The notes under the pieces were generated by a model, which had not been told where the DNA came from, did no database searches, and saw only the letters and a list, made by a program, of their open reading frames with translations. Below are positions 1 through 64,000 of a stretch of 64,000 nt of DNA, piece by piece. Positions within the stretch are counted from its first letter, which is position 1, and every line of letters starts with the position of its first letter. The stretch is from Candidatus Woesearchaeota archaeon (GTDB lineage: Archaea; Nanobdellota; Nanobdellia; Woesearchaeales; JAZDKJ01), in NCBI GenBank assembly GCA_043803105.1, contig JAZDKJ010000006.1:208673-272672 (forward strand), written 5' to 3'. The translations under genes and the position numbers were made by a program.

Positions 1-807
1 CTTGTTAAACCGGTTCAAGATTTTGATTTTCAATCTGTAGATGGTAATTTGCAATATGCAATGCCTCAAGGAAGTCTTGAGCAACAGCAGAAGGTTTTTG
101 TTGCAGGAGGGTTTTCTTGGCTTCCTGCAGTCGCAGTTAGGGAGATAATTGCTGATAATCCTGAGTTTTGGAGAAATTGGTATAGGAATGGAACTGGTGC
201 TGATTATGCTCATCATGAAGGTGGAGCAATTAAATTGTATTTGTCTCCTTCAAACAGAATTCTTACGGCAAAGGGAGATGCTTTTGACAAAGCTCTTGGA
301 AGCATCAGGAAAACAGGCAATATTCCTTTGGATAGGCCACGCATTGATGCTTTGGTTTTGGATGCCCAGAAGAATGATGCTGGTATTTATGTTATTGATG
401 TTGATGTTCTGCAAAAAAATAATAAATGGGTTTCTGACAATCGTGAATGGGGTCATTTGGTAATATCAACCAAAGATTATGCCAAGCAGATGCAGGACAG
501 CCCTGATTTGGCTGCACTCGTTACTCCGCTTTACGGAACAGGTGTTAAACTTGACAGAACAATGAGTCAAATAAGGCAAAGATCAAGAGAGACCTTGGCT
601 TTTGTTCTGTTACCTACGTATGTTAGACTTAATGCTCCTGAGGGAACAGGACTCGCGCGTTTGTCTGCTCTCTACTACTTCAACTACTTTTCGGATGCTA
701 TTGCTTGCGGTAGAAGCATTGACGATAGTGTCGCCTTTGCTTTTGGGGTGCGTCAGAGGACCGCCGAAGGCGGTTGCACCGAAAATCGATTAAATTTGAA
801 AAGGTGA
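1..807 (+). CDS. hypothetical protein, paralog A of a tandem pair; probably 5'-truncated at the window edge (ORF finder start at TTG 49, but the frame is open back to nt 1)
   Basis: Shares a C-terminal block with the next gene (DYAxQ ... ARLSAL..FN.F ... AFAFG). No family recognised. Confidence 0.45.
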   Translation, partial: LVKPVQDFDFQSVDGNLQYAMPQGSLEQQQKVFVAGGFSWLPAVAVREIIADNPEFWRNWYRNGTGADYAHHEGGAIKLYLSPSNRILTAKGDAFDKALGSIRKTGNIPLDRPRIDALVLDAQKNDAGIYVIDVDVLQKNNKWVSDNREWGHLVISTKDYAKQMQDSPDLAALVTPLYGTGVKLDRTMSQIRQRSRETLAFVLLPTYVRLNAPEGTGLARLSALYYFNYFSDAIACGRSIDDSVAFAFGVRQRTAEGGCTENRLNLKR

Positions 808-814
808 ATCTTTC

Positions 815-1588
815 ATGGCAAATCAAAAAATTACTTTGGATAATGTGGTTCAAAAACAGGGAACTTTTGAACAGCAGTATGCTGCTTTGAAGGGCGCTAC
901 TTGGCTTATTAGTTCTGAGATTCAGGGTTTAAGGCAGAATAATCCTGAATTGAGAAATGGAAGGTTTCGGACTGGCGATGGTGCAGTCTACCAAAAAAAT
1001 AATTTTGGCAACTTTATGTTGTATGTTACAAGTGCTGGCCTTAATCCTATTTTGAAGGCTGAGAATTTCAGTGGTGCTGTTTCTCAGATTAGAGCGACTG
1101 GCAATTATAAAGTTAATCCTGCCGATTTAGGAGCAATTGTTGCTGCGTCTAAGAAAAAGGCTGAAGGAGCAACTGTAATCGATACTTCAAAGCTTACAGC
1201 CAAGAAATATGATTCTGAATGGAGCTACATTGAGTTTAGCACATCTGATTATGCAGATCAACTCAATGGTGAGGACAAGAAGCTTGCGCAGGCCTATCAT
1301 GGCAAAGGAAAGCAGTTTGGCAAGACCATGAAGATGCTTGCCGATAGCGAAGTTAAGACTACAAGAGCGTATTTCTTGGGTCAAGGGTATTTGGCTAAGA
1401 ACGCGGATAAGCCTATCGCGCGTTTGTCTGCTCTCAACAACTTCAACAACAATTCAAATGCTAATGCAAGCAATAGAAACATTGACAATAATAATGCCTT
1501 TGCTTTTGGAATGATCCCAAGATGGCACAGAGAACTGAAGACACAGGCAAGATGCCAAGAGATCTATGGCAGGAACTTTGCAGCATAA
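815..1588 (+). CDS. hypothetical protein, paralog B of the tandem pair
   Basis: 257-aa ORF 8 nt downstream of paralog A. Conserved motifs ARLSALNNFNN and NAFAFG, plus an Asn-rich low-complexity stretch. Confidence 0.5.
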   Translation: MANQKITLDNVVQKQGTFEQQYAALKGATWLISSEIQGLRQNNPELRNGRFRTGDGAVYQKNNFGNFMLYVTSAGLNPILKAENFSGAVSQIRATGNYKVNPADLGAIVAASKKKAEGATVIDTSKLTAKKYDSEWSYIEFSTSDYADQLNGEDKKLAQAYHGKGKQFGKTMKMLADSEVKTTRAYFLGQGYLAKNADKPIARLSALNNFNNNSNANASNRNIDNNNAFAFGMIPRWHRELKTQARCQEIYGRNFAA

Positions 1589-1615
1589 AAAATCTTGATG
1601 TTTTGTAAGCCAGAA

Positions 1616-2272
1616 ATCTCCGCACTTTAGTGCGAGAGATGAATGGCGACACTTTCTTATTGGTGAAAAATAAAAAAATGCGTGACGAGCGTAAGCTGCG
1701 TCACGCATCTACTCAGTCAAAAGTAGCGTGAGCTTTGCTCGTCGGAGACGAGCAAAATGGCAAAACTTGAGATCAGGCATTTCGCGCACAAGGTCGGTGT
1801 CAACGTGCACCATTTGGAATGGTGCACAAAGTATCGTTACAAGATGTTTAAGCAGGACAAGTATAAAACTCTTGCGGAAGAAATTCTTAGGGAGGTGGCT
1901 GAAAGACTTCGTTTGGTTGTTCGTGAACTGAGTGTCATGCCTGAGCATATCCACATAAGTGTTGAAGCTCCACCTTGTATATCGCAGAGTAAGGCGCTTC
2001 AGCTTCTGAAGGGTAATTTGAGCTTCAGATTTTTTCGCGCCAATGAGAACTTTCGGTTGAGGTACCCTCAAGGACATTTCTTCAGCCCAGGAGGATTAGC
2101 AAACAGCACAGGGTATAACACAGTGGAAGTGGTGGATGAATATGTCAGGACTCAGCAAGACATTCACCAAAGAAACCTATCAGAGCTCACTGCAGGAAGC
2201 CCCGCACTTTAGTGCGGGGAGGAGGTCACTTGAGGAATAAGAAAAAAGAAAAATCCCCCCGAGGGGGGAAAA
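1616..2272. mobile_element. IS200/IS605-family insertion sequence carrying tnpA only, with subterminal hairpins
   Basis: A TnpA ORF is flanked by near-identical hairpins, CGCAC-TTTA-GTGCG at 1621-1636 and CCCGCAC-TTTA-GTGCGGG at 2201-2219. Further hairpins lie at 1680-1706, 1736-1754 and CCCCCC-GAG-GGGGGG at 2253-2270. Confidence 0.55.
1757..2212 (+). CDS. tnpA: IS200-like Y1 HUH transposase TnpA
   Basis: HUH motif in MPEHIHISVEAPP, then SQSKALQLLKGNLS, then the catalytic Tyr region RYPQGHFFSPGG...YNTVEVVDEYVRTQQ. The stop codon lies inside the right-end hairpin. Confidence 0.7.
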   Translation: MAKLEIRHFAHKVGVNVHHLEWCTKYRYKMFKQDKYKTLAEEILREVAERLRLVVRELSVMPEHIHISVEAPPCISQSKALQLLKGNLSFRFFRANENFRLRYPQGHFFSPGGLANSTGYNTVEVVDEYVRTQQDIHQRNLSELTAGSPAL

Positions 2273-2350
2273 GTTTTGCCTTCATTTTAGTTTTTGGGGG
2301 TGGTAAAAATGAAGGCAGAACACACACTAAAGACTAAAGGGTGTGATTGT

Positions 2351-3472
2351 CTACCTGATTATTTCTATCCCAAGCTCGTCGTTAAAGACCTTTTGCTTGG
2401 TCTGCTTGTCGTACTGCATCTTGCCAAGTATCCATGGCGATTTTACCCCTGTAATTATTGTCATCACTACAAGCTTTCCCTTCATGTCATCGGTGACTCT
2501 GGCGCCCCAGATTACGTTGGCATCATCGTCAAGGGTCTCTGTGACAAGCTCGCCAACCCTGTTTATCTCGTCCAAGGTCAAGTCAGGTCCGCCTGCTACG
2601 TGTATCAGCGCTCCGGTTGCTCCGTCATAACTGATGTCCAATAGTGGGTTTGACAGTGCGCCTTTCACTGCTTCGTCGACTCTGTTGTTTGTGTCTGACA
2701 TCCCTACTCCTATCGCTGCTACTCCACCATTGGTCATTATTGCTTTTACGTCCGCGTAGTCGAGGTTTACTAACGATGGCAAGGCAATGGTCTCTACAAT
2801 CGCTTTGATCATTGTGGCTATTAGTTCGTTAGCAACCGCAAACGCCTGCTGTACAGGCAGATTTCCTGCTATGTTGACGAGCCTGTTGTTGTCTATCACT
2901 ATTACTGTATCGCATATCTGCCTAAGTTTCTGGAGCCCGAATTCTGCTTTGTCAACCCGTGCCCTTTCTATCTTGAAAGGCATTGTCACTGTTCCGATCA
3001 CTATTGCTCCAGTGTCTTTTGATAGTCCTGCTATTACCGGTGCAGCCCCTGTTCCTGTGCCTCCTCCCATTCCCGCGCACACGAATGTCATGTCTGCATC
3101 TTTGAGTGCTGATTTTATCTCTGATGTTGCCTCTAGTGCTGCCTCAGCCCCTTTCTCAGGAAAGCCTCCGCATCCCAGGCCGCGTGTCACGCTTTTTCCT
3201 ATCAAGAATTTCCTGTCAGCATGTACTATATTGAGGTGTTGCTGGTCAGTGTTGCATGCAAGTATCTCTGCTCCCTTGATGCCCTTGTTGAAGAGCCAGT
3301 TGACCATGTTGGTACCTGCCCCTCCCACACCTATAACCTTGATGTTTGCTTGCCCTATCTCAAGGCCCCCTATTTCTTCGTTGCTGTTTTTTGCTGCGTT
3401 TTGCACCAAAAAGTCCATTCGTTTCACCCCTTTAGTGTCTTCGTTAGTGTCGTTGCAATATATATTTTGCAA
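2351..3472 (-). CDS. ftsZ: cell division GTPase FtsZ
   Basis: KVIGVGGAGTNMVN and the tubulin signature GGGTGTGAAPVIA. The true start may be the internal MDFLVQ near 3418. Confidence 0.9.
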   Translation of the reverse strand: MQNIYCNDTNEDTKGVKRMDFLVQNAAKNSNEEIGGLEIGQANIKVIGVGGAGTNMVNWLFNKGIKGAEILACNTDQQHLNIVHADRKFLIGKSVTRGLGCGGFPEKGAEAALEATSEIKSALKDADMTFVCAGMGGGTGTGAAPVIAGLSKDTGAIVIGTVTMPFKIERARVDKAEFGLQKLRQICDTVIVIDNNRLVNIAGNLPVQQAFAVANELIATMIKAIVETIALPSLVNLDYADVKAIMTNGGVAAIGVGMSDTNNRVDEAVKGALSNPLLDISYDGATGALIHVAGGPDLTLDEINRVGELVTETLDDDANVIWGARVTDDMKGKLVVMTIITGVKSPWILGKMQYDKQTKQKVFNDELGIEIIR

Positions 3473-3899
3473 ACTATGCTTCCAGCTACAATAATGTTTA
3501 TAAGTTACTGCATTTTGTTAACTACCTAGAAATCGTTTGTTTATCTATGCCCAATGGATAACCAAATGCTAAAGGTTAAAAACTAATTAAGTTTGTGCCC
3601 AAACAAATCTTAATTAACACACATAAAATCTAGGTTTTGCCCAAAAACCGAGATTTTTATATTTTCTTCAGTCTGTTATAACCAGTATTTATACTTTACC
3701 ATAATGAAATATATATTTTATAAAGGCTACTTTTCCTATGGAATTTTTGTCGTCGAAAAAGCTATGTTTCCTATGGAAAATACTGCTATATTGTCCTCGG
3801 TATGTGACTATATCTCAGTATAGAAATTGTGTGCTTTTGGATACTTTTTACATTGAAGGAGTAATCAATTTAAGCCTTAGCTGATTCTTCAGATTAAAA

Positions 3900-4292
3900 A
3901 TGAACTCAAAGCTGATAGCACTTGAACCCCGCATTTCCACGGGCTGGTCTTTATATGGCATAATCACAACCAACGAATCTCAAAGGCAGTGGATTGTTGG
4001 ACTATCAAGGCCTGGAAGCGACGTAAAATCACTCGGCATAGATTTGGTTGGTGTAAGGATTAGAAATTACAATCCTAATGACCGGCTGTATGTTCCCGAG
4101 GAGTTTCTTACGGACACAAAACTGCGCCAACTCTTTGTTTACGTGCCCGACCATGACAGGTTAGCATACCTTCACCTTTCTAACAAGATAATAGAACAGT
4201 TCAAGGAAGTTCCACTCGAAGGAAGGGTTTTTGACCAGTGGGACAATGAATTGTCTAACCGAATAGTGTTGTGCTTGGTAATCCCAAAATAA
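3900..4292 (+). CDS. hypothetical protein
   Basis: 130-aa ORF with no recognisable motif; AT-rich promoter region upstream. Confidence 0.35.
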   Translation: MNSKLIALEPRISTGWSLYGIITTNESQRQWIVGLSRPGSDVKSLGIDLVGVRIRNYNPNDRLYVPEEFLTDTKLRQLFVYVPDHDRLAYLHLSNKIIEQFKEVPLEGRVFDQWDNELSNRIVLCLVIPK

Positions 4293-4294
4293 AT

Positions 4295-4981
4295 TTATTT
4301 CTTCTTTACAAGCCCTTTAAAGAATTCCTTTCCCTTAGTAAATGAATTTCCTATCTTCTTGTTGTACTTTCCATCAACAAAATCCTTTCCTGTTTGTATC
4401 GCTTTCTGAACCTTTGCGCTGTGGTAGCCAAACACATGGTTTATGTCTGCTGTGTGCGCTCCCCAGCTGTTTGGATATACCTTGTCATACAGCGGCGCCC
4501 TTGGCGTTTTTTTGGCTACTTCTGCCGCATAGCCTAATGGGAGTATTGCCTGTGGTCGTATGTAGTCAGGGATGTCAAGTATCCTTTTGAGCATCTCTTC
4601 TTCAAACGCTCCTATCCAGCATGAGGACAGCCCTTGTGCGTGTGCTGCCAAAAGAAAGTTCTCTATTGCAGCAGCGCAATTCTGCACTGAATACAGTCTT
4701 TCTCCTCTTATGCCGTAATATTGCTCTACCTTTTCTGGCTCTGCGCACACCACCACATGCACAGGCGCCACCGCAATCCAGTGCTGCTGCAGCGACGCCT
4801 CCCCAATCTGCTTTCTTTTTTCAGCGTCGGTTACAACCACAAATTTCCAGCTTTGAAGGTTTCCTGATGATGGTGCCTGGATTGCTGCCTCAATGCATAT
4901 GCCCACTTTCTCCCATTCTACTGGCGCTTCAGTAAATTTGCGTACGCTCCTTCTGGTATGTATGCATTCCAAGACGTCCAT
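4295..4981 (-). CDS. nitroreductase-family protein
   Basis: HTRRSVRKF...SSGNLQSWKFVVV core followed by a Lys-rich C-terminal tail. Confidence 0.7.
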   Translation of the reverse strand: MDVLECIHTRRSVRKFTEAPVEWEKVGICIEAAIQAPSSGNLQSWKFVVVTDAEKRKQIGEASLQQHWIAVAPVHVVVCAEPEKVEQYYGIRGERLYSVQNCAAAIENFLLAAHAQGLSSCWIGAFEEEMLKRILDIPDYIRPQAILPLGYAAEVAKKTPRAPLYDKVYPNSWGAHTADINHVFGYHSAKVQKAIQTGKDFVDGKYNKKIGNSFTKGKEFFKGLVKKK

Positions 4982-5023
4982 TATTACAAAATTTTATATA
5001 TACTGGTATTTAATAGTTGCGCT

Positions 5024-6775
5024 ATGGATTATGACACTCTTGTCGAGGTGTATTTGCAGCTTGAGAGGACAACCAAGCGCCTCGAAAAGACTTGGATTAT
5101 CTCGCAATTCTTGAAGTCAGTTAAGCCAGAGAGCATGCCTGAGGTTGTGCTTCTCCTGCAAGGGATTGTCTTCCCTACCTATGATGAACGAAAGCTTGGT
5201 GTTGCAGACCGCCTGGTGATAAAGGCACTGAACGTAGCTACAGGCATCGATGTTGCCGAAATCGAATCTGTCTGGAAAAAGTTTGGCGACCTTGGTGAGG
5301 TATCAAAATCACTTGCCACAAGAAAGCGTCAGCAGACATTATATTCGCAAAAGCTAACTGTAAGAAAGGTCTTCACCAACTTGCAAAAGCTCGCAGAATT
5401 TGAGGGAAAAGGCACAGTTGATCAAAAGGTAAAGCTCATCGCTGAGCTTCTCTCATCCGCAACGCCCGACGAGGCCAAGTATATCATTAAGACAATCATG
5501 GAGGAGCTCCGTGTCGGCGTTGCCTTTGGTGTTCTGCGCGATGCAATAGTCTGGGCTCACTTTGGTGAAGAATCAGGAATATCCTTTGACCCAAAAACCA
5601 AGGAAGTCACAATAAGTAATCGAGATAAATACCATGAGTTTGTCATCGCTGTGCAAGAGGCTTATGATGTCTCAAACGATTTTGCCACTGTCGCAAAAGC
5701 CGCAGGCTCTGGTGTTGACCAACTAAAAAAGATTGGCCTTACTGTCGGAGTGCCGATAAAGGTGATGCTCGCCTTGAAGGCAGAAAGCCCGGAGGATGGT
5801 CTTGAGCGTGTTGGCATTCCTGCAGAGCTTGAATACAAGTATGACGGCTTTAGGATGCAGATACACAAGTCAGAAAAGCGCATAAGGATTTTCACCCGCC
5901 GCCTCGAGGATGTCACAGCACAATTTCCAGAGGTTGTCTCCTTTGTCTCAAAACTTGTAAAGGGTTCTTCCTTCATCCTGGATTCTGAGGCTGTTGGCTT
6001 TGATTCAAAGACAAAAAAATACATGCCTTTCCAGAATATCTCCCAGAGGATCAAGCGCAAGTATGACATTGATGAGCTTGCCAAGAAGCAGCCTGTCGAG
6101 TTGAACATTTTTGACATTGTTTCCTATGAAGGTAAAAGCCTGATTAGCACTCCCTTTGAAGAGCGTAGGAGATTGCTCGAAAAGGTTGTTAGAGAAGAGC
6201 CCCTCAAGCTTGTTCTTGCCAAGAAGCTCATAGCAAATTCTGTCAAGGAGGTTGAGCAGTTCTTCAAGGAATCTTTGGATAAGGGCAACGAGGGCATTAT
6301 GATAAAGAATCTTCAAGCGCCTTACAAGCCTGGCGCAAGGGTTGGTTATATGCTCAAGCTAAAGCCAACCCTGGACACAATTGATCTTGTTGTGGTTGCG
6401 GCTGAATGGGGTGAGGGCAAGCGTGCAAAGTGGCTCAGCAGCTACACTGTCGCTTGTGTTGATGAGGACGGCACTTTTAGTGAGGTTGGCAAGGTCTCTA
6501 CAGGCCTTAAGGAAAAGCGCGAGGAAGGAGTCTCTTTTGATGAGATGACTGAGGTCTTGAAACCATTAATCCTCAAGGAGAAAGGAAAACAGGTCTTTGT
6601 CAAGCCAAAGATTGTTGTCTCAGTCACTTACGCAGAAATACAGAAGAGCCCGACTTATGCATCCGGCTATGCCCTAAGGTTTCCCACCTTTGTGGCAATT
6701 CGTTATGATCGCGGAAAGGATGACGTTGCCTCTTGCCAGATGATGGAAGACTTGTATAAAAATCAAAAAAAATGA
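5024..6775 (+). CDS. lig: ATP-dependent DNA ligase
   Basis: KYDGFRMQIH adenylation motif (KxDG) and the conserved ligase C-terminus. Start taken at the internal ATG at 5024 (MDYDTL) because the ORF-finder start at 4958 overlaps the divergent nitroreductase gene. Confidence 0.85.
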   Translation: MDYDTLVEVYLQLERTTKRLEKTWIISQFLKSVKPESMPEVVLLLQGIVFPTYDERKLGVADRLVIKALNVATGIDVAEIESVWKKFGDLGEVSKSLATRKRQQTLYSQKLTVRKVFTNLQKLAEFEGKGTVDQKVKLIAELLSSATPDEAKYIIKTIMEELRVGVAFGVLRDAIVWAHFGEESGISFDPKTKEVTISNRDKYHEFVIAVQEAYDVSNDFATVAKAAGSGVDQLKKIGLTVGVPIKVMLALKAESPEDGLERVGIPAELEYKYDGFRMQIHKSEKRIRIFTRRLEDVTAQFPEVVSFVSKLVKGSSFILDSEAVGFDSKTKKYMPFQNISQRIKRKYDIDELAKKQPVELNIFDIVSYEGKSLISTPFEERRRLLEKVVREEPLKLVLAKKLIANSVKEVEQFFKESLDKGNEGIMIKNLQAPYKPGARVGYMLKLKPTLDTIDLVVVAAEWGEGKRAKWLSSYTVACVDEDGTFSEVGKVSTGLKEKREEGVSFDEMTEVLKPLILKEKGKQVFVKPKIVVSVTYAEIQKSPTYASGYALRFPTFVAIRYDRGKDDVASCQMMEDLYKNQKK

Positions 6776-6782
6776 AATTTAC

Positions 6783-7535
6783 TTAGTCACTCGCCTCAAT
6801 CCATGTGTCCTCAAAGAATTTCCTGAAAGATTCTGATAACTTTGCGCTTTTTACCACAATCACATTATATGGCGGTTCATAGTCCTCAAACAGGATTGTG
6901 TTGTCAAAGATGATGATATCTGTCGGCACTATGTGCCCTGTGAACCTTACTTCGCAGTACTTGAGTTTGACATAGTCTTTCAATAACTCCCTGCTTTTCT
7001 CGTTTGCGAGGATTCTTGCCCTGATTTTCTTCTCTATCCTCCTTGAGTGAATGTTTTTCAGGAATGTTGTCACGTTCCTGTCCTGGAGCTCTTTGCTTGA
7101 GGCAGCAAAAGCAAGGTACTCGTCGCCTTGTTGCAGGCTTTCAAAAAGAATCCTAAATGAGGTCTTGACCCCCTCCCAGCCTTCAAAGACTATTGCTTCA
7201 TCTCTTGAGCTGTCTATCGCATGCATCTGGCTTAGGTGCGGGATGGACTTTTCAAGTTCGATTTTCAGGGTTTGCATCTCCCTTTCCTTTTCCTCCAGAT
7301 AATCAACAAGCCTATGCGGGTCATACGCGTGGTAAAACCTGGTTTTCTGCTTGATTACAAACGATACAAGTCCTTTTTGCATCAGCCTCTCAAGTATTGC
7401 GTAGACCTTTGATCCTGAAACCCTACTTTCCGCTATTATAGGCCCAACAGTGGTCTGTCCCAACTTTAGCAAGGCGACGTAGACCTTTGTTTCCCCATCG
7501 CTAAATCCCAGTTTTCCAAAGATTCTCGTGTCCAT
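6783..7535 (-). CDS. TrmB-family transcriptional regulator
   Basis: N-terminal wHTH (GETKVYVALLKLG...SRVSGSKVYAILERLMQKGLV) followed by a TrmB-like C-terminal domain. Confidence 0.65.
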   Translation of the reverse strand: MDTRIFGKLGFSDGETKVYVALLKLGQTTVGPIIAESRVSGSKVYAILERLMQKGLVSFVIKQKTRFYHAYDPHRLVDYLEEKEREMQTLKIELEKSIPHLSQMHAIDSSRDEAIVFEGWEGVKTSFRILFESLQQGDEYLAFAASSKELQDRNVTTFLKNIHSRRIEKKIRARILANEKSRELLKDYVKLKYCEVRFTGHIVPTDIIIFDNTILFEDYEPPYNVIVVKSAKLSESFRKFFEDTWIEASD

Positions 7536-7643
7536 TGATATGATGAAGTATTACGATTATTTAAATTTTTCTAACTATAACCCCCTCATGGGGAGTTACA
7601 TTTTATATAAGATTAAGAACATAGAACACCTTGTAGTTAAGGT

Positions 7644-7850
7644 ATGGCATCTGTGGAAAAGGGGGTAACAATGGGGCCAAAATCAACTGTTGCATCCTGG
7701 AAAGGATTGGACACTGAAGGTGATGCTGTAGGCATTGTCTTGGACGAGCCAGTGATATGCGGTATGTGTATGGCTGAAATGCTTGAGATCAAGAGTCACT
7801 TCTTCGAGTGCCCTCACTGCGGCAACACATATACTAAACTGGAAGAATAA
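7644..7850 (+). CDS. small Cys-pair (zinc-ribbon-like) hypothetical protein
   Basis: CGMC ... CPHCG pairs. A TATA-like element (TTTTATATA at 7602-7611) lies upstream. The start is uncertain. Confidence 0.3.
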   Translation: MASVEKGVTMGPKSTVASWKGLDTEGDAVGIVLDEPVICGMCMAEMLEIKSHFFECPHCGNTYTKLEE

Positions 7851-7978
7851 GGATTTTCTAGAGGATAATTAGAGGTAACAATATTTCGGGCGGCTGATTT
7901 AGCGCACCCAAAAAGATAACTTTATATAGCAGTATATGCATCTGTATACAAAAATTTTTAGGAAAACAGGTGATTTTC

Positions 7979-8125
7979 ATGCCAAAAGGACGATGTATGC
8001 ATTGTAAGAAGGAAGTAGAGATCAAGGATTCAAAAGAAGTTATCATGAAGAATGGTATGAAGGCAGCTAAGGGCCTCTGTCCAACCTGCGGAACAAAGGT
8101 CTTCAGGATCATAGGGAAAGCTTAA
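7979..8125 (+). CDS. 48-aa zinc-ribbon protein, below the ORF-track length cutoff
   Basis: MPKGRCMHCKKEV...KNG...GLCPTCGTKVFRI translated by hand. Oligo-T follows at 8127-8137. Confidence 0.45.
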   Translation: MPKGRCMHCKKEVEIKDSKEVIMKNGMKAAKGLCPTCGTKVFRIIGKA

Positions 8126-8139
8126 TTCCCTTTTTTTTC

Positions 8140-8775
8140 TTAGAAGTTAAGGAAACCCATTGTCTTTGACAGTTCTTCTTTTTTGATTACCATTATCGTG
8201 TCTGTCCAGCAGGATATTGTCTCGATTATGTTCACATTGTTTTCCCCGAACAGTGTGTAAATGTAGGCCATCACTCCAGGCACTTGCTCCAACCTTGCAG
8301 GGCTCTTCATCATTATTTCTACAAGCCCTGTGCTGACCTTGATGATGTTCTGGCCAAAGATTCTCTTGACAAGCCCTAGGAAATCCTCGGTCACTATTAT
8401 CGTAACAGCATTTGCCCCCTTCATTATGTGGACTGTCTCGTTGGATTCATCTGCCTCTTTTTGCAGGTTAAGCAGGCCCTGATACTTGACATCAGGTTCA
8501 AGTATGACAACAGCTATCTTGTCCCTTATTGAGAGTTTGGTTCCCTTGAGCAGGCTGATGATGTCCGTCGATTGGGCCTGCCCCTTGGTTTTATTGTAGT
8601 ATCTCCTGCAGGCTATCAGAACAGCATCCTTGCTTTTCATTCCAGTCTCTTGTAGAATCTTTCTTGATAGTTTTGAATAGTTTACCAGGTTTGCTCTGAT
8701 TGCCTGCCTTATGGTAGGATGGTTGTTGATATACGCCTCTGTTACCCTGGTTATGTTTGTCATTTGATTCATCAA
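8140..8775 (-). CDS. ACT-like domain protein, putative small-molecule-binding regulator
   Basis: N-terminal HTH-like segment plus a C-terminal beta-alpha-beta ACT-like region. Sits next to the arginine genes. Confidence 0.4.
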   Translation of the reverse strand: MMNQMTNITRVTEAYINNHPTIRQAIRANLVNYSKLSRKILQETGMKSKDAVLIACRRYYNKTKGQAQSTDIISLLKGTKLSIRDKIAVVILEPDVKYQGLLNLQKEADESNETVHIMKGANAVTIIVTEDFLGLVKRIFGQNIIKVSTGLVEIMMKSPARLEQVPGVMAYIYTLFGENNVNIIETISCWTDTIMVIKKEELSKTMGFLNF

Positions 8776-8872
8776 TAAACCCTTGTTTATAAATGTTTCT
8801 TTTGGGACAATTTTGTCTTTTTTGTCCTGATATGGTCGGTACCTTTTTAAATTCAGAAATCACTTTTCTCTC

Positions 8873-9355
8873 ATGCTGGAAAAACTCTTAAAGACTGACT
8901 GTAGGTATGTGCTCGAATTCCATAGCGACTTCTCTGATATAGACACTGAAAAACTTGGACTACTTATCAAAGTCGCCTTTGGAACCAGCCTCGTTAAAGG
9001 TTACTTCGCGCAAGAACCAATAAAAGTAGTTTTGCTCGAGAGCTTTCATCGTGCTGCTGCTATTATCCTACCTTACCAGGGCTGGGATTATCTCGATAAG
9101 TTTGTGGTTCATCCTCTTCTTCAGACTAATGGTGTTGGTAGTGAAATCTTTCACCAGGTCATGGCTGTTGACAAGGTATTTTGGCGAGTGGATCAAAGAA
9201 AGCCTTGCCTTCAGTGGTATTTTGATAAGGTTCCACAGTATGACCTCCATTCTGCCTCTGCGGGTAAGTGGATACTTTTTTGGAAAGGCCAATCCTCTGC
9301 ACCCACCGTGTTGGAATACGCTGAGCACAAGAGGGAAACATTGGAGGAGGTCTAA
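8873..9355 (+). CDS. GNAT-family N-acetyltransferase, possible short ArgA-like N-acetylglutamate synthase
   Basis: GNAT motif A-like VVHPLLQTNGVGSEIF. Lies immediately upstream of and abutting argG. Confidence 0.4.
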   Translation: MLEKLLKTDCRYVLEFHSDFSDIDTEKLGLLIKVAFGTSLVKGYFAQEPIKVVLLESFHRAAAIILPYQGWDYLDKFVVHPLLQTNGVGSEIFHQVMAVDKVFWRVDQRKPCLQWYFDKVPQYDLHSASAGKWILFWKGQSSAPTVLEYAEHKRETLEEV

Positions 9356-10576
9356 ATGGAAAAGGTGATTTTGGCTTATAGCGGTGGTCTTGACACCTCA
9401 GTCATACTCAAGTGGCTTTTGGACAAGGGCTATGAGGTTGTCTGCTTCATTGCAGACGTTGGCCAGGATGATGATTTTCAAAAGGCAAAAGACAAGGCTT
9501 TGAAGATTGGCGCAAGCAAGGTCTACATCCAGGACCTAAAAAAAGAATTTGTCGAAAAATACATTTTCCAGGCCTTGAAGGCTGATGCAATTTATGAGGG
9601 CAAGTATCTTTTGGGAACTTCGCTTGCAAGGCCTTTGATTGCCAAAAAGCAGATTGAGCTGGCAAAGCTTGAGAAAACCCATACAGTTGCTCACGGTGCA
9701 ACAGGCAAGGGCAACGACCAGGTGCGTTTCGAGCTTGCCTACATGACCTTGATGCCTAATGTCAAGATAATCAGCCCATGGAAAGACCATGAGTTCTTGT
9801 CCAAGTTTAAGGGAAGGACTGACATGATCAAGTTCGCAAAAGAGAAAGGTATTCCTGTCAGCTCAACAATGGAAAAGCCTTATAGCATGGATGATAATCT
9901 CATGCACATAAGCTATGAGGCAGGCCAATTGGAGGATCCTGGCTTCGAGCCGAAAGAGGATATGTTCAAGAGGACAGTCTCACCAAAAGATGCTCCAGAT
10001 AAGGAAACAAAGATAGTGATAGAATTCAAGGCTGGCGTTCCAGTCAAACTGACCAATCTCTCAGCAAACAAGTCAGTTTCAGGCCCGCTTGAGCTGGTTC
10101 AGTACTTAAACGAGCTTGGCTCAAGGAATGCGATCGGTCGCATTGACCTGGTCGAGAATCGTTTTGTAGGAATGAAATCACGTGGTGTCTACGAGACTCC
10201 TGCAGGTACGATCCTGCATAAGGCGCACCTTGACATTGAAGGCCTGGTTTTAGACAGGGAGGTCTTTCATTTGAAGGAGATGCTCATGCCTCGCATAGCC
10301 TCCCTTATCTACAACGGTTTCTGGTTCAGCCCTGAGATGGATTTTCTTATGGCTGCTATTGACAAGAGCCAGGAGAATGTTGAGGGCAAGGTCTTCATGA
10401 CTTTGTACAAGGGCAACGCTTTTGTTACAAGCCGTAAGTCAAAGAAGTCTCTTTATGATGAGGATATTGCAAGCATGGACAAGCTTGGAAACTACGACCA
10501 GACTGATGCAACAGGTTTTATCAGGCTTAATGCCTTGCGCTTGAAGCTAGGGAAAAATGAAGCTATGGCTAGATAA
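9356..10576 (+). CDS. argG: argininosuccinate synthase
   Basis: [11 protein letters not shown]-loop and full-length ArgG conservation. Confidence 0.9.
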
Positions 10577-11732
10577 GGATTTGGACAAGGAAGTGGAGAA
10601 ATTCACTGTTGGCAATGATTATCTGCTAGATGCTAGGCTCTTGAATTATGACTGCATTGCTTCAATTGCTCACGCAAAGATGCTGCATAAAATAGGTGCG
10701 CTTTCAGGAAAAGAGTCTAAGTCAATCGTTAAAGTACTCATTGATATACAGCACGATAAGTCTTTCAAAATATCTCCTGAGGATGAAGACTGCCATACTG
10801 CAATTGAGAATTATCTTGTGACAAGGCTCGGCTCTGTTGGAAAAAAGATTCATCTTGTAAGGTCAAGGAACGACCAGGTCCTAACAGCCCTGCGCTTGTA
10901 TGAGAAAGACGAGTTAAAGCAAATCAAAAGCATGTTATTTGGCTACAAGAAATCCTTGAACAATGTGGTTTCCCGTTATGGTACAGTAAGGCTTCCCGGA
11001 TTCACTCATACCAGAAAAGCAATGCCCACCACAATCGCTGTCTGGTTTGGTTCTTTTGCGGATTCGCTCAATGACAACATCCTTTTGCTTGCTACTGCAA
11101 GCAAATTGATAGACCAATCTCCTCTCGGAAGCGCAGCAGGCTTTGGGGTGCCAATATTCAAGATAGACCGCAAGTTCTCCTCAAAGCTAATGCATTTCTC
11201 AAAGGTCATGGAAAATCCGATGTACTGCCAGTTGAGCCGTGGCAAGTTTGAGTCCACGATAATCCACGTCTGCTCGCAGATAATGTTTGACTTGAACAAG
11301 CTCGCCTCAGACATTATCCTTTTCAGCATGCCCGAGTTTGGCTTTTTTGCCCTGCCTAAAAACATGTGCACAGGCAGCTCAATCATGCCTCAGAAAGAGA
11401 ACCCTGACCTGCTTGAGTTGGTTCGGGCAAAGTATTATTTTGTTCTGGGAGAAGAGTTCAAAGTTCAGAGTATTGCATCCAGCTTGATATCAGGTTATAA
11501 TCGTGACTTGCAGCTCACAAAAGAACCCTTGTTCGTCTCAATTGATACAACTAAGGATTGCCTTAACATAATGTCTGCGCTATTGAACAATCTTTCAGTT
11601 GACAAGGCAAAATGTAAAAAAGCTCTAACCAGAAAGGTTTATGCGACAGAGCATGCCTTTGCTCTTGTAAAGAAAGGTGTGCCTTTCAGGGATGCTTATA
11701 ATATCATTGCCCAAAAGTTGAAAAGACCTTAA
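10557..11732 (+). CDS. argH: argininosuccinate lyase, short form
   Basis: Fumarate-lyase signature [12 protein letters not shown]. Overlaps the argG stop by 20 nt. Confidence 0.85.
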
Positions 11733-11753
11733 GTCCGCTTCAGCAATTGTTAA

Positions 11754-12230
11754 TCAGCCTTTGCCTTCCAATGCTTGCCTACCCGCAATTTCAGGGTTGG
11801 CAAGGAACTCTTCTCTCTTGATGTCAGCTATTATGTAGTAGAGCTGTTTCTGCCTCAACTCAAACTTCTCCTCTAGTTTTTCTATGAAGTCCTCCATGTC
11901 CTTCACATGCCTGAATACTCCTTCTATTAGGAAATCATAGCCGCTGTTCACTCTGTAAAGCGAATTTACGTTTTGCTCTTTCACCAGGTGTGCCTGCAGC
12001 TCCTCCCTTTTTTCCCTGTCCACCTTCACAAGCATGTGGATCCTTGTGTTGAATCCTAGCTTGCTGAAGTCAACAATCGAGGTATGCTTCTGTATCAGGC
12101 TTGCCTCTTGCTGCTTCAGTTTGTCATAGAGCGTCGACACCGGTATCTTTGTGAGCCTGCTCATTGAAGTGAGCGTTTCCCTGCTGTTCTTGCGCAAGTG
12201 CGTTATAATCAATAGATCCTTGTCAAGCAT
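11754..12230 (-). CDS. Lrp/AsnC-family transcriptional regulator
   Basis: N-terminal HTH (MLDKDLLIITHLRKNSRETLTSMSRLTKIPVSTLYDKL) plus a RAM domain. Start set at the ATG at 12230. Confidence 0.75.
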   Translation of the reverse strand: MLDKDLLIITHLRKNSRETLTSMSRLTKIPVSTLYDKLKQQEASLIQKHTSIVDFSKLGFNTRIHMLVKVDREKREELQAHLVKEQNVNSLYRVNSGYDFLIEGVFRHVKDMEDFIEKLEEKFELRQKQLYYIIADIKREEFLANPEIAGRQALEGKG

Positions 12231-12378
12231 TGTATCACCATGCAATGCGGTGGCTATTCAGGTTAAAAACACTTACTATGCTTTTGAAGGAAAATTTTCA
12301 GTTTCTGCGTAAGAAACGGAAAAGAGTTCTTTTCCCCAGTGCTGGTCCAAAAACCGGCTAAACCGTGCGTACCAAATT

Positions 12379-12508
12379 GAGCCTGCCGGGATTCGAACCC
12401 GGGTCTGAGGCTTTCTGCATCTCTTCCGCAAGCCCCCATTCTATTTGCCTACCGGCAAATCCCTGCAAATCCGTGGGATTTGAGGTTTCCAGGCTATACT
12501 ACAGGCCC
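12379..12508 (-). tRNA. tRNA gene, intron-containing or aberrant; anticodon tentatively GCG (Arg), isotype not secure
   Basis: Minus strand shows a perfect T-arm (CCGGG-TTCGAAT-CCCGG), a 3' acceptor CAGGCTC plus A, and no encoded CCA. The 5' acceptor GGGCCTG at 12502-12508 pairs with it. A GGGGC/GCCTC stem could give a GCG anticodon with a ~13-nt intron. The D-arm cannot be folded canonically over ~45 extra nt. Confidence 0.45.
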
Positions 12509-12625
12509 ACTATATTGTATGTGTATTGTTGGGGCTGGAGTGACCACAGAACTGTGTTCTGTGAGTATACTACAGGCCCTAAGACTATGAGGGTTAGTTA
12601 GTTTGTTTATAAAGTTTTAGAACTC

Positions 12626-13579
12626 CTACAGCCTTTCAAACCTGTAGTCTATCCTTTTCCTGCTCCGTTCTGCTATGTCCCTCACTCTTTCTATTCCTGT
12701 CTCTTTCATGCTGTCTATTCTTTTTTTGATTAATGGCATATGGTACTTCAATGATGGCTTGAGGCTCACCTCATAGCGTAGCTGCATTGTTGGCTTGATG
12801 TACCTAAGGTGCCTCCGTAGCATTCTTGAGCCGCTCGGTACCTGCTTTATGTATCCTATTTCTTTTCCTACGACAAAGTTCTCTCCGTTGCGTATGTTTT
12901 CTATGAATCCCTTTACACTGTTTGCCTTGCTGTACGTTAACACTTTTCCGAGCTGGAACAATGAATGCCCGTCGCTTCCTCCTGTGAACCCCTTTCCAAG
13001 CTCTTCTGCCCATTCAAGTGCTTTCCAGTTCATCCTGTTCCTGCTGACTCCATTGATGACCTCGATGGCATTGATGGCTGAGAGCACATTCTTGTCTACA
13101 TAGCCCCTGCTTATGTTCTTGTATATGCCCATGAATCCCCTCATGAACGGGTGGGCTGCACACACCAGGCAGTCGAAGTTCTCCGCCTCTTTCATGATGT
13201 CCTGTATCTTTACCTGCGTGATACTGTAAGGGTCCTTGTTCTTGAACTGTTCCACTCCGTTGTAATAAAATGCTTTAAGGTCTGCAATGTTTTGGAAGTA
13301 GAAAAGCAGATGGCATCTTTCCAGGCAAGAAACCTCAATTCCAGGTATGAGCATCTGGCCTTCTTTCAGTTTTGCTGCCTCAAGCACTCCCTTGATTTCA
13401 TTGTGGTCTGTTATCGCAATGCCTATGCCAAGCCTTTGCGCTTTCTTCAGTATCTTGTCGATTTTTGTATAGGTGTCAGAGTACTGAGTATGAAAATGCA
13501 TGTCCACCGCTTTCATTCCTGCATCCCTGACCTGCTCTAAGTCAGGCTTTTTGAAGTCCACTCTTGCTCTCAATAGCAT
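12626..13579 (-). CDS. PHP-domain metal-dependent phosphoesterase
   Basis: MHFHTQYSD...ITDHN motifs of the PHP superfamily. Confidence 0.65.
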   Translation of the reverse strand: MLLRARVDFKKPDLEQVRDAGMKAVDMHFHTQYSDTYTKIDKILKKAQRLGIGIAITDHNEIKGVLEAAKLKEGQMLIPGIEVSCLERCHLLFYFQNIADLKAFYYNGVEQFKNKDPYSITQVKIQDIMKEAENFDCLVCAAHPFMRGFMGIYKNISRGYVDKNVLSAINAIEVINGVSRNRMNWKALEWAEELGKGFTGGSDGHSLFQLGKVLTYSKANSVKGFIENIRNGENFVVGKEIGYIKQVPSGSRMLRRHLRYIKPTMQLRYEVSLKPSLKYHMPLIKKRIDSMKETGIERVRDIAERSRKRIDYRFERL

Positions 13580-13645
13580 GTTTATGCCTCCAAATTCCGA
13601 ACTTTATAAATGTTGCACCACGGTTGCACCTCTTAAGATGCGGGT

Positions 13646-14560
13646 ATGAAAATTCATGAGCCGTTCCAACAAGCCCCAAAAGCGAAATATTTATATAATG
13701 TTCTTCAGACGGGGATACTAAAAAAAGAAGGTGATGATGACTTGTCCACAGATGTTATCCAAAAGAAGGGAGACATAAAAAGAATCAAGACTTATATTAG
13801 TGGTCTTGATCAGACAATGGAGGGAGGCATCCCTGAGAATCATATTGTTCTGATCTGCGGTTCTTCTGGCACGATGAAGTCTTCCATCTGTTTTAACCTT
13901 GTCTACAACGAGGCTCTGGCTGGAAAGGTCGGACTATATTTTTCTCTTGAGCAGGGCTATTCATCGCTCTTGAATCACCTTATCAATATGGGTTATGACT
14001 TTTCCAAGGTGGAGATCATAGTTGTAGGCTCGAACATCGAGGATATCAAGAAGAAGTTGAAGACTCTCAAGGACTCAGGCAAGGGAGGGGTCATAATCTC
14101 TGACCTTGGTGACCTGCGAAAGGAGATTAAGGACAGCAAAATGGGTGCCAGCGGTGATTGGTGGGTTTTTATACGCAATGTCTTGAGTAGCATCAAAAAG
14201 GAGATCGACTTCAAGATCCTTGTGTTGGATTCACTCGATGCCTTGTATGTTCTCTCCAATTTTGAGGAGGCGCGAAACAAGCTCTTTTACCTCTTTGAGT
14301 ATTTACGCGACCTGAACGTTACATCCTTCCTGATTTCTGAGATGCCCCTTGATGGCCATAGGTATGGCCGCTTTGAAGTAGAGGATTACCTTGCTGATGG
14401 TATCATCATGCTCAGGCTTGTGGAGCGTTATCGCAAGGTTACCAGGGAAATTTCTGTTGTTAAGATGAGGACTACCAACTGCAACATTGATGTCTTTACC
14501 CTTGTCTATGACGGACGTATTTTCAAGGCAGAATATGGGGGAAAGCCTCCCCTTATCTGA
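13646..14560 (+). CDS. KaiC-like / RecA-superfamily ATPase with a degenerate Walker A
   Basis: IKTYISGLDQ...GIPENHIVLICGSSGTMKSS (second Walker A Gly replaced) and a Walker B KILVLDSLDAL. Confidence 0.6.
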   Translation: MKIHEPFQQAPKAKYLYNVLQTGILKKEGDDDLSTDVIQKKGDIKRIKTYISGLDQTMEGGIPENHIVLICGSSGTMKSSICFNLVYNEALAGKVGLYFSLEQGYSSLLNHLINMGYDFSKVEIIVVGSNIEDIKKKLKTLKDSGKGGVIISDLGDLRKEIKDSKMGASGDWWVFIRNVLSSIKKEIDFKILVLDSLDALYVLSNFEEARNKLFYLFEYLRDLNVTSFLISEMPLDGHRYGRFEVEDYLADGIIMLRLVERYRKVTREISVVKMRTTNCNIDVFTLVYDGRIFKAEYGGKPPLI

Positions 14561-14562
14561 AC

Positions 14563-15759
14563 ATGTCAGTCATTACTGCAATCAATCAGTTGCATGAGCT
14601 GAATAGCTCTCTTTCAAAGATCTGGCAGTTTGAGGTGGGCTCTCCCATATATTCTGACATTGCGGTTGGGGACATTAATGCCGATGGCAAGATGGAGATT
14701 GTCTTCAAGAGCAATGATGAGGAGCTTCACGTTATTTCTTCTGACGGCTCTAAGCTCTGGAGTTTTCACCTGGATGACGGCACTGAGCTCGAGCGCCTTT
14801 TCCTTGACAAGGACAGCGTCCGTGTTGTCTGTTCAAGCCCTGTTCTTGCAGACATCAATGATGACGGACGGCTTGAGATAATCATTGGGAGCACCAACGG
14901 TAGGTTGTATTGCATCGACTCTGCTGGCAGGAAGTTATGGGAATTTAAGACCAATGACTCGATAAACTCAACACCCCTTGTGGCAGACATAAACAATGAT
15001 TCCATCCCTGAGATAGTCTTTGGCTCAAATGACCACCTCTTGTATGCCCTGGATTCCAAAGGTCGGCAGCTCTGGACTTTTGAAGCTGGCCTCGAGATTG
15101 AGTCCGGTGTTGCCCTTGCTGAATTTGCAGGCAAGCCTTCAATTCTTTTTGGCTCAAATGACAACCATGTTTACGCTCTCTCTGCAAATGGTGAACTTGT
15201 GTGGAAGTTTCAGACCCAAGGTCCTGTCTGCGCAACACCAATGGTCGGTGACCTTCATGGCGATGGCCAGAAAAAGGTTGTTGTTGGTTCACAGGACGGG
15301 CTTGTTTACGTGTTGAAGCACACTGGCCAGCTCGAATGGAAGCTTAAGACCTCCGGCAAGATAGTCTCTGAAGTTGGTCTCGCTGATATTAACGGTGATA
15401 ACAAGCTTGAGATTGTGGTCACGTCCTGCTGTTACGAGAATAATGTTCTTATTCTTTCGAACACAAAGGATACGATTGGTTCCTTTGGCGCCGGCTTCTG
15501 GGTGACAAGCTCCCCTATAATTAAGGATATTGACCAGGACGGCAACGATGAGATAATATTCGGTAGCTACGACCATCACCTTTACATCCTTACCTTTAAG
15601 AGGGAACTAAAGGAGTATTACCGTGGCGAGTTAAAGCAGGAAGTAACTCTATACAATGCAGAATGCATGATTGTAGGTACGCCTGCAGTCCTTGAGGGCA
15701 GAGGTACAATCATCGTTACCGCTAATGGCAAGGGCAGTGTGATAGCGCTTAAGATCTAG
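14563..15759 (+). CDS. PQQ-like beta-propeller repeat protein
   Basis: Eight or more repeats of the form ...DG.LWKF......SSP...D(I/L)N(N/G)DG..EI..GS.D. Start lies 3 nt after the KaiC-like stop. Confidence 0.65.
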   Translation: MSVITAINQLHELNSSLSKIWQFEVGSPIYSDIAVGDINADGKMEIVFKSNDEELHVISSDGSKLWSFHLDDGTELERLFLDKDSVRVVCSSPVLADINDDGRLEIIIGSTNGRLYCIDSAGRKLWEFKTNDSINSTPLVADINNDSIPEIVFGSNDHLLYALDSKGRQLWTFEAGLEIESGVALAEFAGKPSILFGSNDNHVYALSANGELVWKFQTQGPVCATPMVGDLHGDGQKKVVVGSQDGLVYVLKHTGQLEWKLKTSGKIVSEVGLADINGDNKLEIVVTSCCYENNVLILSNTKDTIGSFGAGFWVTSSPIIKDIDQDGNDEIIFGSYDHHLYILTFKRELKEYYRGELKQEVTLYNAECMIVGTPAVLEGRGTIIVTANGKGSVIALKI

Positions 15760-16703
15760 GGTATTGTCCTGTATCTTGTGCTGATTATTATCCATTCAGT
15801 GAACAGCAATATAAGGACGGCTATCATCAGCGGGGTGGCCATTTGAATTGGAATGTCTTTTTGCTCTGTCGTTGCGATCTCCGCTAAGGCAACCCTTAAT
15901 GCCTCGTTGTCCGAGACCCTGAAGTACCTTCCTCCAGTGCTCTCAGCTACGCCCCTAAGGCTGTTTTCATCAAGTTTGGAGACTGTATCAATATCTGTGA
16001 ACTTGCCGCCTTCGGGTGTGGCTACCCCTAGTGTATACACTTTAATGTGGTTCCTTGTTGCAAAAGGCACTGCAACAATTGGGTCTATCCCCACATTGCT
16101 TTGTCCGTCAGTGATTATTGCCACTACCCGGGCCTGTCCATCATCTTCAAAAAGGTTGGCTGATGAGACTATTGCTTCACCGATCGCAGTTCCGCTTGTG
16201 AACGCTATGTCTATTGAGCTTATTGCTGTCTTTACCAGGCTCATGTCGTCAGTTAGTCTTTGCTTGACAAACGTTGTTCCTGAAAAAGAGAGAACCCCTA
16301 CTTTTGAGTGTTCTCCTACAGTGTCCACAAATATCTGTGCAGCATCCTTTGCCGCCGCCAGTCTGTTGGGCGCAAAATCATCTGCAAGCATGCTGCCTGA
16401 GGCATCTATCGCGACCACAAAGTCAAATGTTGTGCTCTTTCCAGAATACCAGAATATCATTCCAGACAAGGATAGCACTAGGAATATCAAGGTGAATGAA
16501 CGAAGGATGAGAAAGACGATGTTCTTGGTTATGATTCCCCCTGAAAGAAATCCTTGGCCACCAACGCGCTGTATTGCCTCAAAATTCGCGAAAAGAAACG
16601 CCTTTCGCTTTGTGAATCTTATCGTAATTAGATGAAGTACTAAAAGGAAGGGTATGCTTGCAAGGAACCATAGGAATTCAGGGTGCGTGAAGCTGACGTC
16701 CAT
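15756..16703 (-). CDS. vWA-domain membrane protein, BatA-like
   Basis: N-terminal TM helices plus the MIDAS motif FVVAIDASGSM. Confidence 0.7.
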   Translation of the reverse strand: MDVSFTHPEFLWFLASIPFLLVLHLITIRFTKRKAFLFANFEAIQRVGGQGFLSGGIITKNIVFLILRSFTLIFLVLSLSGMIFWYSGKSTTFDFVVAIDASGSMLADDFAPNRLAAAKDAAQIFVDTVGEHSKVGVLSFSGTTFVKQRLTDDMSLVKTAISSIDIAFTSGTAIGEAIVSSANLFEDDGQARVVAIITDGQSNVGIDPIVAVPFATRNHIKVYTLGVATPEGGKFTDIDTVSKLDENSLRGVAESTGGRYFRVSDNEALRVALAEIATTEQKDIPIQMATPLMIAVLILLFTEWIIISTRYRTIP

Positions 16704-16704
16704 C

Positions 16705-17592
16705 TTATTTTCCTGTTCTGGTCTTCAAGAAGCTTGTCACCGGGTTTACAAACGGCTTGTCTGTTGTGAGTGACAAAAAGGGTATGCGGTGTAGCTTAAG
16801 CACATTCAAGACCTTTTCTTGTTCTTGCTTCGCGATGCGCTCAAAGGCTGCCTTGATATTTCTTGAGTCAACCACCATTTCCCTCTCGGAAAATGGGTCC
16901 TTGATTACTACCTGTCCCACATCTTCAGGGATTGTCAGGTCATGCGGGTCTCTTACCACTATTGCCATAAAATCGAATTTGCTGCTTGCTACCGTGAGCT
17001 CCCTTTCCCATTCTCCCTTTAGCCCAAAGAAGTCTGAGACTATGATCACAATAGCCTGCTTCTTCAGGTATCCGGTCAGGTACCTCAGTGCCTTTCCAAG
17101 GTCAAAGCCTCCGCCGTACATCTGCGGATTGCTAAGTTTTGTGGTGAGCATATAGTACTGCCGCTTCCCCATCATTGGCGGTGAGACGTTGACGATGCCC
17201 TCATTGAACATGATGAGCCCGACATAGTCCCCTGCCTGAAGTGCAGCAAATGAAATCGACGCTATGAGTTCTGCAGAGTATTCTGCTTTCATCTTGTCAG
17301 TTGATGCGAAGAGCATGCTGTTGCTCACATCAAAGAGGATTATCACAGTTATGTTTCTCTCTTCTATATACTTCTTGACAAGCACCTGTTGTGCTTTCAG
17401 TGTTGCCTTCCAGTCTATCTGGCTTGCATCGTCGTTGATGCTGTAAGGCCTAAATCCCTCGAACTCTAACCCTCTTCCCTTGATTGCTGTTAGGTAATCA
17501 CCCGTAAGCTCACCCATCATATTGTTCTTCATCGATACCTCAAACTTCTTCATCATTGGCTTGAGGTTGAGCTTTAGTTCTCGTACTGGCAT
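16705..17592 (-). CDS. DUF58-family protein, MoxR-associated vWA-like
   Basis: VIILFDVSNSM motif. Sits between the MoxR and BatA-like genes, the typical operon order. Confidence 0.65.
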   Translation of the reverse strand: MPVRELKLNLKPMMKKFEVSMKNNMMGELTGDYLTAIKGRGLEFEGFRPYSINDDASQIDWKATLKAQQVLVKKYIEERNITVIILFDVSNSMLFASTDKMKAEYSAELIASISFAALQAGDYVGLIMFNEGIVNVSPPMMGKRQYYMLTTKLSNPQMYGGGFDLGKALRYLTGYLKKQAIVIIVSDFFGLKGEWERELTVASSKFDFMAIVVRDPHDLTIPEDVGQVVIKDPFSEREMVVDSRNIKAAFERIAKQEQEKVLNVLKLHRIPFLSLTTDKPFVNPVTSFLKTRTGK

Positions 17593-17593
17593 T

Positions 17594-18583
17594 TTATGGT
17601 ACTGGTACCTTTGATAGAATTTCCTTTACTATGTCGTCGGGCTTTACTGCTTCTGCCTGTCCCTCATAGTTTACTATAATCCTGTGCCGCAGGACATCAG
17701 AGGCAACCTCTTTGATATCCTGTGGTGTTACAAACAGCTTTCCGTTAAGCATCGCCTCTGCCCTTCCAGCTATGTGTAACCCTATGGATCCCCTTGGAGA
17801 TGCTCCCCATTCGATGAACTTCCCAAGATTTAGTTTGTACTTGTCAGGATTCCTGGTTGCATCGATTATCCTCACTATGTATTTCTCAACCTTCTCGTCT
17901 ACGTATACCTGTCTCACTGCCTCTTGGATATCCATCAGTATCGGCCCGTCGAGCACGGGTTCTATTACTATGTCCTCAAATTTCCTGGTTGTGATGTTGT
18001 TTGTCAGCACCCTCTGCTCTTCCTCGACCGTTGGATAGAGTAGCTGCAGCTTGAATAAGAACCTGTCCAGTTGTGCTTCCGGCAGAGGATATGTTCCTAG
18101 CGATTCTATCGGATTTTGTGTTGCGAGCACAAAGAATGGTGGATCTAGCAGAAAGCTCTCTTTACCTATGGTTGCCTGCCTTTCAGCCATGCATTCCAGG
18201 AGAGCTGACTGAACCTTTGGCGGTGCGCGGTTTATCTCGTCTGCAAGCACGAAGTTTGCGAAGATTGGTCCTTTTACCACATAGAATCCCTTGTCCTTCT
18301 CGAACGCTGTGATGCCTACAATATCTGTTGGCAATAGGTCTGGAGTGAATTGTATTCTCGAGAACGAGCACTTCATCACCCTTGCTATTGTCCTCACAAG
18401 GAGCGTTTTTGCTATGCCTGGAACTCCTTCGAGTAGCACATGTCCGTTTGCGATTAGTGCCTTTAGCATGCAATTCACAGCTTTTTCCTGGCCCACCACA
18501 GACTTGGCAATCTCTGACTTTGCTAGCGTAAAAATCTTGGAATATTCCTCCACTTTCTTCGATAGTTCTCTATCTACAGGCAT
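17594..18583 (-). CDS. MoxR-family AAA+ ATPase
   Basis: VVGQEKAV...GHVLLEGVPGIAKT Walker A. Start set at the MPVDREL ATG at 18583, which leaves room for a divergent promoter with mtnP. Confidence 0.8.
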   Translation of the reverse strand: MPVDRELSKKVEEYSKIFTLAKSEIAKSVVGQEKAVNCMLKALIANGHVLLEGVPGIAKTLLVRTIARVMKCSFSRIQFTPDLLPTDIVGITAFEKDKGFYVVKGPIFANFVLADEINRAPPKVQSALLECMAERQATIGKESFLLDPPFFVLATQNPIESLGTYPLPEAQLDRFLFKLQLLYPTVEEEQRVLTNNITTRKFEDIVIEPVLDGPILMDIQEAVRQVYVDEKVEKYIVRIIDATRNPDKYKLNLGKFIEWGASPRGSIGLHIAGRAEAMLNGKLFVTPQDIKEVASDVLRHRIIVNYEGQAEAVKPDDIVKEILSKVPVP

Positions 18584-18687
18584 ACCTGCTTCTACCAGGG
18601 CGTGCTTTATATATTTTATTAAACCACTCGAGAGTAAAGACCTGTTTAACCAAAACAAATAAATAACAAGCAGTAACACCATTTCCT

Positions 18688-19371
18688 ATGACACTTGCCA
18701 TAATCGGTGGAACTGGGCTTCTGCACCCTGACATTTTTCCAGGTTCTGCGAAAAAAAAAGTGGCTACAAGGTTTGGCAGTGTGCAGGTCAATGCCTACAA
18801 TTCTTGTTTCTTCCTGCAACGTCATGGACACAATCTCCCACCTCACCTGATAAACCACAAAGCCAACCTAACAGCACTAAAACACCTTGGTGTGGACGAG
18901 ATCATAGCCTTTTCCTCAGTTGGTAGCCTGCGACGCGGCATTAAGCCAGGAGACCTTGTGATCATCGACGATTTCATTCAATTATCAAATATTCCCACAT
19001 TTATTGAAAAAGATATGAGGTTCGTTGTGCCCTGCATTGATAAAACTTTGCGGACCAGATTGATCAAGGCATGCGCAACGCTTCGTCTGCATTTTAAATC
19101 AACTGGCATTTATCTGCAGACCATTGGTCCTCGTTTCGAGACAAAATCGGAGATTGCTATGTATAAGAGGTTTGCTCACGTTGTTGGCATGACTATAGCT
19201 AGCGAAGCAACACTCGCTAATGAGTTAGGTATCCCTTATGCATGCGTATGCTCTGTTGATAATTATGCCAATGGGCTGGTAAGATCTCCTCTCGATTGGC
19301 AATCAGTTAAAGAGACGCAGGCGAGGAATCTTATCTCGATAAAAAAGCTTCTCAGAGTTTTGATAAAATGA
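18688..19371 (+). CDS. mtnP: 5'-methylthioadenosine / purine nucleoside phosphorylase family
   Basis: MTLAIIGGTGL N-terminus and the PNP/MTAP fold signature ...IGMTIASEATLA. Confidence 0.7.
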   Translation: MTLAIIGGTGLLHPDIFPGSAKKKVATRFGSVQVNAYNSCFFLQRHGHNLPPHLINHKANLTALKHLGVDEIIAFSSVGSLRRGIKPGDLVIIDDFIQLSNIPTFIEKDMRFVVPCIDKTLRTRLIKACATLRLHFKSTGIYLQTIGPRFETKSEIAMYKRFAHVVGMTIASEATLANELGIPYACVCSVDNYANGLVRSPLDWQSVKETQARNLISIKKLLRVLIK

Positions 19372-20624
19372 GCATTCTCATCAAGAATGCCATAGTTTTT
19401 GGAAAGGTCATGGACATTTTGATAGAAGATAACCTTATCTCAAGGATAGCTCCAAAGTTGAGTGACAACGCAGAGTACACGATTGATGCCTCTCACAAGG
19501 CTGTGATTCCAGGGCTCTTCAACTCCCATACCCATGCTGCTATGACACTTCTGAGGGGATACGCAGACGACATGCAGCTCCAGAGCTGGCTGCAGACAAA
19601 GATCTGGCCGCTTGAGGCCAAGCTCACTGATAAGGATGTGTATCTAGGCGCAAGGCTCGCTTGCCTTGAGATGATAAAGACCGGAACCACATTCTTTAAT
19701 GATATGTACTGGCACCTGGAAGGCACTGTACGGGCTGTCGAGGAAATGGGCATAAGGGCTGCATTGAGTTATGTGTTCATCGACCTTTTTGACGAAAAAA
19801 AAGCTGTTGAACAGATTCGTGTTGTGAAGCGTCAGTTTGAGCCAACCAAGCAACAAGATAGCAGAGTAACCTTTGCCCTTGGCCCGCACGCAATTTATAC
19901 TGTATCAAAAGACAGCCTGCAATGGGTTGCAGATTTTGCAAAGCAGCATGACGTGCTGATTCATATACATCTCGCAGAGACTAAAAAAGAGGTGGATGAT
20001 TGCCTAAAATCCAATGGCAAAAGGCCTGTCCAGTTTTTGGAAGACATCGGTTTTCTTGGACCTAATGTCATTGCTTGCCACTCAGTCTGGTTGACAGATG
20101 AAGAGATAAGGATTATGGCAAGGCACCAAGTCAAGGTTGTCCATAATCCTGTCTCGAATATGAAGCTTGCTGTTGGAGAGGTCTTTCCTTATTCAAGGTT
20201 CAAGGCTGCCGGAGTGCTCCCCTGCCTTGGCACAGATGGTTGCGCATCAAACAACAGCCTGGATATGTTTCAGGCGATGAAGTTTGCTGCTCTCCTGCAA
20301 AAATTCTGTTACAAAGACCCCACAGTCCTTCCTGCGCATGAAGCCTTTGAGATGGCCACTTCAAATCCAGCCTTGGCCTTTAGAATAAATTCAGGAAAGA
20401 TTGAAGAGGGTAAGCTAGCAGACCTTCTGCTCATCGACCTGAAAAATGTAAAGCTCACCCCGAACCACAATATGGTCTCAAATCTGGTCTATAGCGCTGA
20501 TGGTTCCTGTGTCGATACAGTAATCTGCGATGGCAAGATTCTTATGGAGCACAGGGTTGTCGAAAACGAAGAAAAGATAGTAGACGATGCAGCCAGGGCT
20601 GCACTTGACCTGGTGGCAGGGTAA
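19368..20624 (+). CDS. mtaD: amidohydrolase, MTA/SAH deaminase-like
   Basis: HTHAAMTLLRG, HLAE and DGCASNN metal-binding motifs. Overlaps the mtnP stop by 4 nt. Confidence 0.75.
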   Translation: MSILIKNAIVFGKVMDILIEDNLISRIAPKLSDNAEYTIDASHKAVIPGLFNSHTHAAMTLLRGYADDMQLQSWLQTKIWPLEAKLTDKDVYLGARLACLEMIKTGTTFFNDMYWHLEGTVRAVEEMGIRAALSYVFIDLFDEKKAVEQIRVVKRQFEPTKQQDSRVTFALGPHAIYTVSKDSLQWVADFAKQHDVLIHIHLAETKKEVDDCLKSNGKRPVQFLEDIGFLGPNVIACHSVWLTDEEIRIMARHQVKVVHNPVSNMKLAVGEVFPYSRFKAAGVLPCLGTDGCASNNSLDMFQAMKFAALLQKFCYKDPTVLPAHEAFEMATSNPALAFRINSGKIEEGKLADLLLIDLKNVKLTPNHNMVSNLVYSADGSCVDTVICDGKILMEHRVVENEEKIVDDAARAALDLVAG

Positions 20625-20625
20625 G

Positions 20626-21345
20626 ATGGAGCAAGCCCTGTATCTTGATGATTGTTATCTGTCCGAATTTGAGGCTACTGTAGTATCTGTTAAGGATGAT
20701 AAGTTTGTCGTGCTTGACAAGACAGCTTTTTACCCGACTTCAGGCGGCCAGCCTCACGATACTGGAATCCTCATCCGTGGAAGCGACGAATTCAAGGTTG
20801 TCTACGCAGGCAAGTTTGACGGTACAATAAGCCATGAGGTCTCAGTTCCTGGCCTAAAACCAAACGATAAGGTCATAGGCAGGATTGATTGGGTTAGGCG
20901 CTACAGGCTGATGCGCTATCACACCGCAGCCCACGTGGTCTCCCAGGTGATTCGCTCCGAGACCAATGCCCAGGTCACAGGCAACCAGCTTGAATTGGAC
21001 AAGGCAAGGATAGATTTTGACGTGCCTAATTTTGATAAGGAACAGCTGAAGTCCTACGAAGATAAGGCAAACGAGATTGTTGGTAAACGCCTTGAGGTAA
21101 AGAAGTATTTCCTTCCTCGCGCCATTGCCCTGGAGAATCCTGCCCTATTCAGCTTGAAGAATGTCCTTCCCCCTGATGTTCCAACCTTAAGGATTATAGA
21201 GATTGTTGGTTTTGACATAAGCGCCTGTGGTGGCTGTCACCTCAACAATACTGGAGAGATAGGTCATATAACTGTCACAAAGGTTGACAATAAGGGCAAG
21301 GACAACCGCAGAGTCTATTTTGTTCTTTCGGACAACAAAATTTAA
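20626..21345 (+). CDS. alaX: alanyl-tRNA editing protein AlaX-M
   Basis: Zn motifs HTAAHVV and CGGCHLNN plus an SGGQPHD loop. Start at the ATG immediately after the mtaD stop. Confidence 0.7.
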   Translation: MEQALYLDDCYLSEFEATVVSVKDDKFVVLDKTAFYPTSGGQPHDTGILIRGSDEFKVVYAGKFDGTISHEVSVPGLKPNDKVIGRIDWVRRYRLMRYHTAAHVVSQVIRSETNAQVTGNQLELDKARIDFDVPNFDKEQLKSYEDKANEIVGKRLEVKKYFLPRAIALENPALFSLKNVLPPDVPTLRIIEIVGFDISACGGCHLNNTGEIGHITVTKVDNKGKDNRRVYFVLSDNKI

Positions 21346-21368
21346 ATAACAGCCCGCCAAGCTTACCC

Positions 21369-22397
21369 TTGATGAAGGTTGCCATCTCAATGGAAGAGAA
21401 ACGGCAAAGGGTCAAGGACAGGGCTCTTCTGCTTGTCGATAACTTATCAAGCAGTCTCTATGAGGAGGACATCCATGCTTTGTCCATAAGGTTCTTCTCG
21501 GTGATCCATGAGTTTTTCGCTGATTTTTGCGGTCTGCGCTATCAGTTCACCTATCCAGAGCTCATTTCAGAGATTAGGAAGCGCAACTTATTTGATGATT
21601 TCCTGTCCAAAAAGGTTATTGACTTTATTGCTGTGCTCCAGGAAAAGGAGTATAGTAAGACAGAATTTAATGTCTCTGAATTGAACAGGTGCCTAAAGGG
21701 ATTCAGGCTGATCATAAAGAGTTGTTCTGTCTCGACTACTCACCATGGCATGCACCATAGATTTTATTACCTATTCCAAAGGTTTGGCTTCCTTACAGCC
21801 CACCTTGCCAAGCGTTTTGGCAAGCGCGATGTAGATGATATAGTCTGCCTCATCAACTCTGCAAGGTCAAACCTCGACGAACATAACATCGACCAGGCTC
21901 AGAAAACTTATGAGGATATCATCAAGCTCTACAACAGGTTGTCTGCTGAGGAGAGGAAAAGCGTCTTTCACGGGATTCATTCCCTCTATGCATCAATTGA
22001 GAAGGCTTATACAGAAAGCCTGCTAAAGCAAATTGACAGTCTCTTTGAGGATCTGCATCACCAGCTTGATTCTGGAGACCTCGCCAAGGCCGCTGAAACC
22101 TATTCTTCACTTCAGGCGCGATATGATGAATTGCCTCCTGCGAATAAGAAAAGGCTGTATTCAGAGATTGGACATTGTTACACAGATCTGCAGGCTCTGC
22201 GTGACAAGTCAGCACTCACAGACTTTGACAGGCTTCTCGTAAGGATAAAGGCTGGTGTTACGAGCCAAAAGGTGAGCCTTGCGATGTCTTTGTATAATGA
22301 GGCAGACAACCTATATTCGCAGCTCCCGTTCAGACTGCAGCAAAAGGTCTATACCAATTTGAAGTCCACTTTCAGTCTGCTCTCACGGTTGAGCTGA
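21369..22397 (+). CDS. hypothetical alpha-helical Tyr/Leu-repeat protein, homologous to the cytoplasmic tail of the 723-aa surface protein
   Basis: FTYPELISEIRKRNL...EYSKTEF aligns with FTYEEIAVELRKRRV...EYSNYVV of ORF 27835-30006. Three ~36-aa repeats of the form xxY...LY..L......K.Y..I...Y. Its stop abuts the convergent giant gene. Confidence 0.5.
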   Translation: MMKVAISMEEKRQRVKDRALLLVDNLSSSLYEEDIHALSIRFFSVIHEFFADFCGLRYQFTYPELISEIRKRNLFDDFLSKKVIDFIAVLQEKEYSKTEFNVSELNRCLKGFRLIIKSCSVSTTHHGMHHRFYYLFQRFGFLTAHLAKRFGKRDVDDIVCLINSARSNLDEHNIDQAQKTYEDIIKLYNRLSAEERKSVFHGIHSLYASIEKAYTESLLKQIDSLFEDLHHQLDSGDLAKAAETYSSLQARYDELPPANKKRLYSEIGHCYTDLQALRDKSALTDFDRLLVRIKAGVTSQKVSLAMSLYNEADNLYSQLPFRLQQKVYTNLKSTFSLLSRLS

Positions 22398-25300
22398 CTA
22401 AGGATTGCTGCCCCGGTTCTTGGTTATCACAAAAACTGCATAGCCTATCATCGCCAGGGTTGATGCCAGCACAATACTGAGTTGCATCACGTTCTGTTTG
22501 GCAAAACTTATCAGGGTTGCCAGCGTGCCTTGCTCCATTGGTTGTTCGATCGTTCTCATCTGGCTGGTAATTAAGTACCTGCAAGCGTCGATTGCGTTCT
22601 TCAGCAGCTGCTGCGCTTCTGTGATTAATCCCGATTCTATGTCTGCCCTTGCCTCAGCCAACAGCTCGTTCAGCTCAAGGCATTCTGGGTTCGAAGATAG
22701 AAGGTCCCTGACAAAGCGTACAGAGTCGTTCATTGATTCAAGGAACGGCAATGGGTTTATGGATATAACAGCATTGTCTCTGAAATATGGGTCTTCTGAT
22801 ATCGCGCTTAGGTTTATCTGGTAAGGCTTTTGCTTTGGCTTGCTCGTGGTAATGTTTAGTTCAGTCTCTGTCTTTTCTCCAGGTCTTAGCTGGTTGAACC
22901 TCATTTCCTTGAACGTAAGTGTGACATTGCCTTCAGATGTTTGAGCCATAAGATGTATCTGTTTTAGGGTCACGTTGCCGCTGTTTCTCAATTCAATCGG
23001 TGCGATTATCTCTGTAGGAGAATTGAATTTCAGCGGTTTTGTCAACACAAGTTCAAGCGATATCGGTCTGGTAACATTGACAAGTTCTTTTCTTGGTACG
23101 CTTATGTACTGCGTCGCCCCACCCCCGCTGGAGCTTGCCTGTGGCAGGTATTCCTCAGGTGCCTTCTTTACAGAGACCACTACTGTATTTGACCATGCCG
23201 TCCTGTTTCTGGAGTCAGTGGTCCAGAAGACGAGGCTTGCATCTCCTGTGAAACCTGCCTCCGGGTTAAGGTTGACATACTTTTGGTTGTTAATGCTCAA
23301 CCCAAGATAGTCTGCATTCTGGATGCTCGTGTAGTTGAAGGTCAGTGAGTCATTGTCAGGGTCTTTGAAATAGTCATCCAAATCAATCCAATTCTGTACA
23401 GAGTGGTCTTCCACAACGATAAAGTTTGCTATGGAATAATTCATCTGTAAGCTTTCAATTACAGGTGTAACACCAATGTTGCTTGTGCTCATGTTTATCA
23501 TGAACTGCACGAACCTTGTGTTCCAAGTTGCAGGTGATGCATTCTGTTCGAACTCGTGGCTGAAGTTGATTAAGGTATGTTCGCTGTTTGTGGAAGGCTT
23601 GCCCCACGCGCTCCAGTTTATGCCGTCTGCGCTTGTTCTGGTCCTGATTGTTATGTTTGTCCCGGCAGGCTTTGATTCCATCCAGCTAACAATCGTCAGG
23701 TTGGGCCTTGCCACTGAGGTATAAACACCTGTCTGAGAGTCAACAGCACTTGAGATATAGCTTCCCTTTGTGTAGTAGCTGGTGCTGTTCTGTCTGGACA
23801 AGGTTATGTTTTGCGCTGTGTTGTTGGTTCTGTAGTTTGTGCCTCCTGTTAAACCTATTGTCTTTCTCCCAAAATATGATGGCCTGTCCAAGTTTTTTAC
23901 AGTGACATTCCAGTAGAAGGATGCCTTGTTCCCTAGTTGGTCGCGTACCTCAACTGTGACGTTTCTTGTTCCTGAATCAAACCACCCGATGTTATAGTTC
24001 CAGCTGCTGGCTGTGCCTTGAAGAACCCCGCCAAGTATCCATTTGTAATATTTTGGGTCTCCGTCTGGCTCAATACTGCTCTGGTTGAAAAGGATTGTTC
24101 TGTTCTCTGTAATATTTATCCTTGTTCCTTGGGGGAAAAGGTTGCGGTTTGCAAAGGCAAATACTGTGTAGCTTGATATCGGCCATCCATAAGGATATAT
24201 CATCGTGATGTTTGGCGCGTAGTTTGTTCCGTTGATTCTGAAAATCACCTTTCCGCCGGTCCATAGGCTTCCGTCATTCAAGGATATGTTTACTGTGTGA
24301 TTGCCCACCATCCCGCTGGTTATCGTATAGTTGATTAATCCCATCTGCAGTGAGATGTTCGTAATATTGAACATGGTTGAGTTTGTGTAAAAGAATAGCC
24401 TGTCGCCATCCACGTCTGAGCCGTTCACGTATATCACAGCCCTGTCTCCTACTTTGTACACTTTGTTCGGTATGTTTCTCATGATTGGCGCATCATTGAC
24501 TGAGGTCACTGTCACGGTAATGTTGTTGCTGTACGTTACGTTATGTGTGTCATTGAGGCTGAAGTAGAATACCTCCACCCCATGCCAGTTGGCTGAGGGA
24601 TAGAGGGAAATCTTGCTGTCATCCTCGATATTGACATTTACGTATACATCATCATAGACCTTGTAGCTCAGGTTATCCTTCTGTGAGCCTGAGCATAGGT
24701 GAAAGTCTGGGTCATAGAAATAGTCTGTTAATGTGAAATTGTCAATCAGGTCATGGTCCTCCTCCCACGTGATATTGGGGAAGGATATGTTCAGAAAAGG
24801 CCCCCTGTTGACATTTATTACTGTGACATTCCATGTTAAAACCGTTGTAGCGTTCTGTGAGTCCGTAGCCCAAACTGTCACATTATAGCGTCCTGCCTCA
24901 CAATATCCTGGCCAATACGTCCAATTCCTCTCATACGCTTTGATGGTGTTCATCAGGTAATACTTGAATGTTACAGGCTGGCCTTCCTCATCATACACCT
25001 GTGTGATATTGAAGAGCAATGAGCTTCCTTCAAATACAGAAACATTAGTCTGGTTGGGTTTGTAGCCTAGGATTACAGGAGGATCATTGACGTTCACGAT
25101 GCGGAATACCACCAGCCTGGATACATTGTTGAATCCGTCGCTAAGCGAGATGTTCACTGTGTGGTTTCCAACATCTTTCTGTATGGGTGTAAGGCCTATG
25201 TGATAGCTTGTTGTGTTGACCTTTGTCAAGTTGAACAGCGTATTATTGCTCCACATTGTGAGATTTGCCATTTCCTCGTCATAGCCGCCTATGTATATGC

Positions 25301-27518
25301 TTGCTGTCTGGTCTTCCAGCAGGGTGTAGTTTGTCCGTAGATTTGTAAAATAAGGTAGATCATTGACAATTGTAATGTTTAATGTGAAGATTGTGAGGTT
25401 ATACCCACCATATCCATCAGTGACATTCACCCTGATTGTATGGTTTCCCGCGTCTGCCTGCTGTGGTGTGAAATTAATGAGGCCTGCCGTGCTGTTGAAT
25501 AGGGATATCGAAAAGAAGCTAGCATTTGTCTGGAATATCAATTGGTCATTGTCAGGGTCAAATCCATTCACATAAAAGGTTAGTCTCTGGTCCTCTGCTA
25601 TGGTTTTTGGTCCTATTGGATAGATTAACGGCGCCCGGTTCACGAATATGGTCAAGTGCACGACCTGTGAATCGCTTTTCTGTATTGTGGTATCATCATC
25701 ATGTACGCTGATGTTCACAAACCATTCTCCAACCAGTGATGTGTTTGTGATGTTTAGGTTTGTACTGCTGCTTGCAGGGCTTATCACGTTTGCTGCGTCA
25801 ATGTTAAAGAAAGTGCAGTTATCAGTGAAGGTTAGTATATCATCTTCATCAAGGTCTGTCGCACTAAGATTCAGCAGATACGAGCGGTTTATCCTGAGGT
25901 AGGTGTGTGGGATTGCCGCCAGGATTGGTGGGTTGTTGTAGTCTACTATGCTGAACTTTACCAGGGTGTAGTTGATTGCACCCTTTGAATCAGTGACGGT
26001 TATCCTTACAGTATGGTTTCCAACGTCTTGATTGACTGGTGTGAAGCTGATTTGCCCTGTTGCATTGCCGTCTGCATGCCTTACCGTGACTATGTTGAAG
26101 AATGTTGCATTGTCTGTGAATGTCAGGTTATCCCCGTCCTGGTCTGTTGCATTGATTGTAGTAAAGAAAGGGGTACCTTCCATTGCTGACTGGTTGTTTA
26201 TGTGTTGTATCCATGGTGCTGTGTTGTTTCTTATTGTGAACTTGACTATCTGCGAGTCCCAGAGCTCTGAGTCATTGACTGAGATGTTCACGAAATGGTC
26301 ACCTTGTTGCGAATTGCTGGGAGTAAAGTTGATTAAACCGGATAGTGCGCCAATTGTAAATAACGTGGAGTTGCTGTTAAAGTATAGGTATTCTCCACCA
26401 TCCACGTCTGTTGCGTTTGCCCAGAATTCGTACTTCAGGCCTGCAATCAAGGTTTGGTTGGGGATGAACACGAGCTCAGGCGGGTCATTGACACCAGTCA
26501 CATTAAGCTTTATCGTGTTGCCGAATGCAGCATTGTGGCTGTCATTTGCCTTGAGCGTGATGTACTCAACACCCCAGAAATTTACCTGCGGCAAGAAGCT
26601 CACCTTGGAACTCGTGGCATTGATTGTAACCATTATGTATGTATTGCCACTCACTGTGTAAATTACTGTGTCTTTGTTTGCACCGGTGCAATTTATGTCA
26701 GGGTCAACGAAATAGCTCTGCAGTGTTAGATTGTTTGTTAGATTATGGTCCTCCTGCCAGGTGATGTTGGCAAAGCTTCCATTGAGCACTGGAGGCCTGT
26801 TTGTGTTGTTTACTGTTATAGTCCAATTGTGTGTGTCTGCAGTCTCGTTGAGGTCCCTGACCACAAGCGATACATTGTGTTTTCCTGCTGAACAAAAGTC
26901 CGCATAATATGTCCAGCTTCCGTTTGACATATTGGAGATTTTTTTTGCCGTATTGTCCAGGTACCATGTTGTGTTAAGCCTGTCTCCCCATGGCATGTCC
27001 TTGTCGCTTGTGCTGTAGTTGAACCAGAATCCTACGCTGAGGTTCTCTTGTGTGCTCACATTTTTCTGCACTGGATTCCACCAGGTGATGTTTGGCTTGT
27101 CGTTCAAGTTCTTTACGTAGAAGTACAGCAATACGCCTGAGAATTCTGTTGGTTTTCCTGCGTCCAGCGCGTTCACAATTATGGTCCAGTTCAGTTGGCC
27201 TGTCAAAGGATCTCCCACGTCATTATTTGTGGGAGTGAAGTTCATCAGCGCTGCAGTATTGTTCTTGCTTACCAGGCTGAATGAGCTGAATTTTCCAGGA
27301 GGCAGGTCGTGGGTAAAGTTTATTGGGTACTCCAAGTCTGGGTCTGTTGCTATTATGAAGAACTGGAACCTCTGTCCTTGTGTCAGGTTGAACATGGTGC
27401 CGCTTGCAACATTCTGGAATATCGGGTTTGCTGCATAGACTCCTGTTACGGTTAGGATGAGTGCAACTGCGATCAACACTGTTGACCTTCTCATGTCATC
27501 CTCACTTTTATTGTGCAA
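22398..27518 (-). CDS. giant (1706-aa) cadherin-like-repeat surface protein with signal peptide and C-terminal membrane anchor
   Basis: N-terminal signal peptide. Many roughly 100-aa repeats each ending in a V(N/T)D-x-PP-like motif (VNDPPELVF, VNDAPIMRN, NTNRPPVLNG, VNRAPLIYP). Very dense N-x-S/T sequons. C-terminal TM segment. Confidence 0.75.
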   Translation of the reverse strand: MHNKSEDDMRRSTVLIAVALILTVTGVYAANPIFQNVASGTMFNLTQGQRFQFFIIATDPDLEYPINFTHDLPPGKFSSFSLVSKNNTAALMNFTPTNNDVGDPLTGQLNWTIIVNALDAGKPTEFSGVLLYFYVKNLNDKPNITWWNPVQKNVSTQENLSVGFWFNYSTSDKDMPWGDRLNTTWYLDNTAKKISNMSNGSWTYYADFCSAGKHNVSLVVRDLNETADTHNWTITVNNTNRPPVLNGSFANITWQEDHNLTNNLTLQSYFVDPDINCTGANKDTVIYTVSGNTYIMVTINATSSKVSFLPQVNFWGVEYITLKANDSHNAAFGNTIKLNVTGVNDPPELVFIPNQTLIAGLKYEFWANATDVDGGEYLYFNSNSTLFTIGALSGLINFTPSNSQQGDHFVNISVNDSELWDSQIVKFTIRNNTAPWIQHINNQSAMEGTPFFTTINATDQDGDNLTFTDNATFFNIVTVRHADGNATGQISFTPVNQDVGNHTVRITVTDSKGAINYTLVKFSIVDYNNPPILAAIPHTYLRINRSYLLNLSATDLDEDDILTFTDNCTFFNIDAANVISPASSSTNLNITNTSLVGEWFVNISVHDDDTTIQKSDSQVVHLTIFVNRAPLIYPIGPKTIAEDQRLTFYVNGFDPDNDQLIFQTNASFFSISLFNSTAGLINFTPQQADAGNHTIRVNVTDGYGGYNLTIFTLNITIVNDLPYFTNLRTNYTLLEDQTASIYIGGYDEEMANLTMWSNNTLFNLTKVNTTSYHIGLTPIQKDVGNHTVNISLSDGFNNVSRLVVFRIVNVNDPPVILGYKPNQTNVSVFEGSSLLFNITQVYDEEGQPVTFKYYLMNTIKAYERNWTYWPGYCEAGRYNVTVWATDSQNATTVLTWNVTVINVNRGPFLNISFPNITWEEDHDLIDNFTLTDYFYDPDFHLCSGSQKDNLSYKVYDDVYVNVNIEDDSKISLYPSANWHGVEVFYFSLNDTHNVTYSNNITVTVTSVNDAPIMRNIPNKVYKVGDRAVIYVNGSDVDGDRLFFYTNSTMFNITNISLQMGLINYTITSGMVGNHTVNISLNDGSLWTGGKVIFRINGTNYAPNITMIYPYGWPISSYTVFAFANRNLFPQGTRINITENRTILFNQSSIEPDGDPKYYKWILGGVLQGTASSWNYNIGWFDSGTRNVTVEVRDQLGNKASFYWNVTVKNLDRPSYFGRKTIGLTGGTNYRTNNTAQNITLSRQNSTSYYTKGSYISSAVDSQTGVYTSVARPNLTIVSWMESKPAGTNITIRTRTSADGINWSAWGKPSTNSEHTLINFSHEFEQNASPATWNTRFVQFMINMSTSNIGVTPVIESLQMNYSIANFIVVEDHSVQNWIDLDDYFKDPDNDSLTFNYTSIQNADYLGLSINNQKYVNLNPEAGFTGDASLVFWTTDSRNRTAWSNTVVVSVKKAPEEYLPQASSSGGGATQYISVPRKELVNVTRPISLELVLTKPLKFNSPTEIIAPIELRNSGNVTLKQIHLMAQTSEGNVTLTFKEMRFNQLRPGEKTETELNITTSKPKQKPYQINLSAISEDPYFRDNAVISINPLPFLESMNDSVRFVRDLLSSNPECLELNELLAEARADIESGLITEAQQLLKNAIDACRYLITSQMRTIEQPMEQGTLATLISFAKQNVMQLSIVLASTLAMIGYAVFVITKNRGSNP

Positions 27519-27838
27519 TTGTTTTGCTTATTGTCCACAGTATATTGCACCTCAACAGTGTTCTGCCCAACTTGTACATCTTGCCATGTGCATCTTATTC
27601 CTTCTTGTATTGCTGAGCAAATGTTTGTGTCTGCTTTGGTTGGATAGCCTTCAATCGTTGCCACTATGTTCTGCCCTTTGCTTAAAATGATTTCATCATT
27701 GCACCTGATGTGGTGGATTTCTTCTTGCGACATTACCAAGTAGCTGGTTAATGACTGAGTGTCGAGCATCAGGCTTATAGCTGCTAATATGGTGGTTATT
27801 AGCACCAGGAGCCCCATTTGCTGTTTCCACTGCCTCAT
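27491..27838 (-). CDS. small secreted or membrane-anchored Cys-containing protein
   Basis: Signal-anchor GLLVLITTILAAI, four Cys, and a position between the two large surface genes with short overlaps on both sides. Confidence 0.4.
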   Translation of the reverse strand: MRQWKQQMGLLVLITTILAAISLMLDTQSLTSYLVMSQEEIHHIRCNDEIILSKGQNIVATIEGYPTKADTNICSAIQEGIRCTWQDVQVGQNTVEVQYTVDNKQNNCTIKVRMT

Positions 27839-30006
27839 TTCTTCTCCTTTGTTGATTTATGTAGTTCGTCGTACAGCCTTCGTACTGCTGCAAAGTATTG
27901 TCTCTGGTCTTGCTCGCTCAAGACCTTGTAAAGTTTCATCACTTGCTTGTACCCTCGAACCGCTGCCTGTTGGTCATTCTTGTGCATTGCCTCAAATACA
28001 TTGTATATCAACTCAAACATCTGCCTGGATTTTCCTTCTATTTTCCATGAGGTTTTGTTTTGTATAATACGCATGTCTGTGCTCTGCTTGATTATTCTGC
28101 GAAGTTCTTCTATCAAGTTTGCTAGCTCCTCGCTTGACACTACATAATTGCTGTACTCTATCTCTTTGATTCTTCGCAGCAATGATTCCGCTATTCCTTG
28201 CAACTTTGGATCAACCCTCCTTTTCCTAAGTTCTACAGCTATCTCCTCGTAGGTAAATTCATAATCCAGTCTAAGCATTGCCTTGAAGAATTGCTTGGTT
28301 GCGCTGCCAAGCTCCTTGATGCCTTCCTTTGGATGTCTTACATCAATCGAGTCCAGTTGTGCCAAGACCTCCTCATAAGTTGTCGTCTCTGTTCTGAAGG
28401 TCAATTTCATCAGCTGTGCAAGGTTCTGGCTCGTTCTGTGTTTTTCTAGTACCTTGGTTACATATGGTTTGCTAATCATGATACCAACTAGGATTGCCAT
28501 TGTAAGGAGGCTAATCAAAATAATTGACCATCCTGTGAAAGCCTCCTGCAAAGTCTCTATTGATATCGGCTGCTCTGTAGCTATTACCGCCTCTCCCGCC
28601 CCGCCAGGTTGCGCTAGGCATGGTTCGCAAGGTCCTCCGCAATCTATGCCTGCCTCTTCCTGGTTCTTTACCCTGTCATAGCATGTGGCGCATGGCTGGC
28701 ATGGTCCGCCGCAATCAACACCCTCCTCATTCCGGTTCCACACTCCGTCAATGCATTGGGGTATGCCCTTGCATGGCTGGCTTATGCTCGGCCTCTTCTT
28801 TATGGTGTTGCAATTGTTTAGGTCTATGCAGTTCCTGTACATTGTGCCGTTTTCAAGGCAGCCATCCCACCTCTGGCAGAACCACTCTTCAACGCACTTA
28901 ATGCTTCCACCACCTCCGCCTCCGCCTCCGCCTGCAGCTGCCGGTACTATAGGTGGTGGTGTAGTGACGCGGAGTGAAACATTGTTGCTTCTGTTGCTTG
29001 CACCCCAATTGTCTGTTACAGTGAAGTACACCAATTCATTGCCAATCCATCCTTGCGGCTGTGAGAAAACCACAAAATTGTTGCTCGTTGGGTAAATGTC
29101 TGCTTTTATTACGTGCAGCGGATTGAGATATACAACATTGAAGTATAGGTGGTCGTCCCTGTCAGGGTCAAACACAAAATCATTCAGGTAGAATGCCGCC
29201 CTTATCTGATTTACAAACCAGGTCTGTGGCTCTAGGTTCCTGATAAACCTTGGTGGCCTGTTGACATTGGTTATGTTCACTGTCCAGTTTAGCATTCTCG
29301 TGTTGTTGAATTGGTCTGACAGCATGATTGACACATTGAAAATGCCTACCGAAGTGAAGTTGGTGTTAAGTGCATACCTGCTGCTTCCAGTTGCATTGGC
29401 TGTGCTGTTTCTTGTCTGCCCGTTGACTCTCCATTGTAGGCTGACTGTCTCATTTAGGGTTTCAAAGAATGAGACCTTGAACCGCAAGGTCTTGTTCTCG
29501 CTTATGTTGACTTTCGGGAATTTGCTGTATACTGATTGATTTGGGTAATAACCTGTTATGTTTGGTGGTAGGTTTTTTATTATCGTGATGTTCAGGCTTT
29601 TGGTTGTTAGCCTGTTTGAGCAAATTGAACTGTCATCTGCTGTTATGTTGACCGTTTGCCTTCCTGTATTGGCATTGCTGGCTGTAAAGTAGATTACTCC
29701 GGTAATTGGGTCTATGTCAAACATGGTACTGTCATCAAAATAGGTGATTGTGTCGTTGTGCGGGTCAGTTGCATTGGCTCTGCAAAAATAATAGTAGAAA
29801 GCTGTGAAGTTCTTTGGGCAATTGATATTGAGTTGCGGCGGTACATTGATGCACAGGTTCAACAGTGCTTCTGAAAAGTCGCTTGCTTTGCCTGTTAGCC
29901 GTGTTGGTGCACTGGCTTCTTGGTAGATTCTCACGTTTATGTAAAAGCCTATGATTACGAAAACAACCGCCACTGCGGCTATTGTGTTGTTTGAGATCCT
30001 AATCAT
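27835..30006 (-). CDS. 723-aa single-pass surface protein with a cadherin-like repeat ectodomain, poly-Gly linker, Cys-rich module, TM helix and cytoplasmic Tyr/Leu-repeat domain
   Basis: Signal peptide, VNRPP motif, a G9 linker, two GxDCGGPC(Q/E)PC repeats, the TM helix WSIILISLLTMAILVGIMI, and a C-terminal domain homologous to ORF 21369-22397. Confidence 0.7.
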   Translation of the reverse strand: MIRISNNTIAAVAVVFVIIGFYINVRIYQEASAPTRLTGKASDFSEALLNLCINVPPQLNINCPKNFTAFYYYFCRANATDPHNDTITYFDDSTMFDIDPITGVIYFTASNANTGRQTVNITADDSSICSNRLTTKSLNITIIKNLPPNITGYYPNQSVYSKFPKVNISENKTLRFKVSFFETLNETVSLQWRVNGQTRNSTANATGSSRYALNTNFTSVGIFNVSIMLSDQFNNTRMLNWTVNITNVNRPPRFIRNLEPQTWFVNQIRAAFYLNDFVFDPDRDDHLYFNVVYLNPLHVIKADIYPTSNNFVVFSQPQGWIGNELVYFTVTDNWGASNRSNNVSLRVTTPPPIVPAAAGGGGGGGGGSIKCVEEWFCQRWDGCLENGTMYRNCIDLNNCNTIKKRPSISQPCKGIPQCIDGVWNRNEEGVDCGGPCQPCATCYDRVKNQEEAGIDCGGPCEPCLAQPGGAGEAVIATEQPISIETLQEAFTGWSIILISLLTMAILVGIMISKPYVTKVLEKHRTSQNLAQLMKLTFRTETTTYEEVLAQLDSIDVRHPKEGIKELGSATKQFFKAMLRLDYEFTYEEIAVELRKRRVDPKLQGIAESLLRRIKEIEYSNYVVSSEELANLIEELRRIIKQSTDMRIIQNKTSWKIEGKSRQMFELIYNVFEAMHKNDQQAAVRGYKQVMKLYKVLSEQDQRQYFAAVRRLYDELHKSTKEKK

Positions 30007-30154
30007 TGTCCTTCTTTTCTTTGTACTTGAGCAACATGTGCCTGATTCCCTCTCGTGTTATCTCTGCTTGGTTGCTGAACAGTCCCTTATCTATCAGCTC
30101 CTGCATCTGCCTCTTCATTTCTTTTCCGACACGTATATGGATTAGCGTTGCCAT
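29999..30154 (-). CDS. ribbon-helix-helix (CopG/Arc-like) DNA-binding protein, 51 aa
   Basis: MATLIHIRVGKEMKRQMQELIDKGLFSNQAEITREGIRHMLL. Start taken at the internal ATG at 30154. Overlaps the start of the 723-aa gene by 8 nt. Confidence 0.55.
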   Translation of the reverse strand: MATLIHIRVGKEMKRQMQELIDKGLFSNQAEITREGIRHMLLKYKEKKDND

Positions 30155-30322
30155 TTTGCTATTTATAAGTATCAGAAATATAACTAATTGATATATATAA
30201 ATATTTGTATATAAGTAGATAGAATAAAACAGATATATCGAAATGATACACTTAAGATACACTTTATTATAGGGCAGTCAAAATAATCTACAAAAGGCTT
30301 AAAAACCTAGAAACCGCAATCT
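30155..30322. promoter_or_regulatory. AT-rich promoter region with several TATA-like boxes heading the RHH and surface-protein operon
   Basis: ATATATAAATATTTGTATATAAG-type elements upstream of the minus-strand RHH gene. Confidence 0.3.
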
Positions 30323-30739
30323 CTACCAGGCTCTTGTTATGACTATTCTCAGCTTGCCGTAATATGTGCCGTTCACAGTGTTTTCAGGCACAATTCCTGA
30401 TGATTGCACCTGTTCTTGCGTGCCCTTGTCCAGTCTAAAGCTTGTATTGGAGAACCTGACAAACCTTGCCACATCTCCAGAGATTTGGACGGTAACTTGA
30501 ACCGGCATGTTATAGATGTTTCTAACAGTGAAAGCCCGATGTCCTGTTCCGCCCGGAGGTACTGCTCCGTAGGTAAGGTTGATAGGGTTTACATCAATGC
30601 CCACAAAGTCTGCCACCACGAGCTTCACATGGGTTTCCTTTACATCAACTACATAATAGAATGAGTATAAGATTGATGTTGCAGTTATGGAAATCAGCAG
30701 CGCCACAAAAAGCAGAATCAGCGTTTGCTTAAGGTTCAT
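30323..30739 (-). CDS. secreted or membrane-anchored hypothetical protein (138 aa)
   Basis: N-terminal TM/signal LILLFVALLISITATSILY. Last gene of the minus-strand secreted-protein operon. Confidence 0.45.
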   Translation of the reverse strand: MNLKQTLILLFVALLISITATSILYSFYYVVDVKETHVKLVVADFVGIDVNPINLTYGAVPPGGTGHRAFTVRNIYNMPVQVTVQISGDVARFVRFSNTSFRLDKGTQEQVQSSGIVPENTVNGTYYGKLRIVITRAW

Positions 30740-31859
30740 TTTTCCTCCTGCCTCTCATCAGGAGCAGCATAAGCCCTGCCACAATTATCAAGAGAGCAAT
30801 CAATCCTAAACCCCCAAATACTATCATTGGTTGTTCAGTCAGTTTCTTCTTGGCAGGAGTGGTAATCTCAACAATTCCTTGGTAACTGTTTGTGCCACCG
30901 TCATACTTCAAAATGATGGTTGACTGGTACATACCGGGCTTCATGTTTTTTGTGTCAAAATATGTCTTCATGGTTTTTGTTTCCCATGGTTCAAGGTCGG
31001 TTGATGGTGTTTGGAATGTTGTGTTGCCAACGCTCACAATAGCATATTGATTTGTTATCCTCGAATTCCACAGGCTTTGCACTATTACCTCAAATGGGCT
31101 GATGGTTTCAAATCCTGCTGTCCTTGTGTAGTTTATCAAACCTACTGAGAGGGATCCTATCTTGAATTGCCTGCTCATATAAGAGGTATTTGTCCTGTAA
31201 TGGAATGCTGCCTTTGCCAGGTACTCGCCTCCCTTGTAGCCTTTGCTTGCCCATTTCACAGCATACGATTGTCTTTCCACTCTTGAAGCCAGTGGTTTTG
31301 TATCAGTTTTTAGTTCTGCAATTGTCTGGCCTGCCATATCTACAATCTGAACATCACCCCAAGACGCAGTAATATTTTCATAACCATAGTTTGATGCATA
31401 TATCGTCACTGGCAGAGTCTCATTCTCGTTGATGTTCGGGACTGCAAAATCTGTCAAGACAAAAACCCCCGGAAAAGGGACAACTATGACAATGAATGCC
31501 ACTACAGTGGTTGCGGTACCTATCATGTCACCGCCTTGCGGAACCTCAGCAGCGCTGACTTCGATTATGTTCTTGCCAGGTGTTTTTATGAACTCAGGCA
31601 GTTTGAGATGTATCGTTACAGCCTGTCCCTTGAGGTTTTGCGCCGAGAATTCTTCTGTTTTCAATAAGCTTGCGTATTGTGCCAGCCCTCCACCCAAGTT
31701 GACTCTGATTTGTGCAGCATCCCCTACCAGGAAGGTCACATCCTGTTCCAGGTTGGGTTGGAAATCAATATAGGTTTTTGCTGGAGAAATGAACGTTCCT
31801 TGTACTGCTTGCACTGAAATAAAGATAAAAAATAAGAAAAAAAGGTTATGCCTCCTCAT
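30729..31859 (-). CDS. secreted hypothetical protein with C-terminal TM anchor (376 aa)
   Basis: Signal peptide FFLFFIFISVQAVQG and C-terminal GLGLIALLIIVAGLMLLLMRGRRKNEP. Confidence 0.55.
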   Translation of the reverse strand: MRRHNLFFLFFIFISVQAVQGTFISPAKTYIDFQPNLEQDVTFLVGDAAQIRVNLGGGLAQYASLLKTEEFSAQNLKGQAVTIHLKLPEFIKTPGKNIIEVSAAEVPQGGDMIGTATTVVAFIVIVVPFPGVFVLTDFAVPNINENETLPVTIYASNYGYENITASWGDVQIVDMAGQTIAELKTDTKPLASRVERQSYAVKWASKGYKGGEYLAKAAFHYRTNTSYMSRQFKIGSLSVGLINYTRTAGFETISPFEVIVQSLWNSRITNQYAIVSVGNTTFQTPSTDLEPWETKTMKTYFDTKNMKPGMYQSTIILKYDGGTNSYQGIVEITTPAKKKLTEQPMIVFGGLGLIALLIIVAGLMLLLMRGRRKNEP

Positions 31860-31868
31860 AATGCTTCC

Positions 31869-32525
31869 TTAAATTTTTGGTTTACCTGTCGCTATAACTG
31901 TATTGCGTTTTAATCCTAGGGGGGCTGTGCCGTCAAAACTGACTTGAACATGCAGGCTAATTGTGTTTGCCGAGACACCATAGTAGAATCTGTCGCAGGT
32001 TATATTGCTCCATCCCTCATGCGTAACCTCAACCCAGTCATTCACGAATTTTGACATATTGGTTGACAAGACGCACCCTGCTGTGGCTGTCGAACCTGTC
32101 CTTGTGCCGTTAAGCATCTTAAAAAACAAATGGGCATTTGTCCCTCCAACAAATGCTGAGCTGTTCTTGAAAGTGATGTTTAGTGAGCAGTTGTTGTTTC
32201 CGATATTCCTTAACTCCAATGCCTCAGTACAAGCCTGAAAGGTTGTAGAGCATCCACTTGTATTGATATATCCGCTCGTGTTCAGTTTGCAGGTCCTCGT
32301 TGCGTATCCGGTTCCCCAGTTGCACCTTGCCTGGCTAAAGTTAATCCAGTTTACGTCGCTTATTGTAAGACTAATGTTGCCTACTGTTTTGTTGGCTGAA
32401 GCGAATCCTGCTGCCCCCGGTTTAATCCCTGATAGTTTGTTCAGGCTTATAAGTGACCCTCCTATTGATACCACTATAGCTGATATAAGAAGTATTGTTA
32501 GTGTCTTGTTGGATATTTCTTGCAT
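31869..32525 (-). CDS. secreted Cys-containing paralog P1 (218 aa)
   Basis: N-terminal signal anchor, conserved ARCNWG.GYA...CKLNTS.YIN.SGCS...NIGNNNCSLNITFKN...ATGKPKI. Many N-sequons. Confidence 0.55.
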   Translation of the reverse strand: MQEISNKTLTILLISAIVVSIGGSLISLNKLSGIKPGAAGFASANKTVGNISLTISDVNWINFSQARCNWGTGYATRTCKLNTSGYINTSGCSTTFQACTEALELRNIGNNNCSLNITFKNSSAFVGGTNAHLFFKMLNGTRTGSTATAGCVLSTNMSKFVNDWVEVTHEGWSNITCDRFYYGVSANTISLHVQVSFDGTAPLGLKRNTVIATGKPKI

Positions 32526-32536
32526 TTTTTTCCTCC

Positions 32537-32770
32537 TTATGGCTTTCGTATCTCTAGGTTGATTTCTGCTTGTGTTGTTGGTTGCGGTTGTATGTTCAGT
32601 TGTATTTCTGCGTTTGCCGTCGGTATATCTGTTGGTTGTTTGTTTGTTGTTTGTTGGCCTGGTGCTTTCGGTATATTAACACTAGTTATAAAAGCCCACG
32701 TGCTTATTACAGAGCTCATAATGACTAGCACCAACAGAATTAGTACAGTGTTTTTTGATATGTCTGTCAT
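32537..32770 (-). CDS. small single-TM protein S1 (77 aa), cassette partner of P1
   Basis: MTDISKNTVLILLVLVIM...WAFIT...PTTQAEINLEIRKP. Start set at the conserved MTD.SKN. Confidence 0.45.
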   Translation of the reverse strand: MTDISKNTVLILLVLVIMSSVISTWAFITSVNIPKAPGQQTTNKQPTDIPTANAEIQLNIQPQPTTQAEINLEIRKP

Positions 32771-32830
32771 CCTCTTTGAACCTCCTTGAGTGCGATTCTT
32801 CCTGCCGAATAGTCGCATTAGTTGCTTGTC

Positions 32831-33487
32831 TTACACCTTTGGTTTTCCTGTTGCTATTATAGTATTGGTTCTCACTCCTGTCCTTGCCGCTGCGTCAAAT
32901 TCTACTTGGACTTGGAGGGTTATTGTGTTTTGGTTTACTCCGAAGTAGAATTTGTCGCATGTGATGTTGCTGTATGCTTCTTTTGTTACTTTTACCCAGT
33001 CTGCTGATACGAATCTTGAGAAGTTTGTTGAAAGGGTGCATCCAGGTCTTATGTTTGTTGCTCCGGTCCCGTTTTGCAGTTTATAAAATAGTTTAGTGTT
33101 TGCTCCTCCTATAAATTCTGAATTGTTTTTGAATGTGATGTTTAGTGAGCAGTTGTTGTTTCCGATGTTCTTAATCTGCAGCGGTAAGCAGTTTACTGTG
33201 CTGAAGCCTGGCGAGCATCCGCTTGCGTTTATGTATGGGCTTGTGTTCAGTTTGCACATTGTTGTTGCGTAGCCTGATCCCCAGTTGCACCGTGCTTGTG
33301 AGAAGTTTATCCAGTTAATGTCGCTTATCGTGAGTGTCACATTGCCCCTTGTTATATTTGCCGTGGCAAAGCCCGCAATGTTTTGCACTGCCGCAAGCCT
33401 GTTTAGGCTAATAAGCGATCCTCCTAAGGTAATTATGATAGCGGCAATTAGCAATATAGCCAATGTTCTGTTAGATATTTCTTCCAT
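32831..33487 (-). CDS. secreted Cys-containing paralog P2 (218 aa)
   Basis: Same family as P1 and P3, with stretches of near-identical nucleotide sequence. Confidence 0.55.
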   Translation of the reverse strand: MEEISNRTLAILLIAAIIITLGGSLISLNRLAAVQNIAGFATANITRGNVTLTISDINWINFSQARCNWGSGYATTMCKLNTSPYINASGCSPGFSTVNCLPLQIKNIGNNNCSLNITFKNNSEFIGGANTKLFYKLQNGTGATNIRPGCTLSTNFSRFVSADWVKVTKEAYSNITCDKFYFGVNQNTITLQVQVEFDAAARTGVRTNTIIATGKPKV

Positions 33488-33501
33488 TGTGTTTTCCTCC
33501 T

Positions 33502-33744
33502 TTATGGTTTTTTTATTTCTAGGTTGATTTCCGCCTGTGTCGTTGGTGGCGGTTGTACAGGTTGTATAAACAGTTCTATCTGACCGTCTACTGCTGGCGG
33601 CATGTTTATCTGTTGTTTGATTGGTGTTTGCGCCTGTCTTTGCAGAGTGTTCACATTGGTGATGAACGCCCAGGTACCAATAACAGAGGTCAGGATAATC
33701 ATTACTAATAGAACCAATATGATATTCTTGGACACGTCCGTCAT
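33502..33744 (-). CDS. small single-TM protein S2 (80 aa), cassette partner of P2
   Basis: MTDVSKNIILVLLVMIIL...WAFITNVN...PPTTQAEINLEIKKP. Confidence 0.45.
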   Translation of the reverse strand: MTDVSKNIILVLLVMIILTSVIGTWAFITNVNTLQRQAQTPIKQQINMPPAVDGQIELFIQPVQPPPTTQAEINLEIKKP

Positions 33745-33848
33745 TAGATCCTTTTTTAAACTATGTTTGTTGAATCCTAAATATGGTTTTTGATACTGCA
33801 CATATTTAAGCTTTTCTGTGACCTGAAACACAGGTTGCCTGACTTTGT

Positions 33849-34514
33849 CTATATTTTTGGTTTTCCTGTTGCTATTATTTTGTTGATTCTAAATCCTGTG
33901 GTTGCTGCTGCGTCAAATTCTACTTGGACTTGGAGGGTTATTGTGTTTTGGTTTACTCCGTAGTAGAATTTGTCGCATGTGATGTTGCTGTAATATGTTT
34001 TTGTTACTTTTACCCAGTTTGCTGTTACGAATCTTGAGAAGTTTGTTGATAGGGTGCATCCGGGTAGTGTGTTTGTTGTTCCGGTCCCGTTTTGTAGTTT
34101 GTATGATATTTTTGCGTTTGCTCCTCCTATGAATGCTGAGCTGTTTTTGAATGTGATGTTTAGTGAGCAGTTGTTGTTTCCGATGTTTTTTATTTGTAGT
34201 GGTGCGCAGTTTGTTGTTGTGAAGCCTGATGAGCATCCGCTTGCGTTTATGTATGGGCTGGTGTTCAGTTTGCAGGTCTTTCTTGCGTAGCCTGATCCCC
34301 AGCTGCATCTTGATTGTGAGAAGTTGATCCAGTTAATGTCGTTGATTGTAAATGAGACGTTGCCTCCGGTTTCGTTTGTTACTGCATAGCCTATTATGGC
34401 TAAGTGGCCTTCGCCAGTGATTCGGTTTATGCTCAGTAATGTGCCCATTACAGTCACAAAGAGCGCAACCACTGCAATGGATGCCAGAACTTTGTTGGAC
34501 ACGTTATTATACAT
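33849..34514 (-). CDS. secreted Cys-containing paralog P3 (221 aa)
   Basis: Same family. First gene of the operon, with an AT-rich promoter at 34515-34650. Confidence 0.55.
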   Translation of the reverse strand: MYNNVSNKVLASIAVVALFVTVMGTLLSINRITGEGHLAIIGYAVTNETGGNVSFTINDINWINFSQSRCSWGSGYARKTCKLNTSPYINASGCSSGFTTTNCAPLQIKNIGNNNCSLNITFKNSSAFIGGANAKISYKLQNGTGTTNTLPGCTLSTNFSRFVTANWVKVTKTYYSNITCDKFYYGVNQNTITLQVQVEFDAAATTGFRINKIIATGKPKI

Positions 34515-34658
34515 ATAATGGACCCTGTATACCCAATCTTGACATCCTCGGGAGTCTCTTTATATAAATTTTTCTACCTGCGTGTAACAATCAACCTCCA
34601 CGAACAGCCTGAAACAGTCTCGCAAACATTTATTAAATAACGCTTCTTAGTCCTTTCC

Positions 34659-34922
34659 GTGGCCACTCGAGTCAATCGCAAAAACCCTCATTATGTCTTG
34701 TTCACTTATTCGATTGATAAACTAAGGCAGAAGGATAAGGTGTTGTTTTACTATGCGCTTAAGGGCCGCAAAGGTCATTCTGGAATATTGGCAGATGATA
34801 CAATAGTCCAGCTCGGGAGGACTGTAGTACTTGTGCCGAAAAGCAAAGAACTGAAGTTTTCAAGATTCTTGAGGCAATGGAAATGTCTTTTTGACAAGCG
34901 CTACCTTGTTTTGGAGAAATAG
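34659..34922 (+). CDS. hypothetical protein (87 aa)
   Basis: ORF with a KGRKGHSG motif and no recognised family. Confidence 0.35.
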   Translation: MATRVNRKNPHYVLFTYSIDKLRQKDKVLFYYALKGRKGHSGILADDTIVQLGRTVVLVPKSKELKFSRFLRQWKCLFDKRYLVLEK

Positions 34923-34965
34923 TAAAAACAAAAAGTTATTTAAGATGATAGTGCTGCGGTAGAAT

Positions 34966-35577
34966 ATGTTCAAGTTGCTGGCTTCAATTCCGTTTGTTGC
35001 ACTTGGAGTCTTTCTGCTCTTCCTCTTGTTTTGGAAATTTGTTTTCCTTCGTGACCCTGAACGAATTGTTCCAAAGGGCAAGGTCATTGTATCTCCAGCT
35101 GATGGAAAGGTGATAAGTGTTTTGCACTGGAAAAAAGCAAACCTAAAGCTCACCAAAGGTCTTGGCGCATTGTCAGTTTTGTGCTCTGATGTGTCGCCAG
35201 GCTGTCTTGTTGTCTCAATTTTTATGTCTCCCCTTGATGTCCATATTAATAGGATACCTTTCGATGGCAAGGTTCTAAAAGTTAGCCATAAGCCAGGCTC
35301 GTTCCGCAGCGCAAACAAGCTTGCCCTTGAGAATGAGAAGAATGAGGTACTGTTAAACACAGAGTTCGGCAGGATTAAGGTTGTCCAGGTTGCTGGCTTC
35401 TTGGCAAGGCGCATTGAATGTTGGGTTTCTGCTGGCGACATCGTAAAAAAGGGCAGTCGCTTTGGCCGCATAAACCTTGGTAGCCAGGTAGTCTTGGTCT
35501 TGCCAGACAACCTTAAGGTAAAGGTTAGACCTAAGGACCAGGTCAAGGCTGGAGAGACCATAATAGCAACAAAATGA
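34966..35577 (+). CDS. psd: phosphatidylserine (archaetidylserine) decarboxylase family
   Basis: N-terminal TM plus FMSPLDVHINRIPFDGKV and a C-terminal GSQVVLVLP. Confidence 0.7.
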   Translation: MFKLLASIPFVALGVFLLFLLFWKFVFLRDPERIVPKGKVIVSPADGKVISVLHWKKANLKLTKGLGALSVLCSDVSPGCLVVSIFMSPLDVHINRIPFDGKVLKVSHKPGSFRSANKLALENEKNEVLLNTEFGRIKVVQVAGFLARRIECWVSAGDIVKKGSRFGRINLGSQVVLVLPDNLKVKVRPKDQVKAGETIIATK

Positions 35578-36086
35578 GCATCCTAAAACTAATCAAGCTC
35601 GCTGATGTGTTTACTGCTGCAAATCTAGTCTGCGGTTTGCTTGCAATGATATTCTCAATCAACAGCTTGTTCTTTGTTGCTTCCATCTTCTTGTTCTCTT
35701 CAGTATTTTTCGACTTTCTCGACGGCAGGATTGCGTACTTGCTCAAGGAGCAGAACAATTTTGGCAAGGAGCTTGATTCACTTAGCGATATTGTTTCATT
35801 TGGCGTTGCACCTGCAATCTTCTTTTATTGCCTAAGCTCCAGAAGTACTGTTGTTGTTCTCTCCATTGTATTTTTTGTTGTGTGTGGGATGCTTCGGCTT
35901 GCCAGATACAATATTACCAAGACAAAAGACTTTGTCGGAGTGCCAATCACTGTCAACGGTGTTCTATTTCCTGTGTTATATCTTTTGGCAGTCCAGGTGC
36001 CCATAATCCTCACCGCTATCCCATTTGTTTGCTTGGTTATGGGTTTTCTTATGGTTTCAAACATTACTGTTCGGCGGGTGTTCTGA
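35574..36086 (+). CDS. pssA: CDP-alcohol phosphatidyltransferase, archaetidylserine synthase-like
   Basis: DFLDGRIAY...FGKELDSLSD signature (D-G-x2-AR-x8-G-x3-D-x3-D). Overlaps the psd stop. Confidence 0.75.
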   Translation: MSILKLIKLADVFTAANLVCGLLAMIFSINSLFFVASIFLFSSVFFDFLDGRIAYLLKEQNNFGKELDSLSDIVSFGVAPAIFFYCLSSRSTVVVLSIVFFVVCGMLRLARYNITKTKDFVGVPITVNGVLFPVLYLLAVQVPIILTAIPFVCLVMGFLMVSNITVRRVF

Positions 36087-36615
36087 TTTGGCCATTGTCC
36101 AGCTTCTGGCCAAGACAACCTATTTCATGCTGCCAGCTATCATAGCCAACATCACCCCTGTTTTTTTCAGGAGGTTGCATTTTTTGGACTATCCGATTGA
36201 TTTCAACTTGACTTTTAAGGGCAAGCCACTTCTTGGAAAGAACAAGACCTTTAGAGGCATGTTTTTTGGCACTTTGGCAGCAATCCTGGTTGCTTATTTG
36301 CAATATCTATTTTCGAACAGTTGGCTATTGACAGACTATTCACATTGGTTTGTTATTGGATTTCTTCTTGGCTTTGGAGCATTGACTGGAGATTTTGTCG
36401 AGAGTTTTTTTAAGAGGCGCCTTGGCATTAAGCCAGGGAGAAGGTTTTTTCCTTGGGACCAGATTGATTTTGTTGTTGGTTCTCTTTTGTTTGTTTCCCT
36501 CTCTTTTGTTCCGACCTGGCCAGTTATGCTTTCAGCTTTGATAATAATTCCTTTGGGCACAATTGTCGTGGCTCATTTGGGATACTATCTTCACCTGAGG
36601 GCTGAGCGCTGGTAA
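36025..36615 (+). CDS. carS: CDP-archaeol synthase (CarS/DUF46 family)
   Basis: LPAIIANITPVF...GKNKTFRGMFFG...GDFVESFFKRRLGIKPG...PWDQIDFVVGSLLF. The real start may lie downstream of 36025, for example the ATG at 36127. Confidence 0.65.
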   Translation: MFAWLWVFLWFQTLLFGGCSDLAIVQLLAKTTYFMLPAIIANITPVFFRRLHFLDYPIDFNLTFKGKPLLGKNKTFRGMFFGTLAAILVAYLQYLFSNSWLLTDYSHWFVIGFLLGFGALTGDFVESFFKRRLGIKPGRRFFPWDQIDFVVGSLLFVSLSFVPTWPVMLSALIIIPLGTIVVAHLGYYLHLRAERW

Positions 36616-36673
36616 CTGCCTTCTGAGCTTGGTAGAAAATTTTATAACCTACTCTCTGTTCTTCCTGGCTTGC

Positions 36674-36795
36674 GGGCCCGTAGCTTAGTCTGGTGGAGCG
36701 CTGGTCTTATATGTCCACGTTCTAAGTGAACCAGTGGTCTGGGGTTCAAAGAGCTCTCCCTTTTTTGGAAGACCTAGAAAATCCCCGCGGGCCCA
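36674..36795 (+). tRNA. tRNA-Ile with a UAU anticodon and two introns: 17 nt at 37/38 (36712-36728) and 31 nt in the T-loop (36751-36781)
   Basis: Folded by hand. Acceptor GGGCCCG pairs with CGGGCCC (36788-36794); discriminator A; D-arm GCTT-AGTCTGGTG-GAGC. Anticodon stem CTGGT pairs with ACCAG (36730-36734), loop C-T-TAT-A. T-stem TGGGG pairs with CCCCG, and the T-loop TTCAAA|T is split by an intron. No encoded CCA. Confidence 0.7.
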
Positions 36796-37242
36796 TATCT
36801 TTTCAAAATGAGAAGAACTCTTTTCACACAATGCTCTCCACCATAGAACAGCCAGGAATTTGTATTGGTCGTTACAATTTCAACAAACACAATCAACTGT
36901 ATTGCTGCTTTTCAGATAATTCGCTTTTTGTGGTTCAATTCTTTGGTCCTTTCTCTTGGTTACAGTCAAAGCTTTGCAGTCTTGAGAATGTGGTTCATGA
37001 GTTCAAACTTCGCCGAAGTTTGGGTTCGACTGAGGCTAGATATATCGCCCTTGACTTTGTCGACAACTATTCCGTGCTGAAGGAACATGAATCTCTTCAT
37101 CTCCAGCATAATCTGTGCCGGGTGGATGCATGGCTCAGGATGACAACCTCTGGTCTTACAGTCCAACAGTTTCTTGCATTGAGGAGTCCTTATGCTCGAC
37201 AATATGAGCATAAGCTGCAGCTAAGTGCTACAAAGACTTAGT

Positions 37243-37797
37243 TCATTCGTTTTTTGTGCGCGGACCATGTTCATATAGCGCTACAAAAACCTCTTTAGGC
37301 ACCTGAATCCCTGCTGCAACTAGCGCCTTTGCAAGTTCAAGCCCAGGCACCCTCTCTCCATAATCATCATCAGGTTTTGGCTGCGATAACTCTTGAAGTC
37401 TTCTCAAGGTGTAATTGCATAGGAATCCTTCATTCATGGCTATTACTTTGGTGTCAGTTCCGCTTTGATCTCTTATCTCTGAAGCAACAAAGTCTACTGC
37501 CAAGCCTTTAAGATTGTGCTGTGCAAGTTCCCAATCTATCAGGTCCTTAATTATCGTCGAGAAAGGCCTTTGAAGATATTCCTCCTTGTTGGTTGTCTTA
37601 ACATGCTCGAAGAATTCAACCGATGTCTTTTCATTTCTTGTCACCTTGCCAAGGTACTGTTTCACCTTCTGTTTTGCCTGTCTCCTTTCGCTGTTCCATG
37701 AATTCTCTACAAGATAGGCAAATTCACACTCTGCGCCGTCACCTTTTTTTCTCTTCTTTACTCGAATGAATGTCATCTCTGCACCTCTTTTGGGCAC
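37243..37797 (-). CDS. hypothetical protein (184 aa)
   Basis: ORF with a basic N-terminus (RVKKRKKGDG) and no recognised family. Confidence 0.4.
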   Translation of the reverse strand: MPKRGAEMTFIRVKKRKKGDGAECEFAYLVENSWNSERRQAKQKVKQYLGKVTRNEKTSVEFFEHVKTTNKEEYLQRPFSTIIKDLIDWELAQHNLKGLAVDFVASEIRDQSGTDTKVIAMNEGFLCNYTLRRLQELSQPKPDDDYGERVPGLELAKALVAAGIQVPKEVFVALYEHGPRTKNE

Positions 37798-37806
37798 TAG
37801 GGGTAT

Positions 37807-38373
37807 TTATTTCTTTTGCTCTGAGAATATTTCTGCTTGAAACGAGTATAGCTTGTTGTTCATATCCTTCCACGCATCCTTGCTTAGTCCTGCTTTTATG
37901 CATGTATGTTCAAGAAATTCTTTAGGTTGCCATTTGTATTCTTCTGCCACTTGAGGCAAGAGCAGTCCTGAGCCATATGATCCTCTTATTATTAGACCAT
38001 CCTGTCCTATCCTTACTTTTGTGAGGTATTCTTCTGGCTTCTTGACTATTATCTGTTTAGGCTTTGTGAGTACGCTGACCTCAAATCTGCAATCCTTGAA
38101 CTCTTCCTCAGACAATTGTGGAAATCTTGGGTCTTCAAATGCTGCTGCCTGGCTCGCTTGCGCTATTGCCTTGTATAAAGGCATTACAGGTTCTGGGAAT
38201 CCGATGCATCCACGCAATTCTCCATTCATATACAGGGTAACAAAGCAGCCCTGGTTGTCGCAGAACTTTTTTCGGCAGTATTCATCAATGCGCACTTCCC
38301 TGTGCTCAAATACGCTTTTTACTGAGTCTTTAGCCAATTGCAGAAGTTTAATCCCCTCTTCTGAAGAAATCAT
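37807..38373 (-). CDS. AMMECR1-domain protein
   Basis: GCFVTLYMNGELRGCIG signature. Confidence 0.75.
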   Translation of the reverse strand: MISSEEGIKLLQLAKDSVKSVFEHREVRIDEYCRKKFCDNQGCFVTLYMNGELRGCIGFPEPVMPLYKAIAQASQAAAFEDPRFPQLSEEEFKDCRFEVSVLTKPKQIIVKKPEEYLTKVRIGQDGLIIRGSYGSGLLLPQVAEEYKWQPKEFLEHTCIKAGLSKDAWKDMNNKLYSFQAEIFSEQKK

Positions 38374-38657
38374 TTTAATTCTTTGCTTATCTTTTCCTTA
38401 AATGACTCATTAACCTTCTTTAGTCTTTTTATTGCCTCAGTTAATGCTTTTTTTGGGGCTTCTGTACTGTCTGTCTCTATTGTCATGGTTGGAATTCCAA
38501 CAAGCGGATGTTTCAAATTATACCCGCTGATCTTCACATGAGGGTCGTTCCATAGCTCTTGTTTGATGCTGTTGCACACTGTGTGGTCTGCTCCTTCCAG
38601 CTCAACCACAAGCCTTGTCTTTTTGTCCTCAAGAATCCTTACCTCAACCATAGGCAA
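38370..38657 (-). CDS. rpoL: DNA-directed RNA polymerase subunit L (Rpo11)
   Basis: LVVELEGADHTVCNSIKQELWNDPHVKISGYNLKHPL matches the RpoL/Rpb11 fold. Confidence 0.75.
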   Translation of the reverse strand: MPMVEVRILEDKKTRLVVELEGADHTVCNSIKQELWNDPHVKISGYNLKHPLVGIPTMTIETDSTEAPKKALTEAIKRLKKVNESFKEKISKELK

Positions 38658-38815
38658 CCCGAAACAGTGCCATATTTAAAAAGTTTTGGTTTTTAAAAAG
38701 CACTCAGCGAACTCTCACTTTTTGCCATTTACACCTATTTTTATAGTGCCCACAATACCATTTACATCCTTCATTACAAAAAGCCACAATTCAGCCCCTT
38801 TTGCACCTTTTCTTA

Positions 38816-38857
38816 TAGCGAATCTCATTAATTATTGAACAATTGTGAGATTCGCTA
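38816..38857. promoter_or_regulatory. perfect 12-bp inverted repeat TAGCGAATCTCA-N18-TGAGATTCGCTA between the methylase 3' end and the rpoL 5' region
   Basis: Arms at 38816-38827 and 38846-38857; the spacer is itself partly palindromic (TTAATT..CAATTG). Confidence 0.3.
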
Positions 38858-38906
38858 GAATAGCAAATTGCATGCCAAAAAGTTCCATTATTTATACGAT
38901 TTGCTA

Positions 38907-39527
38907 TTAGACAGTCCTTGAGAACCTATAAGCGCTGACTTTTATCCTCAAAATTCGCCTTTTGTGGTACTTCTGCGTCATTTTAAGGGGAAATTCAAAG
39001 TCCAGCCTGTTTGTTATTCTAAACCCATGTTCCGCAGCCAATCCTTCAGCAAAGCGTGTGCTCTCGCTTTTGTGAAACGAATAAACGATTGGTGCAATCT
39101 GGAAAGCCTTCAGGAGAAACTCCCTGTCCGCATGCTTCACCTTTGTTCCAAATGGAGGATTTTGTATTACTACCTCAACCTCTTTATTAAACGAATCAAT
39201 GCCTTGATGAAGGATTTCAAATCTGTTTTCCAATCCTACGCTGTCTATGTTTTCCTTTGCCACTTGAATTGCTTGAAGGTCTCTTTCAATCATGTAAACT
39301 TTTTTTGCACCAAGGATTGATGCGCCGATTCCAAGTAATCCCGTGCCGCTTCCAAGGTCTGCAATAATCTTTCCCTCAATATCTCCTTTCAGATATGCCT
39401 GCCACAGCACCTCTGCAGCTACTTCAGGATCAGTTGTATACTGCTCGCTTTGTGCCTCAGGTTTTTCAAAATCCCTAAGCTTGCTTAGCACTATTGCTAA
39501 ACCAGATTTTGTTATTCTTTCCTGCAT
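38907..39527 (-). CDS. class I SAM-dependent methyltransferase, putative RNA m6A methylase (COG2263 / METTL5-like)
   Basis: DLGSGTGLLGIGASILGA SAM motif and VIQNPPFG catalytic motif. Confidence 0.7.
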   Translation of the reverse strand: MQERITKSGLAIVLSKLRDFEKPEAQSEQYTTDPEVAAEVLWQAYLKGDIEGKIIADLGSGTGLLGIGASILGAKKVYMIERDLQAIQVAKENIDSVGLENRFEILHQGIDSFNKEVEVVIQNPPFGTKVKHADREFLLKAFQIAPIVYSFHKSESTRFAEGLAAEHGFRITNRLDFEFPLKMTQKYHKRRILRIKVSAYRFSRTV

Positions 39528-39655
39528 CTGTTTGTTGTCCCATTTATTTCTTTAATAATCTTGCTCTTTTGATTTGCATCAAACTTTTTTTCTTTTTTGC
39601 AGAAAAAACCGTAAAATTTCCGGTAGTCCCAGCCTAGTCCTGGGACAGTCCCAAC

Positions 39656-39746
39656 ATTGTCCCAGGATTGTCCCAGGTTTTGGACATTTCTCGTCTAAAT
39701 GATTGTCCCAGGATTGTCCCAGGATTGTCCCAGGATTGTCCCAAAA
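39656..39746. repeat. tandem 11-bp repeat array, ATTGTCCCAGG in 2 plus 4 copies, with an upstream inverted copy
   Basis: Two copies at 39656-39677 and four at 39702-39746. The palindrome GTCCCAG-N7-CTGGGAC lies at 39627-39648. The array sits 20 nt upstream of ORF 39767. Confidence 0.6.
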
Positions 39747-39766
39747 AGCTTAAATAATGCCTTGAT

Positions 39767-40438
39767 TTGGGTGTTTTCATGGCAGTTTTTTTTGCATCCA
39801 AGAAAGATGATAAGTTTGCCACGCTCCATCATCGCCTGACAAATTCCTTTGCTTACGTTAGGAACGATATCTCTGCCCTTAGGCGAAATGAAGAGCTCTA
39901 TAAGCAATGGATAAGTTATCTTCATCAAAAACTTCAAGCCCAGGAGCGCGAGATGTCCTCGCTCATGGAACTCTTAAAACAGGTACCGAAAGCACCGCAG
40001 GATATCAAGCAGATAATCGATGAGCATTACCATTTTGAGGACATCCTGAAAAGGATTGAACAGCTAAATCGGCAGGTTGATGAGGTCCTCGTTAAGCATC
40101 AGCCATTAAATAAAAGGCTCGAAGAGCATCATCAGCGAATAACAAATCTTGAACAATCAAGGCCTGTTGCACACTTCAAGGAAAAGATGGTTCAAAAGAT
40201 TACCAGACAGTCAAAGGATTATGTCAAGGGGCTTATCCTTTCCCTGATAAGAAAATATGATAAAGCCTCAGGCACCCAGCTTAGGGAAATTATTGTTGAA
40301 GAACAGGCTTTGTGCTCTAAATCTTCATTCTACAGGATACTCTCTGAGCTTGAAGAGTCAAGGCAGGTGAGTGTGATTGAGGACAGCAAAGAGAAATATT
40401 ATCTGCCCCTGCAACTGCGAAAGCAAGCTAAGGATTGA
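39767..40438 (+). CDS. coiled-coil protein with C-terminal winged-HTH
   Basis: Long heptad-rich helix, then SSFYRILSELEESRQVSVIEDSKEKYY, a wHTH-like segment. Confidence 0.45.
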   Translation: MGVFMAVFFASKKDDKFATLHHRLTNSFAYVRNDISALRRNEELYKQWISYLHQKLQAQEREMSSLMELLKQVPKAPQDIKQIIDEHYHFEDILKRIEQLNRQVDEVLVKHQPLNKRLEEHHQRITNLEQSRPVAHFKEKMVQKITRQSKDYVKGLILSLIRKYDKASGTQLREIIVEEQALCSKSSFYRILSELEESRQVSVIEDSKEKYYLPLQLRKQAKD

Positions 40439-40510
40439 GATATAACAGTTTCATAATCGAAATGTATTTAAACCAGTTGTAGTGATTTTTTTAGTGGGGG
40501 TGAAGTTGGT

Positions 40511-41041
40511 TTGTTTCAAAAGAGTGTGGACTTTAGCATTATTGAGGGAAACGTAAGAAATGCCTTCTCTAAGATTAAGGAGGAGTTTTCTGAGCATCTT
40601 GAGGCAATTAACGAGAACACCAATGAGATCCAGGCCAACTATGAGTACCTCTGTGAGCTTGAGTCAAAGATTGACAAACTTGCTGAGCGCATTGACGAGC
40701 TCTGCATGTTCGTTAAGCATCCTAGCGCTGAAGCCTCAAAGAATGATTATAACATCTCTCCATTGACCAAGAATGAGCAGGAAGTCTTCCAGGCACTGTA
40801 CGCAATGGTAAATGAGAAAGGTCAGGCTTCATATCTTGAGATTGGGAGGCGAATTGGTCTACCGGAAACTCTGGTCCAATCCTACATCACCAACCTTATT
40901 GAGAAGGGCATTCCTGTACAAAAAAGGTATATTGGTAGTGACGTCTGGCTACTGATTGAGCAAAACTTCTGCGAGATCCAAGCCAAGGAAAACATTTTGG
41001 GCATCAGCGAAGTGATTAGTGAAAAAGTTATATTGCAATAG
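40511..41041 (+). CDS. coiled-coil protein with C-terminal winged-HTH, same architecture as the upstream gene
   Basis: NEQEVFQALYAMVNEKGQASYLEIGRRIGLPETLVQSYITNLIEKGI, a MarR/TrmB-like wHTH. Confidence 0.45.
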   Translation: MFQKSVDFSIIEGNVRNAFSKIKEEFSEHLEAINENTNEIQANYEYLCELESKIDKLAERIDELCMFVKHPSAEASKNDYNISPLTKNEQEVFQALYAMVNEKGQASYLEIGRRIGLPETLVQSYITNLIEKGIPVQKRYIGSDVWLLIEQNFCEIQAKENILGISEVISEKVILQ

Positions 41042-41202
41042 ATATTTCTTGTTGATGTTTTTAAAATATATACATTACAGTACAATATAAATATGTCATA
41101 AAGATTTAGTCATAGACTAAAAGTTTTAGTAATTAATTTCTATATAGAAAATAATGCCGAAGCCTGCCTTAGTAAACCTTTTTAAAACCATGTTGCATTA
41201 CG

Positions 41203-41508
41203 ATGCCTATGTATGACATTAGAAATGTGAATTTCCAGGGCAAACCTCAAGTTCACTTTGTGGGGCTGGAAAGCAAAGTCTCAGACCCTGACCGCGTTAA
41301 GATCAACTCTGCCTTCTTGCAAAGGGGTTATGGACTTGAGTGGGTGCTTGTGGCGCTTCATAGTAAGCCTTCTGAGCTTATGCTTATCGAACGCAAAGAA
41401 AGCGAGCATATCCCGAGGGACCCTCACCACGACGTTCTCGAGGTCTCAAAGAGACTTGGAATCCCGATGGTCCTTAAAGCTTCGTACGTGGAATTCTATG
41501 AGCGCTAA
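41203..41508 (+). CDS. hypothetical protein (101 aa)
   Basis: ORF following an AT-rich region. Its stop overlaps the convergent recombinase stop. Confidence 0.3.
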   Translation: MPMYDIRNVNFQGKPQVHFVGLESKVSDPDRVKINSAFLQRGYGLEWVLVALHSKPSELMLIERKESEHIPRDPHHDVLEVSKRLGIPMVLKASYVEFYER

Positions 41509-42332
41509 AGACTGTCAAACGGGCTCTTCACCTTCTTCAACTGCTCATTGGACACTTTTGTGTATCTCTCAGTTGTGGACAGATTGGAGTGCCCAAGCAA
41601 TACCTGAATCACCCTTATGTCTGTTCCTGCCTCAAGCAGGTGTGTTGCAAAGCTGCTTCTTAGCGCATGACAAAACACTCGCTTCCTGATGCCAGCCCTT
41701 TTGGCTGATTCTGTGACAATGGCTTGCGCTTGCCTAACTCCTATATGAGTGTCCCTGACTGCAAACAAGTAAGGATTCTGGCCTTCCCGGTTTTTTAGGT
41801 ATTCAGATATGTCCTTTACCAGGTTGCCTGACAATATTATATGTCTATCCTTCTTGCCCTTGCCGCTTCTTACTATTCCCATTCTTTCAGCAAAGTCAAG
41901 GTCATCAACCTTGAGGCTGACAGCTTCGCTTACCCTTAGCCCAGAACTATATAATAGTTCCACCAGAACCTTGTGCTTAGAGTTTTCTATCACAGCCAAT
42001 AGCTTCTTGACCTCTTCCTTTGTTAGTACTGTTGGTATCTTTTTCTCTTGTTTGGGCGGCTTAATGGTTGCAAGGACAGGTTTTTTCAACACCTCATGAA
42101 AGTAGAACTTCAGGCTGCTTAATGCTAGGCTTACAGAACTTGGCTTTTGCTTGTTTTGCATGAGATAGGATATATACTTCTTAACGTCCTCGCTACTTAC
42201 ATCTTGCGCTTCTTTCTTAACAAACATCAGGAATCTAAGGTTATGCCGGACATATGAGAGCACAGTCTTGTCAGAGAACCCTCTAATAACGAGCTCAGTC
42301 CTAATTTGTTCTTCAACTTCAGCCGTTGTCAT
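41505..42332 (-). CDS. tyrosine recombinase / integrase (XerA-like)
   Basis: C-terminal catalytic region HALRSSFATHLLEAGTDIRVIQVLLGHSNLSTTERYTKV (R...HxxR...Y) and an N-terminal core-binding domain. Confidence 0.75.
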   Translation of the reverse strand: MTTAEVEEQIRTELVIRGFSDKTVLSYVRHNLRFLMFVKKEAQDVSSEDVKKYISYLMQNKQKPSSVSLALSSLKFYFHEVLKKPVLATIKPPKQEKKIPTVLTKEEVKKLLAVIENSKHKVLVELLYSSGLRVSEAVSLKVDDLDFAERMGIVRSGKGKKDRHIILSGNLVKDISEYLKNREGQNPYLFAVRDTHIGVRQAQAIVTESAKRAGIRKRVFCHALRSSFATHLLEAGTDIRVIQVLLGHSNLSTTERYTKVSNEQLKKVKSPFDSL

Positions 42333-42865
42333 TTTTGAGATTTAATTTCGTCCCTTCTATCCACATAGCTTGTGGGATGCACCTTATCAACCTGGTAGCC
42401 ATTCTTCTTCAGATTCTCCTTTATCTCTATATAATATTGGTACATATGGATCATCTTATGGCAATTTGGGCAAAGTCCAACAACATTGTCTGATTCATTG
42501 TTGCGTCTGTTCCCATCTAAATGATGGATGGAACATAATTTGTCAAACCCACAGCTTGCACATTTCTTTGTTACTTCTTGCCATCTGCCATATGCAATAC
42601 CATAAAGTCTCTTCGCGTTATTTGCCTTAGGGATATCATAATGGTGAAGTCTTACATGACACCCCCCACACAGCCCAAATGCTTGATGAGGTCTCATTCT
42701 GCCGCAAGCCTTGCATCTTATTAGCTTCCGCTTCCATCCCAAGCGCCTGTAACAATTATTACAGTATCCTTTGGCATGGTGCTCAACCCTCTTACCACAT
42801 CCAGGGCAGTCAATGAGGTATTTGCCATTGGGATTGGGATTAGCAAACTTGCTCGCAGTTGTCAT
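42329..42865 (-). CDS. HNH endonuclease with multiple CxxC zinc knuckles
   Basis: HHLDGNRRNNESDNVVGLCPNCHKMIH, an HNH motif, plus four CxxC pairs. Overlaps the recombinase start by 4 nt. Confidence 0.6.
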   Translation of the reverse strand: MTTASKFANPNPNGKYLIDCPGCGKRVEHHAKGYCNNCYRRLGWKRKLIRCKACGRMRPHQAFGLCGGCHVRLHHYDIPKANNAKRLYGIAYGRWQEVTKKCASCGFDKLCSIHHLDGNRRNNESDNVVGLCPNCHKMIHMYQYYIEIKENLKKNGYQVDKVHPTSYVDRRDEIKSQK

Positions 42866-43046
42866 GTAAAATTTCCAAGCAGAACTAGTATTTAATACGT
42901 TCGTTATGTTCGCATGATGTACTTCACGGAAGACATATTATATGCACTTTCTTATAAAGTTTGCTCTTAGAATGCTAGAAAGTGCCTTTTTTTCGATGCT
43001 TGGGCCCACCCAAACAGGCAAAAAGGTCTTCAGAGCAGTCTCTTGC

Positions 43047-43523
43047 TTAGTTTAGCTCATTTAGCAGGTAATTGCCGTTCGGAAGCCTTTTCGCAAATTC
43101 TGCGCAGCATTCTTTCTTGAGACATAAGTATATAGTCAGGTATTTACCTCCTCCATCCAATGCCTCAATGTCCACAAAAGGACTGAAAGGCTCTTCGCGA
43201 CAAAGCGTTTCAGGGTCTTTGTTTGACATCGCCTCAACAACCGTTTTCCAGCCGCTTGCCATGTTTGGTCTCCAGTAAAGTAAAGGTTCAAACTTCTGCA
43301 GGAGCCTTTGCCTCAGATTGTCATTATTCGCCGGCCCTTTTGCTTCACCCTGCTCTGTGATTTTTAGCCTCAAAGACAGAATATCATAGTCTGTCTCATA
43401 AGGCTGAAACAGAAAGCCTTCAACCTCAGTGCACCATTGCTCCAGGTCGCCTATTGTATGTTCAAGGCTTATTAGGGCATGTTCCACCATACCAGTCAGT
43501 AGCAGAATGTCTTTTATTAACAT
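43047..43523 (-). CDS. hypothetical protein (158 aa)
   Basis: ORF only. Confidence 0.35.
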   Translation of the reverse strand: MLIKDILLLTGMVEHALISLEHTIGDLEQWCTEVEGFLFQPYETDYDILSLRLKITEQGEAKGPANNDNLRQRLLQKFEPLLYWRPNMASGWKTVVEAMSNKDPETLCREEPFSPFVDIEALDGGGKYLTIYLCLKKECCAEFAKRLPNGNYLLNELN

Positions 43524-43561
43524 TTCGGCTCTGCATTATACAAAATGAAAAATGGAGCTTT

Positions 43562-44704
43562 TCAGCTCCAAAAAGTTAACTTCTTCCAGACTTCACTAAA
43601 GAAGCCGGTTCTAGGGGTCTTTGCATGATTATCCTCATCTGGAACACTGTTGCCAGTGGGGCTTCCTGCAGCTTGACTAATCATTGCTTTTGCCATTCCG
43701 CCAAGGTTATTTGTTAGAATGGTATTTGTCCTGGAGTCATAGTCTGCTGATGCCTTTGCCTCTGTTGCATAAGCTCCTGGCAAACCCTCCTCCGCGTAGT
43801 ACTTATCCACATCTTGCCGTATGTAGCTCAAGGTTTCTGAGTATCCACCTGTTTTTTCAGCAATCTCTTTCCAGATTCTTGTGCCTACCTGGTCCATGCC
43901 CGAGCAGATTATGGTGTATATTCTGATTCCCTTTTGTGCAGCTTTTTCTGACTCATCCCTGTAGTTGTATCCGTTTGGACTGCCACTTCTGTAGCTTCTG
44001 TCTGCTCCTCCCTCTCCGTGTGGTGGTGCATCTCCAATAAGGATTATTGCTTTTCTGGCGTTTTCGTCCCATGTCATGTCGTGTTCCACAGCCTCATACA
44101 GTGCATCTGCCACTGCTTCAGGCTGGTCTCCACCGCCATCAGCTTCAATTGTCTCAATAAACTTGAGTGCATCGTCAATATTGTCAGTCAAGTCCTTTGA
44201 ACGAACAAGGTATTCCTTCTCCTCTTTCTCATAGTCTCTGTATGTCACAACTCCTACTCTAAGTTTGTAGCTTGTGCGTGGTGCGAACTGCAACATCTGC
44301 GCTATGTAGTCTTTTACTGCTCTTATCTCATCGTCCATTGAGCCTGTACTGTCGATAACAAACACAACATCCACTTGTGACTGGCCCGGGCAGTTGCATG
44401 CCTGTTGTTCCCACTCTATACAATTGCCATCCTGGTCTCTTGCAGTGCACGTAGGCCCAGGGCAAACGCACGGGGGGCATGTGCATGTTGGTTCAATACA
44501 GTTTCCGTATTGGTCTTTTGCAGTACAGTCGTTAGGCCGGCACACGCATGTGCTAACAGCTTTCTCCCCTCCGCTTGTTAAAACAGTTGGCTCTTCTGCC
44601 AATAGGCTTCTCATCAAAACATCCTCTGAAGGCACCTCTTTTGCATATGACGCTGGTATGCACGATAAAACCAGCATCAAAATTAAAAATAATTCCCTTT
44701 TCAT
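43562..44704 (-). CDS. secreted vWA-domain protein with an N-terminal Cys-rich repeat module
   Basis: Signal peptide, then CVCRPNDCTAKDQYGNCIEPTCTCPPCVCPGPTCTARDQDGNCIEW, then the MIDAS motif VVFVIDSTGSM. Confidence 0.7.
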   Translation of the reverse strand: MKRELFLILMLVLSCIPASYAKEVPSEDVLMRSLLAEEPTVLTSGGEKAVSTCVCRPNDCTAKDQYGNCIEPTCTCPPCVCPGPTCTARDQDGNCIEWEQQACNCPGQSQVDVVFVIDSTGSMDDEIRAVKDYIAQMLQFAPRTSYKLRVGVVTYRDYEKEEKEYLVRSKDLTDNIDDALKFIETIEADGGGDQPEAVADALYEAVEHDMTWDENARKAIILIGDAPPHGEGGADRSYRSGSPNGYNYRDESEKAAQKGIRIYTIICSGMDQVGTRIWKEIAEKTGGYSETLSYIRQDVDKYYAEEGLPGAYATEAKASADYDSRTNTILTNNLGGMAKAMISQAAGSPTGNSVPDEDNHAKTPRTGFFSEVWKKLTFWS

Positions 44705-44935
44705 TTTTTAGCCTCCAGGTTTTACACCTAAAAGATATTATGCAATGCTTATTTATATACTGTCGAGTAAGCTTCAATTTGACTTGAAGCCAAGGAGTTA
44801 TTGCAGCATAAATAATTTAATCATAGTCAAAATATTTTAGTCATATTAAAGATTATAATATTTGAGCTATACTTAAATATTAATATCACAAAATGAAGCA
44901 AAAGTTTCAACCAAAGATTAAAAGTTTAGAACCAG

Positions 44936-45580
44936 TTATTTTACTTGTTTTTTTCTGTTTCTTATATAGTCAACAAGTAGGTAAATTGCCAGCGCAGAAA
45001 CAGCACCTACCCCAAACCACACCAAAAGGTACCCGGTGGACGGTGCAACACTTTGGATCATTGGCGCTACCTCAGCTGCCCGTGATGCTGTCTCGTTCAC
45101 AGCATCGCCTCCTGCAGCACTAGGAACTGTCATCAGCGGAGGAAGTGCCCTGTCTACAGCTTTCTGTGCAGCCATTGTGCCTGTTGTAAAACTCCTGGAA
45201 AAAAGTCCGATAAATGCAGCTCCAACTCCCAGAATCAGAACCACTGGAAGTATTGATTTCAGTTTCTCCTTGATGCCGTAGACGCTTCTTGGAGCGATGA
45301 TTATATACTTATTGGCTAGTCTATAATGGTTTACTTCCTTTCCCTTCTCACTATAATGAAATTCCTCTGATTTAACTAAGCCTCCTTCCACAAGTTGTTT
45401 TAGGTTGTAATGCACTGTGGAGATTGGGATCTGAAGCTTCCCAGAAAGTTCAGACTCAGTAGCGTCCTTCTCAGCTAGATAGTCCAGAATCTTCCGGCAA
45501 CTATCATTTGTTATGACCTGGGCAAGCTTTTTTGCCTTGTCATCTTGTAGGCTCACCAATACAAACTTTTCATTGGGCAT
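44936..45580 (-). CDS. ArsR-like wHTH fused to a two-TM membrane domain
   Basis: SCRKILDYLAEKDATESELSGKLQIPISTVHYNLKQLVEGGLV, then TM helices. Confidence 0.5.
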   Translation of the reverse strand: MPNEKFVLVSLQDDKAKKLAQVITNDSCRKILDYLAEKDATESELSGKLQIPISTVHYNLKQLVEGGLVKSEEFHYSEKGKEVNHYRLANKYIIIAPRSVYGIKEKLKSILPVVLILGVGAAFIGLFSRSFTTGTMAAQKAVDRALPPLMTVPSAAGGDAVNETASRAAEVAPMIQSVAPSTGYLLVWFGVGAVSALAIYLLVDYIRNRKKQVK

Positions 45581-45677
45581 AGAATAAGAATAGTGTCTTC
45601 CTTTATAAATACCTTTTGATGACTTTGAATGTGATTGCAGCTAAATCTTTAAAAAGAAATTAAGATTTACCTTTTTT

Positions 45678-46223
45678 GTGGATGTAATAAAAAATCCGAT
45701 GATTCTTGAAAGATCTTTCAAACATGAGTGTAGAAAACCAATCGTTTACGTCAGCCGTGACTGTAAATTTATGAACTTTTTCTATTCAATAATTAAGCAA
45801 GTAGATTCCACGATTCTTGGTCTATATGAATTCAAAGTCATCTATCTACATTTTAACCACTCAAGTGCAATGTTATCTTACGATGGGAATTGTATTGATA
45901 TAAAAGTTAAGGCAGACGACGAACGACGTGAAACAGAAACGCTTTTTGAGCTAAACGGAGAGGAAGGAAAAAAGAGGAACAACTGGCACAGCCTTATGGA
46001 CTATGTTAGTAATCTTCAAAGTTTCGGATTTGCCAAGATTATTGATCCTTATAATTCCCCCTTTCATTGTTTTGGTCATTTTGCTGGATGTTCAATTTCT
46101 GTTGCCGGATTCCGTGACCTTCAACATATAGTAAGAATATATTGTGAGGATGAGGAGCCCTTGTTAGCTGCTTACAAGCAGCTTTTCATGGCTGGCCTTC
46201 GCTGCAATCCTCATCCAACATAA
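45678..46223 (+). CDS. hypothetical protein (181 aa)
   Basis: ORF only. Confidence 0.3.
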   Translation: MDVIKNPMILERSFKHECRKPIVYVSRDCKFMNFFYSIIKQVDSTILGLYEFKVIYLHFNHSSAMLSYDGNCIDIKVKADDERRETETLFELNGEEGKKRNNWHSLMDYVSNLQSFGFAKIIDPYNSPFHCFGHFAGCSISVAGFRDLQHIVRIYCEDEEPLLAAYKQLFMAGLRCNPHPT

Positions 46224-46918
46224 TTCATCTGCTTCTTTTCCTGCATGTCCATTGCTTTCTGGCTGCTCTCCATTAGCCCTTTGAGCTTCTCTTCAAATTT
46301 CTCAGCTTGTTTTAGCAGTGGCTTGTAGTCAACCTTTAGTCCAAGGTATTTGTCCAAAACCTCAATTACCTTTGCTGCAGCCTTGCTATCAGGCAAGGCA
46401 GAGTGCGTTTCCGCAAAGAAGCATGTTGTCGGCCTGTCTGTCTTTAGCATTATTGCTGAGGTTACGCCCAGTATTATTCCTTCAGTCAAAGGCTTTACCT
46501 GTATTGCATCAAGCTTTTTTCTTAGCCCTGGATTGTTTGTGTATGAGAGTATGTTTGTCGTATCGCTCGGTGTTGATGTTCCTACTCCCTCGATGCATAT
46601 GAGCTCTTTTGCTTTGGTCCTGTTTGCCAGGTCAACTATAATGTCTGCTGCCTTCCACTCTATTCCGCTTGTGCCAGAGATGGAGTGGACAATCAAGATA
46701 TTGTTCTTCTTGTTATAGAATATCCCTATTGGATTGATTAGCTTCTGATCATGAATCGCTATTGATGCAGGCAATTCCTCAAACCAGTAGCGGCCGATGC
46801 AGGGGCAATCACAATGGTCTATGAGGAATTCTGTGACTATTGTTCCGATAAGCCCAAACCCTGGGAAACCTTCTATGATTGTTGGATTGACAGGCTTTTC
46901 CGTAAGCTTTATTTCCAT
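46211..46918 (-). CDS. PAC2-family protein (proteasome assembly chaperone-like)
   Basis: N-terminal IIEGFPGFGLIGTIVTEFLIDH, typical of archaeal PAC2/DUF75-like proteins. Confidence 0.5.
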   Translation of the reverse strand: MEIKLTEKPVNPTIIEGFPGFGLIGTIVTEFLIDHCDCPCIGRYWFEELPASIAIHDQKLINPIGIFYNKKNNILIVHSISGTSGIEWKAADIIVDLANRTKAKELICIEGVGTSTPSDTTNILSYTNNPGLRKKLDAIQVKPLTEGIILGVTSAIMLKTDRPTTCFFAETHSALPDSKAAAKVIEVLDKYLGLKVDYKPLLKQAEKFEEKLKGLMESSQKAMDMQEKKQMNYVG

Positions 46919-46957
46919 CTTTACACCTCAGTTCCTTCTAGTAAATCACTCTGATAA

Positions 46958-47425
46958 TTATATTTTTCCTTTTAACCTTCTCTCCATCTCCTTATCATCG
47001 CTAAGCCTTGAGTCAAGCTTGGCCCTGATCTTGCGTATCTCGATTAATACATCTTCTGCATATCTGCTTCCTATCCTGGGTACACCCTGCAACCCTTTTA
47101 TCAGTTGCTCGAAGTCCTTGAGTGATTTTATCCTCTCGTTCTCTAGCATCAATGCGTTGTATTTTATCTCCTCAAGGCTGAAGAAATCTGTCTTGAAGCG
47201 TTCTATGCCTCTAGCTATTAGGTGTTGGGTATCCGTGTATTCTTGGCTTGTTTTCGTTCGTCTGGGGTCTTTTTCTATTGGGGGGACTGGCTTTCTCAGT
47301 ATCTTTTCAAGCTCCCTGTTAACCTTGTCTGGCACATCCGCATTGTTTCTTATTGACCAGCTTTTCCTGCTTATCTCCCTTGCAAGCTTCCAATCAGGCC
47401 TACTGCTCCAAAAGCCGAATCTCAT
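46958..47425 (-). CDS. hypothetical protein (155 aa)
   Basis: ORF; charged, helical. Confidence 0.35.
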   Translation of the reverse strand: MRFGFWSSRPDWKLAREISRKSWSIRNNADVPDKVNRELEKILRKPVPPIEKDPRRTKTSQEYTDTQHLIARGIERFKTDFFSLEEIKYNALMLENERIKSLKDFEQLIKGLQGVPRIGSRYAEDVLIEIRKIRAKLDSRLSDDKEMERRLKGKI

Positions 47426-47665
47426 GCTGATTTTTCCATATTGTGCATTATTTAAATCTTGCCAAATTTCTCATGTGTATTAATGTGTATTAATACAAAC
47501 ATGCTACGTATGTAAGTATATTTATCGATAAAATATACAATAAAACTTAATTATACACACAAATACATCCAAATTTATTGCATTACATCGAAAGATTTAT
47601 AAGCAAATCGTGTGTATAAATAAATAATTACTCATATTTTGTTGCAAAAGTACATACAAATACAC

Positions 47666-47836
47666 AATGCCAAGGCATCATTCAGACAAGGAGAGGTACA
47701 ATTTTCTCATTGACAGGTCTGTCTACGATGATTTTTCCATGCTCTGCGAGGACCTTGGATTAGTGCGCTCAAAAAAGCTTGAGAACTATATGAAACAGTT
47801 TATTGAGGAGAATAAGCAGTTGTTGAAGAAGCTTAA
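47666..47836 (+). CDS. ribbon-helix-helix-like small protein (56 aa), below the ORF-track cutoff
   Basis: Hand translation MPRHHSDKERYNFLIDRSVYDDFSMLCEDLGLVRSKKLENYMKQFIEENKQFVEEA, a beta-strand plus two helices. It lies 6 nt upstream of the 667-aa gene, after an AT-rich promoter with the GTGTATTAAT direct repeat. Confidence 0.5.
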
Positions 47837-47842
47837 AGAAAA

Positions 47843-49846
47843 ATGAATCACAAACTTTCGCTCTCATTGATTGTTTGCTTAGCAATAATTCCCATTGCCT
47901 ATGCAGCCTTCCCATATCCCTGGTCTTCTAATTACTATAGTAGCTACCCTGGAACCTCTTACGGTTATTATCCAGGTACAGGCATTTATACTGCCTTTGG
48001 AGCTGTTGGCGAGCAGATTTTCGGAATCCTTACCAATACATATTCTGTTTATGCAGTGACTTTTGTGTTGTTCTTTATCCTGCTGTATTCAATCTTCTGT
48101 GTAGGTATCACCAAGGTCAAAGTTTTTTCTTCTGAAGGGAAGATTAGCAGGCAAGGTAAGATGGCAGCAATCGCCTTTGCAATGCTCGGTGACATGGGCA
48201 TTTTCTACTATGTATATAACAGCTATGATGCTGTGCAAAGGATTCTTGGCACAATGGGCTGGTTTGGTAGTCTTGCCTTTGCTGGAATGGTTTTTGCTAT
48301 TACCTATTATAATCTTAAGACCAATGACACTGGCAAGGTGCATAAGGGCCCTGCATGGTTTGCTGCTGGCCTGGCTTTGCTTGTTTACGGCATGTTCACC
48401 AATAGTCCTGGTGCAGCTACGTGGGGCACAATAATCCTCATAGTTACCGCAATCTGGGCTGGCATTAGCAGCTTTGGCGGTGGCGGGCAAAGAGGTGAGA
48501 ACGAGCGTTTGCGCGACTTGAGGGAGCGCGACCATGAAGAGCGCGAGCGTGCAGGGCGAAGGACTGCTGAAGAGCGTGCTCTGACGCCAAGCAGGGTTAC
48601 CGGGCTCCAAGGTAACTTGCAAGGAGCTCCCCCGCAAGTACAACTTACTTGGACTGCTAATCCTGATGGCGAGAATATTTCGCATTATGAAATCCGCAGG
48701 AGGACTGCCAGTAATGCCACCGGTTCTTGGCTTAGGAGAGGCTTAGGCTCATTGGGAAGAACCTTTGTCTGGGGTGGATGGACCACACTTCCGTCCGTTA
48801 CAACTACAAACTACAATGACACATCAGTTTCCCCGGCCTATACTTATGAGTATTGCGTCCGTGCAGTCAACACCTCAGGCAGGCATGGACCATGGAGCTT
48901 CAATTGGCCTACCACAGCAGTTGCTGCGGCCGCGGGACCAGGGAGGATTCGAGGTCATGTTGTCTTCCATGATGGCCGGCAGCCTGTTCCGAGGAATCTC
49001 ACCAATATCAACATTACAGTCCTTGGCCATACCACTCCTGTCAATAATCAGGGCCGTTTTGACATACAAAATCTTGGTGCAGCTGTTGCCTACAATGTAG
49101 TCATAACTGACCCTACCAATACTTACACTCAAAGGACTATCCAGAACGTGCCTCCTGGTATGGATGCAGACTTTGGCGATATTGTGCTTCAACCAAGGCC
49201 TGGTGCCATGGCGCAACTTATTGTTGTTATTCAAAATGCTGCCGGTGCTCCATATAATCCTCCTGTCACGATCGCTGCTCTCGGCGCCTTGGGAGCCCCC
49301 CAGGTATTTCCCGTTGCTGTTGGTTCACCGATGCATTTGGGTGCCGGCAGGTATTCGTTTCCTGTTAGGGCAGGCTTTTTTTATAGTGCCTGGGCTACAG
49401 ACCTTGCCACAGGTGCAGACTCCGGTCATGACAGGACCAATGGTATCCTTCTCAGAATGCCTCAAGCTCAGATTCCTAATCCGCTCCAGATGGCAGTTCC
49501 TGGAGGGCTGGCCGTGGTCAATGGGACTGTCCAGTCTAGCGCCTTTCCAAATGCTCATGTCGGCAATGGTGGTGTGGTCACAATTGGGGCCAGTCCACCA
49601 GTTAGAACTAATGCTATGGGACAATATGCAACAGGCCCAGTAAACATAGGCCCTAACAGAGTTCAAGTGCATAATCTTTTCGGTCTCTACCAAGACTATG
49701 ACACCGCCCCAAATCCGGGCATCGTGACTGTGGCAGGGCCAAATCCCTTCCCTATTTTTGTTAATCCAATGGTGCAGGTGCCAGGTCCAGTTAACGCTAC
49801 CATAACAGGTCCTGGAGTTGCAGCCTATAACTTGATATTTCCATGA
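47843..49846 (+). CDS. multi-TM membrane protein with a charged linker and FN3-like / beta-sandwich extramembrane domains
   Basis: Signal plus 4-5 TM helices, an RGENERLRDLRERDHEERERAGRR linker, then an FN3-like segment (PPQVQLTWTANPDG...YEIRRR...YTYEYCVRAVNTSG). The 3' two-thirds of the gene is noticeably GC-richer than its surroundings. Confidence 0.6.
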   Translation: MNHKLSLSLIVCLAIIPIAYAAFPYPWSSNYYSSYPGTSYGYYPGTGIYTAFGAVGEQIFGILTNTYSVYAVTFVLFFILLYSIFCVGITKVKVFSSEGKISRQGKMAAIAFAMLGDMGIFYYVYNSYDAVQRILGTMGWFGSLAFAGMVFAITYYNLKTNDTGKVHKGPAWFAAGLALLVYGMFTNSPGAATWGTIILIVTAIWAGISSFGGGGQRGENERLRDLRERDHEERERAGRRTAEERALTPSRVTGLQGNLQGAPPQVQLTWTANPDGENISHYEIRRRTASNATGSWLRRGLGSLGRTFVWGGWTTLPSVTTTNYNDTSVSPAYTYEYCVRAVNTSGRHGPWSFNWPTTAVAAAAGPGRIRGHVVFHDGRQPVPRNLTNINITVLGHTTPVNNQGRFDIQNLGAAVAYNVVITDPTNTYTQRTIQNVPPGMDADFGDIVLQPRPGAMAQLIVVIQNAAGAPYNPPVTIAALGALGAPQVFPVAVGSPMHLGAGRYSFPVRAGFFYSAWATDLATGADSGHDRTNGILLRMPQAQIPNPLQMAVPGGLAVVNGTVQSSAFPNAHVGNGGVVTIGASPPVRTNAMGQYATGPVNIGPNRVQVHNLFGLYQDYDTAPNPGIVTVAGPNPFPIFVNPMVQVPGPVNATITGPGVAAYNLIFP

Positions 49847-51294
49847 CAACAGAAAAAGAACAAGCAATCGTTGAAGAGCTGAAAGATAAATTGTCCCAGG
49901 AGCTCGAAGAACAAAGACAGGAACTAGAGGAAAATCTTTCCAAGCTTGCTTCTGAATTTGAGCAATCCAAAAAGGCCATGTTTGAGGAAGAGCAGTCAAA
50001 GCTCAAGCATTCTCTCAAAATGCAAAAGAAGTATTCTTCAGCCAAGGATTTTAATGCTGAGCATCCTGAACTTGTTGGAAAGCAATTAATCGCCCATTTT
50101 GTCTTGCTGTTGCCAGGAGAATTGAAACCATTTATCGCTCCAGAACAAAATACCCCCATTAGCAAGCTTGCAGGCAGGTTAGTTCACGTTGAGCCGATAT
50201 CCTCACAGGAAAAGGTTCATTTGGAGTTGGATATCAAGCAACAGAAAATTGTGGACTGGATCAAAGACAGGATGGTTTCCGTCTTGAAAACAAATCAGTG
50301 TTTCATAGGTTTATTCTTGACTCCTGGAGGGGTCAGTATGCAGGATTCGAACTTTACAGCCAAAATACAGCTCACAAGTCAGTTGTTGTGGCCAGAATGC
50401 GATGAGGAAGAACTGCCGCTGTGCAACTTGAACCCGGACAGAAGCCTGTCCTTGTCAGTCAAAGGCAGAAAGCCTGAAGAGGGGAAAGACAAGCCAAAAG
50501 AGGAGCGGGAGGAACTTCTCGAGCTTCAGGAAGAAATAAAGGATGATATCCAAAAAATATCAGAAGATGAAAAAGAAATCAAAAAAGAGCATGAAAAAGT
50601 CAAGGTAACCATTGATAATGAAATACCTTACAAGGATAAGATTATGAGAGACCTTCAAGCTATGAAAAAGATTTTGGAGGATGCAAAGGCTCAGGGCGGA
50701 ATCTTCAGGGAAAAAGAAGCAGCTAGGATAGTAACTGACAGATTAAACAAACTTAATGGGGAGATTCAGAAGCTTAATAATAAGTTCTTGCCGTGGCTAA
50801 TAAAAGCAGTCAATGAGGTTGAAGAAAATTTAATCTTTAAAGAAGACCAGCATGCAGAACTTTTGGCAAGAAGAATACAGGAACATTTCAATCTTCCCAA
50901 ATTTGTTGAGAATGATTCAAACGCACCTAGGATGTACCAGAATTGCCTGCAGTATGCTGAACAGCTAAAAAAATTGATAGCGAATCGCAATAACTCAATA
51001 AGAATCATTAAGCAGAGATATATACCCTACATCGAAAACAAATATAATAAAAGAAAAATCGAACAGGGCTTTATTAAGGGACTGATCACAGACCTAGAAA
51101 AAAATAAACTGGACACAGCCATAAACAAGATTACACAGCTTTTCAATGATTTTCATATGGTGCATGTGCACATAGATAGTATTAAGACTCATCTTAAACA
51201 AGTGGATGTATACACTGCACAAATTGACACACCAAAAATACTAGGTGATATCTTAAGGTATGTGACCGAAACTCAACCATCATTGAAACAGTAA
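49843..51294 (+). CDS. coiled-coil hypothetical protein (483 aa)
   Basis: E/K-rich heptads. Start overlaps the upstream stop by 4 nt. C-terminal RRIQEHFNLPKF...APRMYQNCLQYAEQL block shared with the next gene. Confidence 0.5.
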   Translation: MTTEKEQAIVEELKDKLSQELEEQRQELEENLSKLASEFEQSKKAMFEEEQSKLKHSLKMQKKYSSAKDFNAEHPELVGKQLIAHFVLLLPGELKPFIAPEQNTPISKLAGRLVHVEPISSQEKVHLELDIKQQKIVDWIKDRMVSVLKTNQCFIGLFLTPGGVSMQDSNFTAKIQLTSQLLWPECDEEELPLCNLNPDRSLSLSVKGRKPEEGKDKPKEEREELLELQEEIKDDIQKISEDEKEIKKEHEKVKVTIDNEIPYKDKIMRDLQAMKKILEDAKAQGGIFREKEAARIVTDRLNKLNGEIQKLNNKFLPWLIKAVNEVEENLIFKEDQHAELLARRIQEHFNLPKFVENDSNAPRMYQNCLQYAEQLKKLIANRNNSIRIIKQRYIPYIENKYNKRKIEQGFIKGLITDLEKNKLDTAINKITQLFNDFHMVHVHIDSIKTHLKQVDVYTAQIDTPKILGDILRYVTETQPSLKQ

Positions 51295-51298
51295 AAAG

Positions 51299-52291
51299 AT
51301 GAAGCATCAAAAAACATTAGATAAACAAGAACCCGGCTCAGTAACCATCCAGCTCAAGGAGCTGGACAACAACGAGCCATTGCAGGGTGTTGAGGTCACA
51401 ATAATCATTGGTCCTAATAGCTCTAAGCAGCGTTTCACTGATGATAGCGGTGTAGCTATGTTCTCCAATCTTCCATCTGGAAAGCTCGAGCTTAGCATTT
51501 CAGATTCAAACTTTATCTTTGACCACATGCAGTTTAGGGGGAAGAGCCATAAGGACACAAAGTTCACTTTGCAGCCTAATGAGAGCCTTAACATTCTTGT
51601 TTACATGAAGACAATCGTTATGCAGGAAGGCTTGGACGAGCTTCTTGCTTCAGAGGGCTCCTCAGGGCATGCAGAGCCAACAAGCGACACCGTATGGAGC
51701 TTTAGCCGTATGGTCTCAGGAAATGATGATGCAAGAAAGTCTATTGCCCTTGCCTGCCTTTCAGACATAAATAGTGAGCTAAAACAGTTATTGGCAGAGC
51801 CCACAAACCTAAAGCAGAAATTCAGCGAGACTGAGGCTTCGCTAACTTTCAAGGGTCATAAAGACCATAAGGAGATGGCGATAAGGATTCAGGAGCACCT
51901 GGGATTGCCAAAGTGGGAGCATGAGCATCCAAAAGCGCCAGCAATATGGGAGCTTTGCCTTAATGTTGCAAGAAAACTGCACCCCCTTGTGGTTGAGCGC
52001 GATAATCTTCGCCAGGTTGTGAGGACAAACATCGAGAAGATGGAAGAATACGCTCAGCTTATTTCTAGCCAACAGCAAGTTGCAAAAGTCTTGGACGAGC
52101 TCGAAAATTCAAGGACTGATAAGGCCTTGAATAGGCTTAGCCAATTGTCCGGACAGCTAAAGACTTTCAAGCTGATTGTTTCATCAACTAAGGCCAAAAT
52201 TTATGCGATTGGTGAATACACAAATCTTATTGACAGTAAGCAAAGGATTGCTTGGATTAAAGATAACGTAAGAAAACCTTTAGAGGTGTGA
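51299..52291 (+). CDS. hypothetical protein with N-terminal carboxypeptidase-regulatory-like beta-sandwich and C-terminal coiled coil (330 aa)
   Basis: N-terminal GVEVTIIIGPNSSKQRFTDDSGVAMFSNLPSGKLELSI and C-terminal IRIQEHLGLPKW...APAIWELCLNVARKL homologous to the upstream gene. Confidence 0.5.
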   Translation: MKHQKTLDKQEPGSVTIQLKELDNNEPLQGVEVTIIIGPNSSKQRFTDDSGVAMFSNLPSGKLELSISDSNFIFDHMQFRGKSHKDTKFTLQPNESLNILVYMKTIVMQEGLDELLASEGSSGHAEPTSDTVWSFSRMVSGNDDARKSIALACLSDINSELKQLLAEPTNLKQKFSETEASLTFKGHKDHKEMAIRIQEHLGLPKWEHEHPKAPAIWELCLNVARKLHPLVVERDNLRQVVRTNIEKMEEYAQLISSQQQVAKVLDELENSRTDKALNRLSQLSGQLKTFKLIVSSTKAKIYAIGEYTNLIDSKQRIAWIKDNVRKPLEV

Positions 52292-53322
52292 ATATGCCTG
52301 GAGAAAACAAGATAATCTGTGGTTCAAGATCGTTCTACAGGGTAAAGTTCCTGGCCAATTTTCTTCCCAGGATAATGTCTCTAGTGACGCAGGATGAGAG
52401 GGTGCAGGTAGACGAATTGATTAAGAGGATTATGCAGGTTGAGGGAGAACTGCACGAGGAATTGCATGGGGGCATCAAGATAGGTGCCGCAGACAAGGTT
52501 GTCAGTGTTGAGAAACATCTCGTAAAATTGTATAAGAAAGAGATTGAACAGCTTTATATCATTGACGAGGACAGCCTGAAGGTTGAAGGCGAAGAAATAA
52601 ACCATCTGAACTTGATTGGCAAATCATTGGATTCTGTGATGCAAAAGCTAAAAGACCCTGCCAAGCTCAGAGGTTGCAGGCATGCGCTCTATGACTTTAA
52701 TAAAGAGCAGGTTAGGCTTAACATGATAATTGGCTCAATGGGGGACAGCCAGAAGACTATGTGGGTCAGGCAGGGAAACCTTGTCCAGAAGTCCATAAAG
52801 AACTTCAGTGTTGCGACAGCTACTGATAAGGTCAGGGGGCTCGGAACCCAAATGGTCTTGTTTGGCAGGCAGATAAGGAAGCAGACACCAGTCTTCACGC
52901 AGGCAGCGCGAGAGATAGAGCACTTTGATAAAGAGCTTGAAGCATCTCTTGACAATCCAGAAAAGGTGAAAGATATTCTAGGAAGTATTACTAAATCAAT
53001 GTCAAAGTTTGAGGAATTCCTTAATGATCTTTTCAATGCGACAATAGGAATGAGAATAGCTACTCTCTATCTCTTGATGATTGTATTGCAGCACGAGGAA
53101 GAGGACGTAAAGGCGCTTGATGCCCTCTTAGGAACAGGTTTTTCCAAGGCAAAACATGATGCCATAATTGTAGAATACAACAAATTGGACAAAGAGGAAA
53201 AGAGTATTGAGCAGAAAGAGATGTGGCTTGAGGAGGAGGCCTACCGCCTGGTTCAGGACATCCTTGCATTGGAACAGCGATTGCTCGAGGACGAAGAAAT
53301 TGACCTTAAGCTGGCCACCTAA
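52288..53322 (+). CDS. coiled-coil hypothetical protein (344 aa)
   Basis: Start overlaps the upstream stop by 4 nt; helical, charged. Confidence 0.5.
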   Translation: MNMPGENKIICGSRSFYRVKFLANFLPRIMSLVTQDERVQVDELIKRIMQVEGELHEELHGGIKIGAADKVVSVEKHLVKLYKKEIEQLYIIDEDSLKVEGEEINHLNLIGKSLDSVMQKLKDPAKLRGCRHALYDFNKEQVRLNMIIGSMGDSQKTMWVRQGNLVQKSIKNFSVATATDKVRGLGTQMVLFGRQIRKQTPVFTQAAREIEHFDKELEASLDNPEKVKDILGSITKSMSKFEEFLNDLFNATIGMRIATLYLLMIVLQHEEEDVKALDALLGTGFSKAKHDAIIVEYNKLDKEEKSIEQKEMWLEEEAYRLVQDILALEQRLLEDEEIDLKLAT

Positions 53323-53579
53323 ACAATCTCAACCTTCTGGCCTACTGATTGGCCAGGCATTCCCTTTTCGAATAGAACCCTTACAGCGCCCTTGTTTCCG
53401 TGCGCTGACCTTATTTCTCCCTTTATCTCCTTCTGCGCAGGGCTTTTCCAGACAACATGCTTGCCCACAAGTTTTCCTGCCTTGTCTCTTGAGTCTATTT
53501 TCTCAACTATGACTATCATCTGGTTGTTTGTCTGCACATGCCTTCCGCGCTTGAAGTTTGCTATGACTCCTTTCATCAT
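53319..53579 (-). CDS. rpl35ae: ribosomal protein L35Ae
   Basis: GKLVGKHVVWKS...HGNKGAVRVLFEKGMPGQSVGQKVEI. Confidence 0.75.
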   Translation of the reverse strand: MMKGVIANFKRGRHVQTNNQMIVIVEKIDSRDKAGKLVGKHVVWKSPAQKEIKGEIRSAHGNKGAVRVLFEKGMPGQSVGQKVEIV

Positions 53580-53718
53580 TCACCAAAAACTTGGGGTGCT
53601 TTAAAAAGGTTTCGTCTTCTCCTCGATGGATTTCACCTTATCGAGCCCAACATAGCCTGCAGTGATTGCATTTGAAAGTCATTTAGTGCCCATAACTATT
53701 TCCTCATTAAAAGTTTTG

Positions 53719-55002
53719 CTAGAAGTAGCTGATGATCACAGGCAAAAGCAAACAACCCATTGATTGTGTTCTTGAGACCTTGGTAATTGCAGGTATTATG
53801 CCGATTGATGTGCTGATGACCAGAACGAGCACTCCAATCCAGCCTGTAACAAATGCAACAAGCATTGTTACGAAGCAGATTATACCTAACAGCAATTTCC
53901 TGTAGTTCACTTTGCCGATTATTCTGGAAAACATTTTTCCTATTTCTAAAGCCAAGACAACAGAAATCCCTGCAGAAATTAACATGGTTGCTATGCCTGC
54001 AAGCAAAGTTGTCGCATTGATAGTGGGCATCAACTTCTGTATTGCAACAATGCTTCCGTTCCTGGCTTTGCCTACGGCAATTAGAGTGGCCATCGAAATC
54101 ACAAAGTTTGCTGTCCCAATGCATCCTATGAGCATCATGAATCCTTCTTCCTTTAGCTTTCTTATGGCCTGCATTGACATTATTGCGGCTATTGACGAGC
54201 TCAAACCAGGGAATACTGCAGTGACAAAGCCTGACAATTGCCCGGAGACGAGTGCTTTAATCGTTGTTGCTTTGTCAATTCTTACCTCTTGCTGAATCTT
54301 CTGTGGAGCTATGCTTTGTGTTTTGTTCAAGGAAATTATCAAGGTCGAAATCCCAAACATTCCGGATAGCATTGGCAGCAATGGGTTCTCCAAATTTGGC
54401 ATATTTAGTGCAATCAAGCCTAAAAGCCCCGCAACACAAAATACAAACAAAGCCCATGTTCTCCTTTTTTCTGTAAGTATCATTATCGCAGCAACCCCAA
54501 TCAGGACAAATCCAATATATGGCTGAATGAAAACATATCCCTTGATAACAATCAGAAGCAATGGGAACAGCATTATGGAAATTATGATTGCCCCTAGGCT
54601 GCCCAACACAGACAATTTGAGTGCAACCATCCCTTCTCCTCTTAGTAGGAACCTGTGTCCAGGCAAAACGCCGAGAGCAGTTGCCTCTTGCGGAGCTCCA
54701 AGAAATATTGATGGGATCATGTCGAGGAATGTGTGCGTGACTGACAGAGCAATCAGGAAGATAACGACAAACAACGAATTTACATGCTGCAGTATCAAGG
54801 CAGAATAAGAAATGATCATTGCAGCAACAAGATTGATATGCAATCCTGGGGTAAGGCCTGTGATAACTCCACAAGCTATTCCAACTCCGATTGCAACCAA
54901 TATTTCTACAAGCATTTTGTGCGGCGTGGGCGGGACTTTCCAAGCTGATGCGAGCTTTTTTGAACTGTCAGAAATCGTAACGCGATTTCTGAGCATGCTC
55001 AA
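53719..55002 (-). CDS. TctA-like (DUF112) multi-pass membrane transporter family
   Basis: About 12 predicted TM helices with GLTPGLH and GAPQEATALGVLPGHR loops. Confidence 0.55.
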   Translation of the reverse strand: MSMLRNRVTISDSSKKLASAWKVPPTPHKMLVEILVAIGVGIACGVITGLTPGLHINLVAAMIISYSALILQHVNSLFVVIFLIALSVTHTFLDMIPSIFLGAPQEATALGVLPGHRFLLRGEGMVALKLSVLGSLGAIIISIMLFPLLLIVIKGYVFIQPYIGFVLIGVAAIMILTEKRRTWALFVFCVAGLLGLIALNMPNLENPLLPMLSGMFGISTLIISLNKTQSIAPQKIQQEVRIDKATTIKALVSGQLSGFVTAVFPGLSSSIAAIMSMQAIRKLKEEGFMMLIGCIGTANFVISMATLIAVGKARNGSIVAIQKLMPTINATTLLAGIATMLISAGISVVLALEIGKMFSRIIGKVNYRKLLLGIICFVTMLVAFVTGWIGVLVLVISTSIGIIPAITKVSRTQSMGCLLLPVIISYF

Positions 55003-55447
55003 AAATCTATGATTTTTGACACCGCATGAGAATTGGGAGTCTCACCAGAGCATCAGTCTGGCGCAATGACCAGATTATGCGACCACGCCTTTGCACAATG
55101 GTAAATTTTATATAGGTGTCCCATCTTCTTCTGATTGGATGGACATCTCACCGGAGCTTTTTGCGGCCGGCTTTCTTCTTTTTTCTGAGGACTCAGTTGT
55201 TAATAAGCATTAACCATAACTTTTCGGCAAACTTGCGGTATTTTAGGACATTCATCACTTTGCCATTCTGCGGAAGAACTTCATAAGCTGCAACTCAACC
55301 AAGAATAACATGCCGAAAATCACAACTATTGTTCCTGTTATGGAGTATGCACGGCAGAACATGAAAACAGAGCTGACCTAAGCGAGGTCTTGGCTCCTGC
55401 AAAGGGTTTGGGGGATATTTGAGGCAGTGATAGACCTTCTTGAAGCA

Positions 55448-55786
55448 TTATCTCTTAACTTGTATTTCCTCCGCCTCAATCTCCACTCTTCCATTGTACT
55501 CCTTTAACTGCCCCCTCACAACAATCCTGTCTCCTCTTTCAAGTTTTGTTTTGTCAAATGTAATCACTTGCATCGATGTTGAATAACCAACCTCTAAAAT
55601 CATCAAATTGCCTTTGTCCGTGACCTTCTGCACAACACCTTCTATCTGCACTTCCTTCTCCTGCATCAGGCTTATCTTCTCTATCGGGGTGGTCTCGAGT
55701 TTTATACTTCTGCTCACAACAAACAGTATGATTAGGCCCAGCAAACAACAAGTTACTGCAAGCCTGAGTATTGTATTATCACGCAT
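55448..55786 (-). CDS. membrane-anchored OB-fold protein
   Basis: N-terminal TM, then an OB-like segment VQIEGVVQKV...LMILEV...DRIVVRGQLKEYNGRVEIEAEEIQV. Confidence 0.4.
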   Translation of the reverse strand: MRDNTILRLAVTCCLLGLIILFVVSRSIKLETTPIEKISLMQEKEVQIEGVVQKVTDKGNLMILEVGYSTSMQVITFDKTKLERGDRIVVRGQLKEYNGRVEIEAEEIQVKR

Positions 55787-55881
55787 TACAAGTCTTTTGC
55801 CTAAACATAATAATAAAGAAAACCCTTATTTAACCGTGCATTTTTCGGAAATCTTAAATATCTTCAGAATAAATATAGCCT

Positions 55882-56211
55882 ATGAATAAATCCTTTAGCT
55901 GTAAGCGCTGCGGCGAATGTTGCAGGCACTATGTTCTTCTGACTAAGGATGACTTGAAAATCCTGCGGAATGCAGGTTATTCTGATGCTATAACACCATC
56001 ACGCTTTGACCAGAGAAAAAGATGTCTCAAGTTGGCAGGTAATGACTGTATTTTCCTTGGTTATGATAAAAAGAATACGTTCTGCAAGGTCTATTCCCTT
56101 AGGCCAGAGGTATGCAGAATATACCCTTTCTTCAACAGGAGCATTAAGGCTTGCCCTACCAGTCAATCTGGCTCAATTGCTCATCAATGTTCTGCAAGCC
56201 AGGGTCGTTGA
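55882..56211 (+). CDS. YkgJ-family Cys-cluster protein (CxxCxxCC)
   Basis: CKRCGECCRHY N-terminal motif plus downstream C...C...C. Confidence 0.6.
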   Translation: MNKSFSCKRCGECCRHYVLLTKDDLKILRNAGYSDAITPSRFDQRKRCLKLAGNDCIFLGYDKKNTFCKVYSLRPEVCRIYPFFNRSIKACPTSQSGSIAHQCSASQGR

Positions 56212-56405
56212 GCCCTGTTTCGTTCATCTCTGCTATGCTCGCGCCCAAAGGGCTTGACTCTGTGGGCTGTGGTTCTGGGGTGCCAGTCAATGGATTTTCA
56301 ACAGGTCTTGGCTCGCTCTGCGACCGCCATACCTCTTGCTTGCATCCTGCTAGAGCTGCACTGAGCAAAACAATGACAACTATTGTTGCTGTTATTGCCC
56401 TCATT

Positions 56406-57815
56406 CTAGCCCTCCACTATCTGATAGGTCTCGTTGTCTCCCAGTCCTTGGTTGCTTTCTTCAGGCACCTCAACTCCTTTTGAGTGTATTTCCTGCACTA
56501 TCTGCATCAAGATTGCGTGCGCTTCTTTGACCTTGTCTTGCGCTTCGTTCAAAAGATCTCTTGCGTCTTTAACCAGCTGCGATGTCTGGTTTGAGGTCCT
56601 TGCGCTGTCAAGCAGGGCCTGTGCCTGCGCGTATTTTTCTTTTGCAGCAGCAATGCTTGAGCTGAAATTCAGCAACTTCTCACCGATATTGGTTGTATTG
56701 ATTCCTTTTTCTTGCAGCTTTGTAATTGCCTCATCCAGCCTTTGTTCAAGGTTTTCGCTTCTCTGCACCACATTCCAGACTTTTGAATTCAGCAGCTGTC
56801 CGGTATAGATTTTTTCCTTTTCCTGGATCTGCTTCCATAGTGTTGCTGCCTCTTGTGCAGAAGCCTTGACCTCTTCTTTTGTTGTAGCGTTTGTTGCGTC
56901 TGCAATTATTCCTTGTAGCTGTGCTATATAATCATCAATCTGATTGATTATCGCCTCTACTGTGCTGTTGGTCATGTCTGTTGAGCCTGCAACAGTCTCC
57001 TTAACTTTTTCAAGGTGGTTTATCATCATCTCTGCTCCGTTAATGACCATCTCTTTTGCATGCGTAAGCAGTTGTGCCTGGCAGTCTGTGCAGTTTCCTT
57101 TTTTTGCCTGCTCGAAAAGTTCTTTTTGCTGTTTGTATTCATCGTTTGCCTGCTTGTATTGTTCCTTTGCCCTTTCTAAGAGATGTTTTGATTTGTTTTT
57201 TTGCTCTTTGCTCAGTTCTCTTCGCGTGAATTGGAGTTCTTTCTTAACCACTTTTAGTTGCATTTTTTTCATCGCGTTCTTCGCTTTTATGATACTCATA
57301 TTCATCAGGTTCCTTTGTTGTGCCATGGTCAGATGAGCAAACACCCTTGCTTTTTCTTCTGTCAAGTTATTCAAGAAATCTTTTGCTTCATCTTTTTTGG
57401 CAAGCATCTTGTCGATTTGTTCTGCCTTGTGAGTTGCTATCTTGTCTTTTATCTGTGTAAAAGGCTTAAGTGCTGAGACTGTCCATATAGATTGCAAAAG
57501 GCTCTTGCATCTTGCCTCAGGTTCTGCTATACCATTTTCTTCTAGAAAGCTCGTGCAATCCAACTCCCTGCTCATTAGCTGGCTGCAGGTTTCACCTGGG
57601 TCCAGGCTCAGGTTCTGCTCCTGCAGGAAGTTGATACATTTTAATGATTTGGTCTCGTTTAGCCTTGCCAAGGCGTTCTGTGCCTTAGCTGCCAATACTC
57701 CTTGTTTTGGTTCTGCGTGCCCTGTCTTTGGACTGTTGGCCATGTTCTCTGATTCTGCTATAACTATGCTGGTAAGCATTATTGCCAATGCTGCAAACAA
57801 AAATATTTTTCTCAT
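56406..57815 (-). CDS. secreted coiled-coil protein
   Basis: Start at MRKIFLFAALAIMLTSIVIA (signal peptide). Long K/E/Q-rich helical repeats. Confidence 0.5.
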   Translation of the reverse strand: MRKIFLFAALAIMLTSIVIAESENMANSPKTGHAEPKQGVLAAKAQNALARLNETKSLKCINFLQEQNLSLDPGETCSQLMSRELDCTSFLEENGIAEPEARCKSLLQSIWTVSALKPFTQIKDKIATHKAEQIDKMLAKKDEAKDFLNNLTEEKARVFAHLTMAQQRNLMNMSIIKAKNAMKKMQLKVVKKELQFTRRELSKEQKNKSKHLLERAKEQYKQANDEYKQQKELFEQAKKGNCTDCQAQLLTHAKEMVINGAEMMINHLEKVKETVAGSTDMTNSTVEAIINQIDDYIAQLQGIIADATNATTKEEVKASAQEAATLWKQIQEKEKIYTGQLLNSKVWNVVQRSENLEQRLDEAITKLQEKGINTTNIGEKLLNFSSSIAAAKEKYAQAQALLDSARTSNQTSQLVKDARDLLNEAQDKVKEAHAILMQIVQEIHSKGVEVPEESNQGLGDNETYQIVEG

Positions 57816-57982
57816 TTTTAGGTTCCTCCAGTTGGTGATGCAGTTTCGTATCTTTACGGTGTTTATAAACATGCTTTCTAACGCTTTATTCATCAATCCT
57901 TTACATCCTTTACCACGCTTTACCAAGCTAGAATTCTGGCTCTAGAAAGGTTTTTAAATCTCGGGCTAGAATAGTCTTTTTT

Positions 57983-58654
57983 ATGCAAAAAAAGTGGTGC
58001 CTGGCTATTTTTCTTGTCCTGTTGATGCCTTATTCCTATGCAGCGAATGTGCATGGCACAGTATATGACCTTGACCTAAGACCTGCAAAAGATGCTGTCA
58101 TAACCGTTGATTCTGTGCCTCTGCAGACTCTTATTGCCAAGGATGGAACATTTTCCTTCAACCTTCCTGTTGGCTCTTATCTTCTCACCGCAACCCTGAT
58201 TGATGGCAGCTCTATTTTCGTAAGCCAGCAGAACCTGGTCATACGGGATGACGGTGATTATGTTTCTGACATGATTCTGCTGCCTGACCTTGCTGCTGAG
58301 GAAAATCTGCTAAATGACAATCTTTCCTTTAGCCCATTGGATATTCCTCGGGATTCATCCAAGACATTAATATACATTATTCTTGGTTTCATTGTTGTCA
58401 TTGTGATTGTAGTGGTCGCATTCCTAGCTGTAAGAAAGCTTAGGAAAAAGTTGCCAGTTGATGCTTCAATGGCAGATGAAGTCCTTGCCTTTATCAAGTC
58501 TCATGATGGCCGCACAACCCAGAAGGACATTAGGAAGCAATTCCCTGTTTCTGAGGCAAAGATAAGCCTTGTCATTACAGAGCTTGAACACAAAGGCATT
58601 GTGGAAAAAGTAAAGAAAGGGAAAGGCAATATAGTGATTTTAAAACGTTCTTGA
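57983..58654 (+). CDS. signal peptide plus carboxypeptidase-regulatory-like domain plus TM plus C-terminal winged-HTH protein
   Basis: VHGTVYDLDLRPAKDAVITVDSVPLQTLIAKDGTFSFNLPVGSYLL, then the TM helix IYIILGFIVVIVIVVVAFL, then EVLAFIKSHDGRTTQKDIRKQFPVSEAKISLVITELEHKGIVEK. Confidence 0.55.
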   Translation: MQKKWCLAIFLVLLMPYSYAANVHGTVYDLDLRPAKDAVITVDSVPLQTLIAKDGTFSFNLPVGSYLLTATLIDGSSIFVSQQNLVIRDDGDYVSDMILLPDLAAEENLLNDNLSFSPLDIPRDSSKTLIYIILGFIVVIVIVVVAFLAVRKLRKKLPVDASMADEVLAFIKSHDGRTTQKDIRKQFPVSEAKISLVITELEHKGIVEKVKKGKGNIVILKRS

Positions 58655-58696
58655 AACAACTCCATTTTCAATTCTGTGTTCCCAGTAGACAGCCGT

Positions 58697-59128
58697 TCAT
58701 TTATACACAAATTTTACACAGGTATCAAGATCCAGCATAAGCGGCATATTCAAAGAATCGATCGGCAAAACCCAATCAAAACTCTTGTGTTCTTTAAGAT
58801 TCAGCCTAACTTTCGGTTTTTTGTCCAACGCACACTGAAAGATGTGGTAAGTAAAATCAAGTTCTGGATACCTAACATAAGCAGTGGACAAGAACTTAGT
58901 TAAGGATGGCACTAACAAAATTCCGGTCTCTTCCTTAACCTCACGAAGAATGCCTTCCAATGAGGTCTCACTTGCCTCTAATTTACCAGAAGGAAGACCC
59001 CAACGGTTTCCTTGGGGCGACACAAACGGCTGTCTCAACAGCAGCAGAATAGATCTGTCATATTCGATAAAGCAGCCTGCTGCCTCAAGTTGTGGCTTAA
59101 AATCGACAGGAATATCAAAATATAGCAT
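58697..59128 (-). CDS. NUDIX hydrolase
   Basis: Nudix box GLPSGKLEASETSLEGILREVKEETGI. Confidence 0.75.
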   Translation of the reverse strand: MLYFDIPVDFKPQLEAAGCFIEYDRSILLLLRQPFVSPQGNRWGLPSGKLEASETSLEGILREVKEETGILLVPSLTKFLSTAYVRYPELDFTYHIFQCALDKKPKVRLNLKEHKSFDWVLPIDSLNMPLMLDLDTCVKFVYK

Positions 59129-59243
59129 TTTCAGAAGGAAGAAATCGTCAATTTATAACATTAACGGGTGCCTAAAACCAAAAACTTCCTCATCCAATTC
59201 AAGCGCTGACAAAACTTAAATACATGTTGTATTGTCTTGCCTC

Positions 59244-61067
59244 ATGGAAAAGATTCTTGTTCTCGATTTTGGAGGCCAGTACACTCAGCTTATTGCCAGG
59301 ATTGTCCGCAACTGCAATGTTTATTCTGAAATAGTTGATTGCGAGGCAGACCTTTCAATGATCCTCAGCCAGAAGCCTAAAGGGATAATACTTTCAGGCG
59401 GTCCCGATAGTGTCTATGCCAAGGGAGCTCCTTCCATTGACAAGCGTTTATTGTCTGCCGGAGTGCCTGTTCTGGGTATCTGTTACGGTATGCAGCTCAT
59501 AGCGCATCTGCTTGAAGGCAAGGTTGTGAATGGCTTAGGTGAGTTCGGCCAAACCAAAGTTGAACTTGACACTTTTCATCCATTGTTCTTCGGCCTGCCT
59601 AAGGAAAACAATGTTTGGATGAGCCATGGAGACTCTGTTATCGAATTGCCAAAAGATTTCAAGGTGATAGGCAGGACAAGGCATCACACAGCTGCCATCG
59701 CCTCTGAAACCAGGAAGATTTTTGGTGTGCAGTTCCATCCTGAAGTGAGCCACACTGTCATAGGCACGGACATTGTGTCCAATTTTGTACACAAAATTTG
59801 TGGTTGTGCTTATGATTGGACAATGGCAAGTTTTGTTGAGGAAGCCAAGCAGTACGTGCGTGATACTGTGCACCAAGATGATATTATCTGCTTTGTCAGC
59901 GGTGGAGTCGATTCCTCTTTTGTTGCGCTGCTTTTGTCAAAGACTGAGGGTATAGGAAATGTTTATCCTGTTTATATCGAGGCGCTTATGCGCAAGAACG
60001 AAACAGCCGAAGTTGTAAATGCCCTCAAGTCTGCAGGCATAAAGAACCTTATTGTAAAGAAAGCAGAGGACAGGTTTATTTCTGCATTACATGGTGTAAC
60101 AGAGCCTGAGCAAAAGCGCAAAATCATTGGCAACCTGTTTGGCCAGATTCAGGCAGAGGTAATAAAAGAGCTAAAACTTGACCCAGAGCATACATTTCTT
60201 GCCCAAGGCACTTTGTACACTGACCTTATTGAATCTGGTCTTGGGGTTGGCAAAAGAGCTGAGCGCATAAAATCACATCATAATGTTGGCTGTGAGTTCA
60301 TCGAGGAACTGAAGGCAAAAGGTAGGGTTGTTGAGCCATGCCGTTTAATCTTCAAGGATGAGGTTCGTTTGGCTGGAAAAGAGATTGGTCTTCCTAAGGA
60401 AATCTTTGAGCGCCAGCCTTTTCCTGGCCCTGGTCTGGCTATTCGTATTGTTGACGGTAATTCCTCCTGGATAGACGATTCTTTCAATGTTGCTGATTCC
60501 AAGGTTAAGGAAATAGCTTCAGAGTTTGGTCTTGCTGGCTGCCTTTTGCCGATTAAGATCGTAGGCGTGCAAGGTGACGCAAGGACTTATTGTTTCCTCG
60601 CCCTGCTCTCTGGCGCAAAGGATTGGAAAAATATACGGCTGGCTGCTGAGAAGATTCCCAAGCACGTGAGGCTGGTCAATCGCGTGGTTTACATTCTTGG
60701 CGATCAACCCTCGCATCCTGAAATGGTTATTCCAACAACTATTACAAGAGAAACTGTAGACCAATTGAAGGACATAGATTTTGATGTCCGCAAGATTATC
60801 GATTCATGTGGCTTTTCAGATAAGATTAGTCAGACAATTGTAATTCTTTTTGCTTCAGATTTATTTGGAGCAGCCAAAAGGACAGTCTGTCTGCGCGCTG
60901 TAAATACTCCCACATTCATGACTGTCTCTCCTGTTGCTCCTGATGAGATTTCAATGTCCTGGAAATGTCTGGAAGAAATTAATTCTGTCTTGCTGAAAAA
61001 GCATTCTGTTGGCGCTTTTGTGATTGACGTAACCGATAAGCCTCCTGCCACAACTTGTTGGGAATAG
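59244..61067 (+). CDS. guaA: GMP synthase (glutamine-hydrolysing), single-chain long form
   Basis: GATase MEKILVLDFGGQYTQLIAR...ICYGMQ...HPE, ATP-PPase SGGVDSS, and C-terminal PFPGPGLAIRI...GVQGDARTY. Confidence 0.8.
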   Translation: MEKILVLDFGGQYTQLIARIVRNCNVYSEIVDCEADLSMILSQKPKGIILSGGPDSVYAKGAPSIDKRLLSAGVPVLGICYGMQLIAHLLEGKVVNGLGEFGQTKVELDTFHPLFFGLPKENNVWMSHGDSVIELPKDFKVIGRTRHHTAAIASETRKIFGVQFHPEVSHTVIGTDIVSNFVHKICGCAYDWTMASFVEEAKQYVRDTVHQDDIICFVSGGVDSSFVALLLSKTEGIGNVYPVYIEALMRKNETAEVVNALKSAGIKNLIVKKAEDRFISALHGVTEPEQKRKIIGNLFGQIQAEVIKELKLDPEHTFLAQGTLYTDLIESGLGVGKRAERIKSHHNVGCEFIEELKAKGRVVEPCRLIFKDEVRLAGKEIGLPKEIFERQPFPGPGLAIRIVDGNSSWIDDSFNVADSKVKEIASEFGLAGCLLPIKIVGVQGDARTYCFLALLSGAKDWKNIRLAAEKIPKHVRLVNRVVYILGDQPSHPEMVIPTTITRETVDQLKDIDFDVRKIIDSCGFSDKISQTIVILFASDLFGAAKRTVCLRAVNTPTFMTVSPVAPDEISMSWKCLEEINSVLLKKHSVGAFVIDVTDKPPATTCWE

Positions 61068-61102
61068 TTAAGTTTATTAATATCTTGCTCTTAATTCTTT
61101 TC

Positions 61103-61426
61103 ATGGAAATGAAGGAGCTTCTCAAGTTTATAGACATCGAAGACAAGCGGCTTCACAAGCATTATGGTTATTCTGACAACGAAAAAAGAATTCTTGCAAG
61201 GAATGTCAAGCTTGCAGAGGAGGTTGGAGAGCTCAGCAATGAGGTTCTTGCCTCTCTTTCTTTTCAAAGGAAATCAAAGCTTGATAAAGCTGAGTCTGAC
61301 AATCTTTCGGAAGAATTTGCTGACGTAATTATTACCGCTCTTATTCTTGCCAAGGCAATGGATGTTGACATCAACAAGGCATTGGATGCTAAGGTTGAAA
61401 AGGTGAAGAAGAGGTCCCTTTCCTGA
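61103..61426 (+). CDS. MazG-like nucleotide pyrophosphohydrolase
   Basis: KLAEEVGELSNEV...EEFADVIITALILAKAMDVDI. Confidence 0.6.
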   Translation: MEMKELLKFIDIEDKRLHKHYGYSDNEKRILARNVKLAEEVGELSNEVLASLSFQRKSKLDKAESDNLSEEFADVIITALILAKAMDVDINKALDAKVEKVKKRSLS

Positions 61427-61456
61427 ACAACAAGATTTATTAATCTACAGGCAATA

Positions 61457-63157
61457 TTGCTTCTCATGGACATTCAAAGCCTTATTCGAAAGCACGCCTT
61501 GCACAACGCCTCAAAATACCATGGCAAGGCAAACATTGGTGCTGTCATAGGCAAGGTGGTGCAGGAGGACCCTGCGCTTAAAGCAAGGATTGATGAGATA
61601 AAAAAACTTGCAGTTAAGGTTGTTGCTGATGTTGGCATGCTCTCTGTTGAGCGCCAGCTGTTGGAGTTACAGGAGATTGCCCCTGAATTGCTCGAAAAGA
61701 AAGAGGAGAAAAAGCGTGAATTGCCCGAGCTTACCAACGCTGTTCCTGGCAAGGTTGTGATGCGAATTGCTCCTTATCCTTCAGGCCCTCTTCATATAGG
61801 CAATGCAAAGCCATTGATCCTAAATGATGAGTATGTCAAGCGCTATAAAGGTAGGCTTATCCTTGCTATTGATGATACTATTGGCTCTGATGAGAAGAAT
61901 GTTGAGCCTGATGCTTACAATCTTATCCCTGAAGGGTGTGATTGGCTTAATGTCGTTTTTTCCGAAACCATCTTCAAGTCAGACAGGCTTGAGCTTTACT
62001 ACAAGCATGCTTCGGACTTGATAACAAAGGACGCTGCTTATGTCTGCTCTTGCGATTCTGATACCTTGCGAGCTAACCGCGAGAAATCTGTTGAGTGCTC
62101 GCATCGCAAAGCCTCTGTCTCCACTAACGAAAAATTTTGGAATGACATGCTGTCAGGCAAATTGAAAGAAGGCTCTGCTGTCTTAAGGCTGAAGACTGAT
62201 ATGCAGCACAAGAATCCTGCCTTCCGTGATAGGGTGCTTTTGCGAATCTCTGACAAATCCCATCCCAGGGTTGGCACAAAGTTTCATGTCTGGCCTTTGC
62301 TTGAATTTTCCTGGGCTATTGATGACCATCTGCTTGGCATGACCCATATCCTAAGAGGCAAGGACCTTATGATGGAGTCAGAGATGGAGCGCTTTATCTG
62401 GGATATTTTCCACTGGCCTCATCCTGAGATTATTCATGCCGGGCTCGTTACTATCGCCGGAGTCAAAATCAGTAAGTCAAAATCGGCAAAAGAGGTGAAG
62501 AGCGGAGCTTATTCTGGCTGGGATGATCCCCGCACCTGGAGCCTTCAGTCCCTCAAGAGAAGAGGCATTTTTCCAGAGGCCTTAAGATCATTTTTGCTTG
62601 AGACAGGCATTGGTGAGGGAGAGACAACTGTCCCTATTGACAACCTCTATTCAGAGAACCGGAAAATCCTAGACAAACTCGCTGACCGCTATTTTATGGT
62701 TGAAGACCCAGTGAAGATAGTGATTGAGAACGCACCCTCAGTTGAGATTCATTTGAAAAAGCATCCTGAATTTGCTGAAAGGGGTCTGCGTGTTTACAGG
62801 ACTGATAAAGAGTTTTATATTCGCAAAAAGGATTTTGACGAGCTTGAGGATGGCTCTTTGTATCGCCTCATGGACTGTTTGAACTTCAAGAAAGTTAAGT
62901 CTAAGTTTGTTTTTGATTCTCTAGAGCACTCGAAGTACAAGGATTCTGGCAAGAAGATAATGCATTATGTTCCTGCAAACCTGGATGTTGTCAAGGTTGA
63001 GGTATTGATGCCTGATGCCTCTGTTGTTAAGGGCATTGCAGAGCCAGAGGTCAAAAACCTTAAGGTTGGCTCGCAAGTGCAGTTTGAAAGGTTTGGGTTT
63101 GTCAGATTAGATTCAATAAAGGATGGAGTCTATCATTTCTGGTATACCCATCCGTAG
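61457..63157 (+). CDS. gltX: glutamyl-tRNA synthetase, archaeal/eukaryal type, with an N-terminal extension of about 95 aa
   Basis: HIGH-type motif PSGPLHIGNAK and KMSKS-type motif KISKSKS. Confidence 0.85.
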   Translation: MLLMDIQSLIRKHALHNASKYHGKANIGAVIGKVVQEDPALKARIDEIKKLAVKVVADVGMLSVERQLLELQEIAPELLEKKEEKKRELPELTNAVPGKVVMRIAPYPSGPLHIGNAKPLILNDEYVKRYKGRLILAIDDTIGSDEKNVEPDAYNLIPEGCDWLNVVFSETIFKSDRLELYYKHASDLITKDAAYVCSCDSDTLRANREKSVECSHRKASVSTNEKFWNDMLSGKLKEGSAVLRLKTDMQHKNPAFRDRVLLRISDKSHPRVGTKFHVWPLLEFSWAIDDHLLGMTHILRGKDLMMESEMERFIWDIFHWPHPEIIHAGLVTIAGVKISKSKSAKEVKSGAYSGWDDPRTWSLQSLKRRGIFPEALRSFLLETGIGEGETTVPIDNLYSENRKILDKLADRYFMVEDPVKIVIENAPSVEIHLKKHPEFAERGLRVYRTDKEFYIRKKDFDELEDGSLYRLMDCLNFKKVKSKFVFDSLEHSKYKDSGKKIMHYVPANLDVVKVEVLMPDASVVKGIAEPEVKNLKVGSQVQFERFGFVRLDSIKDGVYHFWYTHP

Positions 63158-63324
63158 CTCTGTTGCTTCATTCGTAAATTTGTCATTTTCTCTGACCAAA
63201 AATTTATAAAGCAATGAATCAGTGGTTGTTGCATGAAGGATAAATACGTTAATCGTGTTCTTTACACTGTTATTTTGGTAATCATCATTCTCTTGCTGGT
63301 GTTCCTTATCAAGAGGTTGTACCT

Positions 63325-63621
63325 GTGAAGACTAACTGGGACCTGGTTGTAAAATTGGCCTTGATTATTTTTGGCATTTTTTTGATTTATCAGATAGCCC
63401 GCTTGTTGTTGGGTGGCTCCTGGTCAACAGAGGAGTTAATAGTTGCCCTTCTTGTATTGAGCCTTACTATGACTTTTCAACTGGCAAAAAAGGTTGAAAG
63501 TATGTCAGCAGACATGAGGAATTTCAAGAATTCTTTCAAGGCCTTAGCAACAGATTTTAAGTCTTTGAGTTTAAGCTACAACGACCATCTGGGTCAGTAC
63601 AAGAAATCACCAAGGCAATAG
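63325..63621 (+). CDS. small membrane protein with C-terminal coiled coil
   Basis: TM helices LALIIFGIFLIYQIARLLLGG and LIVALLVLSLTMTF. Confidence 0.35.
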   Translation: MKTNWDLVVKLALIIFGIFLIYQIARLLLGGSWSTEELIVALLVLSLTMTFQLAKKVESMSADMRNFKNSFKALATDFKSLSLSYNDHLGQYKKSPRQ

Positions 63622-63663
63622 AAACCTTTAAATAACTCGAAGAAAAGTTTTCCTGCGGGGTGA

Positions 63664-63846
63664 TTGTTGATGTCTTTGGTTGTCAAGGCTAAGATTAAGG
63701 AATACGCTAAGGTTGATGACAAGCTGCTCAATGTCTCTGGGGATTTTGCAGACAAGCTTAGCGAGCGTGTTGAGTCTATGATTAAGGATGCCTGCAAGCG
63801 TGCTAAGGATAATGGCAGAAGTACTGTGATGGCAAAAGACCTTTAG
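63664..63846 (+). CDS. archaeal histone-fold protein
   Basis: C-terminal KRAKDNGRSTVMAKDL aligns with the histone HMf LARHAGRKTIKAEDI. The N-terminus (VKAKIKEYAKV) is Lys-rich. Confidence 0.6.
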   Translation: MLMSLVVKAKIKEYAKVDDKLLNVSGDFADKLSERVESMIKDACKRAKDNGRSTVMAKDL

Positions 63847-64000
63847 CGCTTTTTTATCTTTGCTTCTAGTTCCTTTACTCTCTTGTCCCTTTTCTCGAGC
63901 GCTGTGAGGTATGATTCGATCCTCTTGTCCAGGGCAGTTATCGTTTTTAGAAGTTCCCTGCTGAAGCTGTCATGGTGGTAGTCATGCCTTACAACTGTGG
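63843..64000 (-). CDS. 3' end of a minus-strand gene continuing beyond the window; coiled-coil C-terminus
   Basis: Hand translation ...HDYHHDSFSRELLKTITALDKRIESYLTALEKRDKRVKELEAKIKKR*. Its stop overlaps the histone stop. Confidence 0.25.
   Translation of the reverse strand, partial: TVVRHDYHHDSFSRELLKTITALDKRIESYLTALEKRDKRVKELEAKIKKR

What the first reader, a model, noticed from the sequence alone, without database searches (positions are those of the whole stretch)
36674..36795. tRNA-Ile(UAU) with two introns, one of them inside the T-loop
Hand folding gives a complete cloverleaf only if two segments are removed: a 17-nt intron at the canonical 37/38 site and a 31-nt intron splitting the T-loop (TTCAAA|T). 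After splicing the anticodon loop reads C-U-UAU-A, which decodes AUA. Most archaea read AUA with a CAU tRNA modified to agmatidine by TiaS. A genomically encoded UAU tRNA-Ile has been reported only in a few lineages (Nanoarchaeum, Korarchaeum) that lack tiaS. A UAU tRNA-Ile plus non-canonical intron placement would support a DPANN-like lineage that decodes AUA without agmatidine.
Basis: partly seen in the sequence, partly recalled or inferred. Interest (0 to 1): 0.75.

Follow-up and report, generated by a model that had tools for sequence, protein, structure and literature searches.

The report
Two-intron AUA-reading isoleucine tRNA gene
This is a real isoleucine tRNA gene (anticodon UAU) of a Woesearchaeota (DPANN) archaeon, split by two introns; both features are already known in this group, so it is a solid but ordinary find.

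Summary
Observation confirmed. Window 36674-36795 (+) encodes a 74-nt tRNA-Ile(UAU) once a 17-nt intron (36712-36728, site 37/38) and a 31-nt T-loop intron (36751-36781, site 59/60) are removed. Both junctions fit bulge-helix-bulge geometry. The anticodon-loop motif has a perfect 4-bp central helix. The T-loop motif has 3 of 4 pairs.

Orthologues decide the case. All 46 other tRNA-Ile(UAU) genes came from public DPANN genomes and metagenomes. All but one carry the 37/38 intron, and 15 carry an intron at the same T-loop site with unrelated sequence but the same motif. Three orthologues sit in the same gene neighbourhood. They keep both introns, have a TATA box exactly 26 nt upstream, and carry a third intron in the D-loop.

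The source is a Candidatus Woesearchaeota MAG. AUA is the commonest Ile codon in the window.

The DPANN origin is right. The claim of rarity is outdated: the ARMAN lineages were reported in 2011 to have tRNA-Ile(UAU) and to lack TiaS, and disrupted tRNAs are known in DPANN. Absence of tiaS and of a CAU tRNA-Ile2 could be checked only within the 64-kb window, where neither occurs.

Verdict: new member of a known kind, modest interest.

The parts
36634..36647 (+). Archaeal promoter: purine-rich BRE-like AGAAAA (36634-36639) followed by TATA box TTTTATAA (36640-36647)
   Evidence: Read from the sequence. The TATA box lies exactly 26 nt upstream of the tRNA 5' end in the window, in the three syntenic orthologues L043, L046 and L048, and in L050 (my own count on the sequence printed). 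The spacer sequence itself differs between them.
36674..36795 (+). Whole pre-tRNA-Ile(UAU) gene, 122 nt. No CCA is encoded.
   Evidence: ARAGORN on the spliced sequence; partial Rfam tRNA match; orthologue alignment and pair counts.
36674..36711 (+). Exon 1 (tRNA positions 1-37): acceptor 5' strand, D-arm, anticodon stem 5' strand, loop C32 U33 U34 A35 U36 A37
36708..36710 (+). Anticodon TAT (UAU), which reads the AUA codon
   Evidence: ARAGORN and the Rfam alignment both place UAU at 34-36. The bulge-helix-bulge register fixes the splice site after A37.
36712..36728 (+). Intron 1, 17 nt (UGUCCACGUUCUAAGUG), canonical site 37/38
   Evidence: Central helix C32-A35 (CUUA) pairs with UAAG, 4 of 4. 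Bulges are UA|U and UG|A. The inner helix is only 1 bp, so the motif is relaxed. Conserved 16/17 in L043 and 14/17 in L046, counted from the intron sequences.
36729..36750 (+). Exon 2 (positions 38-59): A38, anticodon stem 3' strand, variable loop UGGUC, T-stem 5' strand, T-loop UUCAAA
36751..36781 (+). Intron 2, 31 nt, non-canonical site 59/60 in the T-loop. It holds an internal hairpin and a T6 run (36761-36766).
   Evidence: The T-stem is the outer helix. Central helix U54-A57 (UUCA) pairs with AGAA, 3 of 4 (A57.A mismatch). Bulges are AA|G and AA|U. The inner helix is AG/CU plus a hairpin. 15 orthologues have an intron at the same site with unrelated sequence.
36782..36795 (+). Exon 3 (positions 60-73): U60, T-stem 3' strand, acceptor 3' strand, discriminator A73
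36796..36804 (+). 3' trailer TATCTTTTC with a short oligo-T run. Possibly an archaeal terminator (inferred).
   Evidence: Read from the sequence. Not tested.

Best explanation
A functional gene for the AUA-decoding tRNA-Ile(UAU) of a Woesearchaeota (DPANN) archaeon.

Proposed mechanism:
1. The gene is transcribed from its own TATA/BRE promoter as a 122-nt precursor.
2. The archaeal tRNA splicing endonuclease (EndA) cuts at two bulge-helix-bulge motifs. One is formed by the anticodon loop and the 3' end of intron 1 (site 37/38). The other is formed by T-loop nucleotides 54-57 and the 3' end of intron 2 (site 59/60).
3. An RtcB-type ligase joins the three exons into a 74-nt tRNA, and CCA is added.
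4. The mature tRNA reads AUA, the most used Ile codon in this window. It most likely replaces the usual archaeal tRNA-Ile2(CAU)/TiaS (agmatidine) system, as reported for ARMAN and Nanoarchaeum.

Shown here: gene structure, anticodon, intron sites, conservation of the motifs, promoter conservation and lineage.

Inferred: actual splicing, the enzymes involved, absence of TiaS, and how U34 is kept from reading AUG.
For: - ARAGORN calls tRNA-Ile(tat) after splicing. Rfam's tRNA model aligns UAU to the anticodon.
- The spliced RNA folds into a four-helix structure (acceptor, anticodon and T arms as expected; D-region paired differently), z = -3.9.
- Bulge-helix-bulge at 37/38: central helix 4/4 in the window and in 30 of the 39 orthologues tabulated.
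- Bulge-helix-bulge at 59/60: the intron ends in UGAA (8), GGAA (2) or AGAA (window) followed by A(G/A)|U in 11 genes. Their intron cores share no sequence but mostly fold into hairpins.
- Cloverleaf covariation: 99.7% paired, 13 compensatory pairs.
- Syntenic orthologues downstream of CarS (L043, L046/L047, L048) keep the 17-22-nt intron 1 beginning UGUCCACGUUCU. They also keep an intron at 59/60 and a TATA box exactly 26 nt upstream.
- Isoleucine identity: in L042 the UAU tRNA shares its acceptor, variable and T arms, and nearly its D arm, with the tRNA-Ile(GAU) of the same contig.
- AUA is 29.9 per 1000 codons, the commonest of the three Ile codons in the window's ORFs.
- Lineage: Woesearchaeota.
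- Precedent: ARMAN tRNA-Ile(UAU), lack of TiaS, and experimental cleavage at 37/38 and 59/60 by a DPANN EndA (PMC3239211).
Against: - No expression or splicing data exist.
- Intron 1 has almost no inner helix, and intron 2 has an A.A mismatch in the central helix. Both motifs are therefore relaxed and need a broad-specificity EndA. That enzyme was not found in the window.
- A T6 run inside intron 2 could act as an archaeal termination signal upstream of exon 3.
- Absence of tiaS and of tRNA-Ile2(CAU) is established only for 64 kb of a genome whose source contig alone is 542 kb.
- The pair counts are partly circular. My splice parser required intact stems when it chose the intron boundaries.
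Confidence: 0.85

Rival explanations
1. The UAU tRNA is real, but it supplements a conventional tRNA-Ile2(CAU)/TiaS agmatidine system encoded elsewhere in the genome rather than replacing it.
For: Only 64 kb were searched for TiaS. One relative, L012, has a CAU tRNA with an intron about 600 nt from its tRNA-Ile(UAU). Whether that tRNA is Met or Ile2 could not be decided.
Against: No paper in the library links TiaS with DPANN.
Confidence: 0.15
2. A decaying pseudogene. The T-loop insertion and the truncated 17-nt anticodon intron are lesions, and the gene no longer yields a working tRNA.
For: Intron 1 is the shortest of the 40 genes tabulated (orthologues: 19-48 nt) and lacks an inner helix. 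The central helix of intron 2 has a mismatch. There is a T6 run inside intron 2.
Against: All 21 cloverleaf pairs are intact. The same short intron 1 (16/17 identical) and an intron at the same 59/60 site occur in syntenic relatives whose proteins are only 53-73% identical. The promoter spacing is conserved. GGAA-type mismatches in the same helix occur in other orthologues.
Confidence: 0.05
3. The splice register differs from the one proposed, so the mature anticodon, and hence the amino acid, is not UAU/Ile.
For: ARAGORN does not model bulge-helix-bulge motifs. It places the intron differently in several orthologues and then names them Thr, Ala, Ser or 'Stop'.
Against: The 3-4-3 geometry gives one register, with a 4/4 central helix, in the window and in most orthologues. 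The loop C-U-U-A-U-A is invariant in all genes, though the search pattern required it. The window contains no CAT or other alternative in a plausible loop frame (read from the sequence). The body is paralogous to tRNA-Ile(GAU).
Confidence: 0.03

Closest known systems
Pre-tRNA-Ile(UAU) of Candidatus Micrarchaeum acidiphilum ARMAN-2 (Fujishima et al. 2011, PMC3239211)
   Same: A DPANN archaeon with anticodon UAU and an intron at 37/38 in a bulge-helix-bulge motif. The genome is reported to lack TiaS and tRNA-Ile(CAU). In the same genome other tRNAs carry 59/60 T-loop introns, and the epsilon2 EndA cut both kinds in vitro.
   Different: The ARMAN-2 gene has a single 25-nt intron with a strict motif. 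The window's gene has a 17-nt relaxed motif plus a second intron at 59/60 in the same tRNA. The lineage differs (Woesearchaeota, not Micrarchaeota). The EndA type here is unknown.
tRNA-Ile(UAU) of Nanoarchaeum equitans and Korarchaeum cryptofilum (PMC6000648)
   Same: Genomically encoded UAU isoacceptor in archaea. The Korarchaeum gene has one intron and derives from the tRNA-Ile(GAU) of the same genome. The same paralogy is seen here in relative L042.
   Different: That survey of 167 genomes found only these two cases. No T-loop intron is described for them.
Multi-intron tRNAs with non-canonical introns in Thermoproteales and DPANN (PMC3239211, PMC5829648, PMC4090602)
   Same: One to three bulge-helix-bulge introns per gene. 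59/60 is a recurrent non-canonical site. Such genes are associated with broad-specificity EndA variants. Kaneta et al. 2018 include Woesearchaeota and Pacearchaeota genomes and note increased tRNA disruption in DPANN.
   Different: Those papers do not, in the text I read, describe this tRNA-Ile(UAU) family or its variable set of D-loop, anticodon-loop and T-loop introns.
tRNA-Ile(UAU) of the red alga Cyanidioschyzon merolae (PMC9602550)
   Same: [quoted passage not shown] This matches the three-intron orthologues L043, L046 and L048.
   Different: A eukaryote, so the resemblance is almost certainly convergent. There the introns affect Pus1/Pus4 pseudouridylation. Nothing comparable is known here.

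Membership tests
tRNA (class I cloverleaf) | 7-bp acceptor stem, 4-bp D stem, 5-bp anticodon stem with 7-nt loop, 5-bp T stem with 7-nt T-loop, 5-nt variable loop | tested here: met
   ARAGORN on the spliced sequence. 21 of 21 pairs are formed. Orthologues pair at 99.7% with 13 compensatory pairs.
tRNA (class I cloverleaf) | Conserved nucleotides U8, A14, G18 G19, U33, T54 T55 C56, A58 | tested here: met
   All present in the spliced sequence and invariant across 33 distinct orthologues. Position 21 is G rather than the usual A.
tRNA-Ile(UAU) isoacceptor | Anticodon U34 A35 U36 in the mature loop | tested here: met
   The bulge-helix-bulge register puts the cut after A37.
tRNA-Ile(UAU) isoacceptor | Isoleucine identity (charged by IleRS) | tested here: inconclusive
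   Indirect only: A73, A37 and A38 are present. In relative L042 the UAU tRNA shares its acceptor, variable and T arms, and nearly its D arm, with the tRNA-Ile(GAU) of the same contig. No tRNA-Ile(GAU) lies in the window. Aminoacylation cannot be tested with these tools.
Archaeal bulge-helix-bulge intron, canonical site 37/38 | Two 3-nt bulges on opposite strands separated by a 4-bp helix, flanked by an outer and an inner helix, with cuts after the second bulge nucleotide | tested here: met
   The outer helix is the anticodon stem. The central helix CUUA/UAAG pairs 4/4. Bulges are UA|U and UG|A. The inner helix is only G-C, so the motif is the relaxed type.
Archaeal bulge-helix-bulge intron, non-canonical site 59/60 | The same 3-4-3 geometry, built from the T-stem and T-loop nucleotides 54-57 | tested here: met
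   The outer helix is the T-stem. The central helix UUCA/AGAA pairs 3/4 (A57.A). Bulges are AA|G and AA|U. The inner helix is AG/CU plus a hairpin. The motif is relaxed, not strict. The same architecture occurs in 15 orthologues.
TiaS-independent AUA decoding (Nanoarchaeum / ARMAN type) | Genomically encoded tRNA-Ile(UAU) | tested here: met
TiaS-independent AUA decoding (Nanoarchaeum / ARMAN type) | No tiaS gene in the genome | tested here: inconclusive
   No Pfam TiaS domain in the 59 window ORFs scanned. tblastn with A. fulgidus TiaS (sequence validated against PDB 4RVZ) gives nothing significant in the window or in loci L001-L042. The rest of the genome could not be read.
TiaS-independent AUA decoding (Nanoarchaeum / ARMAN type) | No tRNA-Ile2(CAU) gene in the genome | not testable with these tools
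   No CAU tRNA in the window. Whole-genome tRNA calling is not available here.
DPANN / Woesearchaeota origin | Window proteins match proteins of that lineage most closely | tested here: met
   DNA ligase is 100% identical and CarS 99% identical to NCBI 'MAG: Candidatus Woesearchaeota archaeon' proteins on a 542,637-bp contig. The next hits are Woese- and Nanoarchaeota.

The most novel reading that the evidence does not exclude
The 37/38 intron may be kept in essentially every DPANN tRNA-Ile(UAU) gene because a modification of U34 (and perhaps U36) needs the intron-containing precursor. The intron is present in 46 of the 47 genes examined, across at least five named phyla. Many also share a 5' intron motif (U-G-N-C-C-N-C-G-U-U).

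The precedent is the intron-dependent Pus1 pseudouridylation of eukaryotic tRNA-Ile(UAU). Under this reading DPANN archaea would stop UAU from reading AUG by a eukaryote-like route. Loss of TiaS together with gain of this intron-bearing tRNA would then be a shared derived character of the group.
Probability: 0.15. Interest if true: 0.7.

Novelty: new member of a known kind. Interest (0 to 1): 0.3.

Why it matters
The finding shows that default tRNA finders miss an essential tRNA in a Woesearchaeota genome. ARAGORN and Rfam report no tRNA in 64 kb. The missed tRNA decodes the commonest Ile codon in the window's ORFs, so completeness and 'missing tRNA' statements for DPANN MAGs are unreliable without intron-aware searching.

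The comparative data add a small, concrete picture of intron turnover. Close relatives carry one, two or three introns (D-loop, 37/38, 59/60) in the same gene. The scan also shows that UAU-type AUA decoding occurs in several named DPANN phyla.

It does not change what is known about the mechanism of AUA decoding or of tRNA splicing.

Tried and rejected
- **Default tools.** Default ARAGORN and Rfam gathering thresholds find nothing. They cannot see the T-loop intron.
- **Exact-protein look-ups.** Three look-ups for the source contig failed because the proteins are not on record. The rest of the 542-kb contig could not be read.
- **Synteny in the 42 genome loci.** tblastn with 11 neighbouring window proteins gave one irrelevant hit. 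Synteny was found only through CarS homologues.
- **TiaS.**
  - tblastn gave only E > 0.4 hits. The two next to tRNA genes (L025, L036) turned out to be unrelated small ORFs, so I dropped them.
  - I ran no further search on TiaS. Only the best 120 hits are listed, and they would all be close relatives of Archaeoglobus.
- **Literature.** TiaS plus DPANN gave no relevant paper. Agmatidine plus DPANN phylum names gave none mentioning agmatidine. The Undinarchaeota supplements do not mention TiaS.
- **Intron copies.** Intron 2 has no second copy in the window, so there is no sign of intron transposition within these 64 kb.
- **Low-threshold ARAGORN candidates.** Those at 15278, 18191 and 43040 lie inside ORFs and were not pursued.
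- **L009 and L016.** Their T-arm intron parses at 53/54. I did not resolve its motif.

Full report
**1. The observation**

The stretch 36674-36795 reads GGGCCCG...CGGGCCCA. Default ARAGORN and Rfam at gathering threshold report no tRNA anywhere in the 64-kb window.

- With both removed, ARAGORN calls a 74-nt tRNA-Ile(tat).
- With only the second removed, it calls the same tRNA with a 17-nt intron after position 37.
- With only the first removed, or neither, it finds nothing.

A permissive Rfam scan of the region gives a partial tRNA match (16.8 bits, E = 0.57, model positions 8-63). It aligns UAU to the anticodon, inserts 18 nt after A37 and fails at the T-loop. That match is not significant alone but is consistent. 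The spliced RNA folds into a four-helix structure, in which the acceptor, anticodon and T arms are as expected and the D-region pairs differently, z = -3.9.

**2. The splice motifs**

In an archaeal bulge-helix-bulge motif two 3-nt bulges on opposite strands flank a 4-bp helix, and each cut falls after the second bulge nucleotide.

| Feature | Site 37/38 | Site 59/60 |
|---|---|---|
| Outer helix | anticodon stem | T-stem |
| Central helix | C32-A35 (CUUA) with UAAG, 4/4 | U54-A57 (UUCA) with AGAA, 3/4 (A57.A mismatch) |
| Bulges | U36 A37\|U and U G\|A38 | A58 A59\|G and A A\|U60 |
| Inner helix | a single G-C pair | AG/CU continuing into a hairpin |

Both motifs are therefore of the relaxed kind. 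The mature sequence is the same for any cut between 56/57 and 59/60. The geometry selects 59/60.

**3. Orthologues**

A scan of one genome per species used the D-arm plus CTTATA as the pattern. It returned 42 loci.
- Nearly all are labelled Woese-, Nano-, Aenigmat-, Micr- or Parvarchaeota. Some automated records are labelled 'Methanosarcinales'.
- None is the window's own genome.
- Of the 41 that can be assessed, 40 have an intron at 37/38, 19-48 nt long. Only L003 has none.
- 12 have an intron at 59/60, 13-48 nt long.
- Two (L009, L016) have an intron parsed at 53/54.

The T-loop introns share no core sequence. They end in UGAA (mostly), GGAA, GGAG or AGAA, followed by a 2-nt bulge and U60. 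Most cores fold into a hairpin directly after the 5' bulge. This is the pattern expected if only the splice motif is under selection.

The 33 distinct spliced sequences pair at 99.7% of cloverleaf cells. 13 of 21 pairs change on both sides (0 of 500 shuffles reach this; slid controls pair at 32-53%). One caveat applies: my parser required intact stems when it chose boundaries, so part of this result is circular.

**4. Synteny and promoter**

The window gene lies 58 nt downstream of CarS, in the gene order PS-decarboxylase, CDP-alcohol transferase, CarS, tRNA, ORF, AMMECR1, RpoL, methyltransferase. CarS homologues led to three related contigs with the same order: L043 (443-kb JGI contig), L046/L047 and L048. 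Each has the tRNA in the same place.

| Gene | D-loop intron | 37/38 intron | 59/60 intron |
|---|---|---|---|
| Window | none | 17 nt | 31 nt |
| L043 | 90 nt | 17 nt | 18 nt |
| L046/L047 | 13 nt | 17 nt | 28 nt |
| L048 | 13 nt | 22 nt | 28 nt |
| L050 | present | present | none |
| L051 | none | present | none |

- Intron 1 begins UGUCCACGUUCU in all four syntenic genes, and is 16/17 identical between the window and L043.
- The three relatives' 59/60 introns end in UGAA.
- The D-loop intron follows G19. Its central helix covaries: GUCU/GGAC in L046 against GCCU/AGGC in L048.
- L050 and L051 came from a clade-specific metagenome scan.
- A TATA box TTTTATAA lies exactly 26 nt upstream of the 5' end in the window, L043, L046 and L048 and in L050 (my count). 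The spacer itself diverges.

The proteins of these relatives are only 53-73% identical to the window's. Conservation of the exons, intron 1, the intron sites and the promoter spacing therefore argues for a working gene.

**5. Identity and need**

In L042 the UAU tRNA shares its acceptor, variable and T arms, and nearly its D arm, with the tRNA-Ile(GAU) on the same contig. This is the relationship reported for Korarchaeum (PMC6000648) and supports isoleucine identity. In 65 non-overlapping window ORFs, AUA occurs 567 times (29.9 per 1000), against 470 for AUU and 393 for AUC.

**6. Lineage**

The window's DNA ligase is 100% identical, and its CarS 99% identical, to NCBI proteins named 'MAG... 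[Candidatus Woesearchaeota archaeon]' on a 542,637-bp contig.

**7. The TiaS question**

No ORF of the window carries a TiaS or EndA domain. tblastn with A. fulgidus TiaS (validated against PDB 4RVZ) finds nothing. No CAU tRNA is present in the window. The rest of the genome could not be read. 'No agmatidine' therefore remains an inference from precedent.

**8. Comparison with what is known**

- Fujishima et al. 2011 (PMC3239211) reported four relevant things:
  - ARMAN-2, -4 and -5 have tRNA-Ile(UAU) and lack TiaS and tRNA-Ile(CAU).
  - The ARMAN-2 pre-tRNA-Ile(UAU) has a 25-nt intron at 37/38.
  - Other ARMAN-2 tRNAs have 59/60 introns.
  - The ARMAN-2 EndA cuts both kinds in vitro.
- Kaneta et al. 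2018 (PMC5829648) included Woesearchaeota and Pacearchaeota genomes. They linked DPANN EndA variants carrying an L3 loop with increased tRNA disruption, and noted that tRNA sets there are incompletely predicted.
- The survey that found UAU only in Nanoarchaeum and Korarchaeum covered 167 genomes (PMC6000648).
- A eukaryotic parallel exists. Cyanidioschyzon merolae tRNA-Ile(UAU) has D-, anticodon- and T-arm introns (PMC9602550).

The window's gene is therefore a new member of a known kind. What is added is the combination in one gene, its spread across many public DPANN genomes, and the one-to-three-intron variation among close relatives.

**9. Verdict**

Confidence is about 0.85 that this is a functional, spliced tRNA-Ile(UAU) gene. 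Confidence is lower, about 0.6-0.7, that it replaces rather than supplements the agmatidine system. Interest is 0.3.

The most novel reading still open is that the near-universal 37/38 intron serves an intron-dependent modification of U34, as in eukaryotes. I put this at about 0.15.

Noticed in passing
window 12378-12508 (-): A probable second disrupted tRNA, missed by default ARAGORN and by Rfam. It has an intact acceptor stem and T-arm (TTCGAAT). The best parse is tRNA-Arg(GCG) with a 44-nt D-loop intron (12445-12488, central helix GCCU/AGGC, the same site as the D-loop intron of L043/L046/L048) and a 13-nt 37/38 intron (12413-12425, central helix UUGC/GCAG). The D stem has an A12.A23 mismatch, and no TATA box is seen at -34 to -27. 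Many alternative parses exist.
   Followed up: partly
window 12566-12579 (-): A 14-nt exact repeat (GGGCCTGTAGTATA) of the 5' end of the candidate tRNA-Arg lies about 70 nt upstream of it. It may be a remnant of an integration or duplication event.
   Followed up: no
L043 5886-5975; L046 and L048 (same site): The syntenic orthologues of this tRNA-Ile(UAU) carry a third intron in the D-loop after G19 (90, 13 and 13 nt) with a covarying central helix. L050 has the D-loop and 37/38 introns but no T-loop intron, and L051 has only the 37/38 intron. Close relatives thus differ by gain or loss of introns.
   Followed up: partly
window 36761-36766: A T6 run sits in the hairpin loop of the T-loop intron, upstream of exon 3. 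Oligo-T is an archaeal termination signal, so read-through must be tolerated if the gene works. T4-T5 runs occur in introns of some orthologues (L008, L035).
   Followed up: no
window 36796-37242: About 450 nt between the tRNA and the next gene (37243-37797, -) hold only an odd-looking 171-aa ORF that overlaps the tRNA. Its part downstream of the tRNA has no Pfam match. In relatives this interval is much shorter, or holds a DUF212 gene upstream of the tRNA.
   Followed up: partly
window 1757-2242 (+): An IS200-like Y1 transposase ORF (1757-2212, Pfam E = 3.8e-23) overlaps a sub-threshold Rfam match to HgcC family RNA (2073-2242, 27.2 bits against a gathering score of 50). It could be an IS200/IS605-associated RNA.
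   Followed up: no
L002, L012, L013, L018, L023, L036, L039 (tRNA-Ile(UAU) genes): ARAGORN with introns enabled places the 37/38 intron in the wrong register in these orthologues. It then names them Thr(tgt), Ala(tgc) or Ser(tga). This is an annotation pitfall for DPANN tRNA sets.
   Followed up: partly
L012 216-309 (-): A CAU-anticodon tRNA with a 16-nt intron lies about 600 nt from this genome's tRNA-Ile(UAU). Its body differs from the Ile tRNAs. Whether it is elongator Met or an Ile2-type tRNA was not determined.
   Followed up: no
window 31869-34514 (-): Three tandem paralogous ORFs (218, 218 and 221 aa) have an N-terminal hydrophobic segment and near-identical C-terminal halves. The one I scanned (31869-32525) has no Pfam match; the other two were not scanned. 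They sit next to large secreted or surface proteins at 22398-30006.
   Followed up: no

What the first reader, a model, noticed from the sequence alone, without database searches (positions are those of the whole stretch)
47426..53322. Second RHH-led operon: a GC-shifted multi-TM/FN3 protein followed by three translationally coupled coiled-coil proteins
After an AT-rich promoter with the GTGTATTAAT direct repeat, a 56-aa RHH gene precedes a 667-aa protein. That protein has 4-5 TM helices, a strongly charged linker and FN3-like or beta-sandwich domains. Its 3' 1.4 kb is visibly GC-richer (GCGGCCGCGGGACCAGGG...) than the flanks, suggesting foreign origin. Three coiled-coil genes follow with ATGA-type overlaps. 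Two share a C-terminal RIQEH.(N/G)LPK(F/W)...AP..(Y/W)..CL..A..L block, and one carries a carboxypeptidase-regulatory-like N-domain. The architecture (small RHH regulator, envelope protein, coiled-coil partners) parallels the other surface locus and may be a distinct envelope or contact apparatus.
Basis: partly seen in the sequence, partly recalled or inferred. Interest (0 to 1): 0.55.

Follow-up and report, generated by a model that had tools for sequence, protein, structure and literature searches.

The report
Orphan membrane-complex operon of Woesearchaeota
This is a real five-gene operon, found only in a handful of related Woesearchaeota (DPANN archaea), that encodes a small regulator, a multi-pass membrane protein with a 499-residue lysine-free tail, and three helical partner proteins with no known relatives; its function is unknown, and its GC-rich patch reflects amino-acid composition, not foreign DNA.

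Summary
The genes are real and the operon is conserved. The window comes from a Candidatus Woesearchaeota MAG. The same gene set, always ending tail-to-tail with the ribosomal protein L35Ae gene, recurs in at least four other metagenomic lineages.

- **p1 (59 aa, not 56)** is only weakly RHH-like, of RelB/DinJ type.
- **p2** has a signal peptide, 5 TM helices, an E/R linker, an FN3 domain above Pfam's threshold, and beta-sandwich domains.
- **p3 and p4** share a roughly 170-aa helical domain. An exhaustive HMMER scan of 1.84 billion proteins found it in only 9.
- **p4** has a prealbumin/CnaB-like N-domain.
- **p5** is a bundle of six long helices with no structural match.

The GC shift is the strongest in the window, but it lies in codon positions 1 and 2. 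GC3 is normal, and the orthologues show the same pattern, so foreign origin is not supported. The cause is a conserved lysine-free, Gly/Ala/Pro/Val-rich tail.

No enzyme, defence, viral or known-system signature was found. There is no homology to the window's other surface locus. Whether the p2 tail faces in or out is unresolved: the charge rule says in, the composition says out.

My best reading is a clade-specific, autoregulated structural membrane complex of unknown role. Interest is moderate.

The parts
47475..47494 (+). Exact tandem repeat GTGTATTAAT x2 in the divergent intergenic region. It may be a distal operator or belong to the promoter of the upstream minus-strand gene.
   Evidence: One copy (TGTGTATTAAT) is kept in L001.
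47596..47602 (+). TATA-box-like TTTATAA, conserved in three genomes.
   Evidence: Read directly from the sequences. Its role as the promoter is inferred.
47610..47621 (+). GTGTGTATAAAT, invariant in the window, L001 and L003. It lies 7 nt downstream of the TATA-like box and is a candidate operator for p1.
   Evidence: Binding by p1 is inferred, not shown.
47660..47665 (+). ATACAC, the inverted half-site of GTGTAT, directly before the p1 start codon. It is conserved in all three genomes, and in L003 it forms a full inverted copy, ATTAATACAC.
47667..47846 (+). p1: a 59-aa small basic protein with a beta-alpha-alpha pattern, RelB/DinJ-like RHH by weak evidence. It is the presumed regulator.
   Evidence: 76-85% identical in L001 and L003. 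Pfam RelB hits the L003 copy at E 0.024 and PDB DinJ is hit at E 0.34. The window copy has no Pfam hit.
47843..49846 (+). p2: a 667-aa membrane anchor. Its start overlaps the p1 stop (ATGA).
   Evidence: NCBI names it 'fibronectin type III domain-containing protein'.
48017..48478 (+). p2 TM core (aa 59-212), with five hydrophobic helices. It is the best-conserved part of p2: 79% identity to L001 and 49% to L003. The short cytoplasmic loops are Lys-rich and conserved.
48479..48577 (+). p2 E/R-rich charged linker (aa 213-245): 10 Arg, 8 Glu, 0 Lys.
48578..48922 (+). p2 FN3 domain (aa 246-360).
   Evidence: Pfam fn3 E 8.2e-6, 26.4 bits against a 25-bit cut-off. The PHROG tail-fibre J FN3 region also matches, at E 6e-7.
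48923..49843 (+). p2 beta-sandwich and tail region (aa 361-667), with 0 Lys and 0 Glu. It is part of a 499-aa lysine-free run (aa 169-667) and is the GC-rich stretch.
   Evidence: CarboxypepD_reg matches at E 0.029 here and at 3.5e-7 in the L003 orthologue.
49843..51294 (+). p3: 483 aa, with a heptad-like N-segment, a conserved globular module (about aa 62-200), a charged helical region and the shared C-domain. Its start overlaps the p2 stop (ATGA).
50731..51291 (+). Shared helical C-domain of p3 (aa 297-483).
51299..52291 (+). p4: 330 aa, with a prealbumin/CnaB-like beta-sandwich (aa 13-105), a disordered linker (aa 108-140) and the shared helical C-domain (aa 143-329, pLDDT above 90).
52288..53322 (+). 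p5: about 342-344 aa (the start is uncertain, GTG at 52288 or ATG at 52294). It is all-helical, with six helices of 40-60 residues, and is the fastest-evolving member at 28% identity to L001.
46958..47425 (-). Divergently transcribed 155-aa charged helical protein. It is a possible accessory gene and is not part of the conserved core.
   Evidence: 43% identical in L001. No tblastn match in L002-L006; only L003 covers the region upstream of p1.

Best explanation
This is a vertically inherited five-gene operon restricted to one small clade of Woesearchaeota. It encodes a structural, membrane-anchored protein complex with no enzymatic component.

- **Regulation (inferred).** p1 is a small RelB/DinJ-like ribbon-helix-helix protein. 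It most likely represses the operon by binding the conserved GTGTAT(A/T)AAT / ATACAC sites. These bracket the region between the TATA-like box and the start codon.
- **Co-production (inferred from overlaps).** Overlapping stop and start codons couple synthesis of p1, p2 and p3, and probably of p4 and p5.
- **Membrane anchor.** p2 has a signal peptide and five TM helices. By the positive-inside rule, its E/R linker, FN3 domain and lysine-free beta-sandwich tail lie on the cytoplasmic face.
- **Partners.** The signal-less proteins p3, p4 and p5 would sit on that same face.
- **Modularity (shown by comparison of loci).** p3 and p4 use a shared 170-aa helical domain with an invariant helix-loop-helix motif (A.R.QE...PK...P.AP..W..CL). 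I read this as a common docking or heterodimerisation module (the role itself is inferred). It carries exchangeable N-terminal heads: a beta-sandwich in p4, an alpha/beta module in p3, and beta-rich repeats in relatives.
- **Scaffold (inferred).** p5 is an elongated six-helix scaffold.

The cellular role is not known. Candidates are membrane architecture, an attachment site or division.
For: - **Conserved operon.** The same order recurs in L001, L002 and L003/L006, and a variant in L004/L005. It always ends convergent with L35Ae, while the upstream neighbours differ.
- **Coupling.** Stop/start overlaps are read directly from the ORF coordinates.
- **Promoter elements.** They are conserved in three genomes.
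- **p1 fold.** Weak RelB and DinJ matches.
- **p2 topology.** All 8 Lys lie in the signal n-region and in the two loops predicted to be inside. For a 5-TM model the K+R count is 15 inside and 1 outside. p3-p5 have no hydrophobic N-termini.
- **Shared C-domain.** BLASTP E 6e-16 between p3 and p4. The family has only 9 members among 1.84e9 representatives. The AF2 model has pLDDT above 90.
- **Modular heads.** The beta-rich module is fused to the C-domain in L001 and L002, is a separate gene in L003, and is absent from the window.
- **No enzyme or defence signature.** Pfam, NCBIfam, PADLOC and PHROGs gave nothing.
- **Not viral.** Three IMG/VR scans found nothing.
Against: - No physical interaction, expression or localisation data exist.
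- TM4 is only marginally hydrophobic (19-residue mean Kyte-Doolittle about 1.1, my hand calculation, below the 1.4 threshold). If it does not span the membrane, the tail is outside.
- The tail's composition is more extreme than that of the window's genuine surface proteins and unlike its cytoplasmic beta-sandwiches. It has 0 K and 0.7% E, and is rich in G/A/P/V/N/T.
- FN3 and CarboxypepD_reg-like domains are usually extracellular in prokaryotes (general knowledge).
- The p1 fold assignment rests on sub-threshold hits. A stronger but isolated hit goes to the yeast Chd1 chromodomain, at E 1e-4.
- The p5 model is of only moderate confidence, pLDDT 68.
Confidence: 0.42

Rival explanations
1. One reading: the same complex, but TM4 does not span the membrane. 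The lysine-free FN3/beta-sandwich stalk of p2 is then displayed outside on an E/R-rich spacer as an envelope or host-contact structure. The conserved short cytoplasmic loops of p2 would couple it to an internal p3/p4/p5 scaffold.
For: - The tail's composition is extracellular-like and extreme.
- Every part of p2 that is certainly outside also lacks Lys, and all Lys sit in loops predicted to be inside. 'No Lys outside' is therefore the more economical rule.
- FN3 and prealbumin-like domains are typical surface modules, matching pilins, adhesins and phage tail fibres.
- The cytoplasmic loops are strongly conserved.
- The tail varies in length between genomes, at 479, 641 and 667 aa.
Against: - Seven Arg lie within 25 residues after TM5, which violates the positive-inside rule for an outside location.
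- N-glycosylation sequon density is 1.76 per 100 aa, against 4.4-6.3 in the window's genuine surface proteins.
- The system already uses beta-sandwiches without signal peptides, in p4 and in L003's 455-aa protein.
- TM4 is conserved as a hydrophobic, small-residue helix in four orthologues.
Confidence: 0.3
2. An anti-virus defence or abortive-infection module, or other accessory island cargo: a small regulator, a membrane effector and helical sensor proteins (Zorya-like logic).
For: - The pre-computed annotation of the L003 p3 orthologue listed a weak ZorA-like_t1 hit.
- p5 and the N-terminal modules evolve fast or are shuffled.
- An RHH-type regulator leads the operon.
Against: - The ZorA-like hit was not reproduced by hmmscan at E <= 0.5.
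- PADLOC gave no hit below E 0.18 for p1-p5.
- There is no NTPase, nuclease or protease domain.
- The operon occupies the same chromosomal position, next to L35Ae, in every locus. This points to vertical inheritance, not island mobility.
- IMG/VR holds no relatives.
Confidence: 0.07
3. The GC-rich 3' part of p2 is a recently acquired foreign segment.
For: It is the highest-GC 1.4 kb in the window, about 3.9 sd above the mean. Arg replaces Lys throughout, as in high-GC organisms.
Against: - GC3 is normal or low in the window and in three orthologues.
- The tail is collinear and 39-44% identical with L003.
- Lysine avoidance is conserved in all orthologues.
- The apparent link to a Streptomyces protein is a clustering artefact.
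Confidence: 0.04
4. The genes are adjacent but functionally unrelated hypothetical genes, so there is no complex.
For: No interaction data exist. The p3/p4 junction has a 4-nt gap. L004 shows a different order, with the p5-like gene before p4.
Against: Four to five genes co-occur in every lineage found. There are overlapping junctions, paralogous domains in two of the genes, and domain fusions between the gene products across genomes.
Confidence: 0.07

Closest known systems
RelB/DinJ/CopG-type ribbon-helix-helix regulators
   Same: p1 is small (59 aa) and has an N-terminal beta-strand-like segment (RYNFLID) followed by two helices with a G-L-x-R-S turn. It sits first in the operon, next to conserved inverted GTGTAT half-sites. 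It gives weak matches to RelB (Pfam, E 0.024, L003 copy) and DinJ (PDB, E 0.34).
   Different: No match reaches a curated threshold. There is no toxin partner. A numerically better but isolated match goes to the yeast Chd1 chromodomain (E 1e-4).
Prokaryotic surface proteins built from FN3 and CarboxypepD_reg/CnaB (prealbumin-like) beta-sandwiches, such as Gram-positive pilins, adhesins and phage tail fibres
   Same: The p2 FN3 domain passes Pfam's threshold. The p4 N-domain superposes on CnaB2 and pilin domains (Foldseek E 4e-4, TM 0.66 on the target).
   Different: p4 has no signal peptide. p2 is anchored by an N-terminal 5-TM core instead of a sortase or C-terminal anchor. The predicted topology puts its domains inside. 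No isopeptide-forming Lys is possible in p2, because it has none.
Lysine deserts (Szulc et al. 2023, PMC10665810; Kampmeyer et al. 2023, PMC10169902)
   Same: The lysine-free run of 499 aa, 75% of the protein, meets both published definitions (at least 150 aa, or at least 50% of the sequence). It is evolutionarily conserved.
   Different: Lysine deserts were described for eukaryotic ubiquitin-system proteins and for pupylating Actinobacteria, where high GC confounds the picture. PMC10665810 does not mention archaea. Here the genome has 44% GC and 7.6% Lys, the region is folded beta-sandwich rather than disordered, and no link to a ubiquitin-like system is shown.
Zorya ZorA (MotA-like membrane protein with a long helical tail)
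   Same: A membrane component plus long helical proteins in one operon, and a weak pre-computed ZorA-like_t1 flag on one orthologue.
   Different: The hit was not reproducible. There is no ZorB/MotB partner, no ZorC/D/E, no PADLOC hit and no MotA-type TM core.
ESCRT-III/Snf7 and PspA/Vipp1 helical-hairpin membrane remodellers
   Same: There are long antiparallel helices in the p3/p4 C-domain and in p5. One BFVD hit went to a giant-virus Snf7 protein (E 2.8e-3, TM 0.25-0.29).
   Different: There are no Pfam Snf7 or PspA hits and no ESCRT-III or PspA structure in the top 50 PDB matches. The hairpin is not N-terminal, and there is no Vps4-like ATPase.

Membership tests
Ribbon-helix-helix (RelB/DinJ/CopG) regulators | Sequence match to an RHH family model above its curated threshold | tested here: not met
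   The window p1 gave 0 Pfam families even at E <= 10. The L003 orthologue hit RelB at E 0.024, 15.0 bits against a 22.4-bit cut-off. PDB DinJ was hit at E 0.34.
Ribbon-helix-helix (RelB/DinJ/CopG) regulators | Beta-alpha-alpha fold that dimerises to form a two-stranded DNA-binding sheet | not tested
The pattern was only read by eye from the alignment.
Ribbon-helix-helix (RelB/DinJ/CopG) regulators | Repeated or inverted operator sites at its own promoter | tested here: inconclusive
   GTGTGTATAAAT and the inverted ATACAC are conserved in three genomes between the TATA-like box and the ATG. Binding was not tested. Matches with up to 1 mismatch across the window number 9 against 3.8 expected.
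Fibronectin type III domain | Pfam PF00041 match above the gathering score | tested here: met
   p2 aa 260-353, E 8.2e-6, 26.4 bits against 25.
CarboxypepD_reg / prealbumin-like (CnaB) beta-sandwich | Sequence model above threshold | tested here: not met
   p4 scored 22.0 bits against 32.3. p2 scored 15.2 bits. L003's p2 scored 30.9 bits against 32.3.
CarboxypepD_reg / prealbumin-like (CnaB) beta-sandwich | Seven-to-nine-stranded beta-sandwich that superposes on known members | tested here: met
   The AF2 model of p4 aa 13-105 has pLDDT 79-92. Foldseek against PDB found the CnaB2 domain 8bdw at E 4.3e-4 and TM 0.66-0.68 on the target.
Classical coiled-coil proteins | Heptad periodicity beyond that of composition-matched shuffles | tested here: inconclusive
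   In a crude heptad score, p3 reached 0.71 against a shuffle 95th percentile of 0.66. p4 (0.56 against 0.61) and p5 (0.61 against 0.61) did not exceed shuffles. AF2 shows helical bundles for p4 and p5.
Zorya (ZorA/ZorB) defence system | ZorA/MotA-like and ZorB/MotB-like proteins detectable by HMM | tested here: not met
   PADLOC gave no Zor hits. The Pfam ZorA-like_t1 hit was not reproduced at E <= 0.5.
SNARE-like proteins | SNARE-motif match that is robust to a better profile | tested here: not met
   SNAP-25 was hit at E 0.11 with a 4-sequence profile. The hit vanished with a 10-sequence profile, whose top hits were de novo designed helical proteins.
ESCRT-III / PspA | Snf7 or PspA_IM30 sequence match, or a fold match with a meaningful TM-score | tested here: not met
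   There were no Pfam hits. The top 50 PDB matches held no ESCRT-III or PspA structure. One BFVD Snf7 hit had TM 0.25-0.29.
Lysine desert | Lys-free stretch of at least 150 aa or at least 50% of the protein, conserved in orthologues | tested here: met
   The run is 499 aa, 75% of p2. P is 2.5e-16 at the window's Lys frequency. The orthologues have 0-2 Lys after the TM core. The definition is from PMC10665810.
Viral or mobile-element origin | Relatives in viral contigs, or a variable genomic position | tested here: not met
   Three IMG/VR scans found nothing. PHROG hits were limited to the FN3 domain. The position next to L35Ae is fixed.

The most novel reading that the evidence does not exclude
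The operon encodes a previously undescribed, DPANN-clade-specific membrane machine built from protein families without detectable relatives. Its anchor protein carries a conserved 450-500-residue lysine desert in an otherwise lysine-rich proteome. The desert would be an adaptation that keeps a long-lived, exposed beta-sandwich stalk free of primary amines. It could lie at a host-contact or cell-cell bridge site, or on the cytoplasmic face. Either way it would escape lysine-directed tagging (ubiquitin-like/SAMP-proteasome), cross-linking or lysine-specific proteolysis. That would extend the lysine-desert principle to archaea.
Probability: 0.15. Interest if true: 0.7.

Novelty: categorically new. 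Interest (0 to 1): 0.4.

Why it matters
- **Retention in a reduced genome.** DPANN archaea have small genomes, and most of what mediates their symbiotic lifestyle is unknown. A 5.7-kb operon kept at one chromosomal position across several diverged lineages is probably important to them, although it has no relative outside the clade.
- **New protein families.** It supplies at least three: the p3/p4 helical C-domain, p5 and the p2 TM core. It also supplies a testable modular architecture.
- **An unusual lysine desert.** The desert is clean and conserved, and it cannot be blamed on GC content.
- **A methodological point.** A visible GC shift can be purely an amino-acid effect, so GC3 has to be checked before horizontal transfer is invoked.
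- **Caveat on novelty.** 'Categorically new' here means unclassifiable with present libraries. It does not mean a new mechanism has been demonstrated.

Tried and rejected
- **ZorA-like lead.** It came from the pre-computed annotation of L003's 499-aa protein and was not reproduced.
- **SNARE lead.** SNAP-25 was hit at E 0.1 and lost with a richer profile.
- **ESCRT-III lead.** There was only one low-TM viral hit.
- **Chromodomain reading of p1.** A profile hit the yeast Chd1 chromodomain at E 1e-4. Only that one protein was hit, with no other chromodomains and no Pfam Chromo match, so I treat it as chance.
- **Streptomyces link for p2.** p2 sits in a 90% cluster whose representative is an unrelated 50-aa Streptomyces protein. 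BLASTP shows no similarity, so this is an artefact.
- **p5 as a distant paralogue of the p3/p4 C-domain.** hhalign gave probability 0.3%.
- **Homology between this operon and the 22-30 kb surface locus.** None was found.
- **Searches of species-representative genomes (GTDB).** Scans with the p2 and p4 profiles found nothing.
- **Viral contigs.** Nothing was found.
- **Rfam and tRNA scans of the window.** Nothing was found.
- **Bacterial promoter and terminator scan.** Counts were within about 1.3 sd of the shuffles, and the scan does not apply to archaea.
- **SCO2097-family hit on the p2 TM4-TM5 region.** It scored 19.8 bits against a 110-bit cut-off and was disregarded.
- **Sequon density as a topology test.** It was uninformative: 2.1 times expectation, against 2.2 times for the window background and 3.0-3.3 times for genuine surface proteins.
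- **Literature searches.** A search for Woesearchaeota with FN3 or coiled-coil found nothing relevant.


Full report
**Source and genes.** The window comes from a Candidatus Woesearchaeota MAG. p3 is 100% identical to NCBI 'V1837_03260' on a 542-kb contig. NCBI names p2 'fibronectin type III domain-containing protein'. On the plus strand between 47667 and 53322 lie five ORFs:

| Gene | Size | Coordinates |
|---|---|---|
| p1 | 59 aa | 47667-47846 |
| p2 | 667 aa | 47843-49846 |
| p3 | 483 aa | 49843-51294 |
| p4 | 330 aa | 51299-52291 |
| p5 | 344 aa from GTG 52288, or 342 aa from ATG 52294 | to 53322 |

The p1/p2 and p2/p3 junctions are ATGA overlaps. The p3/p4 junction has a 4-nt gap. The p4/p5 junction is a GTGA overlap only if the GTG start is used. 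The 344-aa version of p5 is not in the protein collection, so its start is uncertain. The operon ends tail-to-tail with the ribosomal protein L35Ae gene, overlapping it by 4 nt. Upstream are a divergent 155-aa gene, a PAC2 proteasome-chaperone gene and an ArsR-type HTH gene. The window has no tRNA or Rfam matches.

**Is the gene set conserved?** Yes, but very narrowly.
- Word-indexed searches of 5.8 billion protein clusters found, for p3 and for p4, only the protein itself and one homologue each.
- An exhaustive HMMER search of 1.84 billion representatives with the shared C-domain profile found nine proteins in all.
- Their contigs show the same operon:
  - L001: p1, p2, p3, p4, p5, L35Ae, with PAC2 and the 155-aa gene upstream.
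  - L002: p2 fragment, p3, p4, p5, L35Ae.
  - L003, which is the same organism as L006: p1, p2, a p3-type 499-aa gene, an extra 455-aa beta-rich gene, p4, p5, L35Ae.
  - L004/L005: a p5-like gene, p4, L35Ae.
- The upstream neighbour differs between loci; in L003 it is a glycosyltransferase. The convergent L35Ae gene is constant. This indicates vertical inheritance at a fixed locus.
- Identities to L001 are very uneven:

| Gene | Identity to L001 |
|---|---|
| PAC2 | 83% |
| L35Ae | 75% |
| p1 | 85% |
| p2 | 50%, N-terminal 426 aa only |
| p3 | 72%, C-terminal half only |
| p4 | 45% |
| p5 | 28% |

- Scans of GTDB species representatives and of IMG/VR found nothing.

**The GC shift.**
- It is real. 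The ten GC-richest 1.4-kb windows all start between 47.9 and 48.8 kb. The peak is 0.524, against a mean of 0.436 and an sd of 0.022.
- It lies in codon positions 1 and 2. In the p2 tail, GC1 is 0.63 and GC2 is 0.49. In the linker plus FN3 region they are 0.53 and 0.59.
- GC3 there is 0.41-0.48, inside the range of the neighbouring genes (0.40-0.55).
- The orthologues in L001, L002 and L003 show the same pattern, with GC3 of 0.33-0.42.
- The window's tail is collinear with L003's over 621 aa.
- The shift is therefore an old amino-acid effect, and recent foreign origin is not supported.

**The lysine desert.**
- The cause of the GC shift is striking. After K168, p2 has no lysine at all, a run of 499 residues. 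The next-longest run in the window is 127.
- The probability of 0 Lys in 455 aa at the window's 7.6% Lys frequency is 2.5e-16.
- Residues 361-667 also lack Glu. Arg is used freely (32 residues).
- The avoidance is conserved: L003 has 1 Lys in about 450 post-TM residues, L001 has 2 in about 275, and the L002 fragment has 0 in 250.
- This meets both published definitions of a 'lysine desert' (PMC10665810). It does so in a 44%-GC archaeon and in a folded beta-sandwich region.

**p2 anatomy.** In order:
- A signal-peptide-like N-terminus.
- A Tyr/Gly/Ser-rich segment, present only in the window and L001.
- Five hydrophobic helices. TM4 is marginal.
- An E/R-rich linker with 10 Arg, 8 Glu and 0 Lys.
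- An FN3 domain above Pfam's threshold.
- A CarboxypepD_reg-like sandwich and a Pro/Gly/Ala/Val-rich tail of variable length.

The TM core is the most conserved part, at 79% identity to L001 and 49% to L003.

**p2 topology is unresolved.**
- A 5-TM model gives 15 K+R inside and 1 outside, a textbook positive-inside pattern. It puts the tail in the cytoplasm, beside the signal-less p3-p5.
- A 4-TM model puts the tail outside but leaves 8 K+R on each side.
- Against the cytoplasmic model, the tail's composition is more extreme than that of the window's genuine surface proteins. It is also unlike the operon's own signal-less beta-sandwiches.
- Sequon density does not decide the matter.
- I rate the tail as inside about 55-60% and outside about 40-45%.

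**p3, p4 and p5.**
- p3 and p4 share a roughly 170-aa C-terminal domain (BLASTP E 6e-16). Its motif, A.R.QE...PK...P.AP..W..CL, and a C-terminal ID(S/T)P are invariant or nearly so.
- The AF2 model of p4 has mean pLDDT 81.7. It shows a beta-sandwich (aa 13-105), a disordered linker (aa 108-140) and a helical domain (aa 143-329, pLDDT above 90).
- Foldseek matched only the sandwich, to CnaB and pilin domains and to phage tail-fibre domains.
- The helical domain has no convincing PDB or BFVD analogue. Profile searches of PDB sequences return only designed helical proteins.
- The N-terminal modules are exchangeable. The window's p3 N-module (about aa 62-200, with conserved Cys) is orthologous to that of L003's 499-aa protein (E 5e-26). 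L001 and L002 instead fuse a beta-rich module to the C-domain. That module is a separate 455-aa gene in L003 and is absent from the window.
- p5 is predicted as six helices of 40-60 residues (pLDDT 68, pTM 0.64). It has no significant structural match; the best E-value is 0.0097 and TM scores are at most 0.24. It is not related to the C-domain.
- Only p3 shows heptad periodicity above shuffles, in a crude test. 'Three coiled-coil proteins' should therefore read 'three helix-rich proteins'.
- Pfam, NCBIfam, PADLOC and PHROGs give no meaningful hit for the helical domains of p3 and p4 or for p5; the only family signal in p3-p5 is the sub-threshold beta-sandwich match at the p4 N-terminus.

**p1 and the promoter.**
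- p1 is 76-85% identical across three genomes.
- The window copy has no Pfam hit, even at E <= 10.
- The L003 copy gives a sub-threshold RelB hit (E 0.024). The profile gives DinJ at E 0.34. Both are RHH antitoxin-type folds, and the beta-alpha-alpha pattern aligns by eye.
- A numerically better hit (E 1e-4) goes only to the yeast Chd1 chromodomain, and I treat it as chance.
- The intergenic DNA keeps three elements in all three genomes:
  - a TATA-like TTTATAA at 47596-47602;
  - GTGTGTATAAAT, 7 nt downstream of it, at 47610-47621;
  - an inverted ATACAC at 47660-47665, just before the ATG.
It is unique in the window.
- A repressor site between the TATA box and the start of transcription is the classical archaeal arrangement. 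Autoregulation is therefore plausible but inferred.

**Comparison with the other locus.** The 22.4-30.3 kb minus-strand locus encodes genuinely extracellular, sequon-rich proteins: 6.3 and 4.4 sequons per 100 aa in the 1706-aa and 723-aa proteins. A different small RHH-like protein lies upstream of them. There is no sequence similarity between the two loci and no shared promoter motif.

**Verdict.** The inference of foreign origin is wrong. The claimed parallel with the other locus is superficial. The 'envelope apparatus' reading is one of two live topological models.

The best-supported description is a clade-restricted, vertically inherited and probably autoregulated operon. It would encode a non-enzymatic, membrane-anchored multiprotein assembly built from orphan families. 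The assembly has a modular pair of adaptor proteins, and its anchor carries a conserved lysine desert. What the assembly does is unknown.

Orphan operons are common in DPANN genomes, so a specialist would not be astonished. The lysine desert and the modular C-domain make this one a worthwhile target, but not an exceptional one.

Noticed in passing
window 47843-49846 (aa 169-667 of p2): A 499-residue lysine-free run sits in a proteome with 7.6% Lys, and it is conserved in the orthologues. All 8 Lys of the protein lie in the signal n-region and in the two loops predicted to be cytoplasmic.
   Followed up: partly
window 21369-22397 (+) and 27835-30006 (-): The 342-aa helical protein is homologous to the cytoplasmic C-terminal tail of the 723-aa surface protein (BLASTP E 7e-7). 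The ectodomain repeats of the 723-aa and 1706-aa proteins are also homologous (E down to 6e-16). Both ectodomains are extremely rich in N-glycosylation sequons, at 4.4 and 6.3 per 100 aa.
   Followed up: partly
window 29999-30262 (-): A second small RHH-like protein (MATLIHIRVGKEMKRQ...) has a sub-threshold Pfam RHH_8 hit at E 0.031. It lies upstream of the surface-protein genes and is unrelated in sequence to p1.
   Followed up: partly
protein collection, cluster of p2 (P0021/P0022): p2 is filed in a 90%-identity cluster whose representative is an unrelated 50-aa Streptomyces hypothetical protein. This clustering artefact hid p2 from the word-indexed search.
   Followed up: yes
L003 5338-6705 (also L006 1857-3224): An extra 455-aa beta-rich gene lies between the p3-type gene and p4. 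Two regions of it match one L001 p3 N-terminal segment, which suggests an internal repeat. The same module is fused to the C-domain in L001 and L002 and is absent from the window, an example of gene fission or fusion within the operon.
   Followed up: partly
window 47667-47846 (p1 profile): A three-sequence profile of p1 matches the first chromodomain of yeast Chd1 at E 1e-4, with about 36% identity over 47 residues. It matches no other chromodomain, so this is probably chance.
   Followed up: partly
window 45678-46223 (+): A 181-aa GTG-start ORF lies between the HTH and PAC2 genes and overlaps the PAC2 3' end by 13 nt. It has no Pfam hit, and there is no counterpart in the equivalent L001 interval. 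It may be spurious or strain-specific.
   Followed up: no
window 44936-45580 (-): An ArsR/HTH_20-type winged-helix regulator carries hydrophobic segments and a Pro/Ala-rich stretch in its C-terminal half. It is conserved in L001 at 59% identity and may be a membrane-tethered transcription factor.
   Followed up: no
window 53319-53322: p5 and the convergent L35Ae gene overlap tail-to-tail by 4 nt. Adjacency to L35Ae is kept in every related locus.
   Followed up: yes
L001 1551-2372: A tyrosine recombinase (Phage_integrase) gene lies about 6 kb upstream of the operon in L001. It is separated from the operon by methyltransferase, VWA, HTH and PAC2 genes, and nothing suggests the operon is part of a mobile element.
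   Followed up: no
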